Part shown: positions 1 to 33,309 of the stretch, one piece after another
Layout: each line of letters begins with the position of its first letter
How positions within the stretch are numbered: the stretch's first letter is position 1
Source of the DNA: Candidatus Hydrogenedentota bacterium
GTDB lineage: Bacteria > Hydrogenedentota > Hydrogenedentia > Hydrogenedentales > GCA-2746185
DNA: 33,309 nucleotides
Direction of reading: 5' to 3'
NCBI GenBank assembly: GCA_046583315.1
Contig: JAYGCN010000093.1
Span: 1 to 33,309, forward strand
Translations under genes and position numbers: made by a program
The notes under the pieces: model-generated
Databases searched by the model: none
What the model saw: only the letters and a program-made list of their open reading frames with translations
Told to the model about the DNA's origin: nothing

Positions 1-1
1 T

Positions 2-1006
2 CGCGCCCTTCACACTGATCTGTTGACCCAGAATCGCGCGCATGGTCAGTTCAAAAGGACACCACGCGCCGGGCAATCGCTGACCCGGACGTTTCTTCAA
101 CAACTTACGCAACACAGGATCGCCATTCAATACATCCCGAATCGCGTCTGGTTCGGCATAGAGATCGAATATTCGGCGTACCCGCTCAACAATCTGGGGA
201 AGGAATCCAGCCAATACGATATCGACATGTAACAACAACTGATTCACACGCGAACTGTCCTCCACACAAATCGTTCCCACCGTATCGTCGAACTGCACCA
301 CGCGCCGATACTGTCCGTCCGCTACGACCTCCACGCCCGGAATCGCACGTCCCGCCAGATATTGAAACTGTGTGTCGATGTCATAGGGCGGTCGATAGCC
401 CAGGTGAATGGAAAAGGTCTCGTCGGTCTTCATCTTTTTAGAGGCAGCCGTTTGCTTGCGCAACTCTCGCGGTGCGCGACTGTATGTGTCCTTGAATGCC
501 GCATTGAATCGTCGCAACGACTTGAATCCTGATGCAAACGCAACATCGGTCAGAGACAGACTTGTGTCCGACACCAATCGTTTCGCCAGTTGCACTCGAT
601 ACAGCTGCGCCACGGCCACTGGTGTTGCTCCCAAGTGTTCATTGAACAGCCGTCGTAGATGCCGATCCGTCACTCCCAATCGCGTCGCCAAATCCTCCAC
701 TGAAACGTCATCCTGCAACCCCTCCGCAATTAACCGCAGCGCCCGCGTCACCGTCGTCGCAGTGCCTTTCCACGCAGGGGTCCCGGGAGCCGTCTCAGGT
801 CGACATTTCAAGCACGGACGTAACCCCGCCGCCTCAGCCTCGGCCGGATGTCGATAGAAGTTCACGTTCTTGCGTAACGGTCGCCGTGCCGAACATACAG
901 GCCGACAATAGATCCCCGTGGTGCGCACGCCTACGAAAAATAGCCCGTCAAACCGGGCATCTCGGCTCTTCAACGCCTCGTAACATCTGTCATCGTCGAT
1001 TTCCAT
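2..1006 (-). CDS. alkA: Bifunctional Ada-like regulator / DNA-3-methyladenine glycosylase II (Ada Zn domain + AraC HTH + AlkA), 3' end beyond the window edge
   Basis: Not in the ORF track because no stop falls inside the window. Manual translation from ATG at 1006 gives MEIDDDRCYEALKSRDARFDGLFFVGVRTTGIYCRPVCSARRP...GLRPCLKCRPE (four Ada Zn-binding Cys), then an AraC HTH region, the AlkA N-terminal LGYRPPYD...AGRAIPGVEVV, and PFELTMRAILGQQISVKGA. Confidence 0.93.
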   Translation of the reverse strand, partial: MEIDDDRCYEALKSRDARFDGLFFVGVRTTGIYCRPVCSARRPLRKNVNFYRHPAEAEAAGLRPCLKCRPETAPGTPAWKGTATTVTRALRLIAEGLQDDVSVEDLATRLGVTDRHLRRLFNEHLGATPVAVAQLYRVQLAKRLVSDTSLSLTDVAFASGFKSLRRFNAAFKDTYSRAPRELRKQTAASKKMKTDETFSIHLGYRPPYDIDTQFQYLAGRAIPGVEVVADGQYRRVVQFDDTVGTICVEDSSRVNQLLLHVDIVLAGFLPQIVERVRRIFDLYAEPDAIRDVLNGDPVLRKLLKKRPGQRLPGAWCPFELTMRAILGQQISVKGA

Positions 1007-1012
1007 GGCCCA

Positions 1013-1053
1013 ATAATACACGAATCAAACATGGATACTAGCCATTTTCGGAC
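1013..1053 (-). promoter_or_regulatory. Putative promoter of the Ada/AlkA gene: TATTAT -10 six nt before the ATG (leaderless-type) and a candidate Ada-type operator at 1038-1053
   Basis: TATTAT on the minus strand at 1018-1013 with no Shine-Dalgarno before the ATG. CTAGCCATTTTCGGAC (+ strand 1038-1053) sits at about -35 and resembles, from memory, motifs upstream of ada/alkA genes. Confidence 0.4.
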
Positions 1054-1054
1054 C

Positions 1055-1100
1055 CTTACTTTTCTTTTTAGGAAAAAAGGAAAAGTAAGCAAAAGAAAAA
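1055..1100. repeat. REP-like palindrome, copy 1
   Basis: CTTACTTTTC (1055-1064) pairs with GAAAAGTAAG (1080-1089), followed by the tail CAAAAGAAAAA. Confidence 0.75.
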
Positions 1101-1169
1101 CCGATGCGATGCTCTGCGCCATTGGAAAATAGAGTAACCCCAATCCAGAAATACGCAGTATTTCTTGGG

Positions 1170-1209
1170 TTCTTTTGGTCTTACCTTTTCTTATCAAAGG
1201 AAAGGTAAG
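1170..1209. repeat. REP-like palindrome, copy 2, inverted relative to copy 1
   Basis: Tail TTCTTTTGG, then CTTACCTTT (1180-1188) pairing with AAAGGTAAG (1201-1209). Confidence 0.7.
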
Positions 1210-1214
1210 TGGTG

Positions 1215-1250
1215 TTTCATTATGTGATTCGATAGAATTACATAATGAAA
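1215..1250. promoter_or_regulatory. 36-bp near-perfect inverted repeat covering the dehydrogenase -10 element and start codon
   Basis: TTTCATTATGTGATTC-GATA-GAATTACATAATGAAA has 16-bp arms with one mismatch. It contains TAGAAT (1233-1238) and the ATG at 1245. Confidence 0.6.
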
Positions 1251-2297
1251 ATAGAAGATATCCCTATTGACGGCTACGAACGTGTTGCGCATGCCACCTG
1301 CGATGCGTCCGGACTCAACGCCGTCATTGCCGTGCACGATACGACCCTCGGTCCAGCACTTGGCGGCATTCGCGTTACTCCTTATGAATTCGACGATGCC
1401 TGCATTACTGATGCCACCCGTCTCGCGAAGGGTATGACCTACAAAGCAGCCATCGCCGAAACTGGTCAAGGCGGCGGCAAAGGCGTGATGAACATCGACC
1501 CCGCTGCGGCGACCAAAGACATGTATTACGCGATGGGCGACTTCATTGAAGCACTCGGCGGCACCTATCTCGCGGCTGAAGACATGAACATGACGGTGGC
1601 CAACTTACAACTCATCGCGGCGCGCACTGACTATGTCACCGGACTCGCCCTCGCGGATGGATACAGCGGCAACCCGTCGCCCATTACCGCGCACGGCTGC
1701 CACATCGGACTGCAAGCCACCGCGCTCGAACGTTTCGGCGCCGCATCCCTCAAGGGACGCTGCATCGCCATCCAGGGTATCGGTGCGGTCGGCTCCGTGC
1801 TCGCAAAACTCTGCCTCGAAGACGGAGCGACCGTTGCCATCTGCGACATCGATCAATCCCGCGTCGAAATCTTCGCCAAAGAAACCAGAGCCATTGCGCT
1901 CGAACACTCCGATGCCGCGCTCACTTACCCCTGCGACATCCTGTCTCCCTGCGCACGCGGCGGAGTCCTCAATCCCGACAGCATCCCGGAGTTACAATGC
2001 CAAGCCATCGGCGGTGCGGCCAATAATCAGTTGCTGAACGACTCCGACAGCGAGTTACTCTACAAACGTGGCATCCTCTACGCGCCCGACTATGTGATCA
2101 ACGCTGGGGGCATCATCAACATCGCGTGCGAATTTGATGAAGGCGGCTACTCAGCTGAAAACGCGCGAAAACGTTGCTACTCCATTCAGCGCGCGTTGCA
2201 GGAGGTGTTCCATATTGCCCAATCACAAAAAATCACCACCGCCCAAGCCGCCAACCAGCTCGCGGAATCAAGAATCAACACCGGACGAAGGGCGTAA
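1245..2297 (+). CDS. Glu/Leu/Phe/Val dehydrogenase family protein, leucine dehydrogenase-like
   Basis: IAVHDTTLGPALGGIR, LAKGMTYKAA, GGGKG, AED, IQGIGAVG (NAD binding), GAANNQL, YAPDYVINAGG. Confidence 0.95.
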   Translation: MKIEDIPIDGYERVAHATCDASGLNAVIAVHDTTLGPALGGIRVTPYEFDDACITDATRLAKGMTYKAAIAETGQGGGKGVMNIDPAAATKDMYYAMGDFIEALGGTYLAAEDMNMTVANLQLIAARTDYVTGLALADGYSGNPSPITAHGCHIGLQATALERFGAASLKGRCIAIQGIGAVGSVLAKLCLEDGATVAICDIDQSRVEIFAKETRAIALEHSDAALTYPCDILSPCARGGVLNPDSIPELQCQAIGGAANNQLLNDSDSELLYKRGILYAPDYVINAGGIINIACEFDEGGYSAENARKRCYSIQRALQEVFHIAQSQKITTAQAANQLAESRINTGRRA

Positions 2298-2414
2298 CCA
2301 CGCTTAGGTTTCTTTTTGGAGCGAATTATCCAGTCAAGTGTGGCAGTTTGCTTTATCCCCCTCGGAATGTTCATTCTAGAACCTTTGAGAGTGAACATTT
2401 TAAGGAGAGCAATC

Positions 2415-2885
2415 ATGAATGCGACGGATAGACGGACGTTTTTGGCGGCGGGTGGTTTGGGTGCTGCATTGTTGTTGAGTGGGGGGGAGAAGGCGTATGC
2501 GGAGAAGGTGGATGCGTATACTGGGGCTGAGGCGGCGAATGTGAAGGTGGTGAATGACTTCTGTGCGTCGTGGGCATCGCTGGACGCGGACAAGATTGGC
2601 GGATTCCTGGCGGAGAAGGCTACGTTTCGGATGATCGAGACGACGCCGCGCATGGAGGGGCGTGACACCATTGTAAACGGGATCAAGGGATTTATCGCGA
2701 CGGCGAAGAGTGCGGAGTTTGAAGTGCTTCGGACTCAGGCGATGGGCAGTATTGTGATTAATGAACGCATTGACCATTTTGATATGGGTGAAACGAAAAA
2801 CGCGTTTCATATTGTAGGGATTTTCTTTGTGAAGGACGGGATGATTCAGGAGTGGCAGGATTATACGATGCCGAAGAAGGACTGA
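2415..2885 (+). CDS. Tat-exported limonene-1,2-epoxide hydrolase / SnoaL-like (NTF2-fold) protein
   Basis: RBS AAGGAG before ATG 2415. Twin-arginine signal DRRTFL...AYA. LEH-like VINERIDHF and GMIQEWQDY. Confidence 0.8.
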   Translation: MNATDRRTFLAAGGLGAALLLSGGEKAYAEKVDAYTGAEAANVKVVNDFCASWASLDADKIGGFLAEKATFRMIETTPRMEGRDTIVNGIKGFIATAKSAEFEVLRTQAMGSIVINERIDHFDMGETKNAFHIVGIFFVKDGMIQEWQDYTMPKKD

Positions 2886-2928
2886 CTAACTGCTTAACGC
2901 AAAGAGTGGAAGGTACTAAGGACTTTAA

Positions 2929-2960
2929 CACAGAGGCACTGAGGTACAGAGACACAGAGA
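2929..2960 (+). repeat. Four imperfect tandem 8-bp repeats (CACAGAGR)
   Basis: CACAGAGG-CACTGAGG-TACAGAGA-CACAGAGA in the intergenic region, preceded by TTAA. Confidence 0.75.
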
Positions 2961-2991
2961 AGTTCATATAAATGGAGAGGTTTATCACGTC

Positions 2992-3918
2992 ATGCGTAGC
3001 ATATATCGGTTCTTCTTTTGGTTCTTTTCTTCTTTCCCAAGAAGAAAAGAATGGTTTTTAGCGGTCTCGGCCGTAATCTTTTTCACTTCTTCGGTAAACG
3101 CCGAAGAAGTGAAAAAGCCGAACTTTCATCATGTTCATTTGAATGTGGTGGATCCGGCGGCGACGATTTCTTATTACCGGAAGTTTCATGGGGCCACTCC
3201 TGTACGGTATGCGAATACGGTCGATGCGTTGTTTACGGAGCGGTCGTTTATTTTGATGAACAAGGTGGATATGCCTGCACCGAGTGCTCAGAAGACCGGG
3301 TTGTGGCATATCGGTTGGGGCGGACGGGATGTGCCGAGCGAGTATGAGTGGTTCAAGAAGAATGGCGCGGACATCAACACGCATTTGTATGCGCTGAACA
3401 ATATTCATGTGACCTATCTGAATGGGCCGGACAAGGAAATGATTGAGGTCAACACGATGGGGCACAACCGGTTTGGGCATGTGCATTTGTTGGCGGCGGA
3501 TGTGAACGTGACGACGGGTTGGTATGCGAAACATTTTGGACTGGCGCCGCGTAATCCGAATGTTCCGAAACCGGAGGACATGACGAAGGTGCGAGCGTGG
3601 TCGAGCGGATTTCGCTGCGATAACGTGTCGTTCGTGGTGTATGGACTACCCGATTACACGCCGAGGCCGCCGTGGTGGAAGGATGGACCGCTGACGGAGC
3701 AGGTATCGACCAAGGGCCGGGTGATTGACCATATCGCGTTTTCGTATCGGGATATAGAGCCGGAGTTTGAGAGGCTGAAGAAGGAAGGCGTGACGATTGT
3801 GGGGCAGATCCGGTTTGATGAGGAATTCAATCATTCGAGTTTTTTTGTGGAGGGGCCGGATAAGGTGTTGATTGAGGTGGTGGAGGCTAAGCGTGTGCCG
3901 GAGGGGATTTGGGAGTAA
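2992..3918 (+). CDS. Exported VOC (glyoxalase/extradiol dioxygenase fold) protein with repeated VOC modules
   Basis: FHHVHLN, LWHIGW, GPDKEMIEV, FGHVHL, IDHIAF, GPDKVLIEV. Signal peptide ends ...SSVNA. RBS GGAGAGG upstream. Confidence 0.85.
   Translation: MRSIYRFFFWFFSSFPRRKEWFLAVSAVIFFTSSVNAEEVKKPNFHHVHLNVVDPAATISYYRKFHGATPVRYANTVDALFTERSFILMNKVDMPAPSAQKTGLWHIGWGGRDVPSEYEWFKKNGADINTHLYALNNIHVTYLNGPDKEMIEVNTMGHNRFGHVHLLAADVNVTTGWYAKHFGLAPRNPNVPKPEDMTKVRAWSSGFRCDNVSFVVYGLPDYTPRPPWWKDGPLTEQVSTKGRVIDHIAFSYRDIEPEFERLKKEGVTIVGQIRFDEEFNHSSFFVEGPDKVLIEVVEAKRVPEGIWE
3013..3051. repeat. REP-like palindrome inside the VOC gene signal-peptide coding region
   Basis: Tail TTCTTTTGG, then a perfect 13-bp stem (3022-3034 with 3039-3051) and loop TCCC. 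Confidence 0.65.
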
Positions 3919-3983
3919 GGGCTTTGTCCACAGATGAATAGTTTTTGTGGAATGGTGTTTGGTCAAACGGAAAGAAAAATATT

Positions 3984-4655
3984 ATGAAATGGTCAAAGAG
4001 TGTGAGTTTATTATTGAGTGTGATCGTAACCACTGGCCCATTTGCTGACGATAAAAATTTTTCGTTGACGACGACGGATGGGCTGGTTGCGAATCGTGTG
4101 TTGGCCGTGGCTAAGACTTTTGATGGGCGCGATGGTGTTCATGTTCGTGAGGATCCGGATGCGAAGGGGGCTGGTGCGGACAGACTTGTGTTGCTTTCGG
4201 GTACGGATTTCACGGACGGGGTGATTGAGGTTGATATGGCGGGTGAGCCTGCCAAGGATGCGGGCAGGAATGCGCGGGGTTTCATCGGAATTGCGTTTCG
4301 GGTGTCGTCTGATGCTTCGAAATTTGAGTGTATTTATCTTCGCCCGACGAATGGTCGCGTAGACGATCCGGTGCGAAAGAGTCATGCGGTGCAGTATGAG
4401 TCGATACCGGATTTTCCGTGGCATAAGCTGTGTCGTGCAACGCCGGACAAGTATGAGAGTGACGCTGATATTGGTCTGGGCGAATGGACGAAGGTGAAGA
4501 TTGAAGTGAAGGGTACCAAGGCGAGCTTGTATATTAATGGTGCCGAGGAGGCGAGTCTTGTGGTGAATGATTTGAAATTGGGTGAGGCTTCGGGGGCGCT
4601 TTGGATTGGCCCGGGAACGGATGCGTATTTTTCGAATCTGACGATTCGGGATTAG
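3984..4655 (+). CDS. Exported beta-rich protein, probably concanavalin/LamG-like (DUF1080-like)
   Basis: N-terminal signal MKWSKSVSLLLSVIV. Motifs DFTDGVIEVD, GFIGIAFR, YLRPTNGR, EWTKVKIEVKG...LYING, AYFSNL. The in-frame ATG at 3984 is preferred over the GTG at 3945. Confidence 0.6.
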   Translation: MKWSKSVSLLLSVIVTTGPFADDKNFSLTTTDGLVANRVLAVAKTFDGRDGVHVREDPDAKGAGADRLVLLSGTDFTDGVIEVDMAGEPAKDAGRNARGFIGIAFRVSSDASKFECIYLRPTNGRVDDPVRKSHAVQYESIPDFPWHKLCRATPDKYESDADIGLGEWTKVKIEVKGTKASLYINGAEEASLVVNDLKLGEASGALWIGPGTDAYFSNLTIRD

Positions 4656-4679
4656 GTGGTTATCGCGGGGGAAAAAGTT

Positions 4680-5822
4680 CTACCGCAGTGCGCAGAAGTG
4701 GTCTCGGATATCTTCTATTAGTAGTTTGGGTTCTTCCATGGCGGCGAAGTGTCCGCCTTTTGGCATTTCGGTCCATTGGGTGATGTTGAAGGATTCTTCG
4801 GCCCAGGCGCGGGGCAGTCTTGTGAGTTCTTTTGGGAAGATGGCGCAGGCGGTGGGGGCTTCGACGTAGGAGTCGGGCGGTCCGAAGCGGTGGGCGCGTT
4901 GGGATTCGAGGTAGAGCCGGGTGGAGGACGTGATGGTGTTGGTGGTCCAGTAGATCATGATGTTGGTGAGCAACTGGTCTTTGGTGAAGCGGGTTTCGAT
5001 GTCACCGTTGCAATCGCTCCAGCTGCGGAATTTTTCGATGATCCACGCGGCGAGCCCTACGGGGGAGTCGCTGAGTCCGTAACCGAGGGTCTGCGGTTTG
5101 GTGCCTTGAATTTGCTGGTACGCGGACTCTTTTTTGACGAATTCTTTGGCGGCTTCGACGCGTTGTACTTCTTCTTCGGTGAGTTTAGGCGGATTTTCGT
5201 GATCTTTGGGTGGACGTGCGAGTGCCATGTTAAGGTGGATGCCGCAGACGCTTTTTGGTGCCAGATGCGCGGTCCATGCGGTGGCAGGCGCGCCCCAGTC
5301 GCCTCCCTGTGCACCGTAGCGGGCGTATCCGAGTTTCTCCATGAGTTTCACGTTTGTCGCGGCGACTTGTTCGATGTTGAAGCCTTTGGTGCGCGGTGCT
5401 TCGGAGTAGCCGTAACCGGGCATGGAGGGGCATACGACGTGGAAGGCGTCTTCGGCTTTGCCGCCGTGGTCTTCGGGATGCGTTAAGGGATGAATGATCT
5501 CCATGAATTCGTAGATGGAGCCGGGCCAGCCGTGCGTGATGATGAGGGGCAGCGCGTCGTCATGGGGGGAGCGTTGATGCAGAAAGTGAAGGCGCAGTCC
5601 GTTGACCGGCATGGTGTAATGGTCAAGACGGTTCAGTTCGGTTTCATGGATGCGCCAATCGTACACATCGCGCCAATACTCGACCAACTCCTGCATGTAG
5701 GCGAGATCGGTTCCGTAATCCCAGTCGACATCGGAGAGTTGATCGGGGAATCGAACGCGCGCGAGTCGTTCCTGGAGATCATCAAGCATTTCATCGGATA
5801 CGGATATTGTGTAGGGAGTCAT
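4680..5822 (-). CDS. Alpha/beta-fold epoxide hydrolase (microsomal EH type, with EHN N-terminal domain)
   Basis: DWRIHETELNR, PLIITHGWPGS, PSMPGYGYS, nucleophile motif QGGDWG, GGHFAAMEEP. Confidence 0.96.
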   Translation of the reverse strand: MTPYTISVSDEMLDDLQERLARVRFPDQLSDVDWDYGTDLAYMQELVEYWRDVYDWRIHETELNRLDHYTMPVNGLRLHFLHQRSPHDDALPLIITHGWPGSIYEFMEIIHPLTHPEDHGGKAEDAFHVVCPSMPGYGYSEAPRTKGFNIEQVAATNVKLMEKLGYARYGAQGGDWGAPATAWTAHLAPKSVCGIHLNMALARPPKDHENPPKLTEEEVQRVEAAKEFVKKESAYQQIQGTKPQTLGYGLSDSPVGLAAWIIEKFRSWSDCNGDIETRFTKDQLLTNIMIYWTTNTITSSTRLYLESQRAHRFGPPDSYVEAPTACAIFPKELTRLPRAWAEESFNITQWTEMPKGGHFAAMEEPKLLIEDIRDHFCALR

Positions 5823-6166
5823 GGCGTGACGAGCCTCCAGTTTTCGAGCGTTTCCCGTTTCTGCGGTGCGATTTCGAGTTGGGTGCCTTCTTCAACGGAT
5901 ACCATCGTGAGGTAGGTCTCTTCATGGGGAGGGGTATTGCGTTCTTCAACGACAAAGGCGACGCGGTAATTGCGATCCGAGTCATCGTCTGCAGCCAGCT
6001 CGATACCCCAGCTTTTGGCGGGACCGTGTGAGAAGTCAAGATCGGTAGCGGGTTGAGTGACCATTTGATCGAGATGGGCGAGCATGTTGCGCGCGGTATC
6101 GTCGTCGACCAACAAGCCGACTTTCGGGGAGACCAATATTTTGGTGATGGTGTATTGTTTGTTCAT
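5819..6166 (-). CDS. Hypothetical protein (115 aa)
   Basis: Fills the gap in the minus-strand run and overlaps the epoxide hydrolase start by 4 bp (ATGA). No motif recognised. Confidence 0.7.
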   Translation of the reverse strand: MNKQYTITKILVSPKVGLLVDDDTARNMLAHLDQMVTQPATDLDFSHGPAKSWGIELAADDDSDRNYRVAFVVEERNTPPHEETYLTMVSVEEGTQLEIAPQKRETLENWRLVTP

Positions 6167-6170
6167 GGGC

Positions 6171-6323
6171 CTATTTCGGTTTGAAATCCGGACAGCGTGT
6201 CGCGTTGGGACGTGCGGATTGGTCGCAGGTGGAGGGGTGATCGAGCTGACAGTTGTCGCAGAGAAACTCGGAGGAACTGAATAGAAGATACCACCACTGT
6301 TTGAATTTTTTGTAGATGCCCAT
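6171..6323 (-). CDS. Small Cys-rich protein (50 aa), putative metal binding
   Basis: MGIYKKFKQWWYLLFSSSEFLCDNCQLDHPSTCDQSARPNATRCPDFKPK. The ATG at 6323 lies 10 nt after the AraC stop with AGGA upstream, and the stop lies 4 nt before the next start. Confidence 0.65.
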   Translation of the reverse strand: MGIYKKFKQWWYLLFSSSEFLCDNCQLDHPSTCDQSARPNATRCPDFKPK

Positions 6324-6333
6324 AATATCGGTC

Positions 6334-7617
6334 CTATTTTGCGCGGGGTGACGCGAATTGTTTTCTGAATGCAGAAGGCGTGATGCCCTCGTGTTTACGG
6401 AATAGTTTGCTGAAATTGGCGCTGTCATTCAAGCCGACGCGTCTGGCGACTTCGGTGATGGTGAGTTTGGGCTGTCGAAGCAGGGTTTTGGCCTGGTTGA
6501 TTTTCATGCGGCCGAGATAATCGCTGTACGACAGGCCAAAATTACGTTGGAGGCGTTTGGTGATGGTGGTGGGGTTTTCGCCAAGGGTCGTAGCGACCTC
6601 GTTCAGCGTAATGCCTTGTTTGATGCGGGACAATATGAGGTCGTTGATCGGCTTAAAGTCATAATTGTTTTTTGTGGTCGTCGTTTTCGGGGCACGACTC
6701 TTTTTCGCAATGGGCGCGAGTACCTTCATTGACGCGTTCAGGAGATCCGAGTCGTTTTCCAGCGTGGCGATCGTCTTGTTTAACGAATCGAACTTTGTCC
6801 AACAGGATTCCTTGTTGGTTTCGCTGCGTTCGGCCCATTCCAGAACCGCGGCGACGACGGCGATGCAGCGCGCCCGTTTCACGGCGATTCGGGTACGGCG
6901 ACGGGATGCCGTATCGGTGATCTGACTCTTGAGGAGTAGTCGCGCCTCCTTGCTTCTTCCGCCGACGAGTGCGGCGACAATGGCACCGGCGTGGTACGGG
7001 GATTGAGCTGCAGGCGGGGATGGTCGAGCAGATTTCGAGCCGCTTTTCGTGAGTGTTGGTTTCAGTGGAGCCGGGGATTCGTGGAGTTTGATGGAGTCCG
7101 CAAGTGTTTCGCCTAGCCACTGCGCGACATCGGGCACGGTCGCGGCCGAGGACAGTGGAATATCGTCGAGTTCGAAAGGGAGCACGTCTATTTCATCCTC
7201 GGTGATCAGCTTCGCGAGTCCTCGTTTGGCATCGCCCTCAAGCGAGCCCGGGGCTTCCGATGGGCAGAAGGGACCAAACACCATGGTCAGTTCCGCGTCC
7301 GTTTCAGGATAGACGGACATGGCCACGCAGGAGAATCCCATGTGACATAAAAAAGGGACCGGTTTGTTACGTCGCTGCGCGGATGCGATGGCTTTGGATC
7401 GCGAATTCCGGCAGGCTTGTGGGCCCCAGGGGAGTTTGTTCACGTAGGCACAGGCCTGGGCGCAATCCCCGCAGGTTTCCAGGTGTTCGGTTTCGCTACG
7501 GGACTCGGTCTTAAATATGGAAAACGACGTATTGGCCACGGCGGCGGCACGATTCAGGATGCGTTGGGCAAACTCGGATTCCAGAAATTCGTCGTAGAGC
7601 ATGGCACGGCTCCGCAC
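6334..7617 (-). CDS. AraC-family transcriptional regulator with an N-terminal PocR-like sensor domain
   Basis: N-terminal Cys pattern C...C...FLCHMGF...FGPF as in PocR domains. C-terminal AraC HTH ITEVARRVGLNDSANFSKLFRKHEGITPSAFR. The start may be the ATG at 7602. Confidence 0.85.
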   Translation of the reverse strand: MRSRAMLYDEFLESEFAQRILNRAAAVANTSFSIFKTESRSETEHLETCGDCAQACAYVNKLPWGPQACRNSRSKAIASAQRRNKPVPFLCHMGFSCVAMSVYPETDAELTMVFGPFCPSEAPGSLEGDAKRGLAKLITEDEIDVLPFELDDIPLSSAATVPDVAQWLGETLADSIKLHESPAPLKPTLTKSGSKSARPSPPAAQSPYHAGAIVAALVGGRSKEARLLLKSQITDTASRRRTRIAVKRARCIAVVAAVLEWAERSETNKESCWTKFDSLNKTIATLENDSDLLNASMKVLAPIAKKSRAPKTTTTKNNYDFKPINDLILSRIKQGITLNEVATTLGENPTTITKRLQRNFGLSYSDYLGRMKINQAKTLLRQPKLTITEVARRVGLNDSANFSKLFRKHEGITPSAFRKQFASPRAK

Positions 7618-7621
7618 CGGG

Positions 7622-8410
7622 TTAGGCTGAAATGGTTAACGGTTCAATGGTGTACATTGGGCTCGGTCGTTCTTGATCCGCGAGAATGAGTTTGGCGGAG
7701 TGTCCTTTGAGCACCTGATTGGCCATGTCGCGCACGAGGTCTTCGGAATTATTTTCTTGGGAGATGTGAACCGCCACGACCCATTGAAGATCGTCGTGCA
7801 CAAGAGCTGCCAACAACGAATTCATGTCCGCATTCGAGAGATGACCCATGTTGCTACGAATACGTTGAATGATCCCGGCGGGGTAGGGGCTGTTGCGAAT
7901 CATCATCGGGCAATAGTTTGACTCGAGAATGAGTGCATGGCAGCCCTCGAGTTGTTGGCGCACGAGATGGGTTGCTTTGCCGAGATCCGTGGCCAGACCG
8001 AGTCGCGATCCGTCGCATTCCACCACGAAGCTGAGCGGATCGATGGCGTCGTGGCTGACCTGGAACGAAGTGATCGTGAAGGGGCCGATGTGAAGTGTAT
8101 CGCCGCAGTCGAAATGGACGAGCGGTTTGATTTCACCTATTTTTGGATTGAGCGCTCGAAAGGTAGCTTCGGTGATGTAGGTGGGCACGTTGATTTTTCG
8201 ACTCATGATGCCGACACCTTTTACGTGGTCACCGTGTTCGTGGGTGATAAGAACGGCGAGCAGATTATCGAGGGATTCGCCGATTTCCTGGACCCTGGAT
8301 TGTAATTCGCGAAAGCTGAGACCGTTGTCGATCAGAATTTTTTCGTTCCCGGAATCGATGAGTATGGCATTGCCGGCACTGCCACTGCTGAGTAGGCTAA
8401 ACCGAAGCAC
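7622..8410 (-). CDS. MBL-fold metallo-hydrolase, YycJ/WalJ-like
   Basis: SSGSAGN, ITHEHGDH, VSHDA, ATDLG, LESNY, GHLSN, HISQENN. GTG start with AAGGAGA RBS. Confidence 0.92.
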   Translation of the reverse strand: MLRFSLLSSGSAGNAILIDSGNEKILIDNGLSFRELQSRVQEIGESLDNLLAVLITHEHGDHVKGVGIMSRKINVPTYITEATFRALNPKIGEIKPLVHFDCGDTLHIGPFTITSFQVSHDAIDPLSFVVECDGSRLGLATDLGKATHLVRQQLEGCHALILESNYCPMMIRNSPYPAGIIQRIRSNMGHLSNADMNSLLAALVHDDLQWVVAVHISQENNSEDLVRDMANQVLKGHSAKLILADQERPSPMYTIEPLTISA

Positions 8411-8449
8411 ATCGGTCTCCTTGACGTTGAATTCCCCCGAATTTGCTTG

Positions 8450-8478
8450 AGTATATCAGCGAACGGGGCCGGGTTCAA
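8450..8478 (-). promoter_or_regulatory. sigma70-type promoter for the yycJ-like operon
   Basis: Minus strand TTGAAC (8478-8473), 17-nt spacer, TATACT (8455-8450) with an extended -10 TGn. Confidence 0.7.
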
Positions 8479-8507
8479 TTGACAAGTTAGGTGATTGCTC
8501 GTATAAT
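8479..8507 (+). promoter_or_regulatory. Perfect-consensus sigma70 promoter of rpoN
   Basis: TTGACA (8479-8484), 17-nt spacer, TATAAT (8502-8507). Confidence 0.88.
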
Positions 8508-8522
8508 GGCATAAGACCTGCT
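8507..8522 (+). promoter_or_regulatory. sigma54 -24/-12 site overlapping the rpoN transcription start region
   Basis: TGGCATAAGACCTGCT has GG (8508-8509)-N10-GC (8520-8521), close to TGGCAC-N5-TTGCW. Confidence 0.7.
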
Positions 8523-8536
8523 TAGGGGGTTATGCT

Positions 8537-9967
8537 TTGCTGAATATGGGACAACGATTGGTGCAGACGCAGAGTCAGCGTCTGATGCTGACGCAGAAAA
8601 TGCAGCAAGCCTTGCAAATTCTGCGATACAATGCCCAGGAACTCGAAATCCACGTGCAGCAGGAGCTTGAAACGAACCCTGTTCTGGAGCGAGTCGCACC
8701 CACCGAGGTTGAAATGAGCGAAGAGTCTTCGACTTCCAACACTGTCGAGACCCATGATGAGGCGCCGGCACACGACGTCGAGTTTGATTTGGACAGTTAT
8801 GTGAACGCGTATGACCAGCGCCTGCGCGAGGGGCGCGACTTAAGCATCAATCACGAAATGGCCGCGCGCCGGGATCACTACCAGAATTCCATCACCAAAG
8901 AAGAGTCGCTGGTATCGAAATTAATGACGCAGGCGGGGCTGACCTTCCAGGATGAGACGCGTTACCTGATCGCCGAACTCATCATTGGTGAAATCGATGA
9001 TCGGGGATATTTTTCCGGGGATCTTGATGAGATTTCCAGCGAAATGAACGTGCCGGTATCGGATGTCGAGCGCGTGCTTTATCGCATTCAGAAATTCGAG
9101 CCAGTAGGGGTTGGCGCACGGGACATTGAAGAGTGTCTGTTATTGCAAATTCGCGTGGACTTTCCAGATGAACCGGAGTTGTGCGTTCTGGTTGAGGAGC
9201 ACTTCGAGGCCCTGCAGAAACGCCAGATTCCGCAAATCGCCAAAGCGATGAAAGTGCCGTCCGAGCGGATCGAAAAACTGAAGGACATGCTTTCCACGCT
9301 GGATCCGTGGCCGGGCAATGCCTTCGTATCGTCTCCCACCCAGTATATAGCGGCCGACCTTCTCGTGGAAAAGGAAGACGGGGAATATGTCGTCTTGTTA
9401 ACCAGCGAGGGCAGTCCGAAACTTCTGATCAATGACGAATACCGCTCGTTGGCCAAAGACAAATCGATGGACAAAGAAGAGCGGAAGTATTTGCGCGAGA
9501 AAGTGGAGTCCGCCAACTGGCTGATTCGTAATGTGGAGCAACGTCAGCAGACGATACTGAAAATCGGCACGGCGATTGTGGATGTGCAACGTGAATTTCT
9601 GGATAAAGGGGTCGATAAAATCAAACCGTTGACCCTGCAGGAAATCGCGGATGTGGTGGGCGTTCATGAAGCGACGGTGAGCCGGACCACGCGTGGAAAA
9701 TACATTCAGACGCCGCAAGGTCTATTCGAATTGAAGTATTTCTTCTCGACTGGCCTGAAAACGACGTCGGGCGAGGATCAATCGTCGAAGAGTGTGCAGT
9801 TGAAGATTAAAAAGATCATCGAAGCCGAAGACAAACGCAAACCGCTGTCCGATCAGAAAGTAGCGGATATGTTGAAGGCGGACGGGTTGTCCATCGCGCG
9901 GCGGACGGTATCGAAGTATCGTGATATTCTGAATATTCCCTCGACGACGATGCGGCGCGAGTACTAA
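8537..9967 (+). CDS. rpoN: RNA polymerase sigma-54 factor
   Basis: Gln/Leu-rich region I with ETNPVLE, EPVGVGARD, HEATVSR, FELKYFF, and RpoN box ARRTVSKYR. Start is TTG 8537 or ATG 8546. Confidence 0.98.
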   Translation: MLNMGQRLVQTQSQRLMLTQKMQQALQILRYNAQELEIHVQQELETNPVLERVAPTEVEMSEESSTSNTVETHDEAPAHDVEFDLDSYVNAYDQRLREGRDLSINHEMAARRDHYQNSITKEESLVSKLMTQAGLTFQDETRYLIAELIIGEIDDRGYFSGDLDEISSEMNVPVSDVERVLYRIQKFEPVGVGARDIEECLLLQIRVDFPDEPELCVLVEEHFEALQKRQIPQIAKAMKVPSERIEKLKDMLSTLDPWPGNAFVSSPTQYIAADLLVEKEDGEYVVLLTSEGSPKLLINDEYRSLAKDKSMDKEERKYLREKVESANWLIRNVEQRQQTILKIGTAIVDVQREFLDKGVDKIKPLTLQEIADVVGVHEATVSRTTRGKYIQTPQGLFELKYFFSTGLKTTSGEDQSSKSVQLKIKKIIEAEDKRKPLSDQKVADMLKADGLSIARRTVSKYRDILNIPSTTMRREY

Positions 9968-9989
9968 TCACGAAATTCATGGAGGCGTT

Positions 9990-11024
9990 ATGAGCGACGG
10001 TGAACTGGGTCGGCGAGATTTCTTGAAAACAACAGCGGGAACCCTGGGTGCAGGTGCGCTGGCATCGGGAATGACAAGCGTGCATGCAGCGGACGATGGC
10101 CTGGATCATCGTAACGAACGCTCGGATCGAATGCACTATCGCCAGCTGGGTCGAACGAAATTCATGTCGAGTCAGCTGGTATTCGGATGCGGCTCGGCGC
10201 TGGTTGGTGGAAAAGCTGTGCATTTGCTTGAGCGCGCCTATGAGGCCGGGGTAAATTATTTTGATATTGGCTCGAACGATTATTACAAAGGCGCCGAAAA
10301 ACATCTTGCGGCCTTCGCGAAGAAACGGCGCGGCGACATCTGGATTACCTCAAAGGGATACGCGCGGTCCTCAGTGGAACACACGTCGGGGAAAGACGTG
10401 AGCGTGGAGTATGCCAAGGTCGCGGCAACGTTCTGGACGCATCTGGTCGAGCAAAGTCTCATCGATCTGGATTCGGATACCATTGATGCCTATTTCACAC
10501 AAGGCGCGAACGATCCAAGTCTGGTGCGAAGTGAAGAAATGGGGCGCGCATTTGAAAACGTGAAGGCATCGGGCAAAGTAGGGCACGTTGGCGTGAGTAC
10601 GCATCAGAATGCGCAGGCGGTGTTGGCGACGGCCGTGGAAACGGGGTGGTATGACATTGCCATGGTCGCGGTGAATCCGGCTGGCTGGTACGATTGGAAA
10701 AACAAGGCGATGTTGGCCGGCACCCCGTCGTTGAAGGCGTTGCGTCCTGAATTGGATCGGGTGCGTGAGTCGGGTATGGGGGTGATCGGCATGAAAGCGG
10801 GACGTCTGATAGCGCCTCTTCGCGCGGGTGGTCGCGGAGACACGGCGGCCTTCGATTCCTTCTACGACGCGAAACTTATGCAGGCCTCCTACACGCCCCA
10901 TCAGCGTTCTTATGCCTTCGTATTGGCCCACGGCCTGGATGCGGTCAACGCGGACATGCAGAATTTCAAACATTTCGAGGAAAATCTCGGAGCGGTACGC
11001 GACGGCCATACATACTTCGCCTAA
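9990..11024 (+). CDS. Aldo/keto reductase family protein with Tat signal
   Basis: GRRDFLK signal, YRQLGRT, GVNYFD, ITSK, GKVGHVGVSTH, GMGVIGMK. RBS GGAGG. Confidence 0.88.
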   Translation: MSDGELGRRDFLKTTAGTLGAGALASGMTSVHAADDGLDHRNERSDRMHYRQLGRTKFMSSQLVFGCGSALVGGKAVHLLERAYEAGVNYFDIGSNDYYKGAEKHLAAFAKKRRGDIWITSKGYARSSVEHTSGKDVSVEYAKVAATFWTHLVEQSLIDLDSDTIDAYFTQGANDPSLVRSEEMGRAFENVKASGKVGHVGVSTHQNAQAVLATAVETGWYDIAMVAVNPAGWYDWKNKAMLAGTPSLKALRPELDRVRESGMGVIGMKAGRLIAPLRAGGRGDTAAFDSFYDAKLMQASYTPHQRSYAFVLAHGLDAVNADMQNFKHFEENLGAVRDGHTYFA

Positions 11025-11042
11025 ACAACTGGTTCGTCGTGT

Positions 11043-12374
11043 TTAGTCTCGGTATATCCTGCGCCAGTAGTTCACGTACCCACCGATGTTTTGATAAGCC
11101 ATCTCACCGTCGATTTCGTACAAGGGCACCCGTTCACCTTCGATGGCGTACCCTTTGTCGTCATCCACACGTGCGTACCTAAAGGGCTGATGCGAGAGGG
11201 GGCTGAGCGGGATCGCGTCGTAATACTCCGGCACGAGCGCGTCAAGCGATTCGGGATAGGCTCCGTGCTCGGAACGATAATCCTCGATAGTGAATGAGAG
11301 TTCCGTGGCCGTGTATTGCGCGTTGGCCTGGTGGGCTCGCAGAAGTTCCGAGATCATATCCTGGGCAATATAGGCGTTTCTCTGATCCCAATAGGTCATG
11401 TCCCGCCAATCCAGCGCGTCGATCAAGTCCGGATAGTCGGAGGGGTGAGCATCGGCGATAGTGCGTAGCGTCGGCAGGCGTTCGCGAATGGCATTTGCGA
11501 TGTGTTGGAGTATGAAAACCCCAATCCGCGCGTCGAAACGGATATCATTTCCCTGTTCTGCGAGGACACCAGGATAGGTCAGTGTTTCGTCGATGGAGCC
11601 AAGAACAGTATCGAGTACGCGCTGAATATTGGGTATCGGGATGGATTGGTTACGAAGCAGATCGCGCAGGGCTGCCCGTAGTTCGGGATCGTCATGGCGA
11701 CGATACATCGATTGCACCTGATTGTAATAATTTCCCCAGTTTCCCCACATGCCCGATCCGGAAACGGAATTCGTGAATATGGAGTTGAGCCGGTAGACGG
11801 CCTCCAACGCTTCGAGGCCGTCTTCACGGTTCTCTTTGTGATTGATTTTCGTCACGGCGTGGGCCAGTTGTACGCGTAACACTTTGTGTGGGTACAAAAC
11901 AGAATCGTAGGTCCAAATATTCACGGTCGGGGTCCAGGCGCCATGTGAATTGATGAAACGGGGCATCTTCGAAGCCGACTCGGCGAGCGTGACGACCTCG
12001 CGTGTATCGTCAAGGTACTTGAGGGTCTCTGGATCGTCATCGGGTCGTTTGATGCCCAACAAAGCAGCGATAGAATCAAGATCGGGTTGGTAGTCGAATT
12101 TCGATTGCGGGGAATCCGGGTCGGGCACCAGCAACGGAATCGGCTCGATAGGAATCAGCAGGTCGGCCTCGAAGACTTTGAAGTAGGCGTTCTGGGTGGT
12201 ATCGCTTCGCAGGCGTTCCTGTTCGGCGTAGAATTCAGGCAGTATCAGCTCCGTCTCCGTATTGCCAATGTTTACGACAACGATGAGTCCCGCAAAAGTG
12301 ACGAGCAATAGCCCGAGAAGAATTAGATTTCGCCAGCGTAGTTTTTTACCTTTGCGGGTCCGGATTCGCGCCAT
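11043..12374 (-). CDS. Membrane-anchored hypothetical protein with a C-terminal GspG-like motif (paralog B)
   Basis: Basic N-terminus plus one TM helix. C-terminal IEDYRSEHGAYPESLDALVPEYYDAIPLSPLSHQPFRY. Confidence 0.75.
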   Translation of the reverse strand: MARIRTRKGKKLRWRNLILLGLLLVTFAGLIVVVNIGNTETELILPEFYAEQERLRSDTTQNAYFKVFEADLLIPIEPIPLLVPDPDSPQSKFDYQPDLDSIAALLGIKRPDDDPETLKYLDDTREVVTLAESASKMPRFINSHGAWTPTVNIWTYDSVLYPHKVLRVQLAHAVTKINHKENREDGLEALEAVYRLNSIFTNSVSGSGMWGNWGNYYNQVQSMYRRHDDPELRAALRDLLRNQSIPIPNIQRVLDTVLGSIDETLTYPGVLAEQGNDIRFDARIGVFILQHIANAIRERLPTLRTIADAHPSDYPDLIDALDWRDMTYWDQRNAYIAQDMISELLRAHQANAQYTATELSFTIEDYRSEHGAYPESLDALVPEYYDAIPLSPLSHQPFRYARVDDDKGYAIEGERVPLYEIDGEMAYQNIGGYVNYWRRIYRD

Positions 12375-12394
12375 GGGATTCCTTGTTCGTTGCT

Positions 12395-13741
12395 CTACTG
12401 TTCCTCGTCGAAATTCGCCGCTTTTACATAATGGTATCGGTCGACAGACTGAACCCTACCACGATATCCGTATGAGTTTAGCTCAATATCACTGAGATTG
12501 TAAAAGTTCCCATCAGCGCTGTATTCGAAGGGTTGTCCTGTTGCTGGACTGATGGGTACGCTTTTGACGTAGTCGGGCGTGAGTGCTTCGAGTGCTTCGG
12601 GGTAGGCGGCGTGGTCGAGATTGTATTTCTCAAGCAACACGGTAATGCGCGTGGCCACCTGTAACCCGTTAAGTCGATGCGCACGAGCAAGCCCATCGAA
12701 GAGAGTGAGCGTGCAGTGGGAATCCAAATAATCAACCCAGGGTACTGCGGCCCAATCAGCACTGATGAGCCAGGGTTCGTATTCGGGGATCGTCTTCGGC
12801 GCCAGTGTTTTCAGTTCGTCGAGTTCCTGGATGAAAAACTCAGCCACGTTCTGGAACTGAATCAGACTAATTTGCTCTTCCAGACCGGCGCGATATTCAA
12901 TATCGTGGGAGTCCAGTATCGTGGGGGTCATGTAAGTGTCGTCGATCGCGCGCAGATGGGCATCAAGAACGGCCACCATGTCTTGATGGGGAACTGGTTG
13001 ATCGCGGAGCATCCCATCGAGCGCATCAAGTGTCTCGCGATCGGTCGTGTTGCGTGCAAGGGTTTGGATAATTTTGTAGTAGTCGATGCTGAACTCACGT
13101 GTTTCCCAACCGTAATAGAGTTTGAGAGGTTCATCGGTCATCATGCGCTGAATCTGCGCGAGTTGGTTGAGGGATTCAACGCCGGCATCCCGTTCATCCC
13201 AGAATCGAATCTGCACGTTCGCGTGAGCCAACCATGTCGCATACAGAACGGAGAATTGGGGATTGGGGGGTAGATGGATGCCTCCGTGTCGTATTCCCAG
13301 GGGGTATTGCAGTCGAAAGAAGGGGCGATCAAGGGCACTCTTCGCCGCTTCGATTGCGGCTTCGGCATCCCGGAGGAACTGAAGAAATTTTGGGTCGTCT
13401 TCAGCTAACGCAATACCGAGTGTGTGGCTTATCGAATTGGGCTGTGCTACGAAAGGCGGTGTTGAGTTCTTTTGTCCGGGAATAAGAAAAGGAGCGACTG
13501 TGGGCTTGTTGGGCAACAGGGACATCGCTTCCACCAGCGCGTAGAACGCGTTGTTTTCGGTATCTGCACGTTCAGCGGTTATGGAATCGCGATCGTTAGG
13601 AAAAATAAAAACATCTTCGCGATTGAGCATCCGAATAAAAACGATGAATGCGACGAAAGCAATCAGGAGGAGGCTTGCCAGCACAAAATTGCATCGGGAC
13701 CGCTTATGGCGGCTTTTGCGTTTACGCCTGGCGATGATCAA
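12395..13741 (-). CDS. Membrane-anchored hypothetical protein with a C-terminal GspG-like motif (paralog A)
   Basis: Basic N-terminus plus one TM helix. C-terminal LEKYNLDHAAYPEALEALTPDYVKSVPISPATGQPFEY. 4-bp overlap with the upstream permease. Confidence 0.75.
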   Translation of the reverse strand: MIIARRKRKSRHKRSRCNFVLASLLLIAFVAFIVFIRMLNREDVFIFPNDRDSITAERADTENNAFYALVEAMSLLPNKPTVAPFLIPGQKNSTPPFVAQPNSISHTLGIALAEDDPKFLQFLRDAEAAIEAAKSALDRPFFRLQYPLGIRHGGIHLPPNPQFSVLYATWLAHANVQIRFWDERDAGVESLNQLAQIQRMMTDEPLKLYYGWETREFSIDYYKIIQTLARNTTDRETLDALDGMLRDQPVPHQDMVAVLDAHLRAIDDTYMTPTILDSHDIEYRAGLEEQISLIQFQNVAEFFIQELDELKTLAPKTIPEYEPWLISADWAAVPWVDYLDSHCTLTLFDGLARAHRLNGLQVATRITVLLEKYNLDHAAYPEALEALTPDYVKSVPISPATGQPFEYSADGNFYNLSDIELNSYGYRGRVQSVDRYHYVKAANFDEEQ

Positions 13742-14610
13742 CCTCCAATGGCGTGGGCCGAAGCATATTCCCGGTGGCGCACAGATATGACGGTCATGAT
13801 AACAAAGGCGAGGGAGATTATGGCCAGAGTAAGCATGGCTTGGGGAAGTTCAATGGCGAAAATATGTTTCTGAAAATCGCCGAGTTCAGTTTGAAAGGTT
13901 ACGGTGTTATCCCTCATCGCGGTGGAGGGCTGTATGGCGTCGACGTACTTTCCGATAGTCAGGAAGTCGATATATCCAGGAATTACCATCGCCAGGGGCT
14001 GCCAGGCGTAGATGAGGATGACCCCAATTATGATGGGGCGTTTGGAAAAGGCACCGAGAAACATCGTGAGCGAGCCGTAGCCGAGCAATCCGAACATCGT
14101 GGTCACCCAGAAATGCGTCACCAATCGGATGTTTTCGGATTCGAAGCCAAAGTTTTGCAGGGTTGTGCATGAACCAAAGAGCAACGCCAGGGAAATGCCC
14201 ATAATGCCGGAGGATGTCATCATGTATGCCAGGAAACGACCGATCACCCATGCGGAGCGAGGCAGTGGTCGGGTGAGAATATAGGGGATGGTGTGGGCTT
14301 CCACGTCTTGACCGATAAGCATGGTGGCAAAGAAAAGTGCGAGCAACGGCGTTAGGCCGGAGACATATACGGTCATGGTGATCTGCGTAAACGTGTCTTT
14401 GCCGCTTTCGCCGAACTGGCTTGAGGAAATGAGCGCGAGCATGAGCGGGATAACAATGGGTAAGAAGCAGATGAAGGTCGCAAAAATGATGCGGCGTTGT
14501 CTGAGCAACAGGACGAGGGATTGACCGAAAGAGGCGAATACCGAGTTGATGTATCCGCGGTGACCGGGCTGTTGCTGGCTCAGGAATAGTTTTAAGTTGT
14601 CATCGGACAT
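13738..14610 (-). CDS. ABC-2 type transporter permease
   Basis: Several TM helices and the motif DVEAHTIPYILTRPLPR. The ATG at 14610 lies 10 nt after the ATPase stop, so the longer ORF-track start is unlikely. Confidence 0.88.
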   Translation of the reverse strand: MSDDNLKLFLSQQQPGHRGYINSVFASFGQSLVLLLRQRRIIFATFICFLPIVIPLMLALISSSQFGESGKDTFTQITMTVYVSGLTPLLALFFATMLIGQDVEAHTIPYILTRPLPRSAWVIGRFLAYMMTSSGIMGISLALLFGSCTTLQNFGFESENIRLVTHFWVTTMFGLLGYGSLTMFLGAFSKRPIIIGVILIYAWQPLAMVIPGYIDFLTIGKYVDAIQPSTAMRDNTVTFQTELGDFQKHIFAIELPQAMLTLAIISLAFVIMTVISVRHREYASAHAIGG

Positions 14611-14620
14611 GGGTGCGGCC

Positions 14621-15538
14621 TTATTTGATGAGGTATTCAAAAACGGATTGAAGGTTATCGTCAGAGCATTCAATACTGCGGATCGTGTCTGGATCGAGCA
14701 GAACAAGATCGTTCAGCTTCTGGAAGCAGGTATTCGGGTCGCTCGTGCGTAGCGTAAGTCGTTCTTCGCTGAATTCCATATTGATCGTGTCGTCCACCGT
14801 CGTAAATTCTGTGGCGAGCTGTCGCGGATGCGGACATTCCACGATGATGGTGTGCGGATGGCGATCAATCAGGTCACGAATTTCGCGCACCCGTCCCTGG
14901 GCCAGCATCGTTCCGTTGTAGAGCAACACAATGGTGTCGGTGACGCGCTCGACTTCGTAGAGGATATGGGTGGAGACGATAACGGATTTTCCTTCTTCGC
15001 CCAGGCGCTTAATCAGAGCAAACATTTCTTCGCGACCCTTGGGATCGAGACCGCCCATGGGTTCATCGAGTAGTAGCAATTCCGGTTTCGATGCGAGGGC
15101 CTGCGCGATCTTGATGCGTTGACGCATGCCTTTGCTGTATTCATCGATGGGGTCGTCCATGCGCTCGGTCATGCCCACCAATTCGCAGACTTCTTCAGCC
15201 GTTTTGATTGCTTCTTTGCGGGTCATGCCCCACTGGCGGTTGAGCCAATAAACGAATTCGTAGCCCGTCATGTTTTCGAAGAAGGTGTCCGTTTCCGGGC
15301 AATAGCCGAGCCGTTGCATGACGGAGAGATTGTTGCGTGGATTGCCCTCGAACACTCTGATGGAGCCGCGACTGGGGGTGTAGAGTCCGAGCATGAGTTT
15401 GAATAAGGTGCTCTTGCCCGCGCCGTTGGGCCCAAGCAGTCCGGTAACGCCTTTTTCGATAGTAAGTGTAAGATTGTTGATCGCGACCACTTCGCCGAAC
15501 CATTTGGAGAGTTCTTTGACTTCGATAAGCGTGCTCAT
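14621..15538 (-). CDS. ABC transporter ATP-binding protein
   Basis: GPNGAGKST, YSKGMRQR, LLLDEP, STH. The real start MSTLIEV at 15538 overlaps the upstream permease stop by 4 bp. Confidence 0.95.
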   Translation of the reverse strand: MSTLIEVKELSKWFGEVVAINNLTLTIEKGVTGLLGPNGAGKSTLFKLMLGLYTPSRGSIRVFEGNPRNNLSVMQRLGYCPETDTFFENMTGYEFVYWLNRQWGMTRKEAIKTAEEVCELVGMTERMDDPIDEYSKGMRQRIKIAQALASKPELLLLDEPMGGLDPKGREEMFALIKRLGEEGKSVIVSTHILYEVERVTDTIVLLYNGTMLAQGRVREIRDLIDRHPHTIIVECPHPRQLATEFTTVDDTINMEFSEERLTLRTSDPNTCFQKLNDLVLLDPDTIRSIECSDDNLQSVFEYLIK

Positions 15539-16410
15539 AGGGCGACCTCGGCTTTCTTGATTCGTCGCAGGATGATGAGCAAGGCGCCCAAACACACAGC
15601 GACGACATACGCGAGGGTCCATTCGTATCGGAGCGGGAACATCAAGCGGGTATCGCCGAAGAAATGTTGTCCGACGTGATTTATGGCAACCGGAAATGAA
15701 ACGGCGAAATAGTTGGGTTCCCGTAGGACGCCACCGAGCGTGAGTCCGAGCATGGAATTCGCGAGCAATACCATTAGCACGGATACGGCGGCGAAGTTTT
15801 TGCTGCGAATGAGTGCTGAACCGGCGAGAACCGCGAGCGTCGTGGGTGCAACGACGACAATGGAGTATCCGATGATGGCGAAGAACCATGGGATGGAGTC
15901 TTTGAAGGTGTCCATACCGGGTAACATCAAGTTGTGCATGACGACGAGCACGATGGCGGGAATTAGGCTGTGCACCGCGCCGATGAGGGAGAGGCTGAGG
16001 ATTTTCCCGAGTGCGTAGTCTTTCCAGGTGATGGGTTTGGAGAAATAGATCTCCATCAGATTGTTCTTTACATCGTTGCAGATCATGCCCGATCCAGCGA
16101 AAAGCACTACCAGAAAGATAATGAATGACTGCATGCGTAGAAAATCGTAGAACATCATCCCGTTGACTTCGAGATCCTGAATGTTGGAGAAGGCCTGGGC
16201 GAGCGGACTATTCGGGTCCTGCGCGATCACGTCGTAGGCGGTGATTTGCATGAGTCGCAGGATGAAGTGGAGCATGGAGACCAGCAAGGTCAGCAAAAAG
16301 AATCGCGATTTCAGTAAGAGGCGCAACTCCTGGCGAATGATAATCCACCAGCGGAAGTTTTGACGGTAGTTACCGTCGTATTCGCGGTAGGTCTGTTCAT
16401 AAATCGGCAT
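15535..16410 (-). CDS. ABC-2 type transporter permease
   Basis: Several TM helices and the motif DVKNNLMEIYFSKPITWKDYALGK. Confidence 0.88.
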   Translation of the reverse strand: MPIYEQTYREYDGNYRQNFRWWIIIRQELRLLLKSRFFLLTLLVSMLHFILRLMQITAYDVIAQDPNSPLAQAFSNIQDLEVNGMMFYDFLRMQSFIIFLVVLFAGSGMICNDVKNNLMEIYFSKPITWKDYALGKILSLSLIGAVHSLIPAIVLVVMHNLMLPGMDTFKDSIPWFFAIIGYSIVVVAPTTLAVLAGSALIRSKNFAAVSVLMVLLANSMLGLTLGGVLREPNYFAVSFPVAINHVGQHFFGDTRLMFPLRYEWTLAYVVAVCLGALLIILRRIKKAEVAL

Positions 16411-17324
16411 TAGTCGTCTCCCAGCGCATGCATGAATGCCTCGGCGAGAGTGCGACGTGCCTGGCGGAAATGGCGGATCTGCGTGTCGCAGCTTCGTGCG
16501 ATTTCGAAGAGGGCCTGCGGTTCAAGTCCATGCGGCTGTCCGATAAACAGGTCGCCGTTTTTGAGTTCGCCACATTGATAGCCCGCATCGAGCACTTTCT
16601 GAATGAATTCGTTTTTGTTGTCGCGCACGCGGACCTCGTATTTCTTGTCCTGAAGTTCCGTCAACTCTTTCATACTGCCCTGTTTCACGACTTTTCCGTC
16701 GTTGATAATTAGGATATGTTCGCAAACATGTTGTACGTCGGGCAGCAGGTGAGAAGAGAGCAATACGGTGATGCCGCGTTCGTAGGCCAGGTCACGCACC
16801 AGTTCCAGCATTTCGATTCGGCTGTCCGGGTCGAGTCCATTCGTGGGCTCATCGAGCAGCAAAATTTTAGGGTCGTGGATGAGTGCCTGCCCCAGTTTAA
16901 CGCGTTGCAGCATTCCGGTGGAGTAGGTTTGCATGTTTCGGTAGCGTGCCTCTCCGAGAGTCACATAATTGAGGACCTCATGCGCCCGCTCAAGCGCATC
17001 CACGCGCGTCATACCGAGCAGCTCGCCGCAATAGGTGAGAAAGGAGACCGCGCTGATATTGGGGCTCATGACTTCGCGCTCGGGCATGTAGCCGATTTTC
17101 AGTCGCACCGCCAAAGCTTCTTCGGGCATCTTGTGGCCCAGGATGTTGACCGTGCCTTTTCGCGCTCGGTTGAAGCCAAGAATGGTTTTCATGGCCGTGC
17201 TTTTGCCCGCCCCATTGGGGCCGAGAATGCCGATTGCGCCGGAGCCGAGTTCGAATGAAATGGAATGCAACGCTTGAAAGGAGCCGTACCAAACATCTAC
17301 TTCGTCGAAAATCACTGTCGCCAT
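16410..17324 (-). CDS. ABC transporter ATP-binding protein
   Basis: GPNGAGKST, YSTGMLQR, LLLDEPTNGLDP, SSHLL. Confidence 0.95.
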   Translation of the reverse strand: MATVIFDEVDVWYGSFQALHSISFELGSGAIGILGPNGAGKSTAMKTILGFNRARKGTVNILGHKMPEEALAVRLKIGYMPEREVMSPNISAVSFLTYCGELLGMTRVDALERAHEVLNYVTLGEARYRNMQTYSTGMLQRVKLGQALIHDPKILLLDEPTNGLDPDSRIEMLELVRDLAYERGITVLLSSHLLPDVQHVCEHILIINDGKVVKQGSMKELTELQDKKYEVRVRDNKNEFIQKVLDAGYQCGELKNGDLFIGQPHGLEPQALFEIARSCDTQIRHFRQARRTLAEAFMHALGDD

Positions 17325-17328
17325 AGAT

Positions 17329-20172
17329 TTAGTTTTCCAGTTCCTCGATTAGTTCCGTGTTTTCGTAGAGTTCAAGCGTAATTCGTGTTGTGATGCCATT
17401 CTCGACGACGACTGAATCGCCCATGCTCTGCGTCATGTTAGCAATGTTGATGCTGATACTTAAAGCGGAAAACCCGATGATGGTATGTTCGCCTGCGCTG
17501 ACTTCTTCCATTACAAAATAACCTGAGGCATCGGAGGTCGCAGTCTTCGGGTCAACGGTGTTAATTAACATAACCGTGGCATTGGGTACTGGTCGGCCGC
17601 GATTAAGCACTTGTCCTTCGATATTTCCGCCGCTGGTCAAGGTAAGCGTTACCGTTTGGCGGGTATTGCCTTCAAGCATAATCGGTTCAGATTGCGCCGC
17701 GGCATAGGCCGGATGTACAGCATTGACGACATAGGTTCCGCTCGGTACGTTCTCGAAAATGAAGGCACCGTCTTCGCCCACGGTCTGTGTCTCAGATTGT
17801 CCAGAACCGATATCCACACCGGGCAGTAATTCGATGTCAGCGGAGGCCAGACGCACTCGTGTTCCCTGAATGTTTTCGTTTGTGCTGGAGGTGACCCAGC
17901 CATCAATCGTGCCGCCGGCACCGCCCAGGAACAGTTGTACGCCTTGCAGGACATCGCCTTCATCCACGATCACGACGACCTTGTCGCTGCTCTCGGAACC
18001 GGCTTGGGCTTGAATGGAGTACGTTCCCGGTTGCACGAGAATTTGGAATTCACCGTTCGCCGTCTCATCAAATGATTTGGACACTTGATTCGCTATGGCC
18101 TCCATAAACTGCATGGGGTTTTGAGTAATCGGTCCGACCATTCCCATATCGGGCTGCGCCGTTATCTGGAAAGACTCCCCAAAGGGGCGGTTGGTTTCAG
18201 CCGAATACACCGTTCCCTGAATCACGGCTCCCATACCCAAGACCACGTTCGTTGGTTTGTCGAGCCAGACTTTCGTGACCATGGTCGGTGCATATCCTTC
18301 ACTTTCGACCTTCATGAAATAGGTGCCCAGTGCCATGCCTACGAAGCGATACTCGCCGTTTTCATCCGTGATGGCCTCGTTGGAGATGCTCCCGTCATCG
18401 GAGAACATCGCCTGCATGGAAAATCCATCCAGATTAACCTCTGCGCCGGGAATAGCACGCCCTCGAGAGTCCGTGACTTTGCCGTAGATGTCGTATTCGC
18501 CAAGTTCGATATTGTGGAGTCTTACGAGAATGCCGTGAATATTGTTGTACCCGTCGCTGTTAACGGGCACCCCGCGAATGGTTAGCTTGTATCCTTCCTT
18601 GGACGCGAAAATCTGGTAGGTTCCCGCAGGCAGATCGTCCAGCTCGAATGTGCCGTCCTCCTGAGTCGTAGCATTGCGGAAGGTTTTTGCGGAGCTGAGC
18701 GGAGAAAAGAAATCTGCGAACCCTGGAATACACATGACATCTGCCTTGGGAACGGGGTAGCCATCTTCATCAATGACCTTGCCGAAGACTGAAGTACCTG
18801 CGAACAGATTCATGTCGACGCGAATGTCTGGACTGGTTTCGGTCAGCACGAAAGCGCCCGACAGTTGGGGTGCCGTGTCACTGCTAAGTGCATGAACGCG
18901 CCATTCCTTGTTGAGCGGCACACCCACGAGTTCATAGTACCCGCCCTCGCGGTCATCCGAACGGCCTGTAATATTACGTTCTCCGTCATCGCGCATCTCG
19001 TTAAAGGCGGCATTGATGCCCTGCGTGATGATGTTGTCGGAATTGACCAGCATCAGTTCAGCCGACACATTTTCATTGGTTTGCGGATTGCGCGTGTATC
19101 CCCACACGACGCCCGCGCGAGCAAGACCGAAGTCAACATTATTCCGTTTTTCACGTTCTTGGGTGATGGTTAGCTTCTTGTAGGGTAGTACTTTTCCGGG
19201 TTTATAGCGGGTTTCCCGGTAATTCACGCGGATTTCATAGGGCCCTAGATCGAGTCCAGTAAAGAAATACTCCCCGTCCTCGTCGGTATAGGCGTAGTCG
19301 CTGTTGAATGAGCCGTCGTCTTTGCCGCTGGCATGGATGTATAAGGGTGCAAAGGGAATGCCGTTGTTGTTTGCAAGATCGTATACGCGCCCGGAGACCT
19401 CGGCCCCGAGACTCATTTCGATGAGCATTTCCGGCGGCGAGGTGCCCGAGTCGTGGTATTGATCCGTGAGTACCAGTCGCTTATGTTCCGTGCCGCGAAA
19501 TCGCAAGGAGTGAAGGCGATCGTAGGGGACATGAATCGTAAAACGGCCTTCACCATCGGAAGTCGTCTCGTGCGTATTGGAGTGTTCAAGGTTGGATGCG
19601 AAAATAATATCGTGTATGTTAAGAGAATCTTCGAGATTGTACTTGTCGATAATCGCTTCCAGCTCTTCCAGATCTTCGAGCTCCTGCGCATCCAGTTCCA
19701 GCGCCTCCGCTTCTCGATCGAAGAGTTCTTGTCGGTCGAAGAGTTCGATTTCCTGCTCACGTAGCTCCTGCTTTAAGATCCGGAAATCTTCCTTTTCTTC
19801 ATCGCTCCGATTCCACAAGGCTGAAACCTGGATGCGGGACAAGGGTTCGCGCGTGTCGATGTCGACAATGACTCCCGTTATGGTCGCGTAGGAGTCATCG
19901 TGAAAGGGTTCTTCTTCCGGTTCTTCTTCTGCTTCGGGAATGTCGGGTCGGCTTGCGCGGCGGATCGATGAACGACGCGACGCTTCAAAATTGAAATTGG
20001 GCGCGTCGGCGGAAGGAGGAGCTTCGAAGGTGATGACGGAAATCGGGGGCGGCTCGACGCGTTCGGGTGCAAGCCATCGGGACAGGCCAATGAAGAGAAT
20101 GATAGAAGCGATGGCGAATCCAAGAACGATGGCTGTGGTGCGGTAGGACGTGGACTCGTGTCTTCGTTGCAT
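17329..20172 (-). CDS. Large membrane-anchored protein with tandem carboxypeptidase-regulatory-like (prealbumin-fold) beta domains
   Basis: N-terminal TM helix and acidic linker, then repeated G-x-V-x-D...P...A-x-V...T-D-x-x-G-x-Y/F...G-x-Y modules (e.g. GKVIDEDGYPVPKADV, GKVTDSRGRAIPGAEV, GQVLNRGRPVPNATV). Confidence 0.82.
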   Translation of the reverse strand: MQRRHESTSYRTTAIVLGFAIASIILFIGLSRWLAPERVEPPPISVITFEAPPSADAPNFNFEASRRSSIRRASRPDIPEAEEEPEEEPFHDDSYATITGVIVDIDTREPLSRIQVSALWNRSDEEKEDFRILKQELREQEIELFDRQELFDREAEALELDAQELEDLEELEAIIDKYNLEDSLNIHDIIFASNLEHSNTHETTSDGEGRFTIHVPYDRLHSLRFRGTEHKRLVLTDQYHDSGTSPPEMLIEMSLGAEVSGRVYDLANNNGIPFAPLYIHASGKDDGSFNSDYAYTDEDGEYFFTGLDLGPYEIRVNYRETRYKPGKVLPYKKLTITQEREKRNNVDFGLARAGVVWGYTRNPQTNENVSAELMLVNSDNIITQGINAAFNEMRDDGERNITGRSDDREGGYYELVGVPLNKEWRVHALSSDTAPQLSGAFVLTETSPDIRVDMNLFAGTSVFGKVIDEDGYPVPKADVMCIPGFADFFSPLSSAKTFRNATTQEDGTFELDDLPAGTYQIFASKEGYKLTIRGVPVNSDGYNNIHGILVRLHNIELGEYDIYGKVTDSRGRAIPGAEVNLDGFSMQAMFSDDGSISNEAITDENGEYRFVGMALGTYFMKVESEGYAPTMVTKVWLDKPTNVVLGMGAVIQGTVYSAETNRPFGESFQITAQPDMGMVGPITQNPMQFMEAIANQVSKSFDETANGEFQILVQPGTYSIQAQAGSESSDKVVVIVDEGDVLQGVQLFLGGAGGTIDGWVTSSTNENIQGTRVRLASADIELLPGVDIGSGQSETQTVGEDGAFIFENVPSGTYVVNAVHPAYAAAQSEPIMLEGNTRQTVTLTLTSGGNIEGQVLNRGRPVPNATVMLINTVDPKTATSDASGYFVMEEVSAGEHTIIGFSALSISINIANMTQSMGDSVVVENGITTRITLELYENTELIEELEN

Positions 20173-20372
20173 TTAGGCTCCGCTGAATCCCCTAATCAGG
20201 GATTTTTACTATTTGATAGATCGGTGGTTTATAGATATGACAATGGTATGATATCAGGCGACTATTTATATGACCAATTATTGCTTCAAACGGTTTAGAT
20301 TTCTTCGAAACGGTGTATAAATAGATATAAGTCTAGGTGGTATAGTTGGTTATGGCGATTCAAAAATTTAGG

Positions 20373-20401
20373 TTGACAGGGAAGATGCCTCCGTTTATAC
20401 T
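20373..20401 (+). promoter_or_regulatory. sigma70 promoter of the di-haem/Phn-like/DtxR operon
   Basis: TTGACA (20373-20378), 17-nt spacer, TATACT (20396-20401). Confidence 0.85.
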
Positions 20402-20436
20402 ATTAATCAAGGTTAAATTTATTAAGTTGAAGTTAT
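20401..20436. promoter_or_regulatory. Candidate DtxR/MntR-family operator at the transcription start
   Basis: TTAA-TCAAGG-TTAA (20403-20416) and a weaker second copy TTAA-GTTGAA-GTTA (20422-20435). TTAA-N6-TTAA resembles SloR/ScaR-type boxes, and a DtxR-family gene ends the operon. Confidence 0.5.
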
Positions 20437-20482
20437 TTGAGTGATCCGGTTTACACGTCACCGATCCGAGGAGTTGATTAAT

Positions 20483-22387
20483 ATGTCATCTATCCATTCA
20501 ATCCACAGGACCATGCTGGTTCTTGTTGTCATGTTTTCTGGCACTGCGATGGCACATATCGTGCCGCCCGAAGAGTACCATCCCCTTGCTGAGTCCTATC
20601 GTCGCATCGCGTTCATGGTGAACCTGAATCCCGTGCCCTGGGAAACCGTTCAGCAGGACGCGCAACGTATCACCGACGAACTGAATCTGGTCGCGCCGGA
20701 GCCTGCATCCATCTATGACAAAACGGTAGGCGATGTCTTCGAAATGATTCAGGCTGAGCGCGCGGTGAGTCTGGAAACGCCATCGATGCGCAAGGGGTCC
20801 GCAAAGACTATTTTTGAAGCGTCGACCATCGCCGTATCGAAGGGAATCGACGCGCATCTGAAATTGGCGACGAAAGCATTGGGTGATCATGAGGAAGCAA
20901 CGGCGCATTTCGAAATCGCGCGGCAGATTTTCAAGGCCTTCGAACACGAAGTGAAATTCAGTGATCCCGGAATGTATCGCGCGTTGGGTGCCGCTTGGCT
21001 GGAGGCATCGAGCGCGATGGGTTCTCCGGGTATTCTCGGCGTCGGAAGTGTTCCTGTAGACATCGAAGTGTTTTCAAGTGCAGTGAAGACGATTCTACAC
21101 TACGTCGAAGGGAATTATGGAGAGGGATACGAAACCGATCCCGAAATGTGGATGCGCTCGGTGCCGTATCGCAGTGCGACCTATGATGCAAGCGCCCTGA
21201 TTCCGGTTAAGTTGGCCCCGGGGTCCAATTTGAACAAACAGTTACCGCGTCCGCGCCAAATTTTGAACATGGCGGAGCGTGGCGTGAATGAACTGGACAC
21301 ACCGTTGATTGCGATGGGGGATATGGCCTTTGACAGCCCCTATATTTTCGGAGAACCGGCGCGATCACTCGGCTTGAGCTGCAACTCGTGCCATAACAAG
21401 GGTACAACGAACCCGAAATTGTTCATCGCGGGCTTGTCGGTCGAGGGTGGCGGCTTGGACGCGAGCAACAACTTCTTCGCTCCACACGCGAACAATGGAC
21501 ATTACGATCCAGTGGACATTCCAGACCTGCGCGGCATTCGATTCACCGCTCCATACGGGCGCAACGGGCGTTTTACGTCGCTTCGGGAGTTTACTCGCAA
21601 CGTGATCATGAACGAGTTCAACGGGCCTGAGCCGGATGCAGTGTTGATGGATTCACTAATCGCGTACATGAACGAATTCGATTTCCTGCCGAATGACAAA
21701 CTGGATACGATGGGGCGACTCACGGATAAAGCATCGGCATCGGCGAAACGCGGGGAGACGCTTTTCGCGAAACCCTTCGTGCAGTTGGATGGCAAAAGTT
21801 GCGCGACGTGCCACGTGCCATCGAATCATTTTGTGGATGGATTGCGGCATGATATCGGCAGTGCAGGAGGCTCAAGTGAGTATTCGCTGGACCGTGCGCT
21901 GGAAACACCTACGTTGCTGAGCGCTTTATATACGCCGCCCTACATGCACAACGGCAGTCTCGCGACGCTGGGCGATGTGGTGGCGTGGTTCGATGAAGAA
22001 CACGCGTTGGATTTGTCCGATAAGGAGCAAGAAGATTTGACGGCGTATCTCGAGACGATAGGCAGCGGCGAAGAAGCCTTCGAGGATACGATGTTTACTT
22101 TAGACGCGGAAATGGAAGAATTCAGTTTTTTCCTTTCGTCCTACGACTACGCGAAGCAACTCGGCAAATCAGGGATCGCTTCGACGATATTTCAGACCAT
22201 CGCAGCGGAAATCGATGCGCACAAGTGGGACCTGCAGGACATGGCCCATTTGCCGAAGCTGGATCAGATGGCCGAGGTGATGCGTGATGCGTATATTGAA
22301 AACGAACAGGGCAACACGGCGCGTGTTGACGAATTGGTGAGCGAATATAAAGCACTCTATGCGAAATACGTGGATGTGCTGGAATAG
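20483..22387 (+). CDS. Exported di-haem cytochrome c, cytochrome c peroxidase/MauG superfamily, with long N- and C-terminal extensions
   Basis: RBS GAGGAG before ATG 20483. Signal peptide ends TAMA. CNSCH (21380-21394) and CATCH (21800-21814), plus AKRGETLF and TPTL...PYMHNGSLATL. Confidence 0.85.
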   Translation: MSSIHSIHRTMLVLVVMFSGTAMAHIVPPEEYHPLAESYRRIAFMVNLNPVPWETVQQDAQRITDELNLVAPEPASIYDKTVGDVFEMIQAERAVSLETPSMRKGSAKTIFEASTIAVSKGIDAHLKLATKALGDHEEATAHFEIARQIFKAFEHEVKFSDPGMYRALGAAWLEASSAMGSPGILGVGSVPVDIEVFSSAVKTILHYVEGNYGEGYETDPEMWMRSVPYRSATYDASALIPVKLAPGSNLNKQLPRPRQILNMAERGVNELDTPLIAMGDMAFDSPYIFGEPARSLGLSCNSCHNKGTTNPKLFIAGLSVEGGGLDASNNFFAPHANNGHYDPVDIPDLRGIRFTAPYGRNGRFTSLREFTRNVIMNEFNGPEPDAVLMDSLIAYMNEFDFLPNDKLDTMGRLTDKASASAKRGETLFAKPFVQLDGKSCATCHVPSNHFVDGLRHDIGSAGGSSEYSLDRALETPTLLSALYTPPYMHNGSLATLGDVVAWFDEEHALDLSDKEQEDLTAYLETIGSGEEAFEDTMFTLDAEMEEFSFFLSSYDYAKQLGKSGIASTIFQTIAAEIDAHKWDLQDMAHLPKLDQMAEVMRDAYIENEQGNTARVDELVSEYKALYAKYVDVLE

Positions 22388-22402
22388 GTTGAGGAAACTG
22401 AT

Positions 22403-23266
22403 ATGAAACGAATCACACTATGCTTGATGCTCTCGTTGCTGGCGGCTGTTGCGGTGCCCTCTGACGCTTCTGCAGCGTCCAAGAGCGATCTGACCATTGT
22501 CTTTATTGCTTACCAGAATCCCGAACAGCTGGCGGAAGATGTGGAGCCGGTTGTCGCGTATCTGGAGAAAGAACTGGGCGTATCCATCAAACATTTCGTC
22601 GCGACGAATTATGCGGCGGTGGTGGAGGCACTCAAGAACGGCACGGCGGACATGGGATTCATGGGGCCGCTGCAATATGTGATGGCGCATCACTACGCGG
22701 GTGCCGAACCGCTACTGGGTGAGGTCTACAAAGGGAAATCGACGTATACTTCACGCATTTTCGTGCGCAAGGACAGCGGATTCAAGTCGCTTGCAGACCT
22801 GCGTGGTAAATCAATCGCTTTTGTTGATCCGATATCTTCCTCGGGCTATCTGTATCCAATGGAACTGTTTAAGTCTGAGGGCCTGCTGAAAAAAGATGCG
22901 AGCGAATTTTTCAAACGCCACTATTTCGCCGGGGGAGATGAACAGGCCGTTCGCGCGGTGTTCAACGGGTTCGTGGACGCCGCAGCCATCGGGCAATTTT
23001 CGTATAGTCTGTTGCGACCCGAAGAACGTAGCGAGATCGTCGTACTCGGCGAGTCAAAACCCTTGCCGTCGCATTGCATCGTTGTGCGCAAAGGATTGGA
23101 CGTAAAACGACGCGACGCCTTACGCGATGCCTTTCTCGCAATTCAGGATGGGCCGAACAAGAGCTTGCTGAAGAATCTTTATGGCGTGGACGGGTATGTG
23201 AAAGTGGATAACGCGACCTTTGCGGAAGTCGAGTCCATCGCGCGTACCTACAACTTTGTAAAGTAA
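22403..23266 (+). CDS. PhnD-like (phosphate/phosphite/phosphonate family) ABC substrate-binding protein
   Basis: Signal peptide, ATNYAAVVEAL, MGPLQYV, YTSRIFVRKDSG, DLRGKSIAFVDPISSSGYLYP. Confidence 0.88.
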   Translation: MKRITLCLMLSLLAAVAVPSDASAASKSDLTIVFIAYQNPEQLAEDVEPVVAYLEKELGVSIKHFVATNYAAVVEALKNGTADMGFMGPLQYVMAHHYAGAEPLLGEVYKGKSTYTSRIFVRKDSGFKSLADLRGKSIAFVDPISSSGYLYPMELFKSEGLLKKDASEFFKRHYFAGGDEQAVRAVFNGFVDAAAIGQFSYSLLRPEERSEIVVLGESKPLPSHCIVVRKGLDVKRRDALRDAFLAIQDGPNKSLLKNLYGVDGYVKVDNATFAEVESIARTYNFVK

Positions 23267-23269
23267 ACC

Positions 23270-24061
23270 ATGACCATTGATTCCGACAAACCGATTGTTG
23301 AGCTCGAAAACGTACAGGTGTCGTACGGCGATACCTGCGTACTCGATATCGCCAACATGTCGGTCATGCCGGGCGAACGCGTGTTTGTTCTGGGCAGGAG
23401 CGGATCGGGCAAGACAACACTGGCGCGTGTACTCAAAGGGCGGGTGACCCCTTCTGCGGGACGCATCAACCTGTTCGGGCACGACTACACGGCCCACAGT
23501 CATGATCTGGAACGCCAACAACACGTCGCCATGGTCGATCAGGAGTTCAATTTGGTGCCGCGCATGAGCGTGGTGCGTAATGTACTCACGGGATCGTTGG
23601 GGCGCGTGGACGGATTCAAAAGTTTTTTCGGAATCTATCCCGGGGTGGAATGGGAAAAGGCTGAATCGATATTGGATGAAGTGGAATTGGGTGGGCTGGG
23701 CAACCGACGCGCCGATACCTTGAGTGGTGGACAAAAGCAGCGTACAGCCATCGCGCGCGCGTTGATGCAAGAGGCCTCGATTATTCTGGCCGATGAACCC
23801 ATCTCGAATCTGGATCCGGAGCTTGCCGAAGATGCGTTGCAGTTGCTGGTCAATTGCGCGACCCGCCGCAACGAAGCCTTAATCGTGAATCTGCACCAGC
23901 CGCGATTGGCGCGTAAATTCGCTACTCGGGTGATCGGATTACACGAAGGTCGAATTGTATTTGACGGAAACCCCGAAGAATTGTCCGCAGATGATGAGGA
24001 ATTAATTTACGCTGGCGGGGACTCGGAGAATATCACTCCGTTTCCAGTGGAGGCTGGTTAG
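23270..24061 (+). CDS. PhnC-like ABC ATP-binding protein
   Basis: GRSGSGKTT, FNLVPRMSVVRNVLTG, LSGGQKQR, ILADEPISNLDP, NLHQ. Confidence 0.92.
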   Translation: MTIDSDKPIVELENVQVSYGDTCVLDIANMSVMPGERVFVLGRSGSGKTTLARVLKGRVTPSAGRINLFGHDYTAHSHDLERQQHVAMVDQEFNLVPRMSVVRNVLTGSLGRVDGFKSFFGIYPGVEWEKAESILDEVELGGLGNRRADTLSGGQKQRTAIARALMQEASIILADEPISNLDPELAEDALQLLVNCATRRNEALIVNLHQPRLARKFATRVIGLHEGRIVFDGNPEELSADDEELIYAGGDSENITPFPVEAG

Positions 24062-24841
24062 ATGACGCAGCTACAAAAACAATGGCGTGATCGTTCGCGA
24101 CTCTATTATGCGGGGGCGTGTCTGGCCTTGGCGGCGGTGGCGTTGTCGTTGGAGCATGCCGAGTTCAGCGTACCGCGTTTGTTTGAGTCGGGTCCTTTTA
24201 TGGCGGAATTTTTCTCGCGCATGGTACCGCCGGATTGGAGCGTGACGGAGTTGGTGTTGCGTGCGACCATGGAGACACTGACCATCGCGCTGGGCGGCAC
24301 CTTTCTGGCCATACTGATATCGTTACCGCTGGGGTTTCTGGCCGCATCGACCATCACCCCCAAATGGATCGCCATTCCCGTGAAGACCGGACTCGGCGTG
24401 TTGCGTTCGATTCCGATTATCGTGGTCGCGGTATTGTTTGTGGCGGCAGTGGGATTGGGCCCCTTTCCAGGCGTGCTTGCGGTGGCCGTGCATTCGATTG
24501 GCATGTTGTCCAAATTTTACGCCGAAGAATTCGAAACGGCCGACGCAGGTATTGTGGATGCCGTTCGCGGCACAGGAGCGTCGTGGTTGCAGACTATTCA
24601 GTATGGTGTGTTCTCTCAGAGTATTCCGCAGGTCGTCGCCTTCACCATCTATCGTCTCGAAATGAATTTTCGCGACGCTACCGTTTTGGGTATCGTGGGT
24701 GCCGGAGGAATCGGTACCTACATTTTGATGTATACGCAAAGTTTTCAGTACGACCGCGTGACGGTGTTGCTGGTCGTGATTAGTCTGGTCGTGTTTGTAT
24801 TCGATCAGTGCAGTTATTGGATTCGCAAGTGGGTGGGGTAG
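24062..24841 (+). CDS. PhnE-like ABC permease
   Basis: RMVPPDW, ETLTIALGGT, LRSIP, VGLGPFPGVLA, KFYAE, YRLEMNFRDATVLGIVGAGGIG. Confidence 0.92.
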   Translation: MTQLQKQWRDRSRLYYAGACLALAAVALSLEHAEFSVPRLFESGPFMAEFFSRMVPPDWSVTELVLRATMETLTIALGGTFLAILISLPLGFLAASTITPKWIAIPVKTGLGVLRSIPIIVVAVLFVAAVGLGPFPGVLAVAVHSIGMLSKFYAEEFETADAGIVDAVRGTGASWLQTIQYGVFSQSIPQVVAFTIYRLEMNFRDATVLGIVGAGGIGTYILMYTQSFQYDRVTVLLVVISLVVFVFDQCSYWIRKWVG

Positions 24842-24864
24842 AATAGTTTTACAAGGAGAAGTAC

Positions 24865-25323
24865 ATGCCAACATTTAGTCCGTCAAGCGGTACGCCGCGC
24901 AAAATGAGTCCGTCTCTGGAGCAATACGTTGAGGCGATCGCTGACCTGTTGACGCGGGATAAAGTCTGTAGTGTAAGTGATATTGCTGCGCAGGTGCAGG
25001 TGAGTCGTCCCGCCGTTTCGCGGGCCGTTCGCGAGTTATCCGAACAAAATCTGGTTACGCACAAAGCGTATGGGTACGTCGATCTGACGGAGCAGGGTCA
25101 GAAGATAGCCGATATGCTCACGATTCGTCACGAGGCGATATATGCATTCATGAAAGACGTATTGCAGTACGACGAAGATTTCGCCGATCAGGAAGCGTGT
25201 CGACTGGAGCATCAGGTGGACGACGAATTCGTGGCGCGCCTGGAGACCTTGGGTCGTGTGGTCGCGGAGCATCCAGAAGTAGTCGAGGCTCTTCGCGATC
25301 AGCTCAGCGAGCCTAACAACTAG
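24865..25323 (+). CDS. DtxR/MntR-family metal-dependent transcriptional regulator
   Basis: SPSLEQYVEAI, wHTH VSDIAAQVQVSRPAVSRAV, LTEQG, RHEAI, EACRLEH. Short form with no SH3/FeoA domain. RBS AAGGAG. Confidence 0.92.
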   Translation: MPTFSPSSGTPRKMSPSLEQYVEAIADLLTRDKVCSVSDIAAQVQVSRPAVSRAVRELSEQNLVTHKAYGYVDLTEQGQKIADMLTIRHEAIYAFMKDVLQYDEDFADQEACRLEHQVDDEFVARLETLGRVVAEHPEVVEALRDQLSEPNN

Positions 25324-26147
25324 GCTTCCACCAAGTGCCCCTGTAACACGGATTCCTTACGTCGTGCGTGTAAGGTGCGGAGCGATTTGGCAAAGCCTTC
25401 TGGTTTTATGCCGAAGGGATAGGGGTCGGCGTATTGCTCGTCAAAGCGGTCTGCAATTTCCAGGCATAAGGGCAGGAAGCGATCCATTTCGTCTTCGAAT
25501 ACTGTTTGCGTCTGAGGATGATCACGGATGATGCGCTGGGCAAGATAGGTGCCGAAAGCGATATGGCGTGACTCATCTTTTTGAATATTGCGCACGCCTT
25601 CGCGCAGTCCGGGCAGAATGCCATTGGGGTCCATCGCCCTGTAAAAAATATCGTATCCGAATTCTGCGAGCACCCCTTCGACAATCTGATGATAGACGAC
25701 GACGGCACGCATCTGGGCCTCGGGGGAATGGTCGGTGTAGAGTGCGGTCATGGCCTCCGGTAGATGGGTGTTAAGGACGGGTGAAGGTGTGCCGGAGGGG
25801 TAGGGGACATCGACGCCCAGTTTGCCGGGCAAGGTCTCATCGAGCCAGCGCTGGAAGAACTCCACATGCGTGGACTCTTCGTAGAGTTGCTGGGTGATGT
25901 ACATCTCTTCATCCATGTGTCCGCGTTCAGTGCGCAGGGCGGTCTGCAAGGGCGCAAGATCGTGCGCCACGGCACGTTCCCCTACGAGGAATCCAAATAC
26001 CTGGCCCAGGATAAGATCCCGCTCCACGTCCGACATCGCGCTCCAGTCTTTGGCGTCTTGCGTCATGTCGATGGTGTGGGGATTCCACTGCAGCTCGCGG
26101 CCGCGTCGTAGTTCTTTGAGTGGGAATGCGTCGAAGTTGAGTGCCAT
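25320..26147 (-). CDS. R2-like ligand-binding oxidase (R2lox, Mn/Fe ferritin-like)
   Basis: WNPHTIDMTQDAKDW, GERAVAHDL, EESTHVEFF, YHQIVEGVLA, LPGLREG, DESRHIAFG. Confidence 0.9.
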   Translation of the reverse strand: MALNFDAFPLKELRRGRELQWNPHTIDMTQDAKDWSAMSDVERDLILGQVFGFLVGERAVAHDLAPLQTALRTERGHMDEEMYITQQLYEESTHVEFFQRWLDETLPGKLGVDVPYPSGTPSPVLNTHLPEAMTALYTDHSPEAQMRAVVVYHQIVEGVLAEFGYDIFYRAMDPNGILPGLREGVRNIQKDESRHIAFGTYLAQRIIRDHPQTQTVFEDEMDRFLPLCLEIADRFDEQYADPYPFGIKPEGFAKSLRTLHARRKESVLQGHLVEA

Positions 26148-26172
26148 GATATGTAGTTTCCTGGAGTTTCTG

Positions 26173-27510
26173 TTAATCGTCGATGGATTGGTAAACCATG
26201 TTTTTGAATACTTCTCCGAAGGGAAGTTGGGGGGGCAGGTTTTGCATCATGTAAATGCCGATAAGTTCTTCTTTCGGGTCAATCCAAAATGCCGTGCCCG
26301 CAGCGCCGCCCCAGCTGTAGGAGCCTTCGGAGACTTGCGAAGCGGAGAGGCCCTGATCGAGTACCACGGCAAATCCGAGGCCAAATGTGCTGCCGCCTGC
26401 CCGCATTCCGATGCTCGCATCCTGGCAGTGGTCTTTGGTCATTAGTTCAATGGTGGGTCGGCTGATGATGCGCGCACCATCCAGTTTGCCGCCATTGAGG
26501 AGCATCTGACAGAAGCGTGCATAGTCCGGGGTCGTTGAGACAAGACCGCCGCCACCGGAGAAGAAGGTTGGTTGATTCACAAAGTTCCGGGAGATAAAGG
26601 ATAGGGCGGGTTCGATGCCTTCTCCGCTTTGAGCTGGGGAATAGAGCTGTGCGAGACGGTCGAGTTGATCCTTGGGGACGTAGAAGCCTGTGTCGTGCAT
26701 GGCCAGCGGTGCGAAGATTCGATCTTGAAGAAAGACGTCGAAGGATTGGCCGGAGAGAACCTCGACCAGGCGTCCCATTACGTCTACGGAAATGCTGTAG
26801 TGCCAGCGTTCACCTGGCTGAAAGAGAAGGGGAGCCGTGCTGACTTTTTCGACCATTTGTTTGAGATCTTTGTCGAGCATCAGAATGCCCATCTTCTGAT
26901 ACATCTTGTCAACGTCGGTATTGCCGAACAAGCCGTAGGTCAGGCCTGCCGTGTGGCGCATCAAATCGCGTATTGTCATATCCCGTTTCGCAGGCACGGT
27001 TGCGATATCAGTTTCGATTTTCGAGGGAGCCGCGGTGCCGGTAGGGTCTTCATCCGGGATATTGAATGATGGACCAGTCTCGTCTGTAGTGTCGACGACG
27101 ACTTGTAGGCCGCCGAGTTCAGGAATGTATTTGGATACGGGATCGTCGAGGAAGAATTTTCCTTCTTCAAAAAGCATCATCAGCGCGACACTGGTAATGG
27201 GTTTGGACATGGAGTAAATTCGGTAAATGGTGTCGTTTGATGTGGGGATCTGTTTCTCACGATCCGAGAAGCCGAAATTTTCGTAGTAACCGATTTGCCC
27301 TTTACGGATAATCATGGCTGCGGCGCCGGTGATATGTCCGTCGTCTATGTCTTTTTGAATGATGGCGGAAATGCGATCAAGTCGTTCCTGGGAGAGGCCG
27401 ACTTTGGAGGGGGATACCTCGGGTAGAACGGAACTGGCAGAAGTGAGCGGGGTGATGGCGCAGAGGGCAATGGCGATGGCCCATGCGACGCGGTGGGTAG
27501 CTCTAAACAT
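26173..27510 (-). CDS. Exported serine hydrolase, class C beta-lactamase/EstB-like family
   Basis: Signal peptide, SxxK in YSMSKPIT, TIRDLMRHTAGLTY, LLFQPGERWHYS, GGGGLVST, WGGAAGT. Confidence 0.93.
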   Translation of the reverse strand: MFRATHRVAWAIAIALCAITPLTSASSVLPEVSPSKVGLSQERLDRISAIIQKDIDDGHITGAAAMIIRKGQIGYYENFGFSDREKQIPTSNDTIYRIYSMSKPITSVALMMLFEEGKFFLDDPVSKYIPELGGLQVVVDTTDETGPSFNIPDEDPTGTAAPSKIETDIATVPAKRDMTIRDLMRHTAGLTYGLFGNTDVDKMYQKMGILMLDKDLKQMVEKVSTAPLLFQPGERWHYSISVDVMGRLVEVLSGQSFDVFLQDRIFAPLAMHDTGFYVPKDQLDRLAQLYSPAQSGEGIEPALSFISRNFVNQPTFFSGGGGLVSTTPDYARFCQMLLNGGKLDGARIISRPTIELMTKDHCQDASIGMRAGGSTFGLGFAVVLDQGLSASQVSEGSYSWGGAAGTAFWIDPKEELIGIYMMQNLPPQLPFGEVFKNMVYQSIDD

Positions 27511-27604
27511 GATTCTCTCCTGGGTACATGATTTTATAAACGATTAGGGGACTGAGTGTACCGCAAATTTGCGATGGGTCACAACTTAACCGTTGAGGTG
27601 CGAA

Positions 27605-30118
27605 TTAGTGGGATATTTTGTCGAGTTTCTTGCGTACCGCACGCGTTTTCGGGTGATCCTTGCCCAGACTACCCTCATAGATGTCCAAAGCCAGCGTAAG
27701 ATGCCCCATGGCGACAATCGTGTCCCCCTGGTGCGCCAAGACCGAGCCTACACCCGCCGCATCACGGCCCACGTGGGGGTGTTCCTTCCCGAGATGGCGC
27801 GTATCCATATTCATCGCTTGTTCGTAGAAGTTGATCGCACTCTCGTATTCTCTTTCGATCTCGCATGAGCGCCCGAGTCGGTACAGGATTGTGGCGTGAT
27901 CGGAGTAGTTATCCGCGGATTGGGCCTCAATAATGCTTAGTGCCCGATTGTATAGATCTTTGGCCTGCGACGGTGCCTCCAATCCATCCATGGCTTTTCC
28001 AAGATTCACCAGAATTGAAACAAGTTCGACAGCGTCTTCGCCGTTCAATTCTGTCTGCATGGCAAGTGCCTGCTCAAGAAATATGCGCGCCTGGCCGTGC
28101 TGCTGCTGTCCGAGCATGACTATCCCGAGATTGGTAAGAAGCTTGGCCATTTCGTAGTCCTGTTCCGTCGATTCGTCACGCTCCAACAACGTGAGGGCTT
28201 CTCGATACGAGGTCTCGGCATCCGAAAGGCGTCCGACCTCTCGATAGGCGTGTCCCAAATAAAGGAGATCCATTCGCACGCGTGGGTCCTCGTTGCCCGT
28301 CATGTTCTGACCCAGACGCAGGGCTCGTTCAAGATGTTCGACGGCACCTTCCGCATCGTTGTTGTGAAGGAGCAACACGCCCAGACTGTTCAGGTATATC
28401 GCGAGTACTTCATTGTCGCATACATGGGCATTTTCCTCGGCACGAACCGCTTTGAGAAAACAATTCTGCGCCTTTGGGTAGTTCTCCAGTTTCATCCAGG
28501 TATTGCCGAAACAATGTGCGCATTCCGCCACGACGGAGTGATTCCAGCCGTAGACTTCCACGAAGGTCTTCATGGCTTTTTCGAAAGCGCGCTGGGCTCG
28601 CTTGACCTCGCCTTTCTCCTCAAGAATCATGCAAAGATTGCGTAGCGGCATGGTCAGCATCGAATCGTGGATGTTGCTGTATCGCGCCTCCTTCGCCGTG
28701 CCATACAGGGATTCGCATATCTCGATGGCACGTTCGAAACAGGCCTGGGCGCCATTGAGATTTCCTAGCTGGTGTTCCACGATTCCAAGACTATTGACGC
28801 GCGTGGCGACGGCAGGATGCACTGTGCCCAGTTTTCTTTCGGCGATATTAATTGAACGCAAGTAGCACATTTGAGTCTGTTTTTGGAGGTCACAGGCGTG
28901 AAGATACAGCCCTGCCTGATAAAGTAGCGTCGATGCCAGTGGAAGGGCCGCGTTGCAATCTTCCGCCATCTCAACGGCGCCTAGCAGATGCGGGATCAAC
29001 TGCGTGCTGACTGTCGAAGGAGAGTCGAAGGTCGCATCGGTGGGGAAAGCCTGTTCAAGCAGTTTCATTACCGCATTGATCCAATTCTTGGCCGGTTTCT
29101 CATCCATTCCTGCGCGCAATACTCTCTGAAACGACGGATGAATGGTAAACAGGTCTTGGTGTTGCGACAGTATGCCGAAATCACATAGGAGTGTCGCCAT
29201 GTCCAGGAAGGCCTTATCATCATTGAGAATGCGCGCCAGACGTGTTGTTACGATGCCCTCTCCATCTCGAAAAAGAAAGCGCGGGATGTCGTTGGGTGCC
29301 AGGAAACAACATAGCGCAAGAAAATCTTTGGCAGCGGGAATCTGGGAAGCAATTACACTGAGTGGGTAACGAATCACCATCTGAAGCGCATCGTCGTAGC
29401 CGGGCGCGTCCAATTGGTCGAGTGCCTGCCCTATGGTACTCAGCATTTGCGGCATTGTGTAATCGGAATGTAGTGCCGTCGCCGCCAGCATGTCGAGGGC
29501 ATAGGGACTATGTGGGAGAAGTGCCGGAACCTGTTCCGCGCGCACGTCGAAGGCTTCATAGCGATCAATGAAACTAGCGAGATCGAGTGGCTCGATGATC
29601 ACTTTGGAGACGTCCGTTTCCGGTGAGGGATGATGCGTCGTTATCAGAACATGTCCCATGACCGGGTCAGGAAGAAAACTGTCGATAATCGCCGGATCGG
29701 CCAAATCGTCAAATACGAGTAACCACCCTTCGTGCAGGGCAAGCCATTGCTTGACCTCATCAACGGTGTGGAATGGGTTATCTTCGTGCGCATCGCCCAT
29801 TTCGGCAGATACGGCGAGTTGCGTAAATTTCAGTGCCAAAGCGGCTTCATGCCCTCCTTCCAGCCACCAGATCGCCTGGTAGTTATCCGCCTGCCGATAG
29901 GCAAACTCTCTGGCCATCGAAGTCACGCCGGGGTTGCCATCAAGAGCCTCCGATGCCTCAAGAATGCAGATCGGCGCGGATTCGAGACGTTCATGAATCG
30001 TTTCAAGTACGCCGTGTGCGTCTGCGAATTGGCTGATCCGTGGGAACGTTATGTTCCAGATTGGCGGGAACCCCTTGCCCTGTGTTTGATTGACATTCAT
30101 CTCGAATATAATACTCAC
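27605..30118 (-). CDS. NB-ARC-like domain protein with C-terminal TPR repeats and a degenerate P-loop
   Basis: PIWNI, REFAYR, IWW, WLLVFDD, GHVLITT, LCCFLAPNDIP, then many TPR-like repeats (HPAVATRVNSLG, HPHVGRD, GKDHPKT). The start may be ATG 30100. Confidence 0.85.
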   Translation of the reverse strand: MSIIFEMNVNQTQGKGFPPIWNITFPRISQFADAHGVLETIHERLESAPICILEASEALDGNPGVTSMAREFAYRQADNYQAIWWLEGGHEAALALKFTQLAVSAEMGDAHEDNPFHTVDEVKQWLALHEGWLLVFDDLADPAIIDSFLPDPVMGHVLITTHHPSPETDVSKVIIEPLDLASFIDRYEAFDVRAEQVPALLPHSPYALDMLAATALHSDYTMPQMLSTIGQALDQLDAPGYDDALQMVIRYPLSVIASQIPAAKDFLALCCFLAPNDIPRFLFRDGEGIVTTRLARILNDDKAFLDMATLLCDFGILSQHQDLFTIHPSFQRVLRAGMDEKPAKNWINAVMKLLEQAFPTDATFDSPSTVSTQLIPHLLGAVEMAEDCNAALPLASTLLYQAGLYLHACDLQKQTQMCYLRSINIAERKLGTVHPAVATRVNSLGIVEHQLGNLNGAQACFERAIEICESLYGTAKEARYSNIHDSMLTMPLRNLCMILEEKGEVKRAQRAFEKAMKTFVEVYGWNHSVVAECAHCFGNTWMKLENYPKAQNCFLKAVRAEENAHVCDNEVLAIYLNSLGVLLLHNNDAEGAVEHLERALRLGQNMTGNEDPRVRMDLLYLGHAYREVGRLSDAETSYREALTLLERDESTEQDYEMAKLLTNLGIVMLGQQQHGQARIFLEQALAMQTELNGEDAVELVSILVNLGKAMDGLEAPSQAKDLYNRALSIIEAQSADNYSDHATILYRLGRSCEIEREYESAINFYEQAMNMDTRHLGKEHPHVGRDAAGVGSVLAHQGDTIVAMGHLTLALDIYEGSLGKDHPKTRAVRKKLDKISH

Positions 30119-30278
30119 TTTTAACCGAATTAGCCAGTAATTTGAGGGCCAATATATGCTTATACCGAAAGGTAATAATTCAATGAAAATCGATTTTATT
30201 GAATTTCGTGTCTAGTTTTCCTTAACATGGGGTAGAGTCTAACTGGACCGCCGCGCCCTTAATCGAAAGCTCCAAGAG

Positions 30279-31346
30279 ATGAAATGTCCATATCACATAA
30301 CGAAGGATGTCGCTGGGTATTGCTCGGTATGCGGCGCCTTTGTGTGTGATATATGCCTTGGAACGCATGAGGGCGCATCATTCTGCCCAAAGCACTTCAA
30401 GGCTATCGCATCGAAATTGGGACAGTCCGAGCAGGCGGCCATGGGACGCAGGCGTCAGTCCAGGCATCGTCTGATTGTTCAGAAATTGAACGGAAGCAAA
30501 CTTCAGGGGGCCTGCCGAAGCATGAACTTGCGCGATGCCGGCTTCTATCTTGAATGCGAAGACAATAACGGGGTATCCACGGACGAGTCTGTTCGCGTTC
30601 AGTTCGTGGATGTTAAGTATGTTGCACATGTCAAAAGTTATGACGGCAAGTTCGATAAGAGCGAAGAATACCAGCAATACAATGCTGGTGGTACCCACGT
30701 CGTCGTAAGTTTCAAGGATGGCGAGATACAGGAAGGCGTTACCATGCATGCCTACGTTCCTGGTCACACTCGATTCTATTTGATACCGATGGACCCGAAC
30801 TCGAACTTCATTAATATTTTGGTCGAGGCGAGTGCTCTGGAGAGGGTGTATACGCCGGAGGAATATCGCGCGTTGATGGTTCAGGAGAAAGAACTACGCA
30901 AGCAGCGCAAGGCGGATCTTTCATCATCGAGCCAGTCGGTTGATTTGGATAGCAACAATTCCAACGGCGCACTTCTGGATACGACTTCGGAGGAAGACAA
31001 CTCAACATTGAGTCAGGAAGAATCAATGGGGGATTTCTATTTCGAGACGCACAATTATCCTAGAGCGCTTGCAGAGTATGAAGTGGCTCGAAAAATACAT
31101 CTGAATTCACCGCGATTGCAGCGCAAGTGTGTCGTGACCACGGTCAACATTGGAATTCAATACATCAAATCCCGTGAATATCCAAACGCACTGGAATTTA
31201 TGGAAGCGGCATTGAAGATCGACCCCAAGAATCCGCACGCCAAGAAAAAAGCCAAACAACTCAAGAAAATTATCCAAAAGACCGAACGCCGGATGCGCGA
31301 ATACTATGAGCAACAGGCCAAAGGGCCTGACGATCATGCGTTATAG
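30279..31346 (+). CDS. Hypothetical protein with a B-box-like Zn finger, two related beta modules and a C-terminal TPR
   Basis: CPYH...CSVCGAFVCDIC...FCPKH; LIVQKLNGSKLQG...GFYL resembles VVVSFKDGEIQEG...RFYL; TPR-like ALEFMEAALKIDPKN. Confidence 0.75.
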   Translation: MKCPYHITKDVAGYCSVCGAFVCDICLGTHEGASFCPKHFKAIASKLGQSEQAAMGRRRQSRHRLIVQKLNGSKLQGACRSMNLRDAGFYLECEDNNGVSTDESVRVQFVDVKYVAHVKSYDGKFDKSEEYQQYNAGGTHVVVSFKDGEIQEGVTMHAYVPGHTRFYLIPMDPNSNFINILVEASALERVYTPEEYRALMVQEKELRKQRKADLSSSSQSVDLDSNNSNGALLDTTSEEDNSTLSQEESMGDFYFETHNYPRALAEYEVARKIHLNSPRLQRKCVVTTVNIGIQYIKSREYPNALEFMEAALKIDPKNPHAKKKAKQLKKIIQKTERRMREYYEQQAKGPDDHAL

Positions 31347-31955
31347 CTCACCAAAGCCTTTTGGGTCACCCACGGTCACATAGGAGTCATCCGGGAGCGG
31401 GGGATGCTTGGCGGGCATTTCTCCCGTGATTTCGCTGGCCGCAATCGTGATGGCCTGACCGTCCACCATGTTGCACGAGCTGGCATTGCAGATTTGAGCG
31501 AACAATTTTACGGTCGCGTCTCCGGTCCCTGTTTTTTCCACTGGAACGGCAAAGTACGTCGTGTTCTCGAAACCCCAGGTGTACCATTTGATTTCCGTCA
31601 TGCTGAGATCTTTCGGGGTGGATTGAATCCACCTGCCTGTCACTTTCAAACCGCCTGAAACTTCGATGCGCGTGGGTAATTCGGTATCCGGCTTCTCTTT
31701 GCCTGTTTTTTTCTGGGCGCGCTGGAGGTTATCCATCGAGTAGGTATGCCAACCTTTGCCATGGGCGGCTTCGACAACGAGGTAACCTGAGTCGACTTTG
31801 GCGCGATAGGAAATGACGGTGCCTTGTCGACGCCGCATGATGGTAAGCGGCTCAGACCAGTCCGCCGCGAAGGCTGGGCCGACATCAAGCAGCACAGTGG
31901 CGATCAACACCGCCGAGAGGATGAAGTATTTTGCAATGCTGCGCGTGTGAATCAT
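31341..31955 (-). CDS. Exported DsbD N-terminal-like domain protein
   Basis: Signal peptide ending AFA, GWHTYS, PTRI, QICNASSC. Its start overlaps the upstream gene's stop by 4 bp. Confidence 0.7.
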   Translation of the reverse strand: MIHTRSIAKYFILSAVLIATVLLDVGPAFAADWSEPLTIMRRRQGTVISYRAKVDSGYLVVEAAHGKGWHTYSMDNLQRAQKKTGKEKPDTELPTRIEVSGGLKVTGRWIQSTPKDLSMTEIKWYTWGFENTTYFAVPVEKTGTGDATVKLFAQICNASSCNMVDGQAITIAASEITGEMPAKHPPLPDDSYVTVGDPKGFGEL

Positions 31956-33214
31956 CGTTCCGCCTTTCTAAAATTCTGCATGTGACTATACGCTTTCATT
32001 TCGATTTGTTCGCCGTCGCGCAAGACCTCGAATATCATTTTCTCATCAGCACTTTTGCGCAACTGAATATAACGTTCGACGTATAGGGTATCAGGATCGC
32101 TCATGGCACCGTCCACCGAGATGACAATATCGCCTTCTTTCAGCTGATGCAAATTATAGACCTGTGCCGCTGGGTCCACCTCCACGATGCGGCTGGCAAA
32201 GCCGTATTCCGGTAGTTGACGTGCCACCTTCTCTTCTTTGGATAACGGCTCCGACCAGAAAAAAACCACGGGTTCGACGGTCCAATAGCGGAAATAGAGG
32301 TCGGTGAACCACCACTCCGACGGCAGTGTCACATCCAGCGTATGAGGCTCGCCCTTGCGGGAGACATTCAGGGTAATGGCCTTCGCCTGTCGATCAACTT
32401 GGTCGTAATAATACTGAAGATCGCCGAAGGTGTATACGGACGTGCCGTTGATGGCCGTGATTTCGTCTCCCGGGCGCATCCCGGCTTTTGCCACCGTTCC
32501 GCCCGCGCGTTCCACGACGAGACCTTTGGGTACATCCAGATGAATGCCTATCGTTCGAATGTCTGGTGAGCGGAATAAATCCCGGATCGCATCGAGCGTG
32601 CCGTCCTCTTTCTTGCGTTGCGCATCGTAATCGCCGATGAGATGGCATTCCACGCAGCGTCCACGCTCGGTTACTTCTTCGAAGAGCACCCGATTGTCGC
32701 GCGGCAACACTTTCTTGGGAAGCGGTTTTTCGGGTAGCAAGCCCTTCTTGTATTGGTCGTGCAACTCGAGACCCTGACCGAGTGCTTTCTCAAGACTTTC
32801 AAGATTTAGATAGGACTCGGGAGAGACCTCATCGCGACCACCATATCGCAGGTAGATTTGCTCGTCCGCATTCACGATGAAGTAGTAGACCGCATTGTGG
32901 CGATCATAGTCGTATAAGCCGATATTGATGCCGTCCATCTCGGTGATACGCACGGGCACGTACTGTTCGATTAACTGGCCCATGGATGAAGTTTTCGGAG
33001 TCTGCACAACCTGTGCATCAAAAAGGCGACAAGCCATTCACGGAACGCATCGAAAGTTGAGCAGCATCGGTTTTCCGGATATTTTCGCTTGGCGAAGTCC
33101 TTCGTCGTAGCTGTTAATCCAATTGAAGTACAGGGTGTCGTCTGAGGCGTGAGCGTTGAGAATCGATCCGAATGCGATGCAGGCAGTAATTATCGTTTTC
33201 ATATAATGTTTCAT
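31952..33214 (-). CDS. Exported thioredoxin-fold / CxxCH / PDZ (seleno)protein with an in-frame UGA at 33040-33038 read as Sec; 420 aa from ATG 33214
   Basis: Upstream of the ORF-track start the same frame encodes MKHYMKTIITACIAFGSILNAHASDDTLYFNWINSYDEGLRQAKISGKPMLLNFRCVP-UGA-MACRLFD, which is a signal peptide plus a Thioredoxin_7-type start. The protein continues with RYGGRD, CVECH and PDZ-like AGMRPGDEITAING. Alternative ATG at 33202. Confidence 0.85.
33003..33017 (-). promoter_or_regulatory. Putative bacterial SECIS hairpin
   Basis: mRNA UGCACA-GGU-UGUGCA forms a perfect 6-bp stem starting 20 nt after the UGA, with a G-led apical loop. Confidence 0.65.
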
Positions 33215-33272
33215 AAGTCTTTCTGAGGTTAGAGGGTCACAAATAATAACGAATAACCTGCCAATAAACCAA

Positions 33273-33309
33273 CTTACTTTTCTTTCCGGAAGAGTGAAAA
33301 GTAAGCAAA
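33273..33309. repeat. REP-like palindrome, cut by the window edge
   Basis: CTTACTTTTC (33273-33282) and GAAAAGTAAG (33296-33305) followed by CAAA. The arms are identical to the copy at 1055-1093. Confidence 0.75.

Follow-up and report, generated by a model that had tools for sequence, protein, structure and literature searches.

The window analysed here, a stretch of DNA 33,309 nucleotides long, carries on its reverse strand a gene for a 420-residue Trx7/PDZ selenoprotein (31952..33214), defined by its reading frame and by a match to the profile of a curated family. From an ATG at 33214 the frame runs open for 58 codons up to an in-frame TGA (33040-33038), resumes at an ATG at 33037 just past this TGA, and ends at a terminal TGA (31954-31952); the 420 residues follow once the internal TGA is read as selenocysteine (Sec), and an alternative start at ATG 33202 would give 416 residues. 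An ordinary list of open reading frames contains the 361-residue piece (31952-33037) alone. It is in this truncated form that the protein from this contig is stored in a public protein collection, and 106 of 120 database homologs are truncated in the same way. The coordinates given in the initial annotation--those of the frame, of the TGA, of the 361-residue open frame and of a hairpin downstream of the TGA--all hold on the sequence. The gene occurs in a single copy in the genome. (A weak PDZ match containing one TGA, at C171:46553-46783, is probably the end of a gene.) The contig stops 95 bp upstream of the gene, and a scan for promoters and terminators near it gave counts equal to those in shuffled sequences (3 versus 2.0; 2 versus 2.2).

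The stop codon of this gene overlaps, within the sequence ATGA, the start codon of a second reverse-strand gene (31341..31955), which encodes a probably exported 204-residue protein resembling DsbD's N-terminal domain (nDsbD) and is referred to below as the partner; the two genes are translationally coupled. Translation past the final TGA and on into the partner gene is ruled out, as the latter lies in a different frame. Converging on the partner gene is a forward-strand gene for a protein with B-box, DUF6982 and TPR regions (30279-31346), the ends of the two genes overlapping by 6 bases. Three further reverse-strand genes encode an 837-residue TPR protein (27605-30118), the N-terminal half of which resembles the TPR model of the FxSxx-COOH system (216 bits; cut-off 300); an exported serine hydrolase that Pfam places in its beta-lactamase family (26173-27510), which best matches an esterase-type model and falls far below all class C beta-lactamase cut-offs; and a homolog of R2-like ligand-binding oxidases (25320-26147), which scores just below the NCBIfam cut-offs.

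The family of Trx7/PDZ (seleno)proteins that the initial annotation had named is real, and the 420-residue protein belongs to it: NCBIfam model NF041199 (Trx7/PDZ domain-containing (seleno)protein) matches residues 31-407 with 390.2 bits (E 9.6e-117; cut-off 300) over profile positions 2-387 of 390. The protein is an additional member of an already curated family, not a new kind of protein. Its closest named homologs come from Ca. Hydrogenedentota (67%), and the close clade also spans Acidobacteriota, Planctomycetota, Verrucomicrobiota and KSB1 (as judged from the best 80 of 257 loci on genome contigs). The order of its domains, Thioredoxin_7 (PF13899) and then PDZ (PF13180, in two stretches), fits NF041199. 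Residues 1-23 (33146..33214), ending in A-H-A, read as a predicted signal peptide: hydrophobicity in an 11-residue window peaks (2.27) beginning at residue 8, nothing past residue 35 exceeds 1.25, and full-length homologs carry leaders that resemble it. This leader suggests that the protein is exported. A lipoprotein reading (I-T-A-C12) was rejected by eye, the cysteine coming too early for a lipobox. The thioredoxin fold that had been claimed to run across the TGA is recovered by Pfam Thioredoxin_7 (PF13899; residues 31-92, E 9e-9); together with matches in the PDB, this places a thioredoxin-fold domain at about residues 31-152 (32759..33124), of which the C-terminal boundary is an estimate. 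These PDB matches are weak (3f9u, E 0.005; 1uc7 and 2fwe, E 0.5-0.6) and ungapped at the active site, and the closest solved relatives of the domain appear to be the C-terminal domains of DsbD (cDsbD). Two PDZ domains follow, one at about residues 232-297 (32324..32521; Pfam PDZ_2, E 1.5e-12) and the other, with estimated bounds, at about residues 335-407 (31994..32212), defined by the second PDZ_2 (PF13180) stretch and by matches to DegP and DegQ. The DegP match covers residues 233-405, with two stretches aligning against DegP/DegQ chains, and involves the PDZ part alone; neither G-x-S-G nor [LIV]T-x-x-HV, the protease motifs looked for, occurs in the protein. On the evidence of these motifs and matches, the Trx7/PDZ selenoprotein is not a protease, and names of the 'serine protease Do' type given to its homologs are wrong.

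As far as sequence can show, this is a single gene in which UGA is recoded as Sec by way of a conserved SECIS element. The codon in question (33038..33040; U59) was compared across close loci pooled from three sources--10 loci from kin genomes, the best 80 of 257 from genome contigs and the best 80 of 324 from metagenomes--which, after 15 duplicates had been dropped, comprised 155 distinct loci. At this column TGA stands in 151 of the 155 and TGC or TGT in the other 4, and none has TAA or TAG; the codon 3' of the TGA is frequently not a start codon in relatives; and the 14 full-length proteins among the 120 database homologs all have Cys at this position. The machinery for Sec insertion is present in the genome, with all scores above the cut-offs: selA lies next to selB on contig C271, and selD and a tRNA-Sec with anticodon TCA are on contig C299. 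(The selD gene, at 325-2517 of locus L004 on C299, belongs to a fusion of 730 residues in which a pyridine nucleotide-disulfide oxidoreductase domain comes first, and its C-A-G-C-G-S-K motif has Cys, not Sec.) Among kin genomes, which are not independent of one another, selA is found in six of the seven with the TGA form, the exception being an 88%-complete genome in which neither selA nor selB was seen; one of the two kin genomes with the Cys form (97% complete, with TGT) lacks both selA and selB, and the other has them. Among distant loci (32 genomes), all 22 TGA loci are in selA-bearing genomes, and each of the 4 genomes without selA has the Cys form. Read support for the TGA was checked on assembled contigs from four runs: in one of these (from a separate study) a contig with a depth of 7.8 spans the site and differs in no letter, and in the other three the site is uncovered.

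The hairpin UGCACA-GGU-UGUGCA that the initial annotation had proposed is indeed found at 33017-33003 (feature 33003..33017, reverse strand); it begins 20 nt past the UGA and its loop lies 26 nt past it, so that its GGU loop, 6-bp stem and 26-nt spacing agree with what the available text of PMC13188914 lists for bacterial SECIS elements. The 56-nt SECIS region folds with -10.2 kcal/mol and the hairpin alone with -6.3, which is no better than shuffled sequences (z 0.02 to 1.40), and folding energy was consequently dropped as evidence. What speaks for this SECIS element is conservation, not stability. Its core, GC[AG]CAGGT.GTG, occurs in all 151 TGA loci (142 of them exact) and in none of the 4 Cys loci. 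Of the gene's 105 four-fold degenerate positions, the three most conserved (1.00, 0.99 and 0.95; median 0.55) all fall inside the hairpin, where they use GCA and GTT codons that the rest of the gene seldom uses. Across the 22 distant TGA loci the stem is altered on both sides, one pair changing from C-G to G-C, and four stem pairs are kept in 19 of the 22, as against none of the 9 distinct Cys sequences from distant loci. Genome-wide, a loose hairpin rule is satisfied after 3237 TGAs, which makes a scan for TGA plus hairpin too noisy to serve as a list of the selenoproteome; a stem of four pairs with a GGT loop, at the same offsets, follows just 53 of 160,649 genomic TGA triplets.

An alternative to recoding is that the TGA is a true stop or an assembly error, leaving either a broken gene or the 361-residue product made alone. 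Such a reading could appeal to the ATG immediately after the TGA, to the ordinary stability of the hairpin, to the short calls that prevail among database homologs and to the 88%-complete TGA-bearing relative with no visible selA or selB. It is hard to reconcile, however, with the sharing of TGA (and never TAA or TAG) at one Cys column, with the frequent lack of a start codon after the TGA, with the distribution of TGA and Cys forms over distant genomes with and without selA, with the TGT of the 97%-complete relative that has neither selA nor selB, and with the identical TGA on an independent contig. It is highly improbable and, as far as sequence can do so, already refuted. The Sec machinery, the pairing of Cys with TGA and the restriction of the SECIS element to TGA forms instead bear out the proposal that a single 420-residue exported selenoprotein is truncated by gene callers. 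The public 361-residue product lacks both signal peptide and active site, and the gene call needs correcting.

The Sec codon lies within the motif C56-V-P-U59-M-A-C62 (33029..33049), established from the read-through frame and from alignments of homologs; its first half, C56-V-P-U59, is a CxxU, as is the motif given for NF041199 in a table of PMC13188914. The TGA had been said to fall at a redox-Cys position, and in an ungapped alignment of the active sites (GKPMLLNFRCVPUMAC versus GKPVMLDLYADWCVAC) U59 does align with the attacking (first) Cys of the CVAC motif of cDsbD; by this alignment, therefore, U59 takes the place of the attacking Cys and C62 that of the usual resolving Cys, with C56 as an additional one. 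The overlapping CxxU and UxxC motifs that had also been pointed out are present in this protein but do not characterize the clade: of the 155 close loci, 144 have Gly at position 62, 8 have Cys and 3 have Ala, and the third Cys is kept (CxxUxxC) in 7 of the 151 Sec forms, the window's copy included. C56, by comparison, is conserved in 155 of 155. The distant set consisted of 33 Planctomycetota loci, one of which ends before the redox site; of the 32 scored, 12 have UxxU, 10 have CxxU and 10 have CxxC, and 26 retain C-x2-C/U-x2-C. The UxxU loci (L223, L229, L230, L232, L233, L235, L237, L241, L248, L249, L250 and L253) have a single hairpin, 25-26 nt past the second TGA, and the three UxxU proteins tested all score above the NF041199 cut-off. 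Because these 12 loci have TGA at the position of C56 as well, both redox positions tolerate Sec; and because C56 is either invariant or, in those same loci, Sec, while C62 is usually Gly, C56 and U59 are likely to form the redox pair. An alignment read by eye has no conserved Pro at the thioredoxin cis-Pro site.

Downstream of the thioredoxin-fold domain is a CxxCH motif (C187-V-E-C190-H191; 32642..32656), which, judging from its conservation, is a probable attachment site for heme c. All 155 close loci have it, as do all 146 aligned proteins, whose identity goes down to about 22%. No other motif is as strongly conserved across the family as a whole; in distant members it takes the form CxHCH (65 of 72 rows). 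A His 35 residues upstream of it, found in 135 of 145 rows, is a candidate sixth ligand. No cytochrome domain in Pfam matches the protein. The genome encodes two cytochrome c assembly proteins (PF01578), one of them 674 residues long, and has no match to CcmE (at 96.7% completeness), a combination that suggests maturation of the system II type; it also contains 36 open frames with at least two CxxCH motifs. The motif in the Trx7/PDZ protein probably carries one heme c. (At 194-2382 of locus L128, on contig C30, a 305-residue gene of the cytochrome c assembly family lies directly upstream of that for glutamyl-tRNA reductase.)

The coupled nDsbD-like gene, which is absent from the initial annotation, is the main clue to function. 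Its assignment draws on PF11412, on the ESM Atlas, on synteny and on gene fusions. The partner itself scores 22.7 bits against PF11412 (E 1e-4), below the 25-bit cut-off; 69 of 73 partner homologs match this profile with E <= 0.01; and the ESM Atlas puts the partner with DsbD_N clusters (features 0.92-0.93; predicted-structure TM 0.52-0.58). A search by sequence for solved relatives yielded none (the best, at E 0.36, being at the level of chance). The partner contains a Cys pair, C156-x4-C161, following Q154 (31473..31490); all three residues are invariant in 73 of 73 homologs, and the pair aligns with QACNDTTC of the N-domain of the genome's own DsbD (E 7e-4, 21 columns). Unlike full-length DsbD, neither the partner nor the Trx7/PDZ protein has a hydrophobic stretch past its leader.

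The partner adjoins the Trx7/PDZ gene in 106 of the 108 loci whose downstream sequence extends for 800 bases or more, in several phyla, and for one of the two exceptions it is found on another contig of the same genome. (In a relative, an unlinked partner at 3500-4102 of locus L135, on that genome's contig C1, lies between a kinase-like and a large methyltransferase-like gene, so named from their sequences.) Among 41 kin genomes the partner occurs in 9 of the 10 that bear the family, the contig of the tenth ending within the Trx7/PDZ gene, and in 0 of the 31 others. Moreover, 9 of 270 database proteins contain it as an in-frame fusion that keeps both Cys, and a tenth protein has a Cys-less remnant of it. 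Farther away, 0 of 33 distant loci have the partner within about 1.5 kb, and among 101 Planctomycetota genomes drawn it occurs in 2 of the 34 that bear the family, both times beside a copy of the window's clade. (A further match lies in a 685-residue frame of a genome without the family.) A quick tree of 64 rows, 31 of them hand-chosen close loci and 33 distant ones, places all partner-bearing loci, the window included, in a single CxECH clade (SH-aLRT 99). Because the partner maps to one clade, its presence in 106 of 108 loci reflects one gain that was kept rather than many events; and because it is absent from all 33 distant loci and present in 2 of 34 Planctomycetota, it cannot be a general mechanism of the family. 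The partner-bearing clade mostly lacks the third Cys, which distant loci keep in 26 of 32 cases; presence of the partner and loss of this Cys form a single clade-level coincidence, not a repeated pattern. Beyond clusters common to close Bryobacterales kin, no other conserved neighbours were found across the first 84 loci, where most large neighbour clusters are overlapping or opposite-strand frames. The literature searched yielded no description of the nDsbD-like partner or of the CxxCH.

The favoured reading of these features, to which a little less than an even chance is given, is that of a periplasmic selenol oxidoreductase that is recharged by a dedicated, free-standing nDsbD and acts on clients held by its PDZ domains. 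The C56/U59 pair would cycle in the periplasm between a selenenylsulfide and the selenol/thiol form, and C156/C161 of the partner would reduce it in the way that nDsbD reduces DsbC and CcmG. The partner is assumed to draw reductant in trans from the genome's full-length DsbD; the reduced selenol would then act on oxidised cysteines or disulfides of clients held by the tandem PDZ domains, and the heme c at CxxCH would serve as an auxiliary redox centre or sensor. In E. coli, as the available text of PMC3137068 has it, reductant passes from thioredoxin to tmDsbD, cDsbD and nDsbD and on to DsbC and CcmG, the known job of nDsbD being to hand reductant to thioredoxin-fold proteins of the periplasm. 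The present genome has a complete three-domain DsbD, its sole PF02683 match being on another contig. The recharging model draws on family membership and the Sec machinery, on the alignment of U59 with the first Cys of CVAC and the tolerance of Sec at both redox positions, and on a partner that is adjacent to, co-occurs with and in some proteins is fused to the Trx7/PDZ protein with both Cys intact; we infer from sequence the binding, the direction of electron flow and the substrate that it invokes. It leaves the invariant CxxCH with a side role only, and neighbouring genes point to no client or substrate and include no conserved third gene, all of which counts against it. In an observation apart from this locus, a DsbD_N-type gene with C-x5-C is followed directly, at 3003-4549 of locus L136 (contig C101) on the reverse strand, by a gene for an exported AhpC/TSA (Prx-like) protein, whose frame has a TGA within W-U-P-Y-C and, 20 nt downstream, a hairpin; this is one other plausible Sec site, picked by eye among the scan matches listed. 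From this pair and from AhpC/DsbD_N fusions in the ESM Atlas, the design of nDsbD plus selenoprotein seems to recur.

Part of the same evidence would suit a relay that resembles DsbD without its membrane portion, in which the Trx domain would correspond to DsbD gamma, the partner to DsbD alpha, and heme c would replace the transmembrane domain; as an electron source or sink, the heme would link periplasmic thiol chemistry to cytochromes or to a substrate bound at the heme, for instance peroxide or polysulfide. This is possible, if on the unlikely side. A polysulfide-reducing selenoenzyme with heme c does exist, as described in the accessible part of PMC13510729. The Trx domain is closest to cDsbD and the partner is nDsbD-like, the family conserves CxxCH above all other motifs, the upstream His could be a sixth ligand, and the genome has both cytochrome c assembly proteins and the 36 multi-CxxCH open frames. 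One heme, however, carries one electron and thiol exchange involves two, a mismatch that weighs against the relay, as do the lack of a conserved cytochrome or membrane partner near the first 84 loci and the fact that the wider family is mostly without the nDsbD-like protein. The corresponding picture of a soluble DsbD counterpart, in which electrons would pass between a Sec-Trx domain wired to heme c and an nDsbD-like shuttle dedicated to it, is doubtful; were it true, the pair would form a direct bridge from periplasmic thiol-disulfide chemistry to heme electron transfer, and such a bridge would span Acidobacteriota, Planctomycetota, Verrucomicrobiota and Hydrogenedentota. Rather unlikely is a redox or metal sensor-scaffold, whose Cys/Sec cluster and CxxCH would bind Zn or Fe or would switch PDZ binding, for example to an envelope-stress protease, with the partner resetting it. 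The retention of C-x2-C/U-x2-C in most distant loci, the CxHCH of distant rows and a PDZ pair like that of DegP/DegQ are in keeping with this idea, and so is the missing Pro, since absence of the cis-Pro favours metal binding. Yet the third Cys of such a cluster is replaced by Gly in nearly all close loci, and no conserved protease gene is nearby in the first 84 loci; moreover, Sec in place of Cys usually marks a catalytic redox site, according to the available portion of PMC2398784.

The Trx7/PDZ family has been catalogued since 2008 without a tested function. The nDsbD-like partner, the assignment of C56/U59 and the invariant CxxCH turn an 'unknown redox protein' into one that is bench-testable, and nature offers Cys-form pairs and fusions whose production needs no recoding. 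The NF041199 family is tabulated as CxxU with one Sec in PMC13188914 and appears as 'PDZ domain-containing protein' in PMC9312934; both papers cite PMC2398784, and we infer, from table position and motif, that the entry 'putative secreted serine protease MucD' (CxxU) there is the same family. The main text of BSepDB (PMC13326102) does not mention the family, and the available portions of PMC13188914, PMC9312934 and PMC2398784 make no mention of the CxxCH, of the nDsbD-like partner or of forms with two Sec.

Among known systems, DsbD of E. coli resembles the present pair in that its cDsbD is similar to the Trx domain at CVAC, in that the partner appears, from a profile match below the cut-off and a predicted structure, to share the fold of DsbD_N, and in the partner's Gln-x-Cys...Cys pair. 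The pair in the window differs from it in consisting of two separate exported proteins and no transmembrane domain, in having Sec at the attacking position with an extra Cys three residues before it, in adding CxxCH and two PDZ domains, and in the spacing of the partner's Cys, which is x4 (as in the genome's own DsbD) versus x5 for C103/C109 of E. coli. With the HtrA proteins DegP, DegQ and MucD the window protein shares export and tandem PDZ domains, but it has neither a trypsin domain nor a catalytic motif, and it scores 39 against a 416-bit cut-off. MccSep, the multiheme selenoenzyme of Geobacter, likewise unites Sec with heme c motifs within a single protein; as far as the accessible part of PMC13510729 describes it, however, MccSep has five hemes with a Cys-ligated active heme, whereas the window protein, with its thioredoxin fold and PDZ domains, has a single CxxCH.
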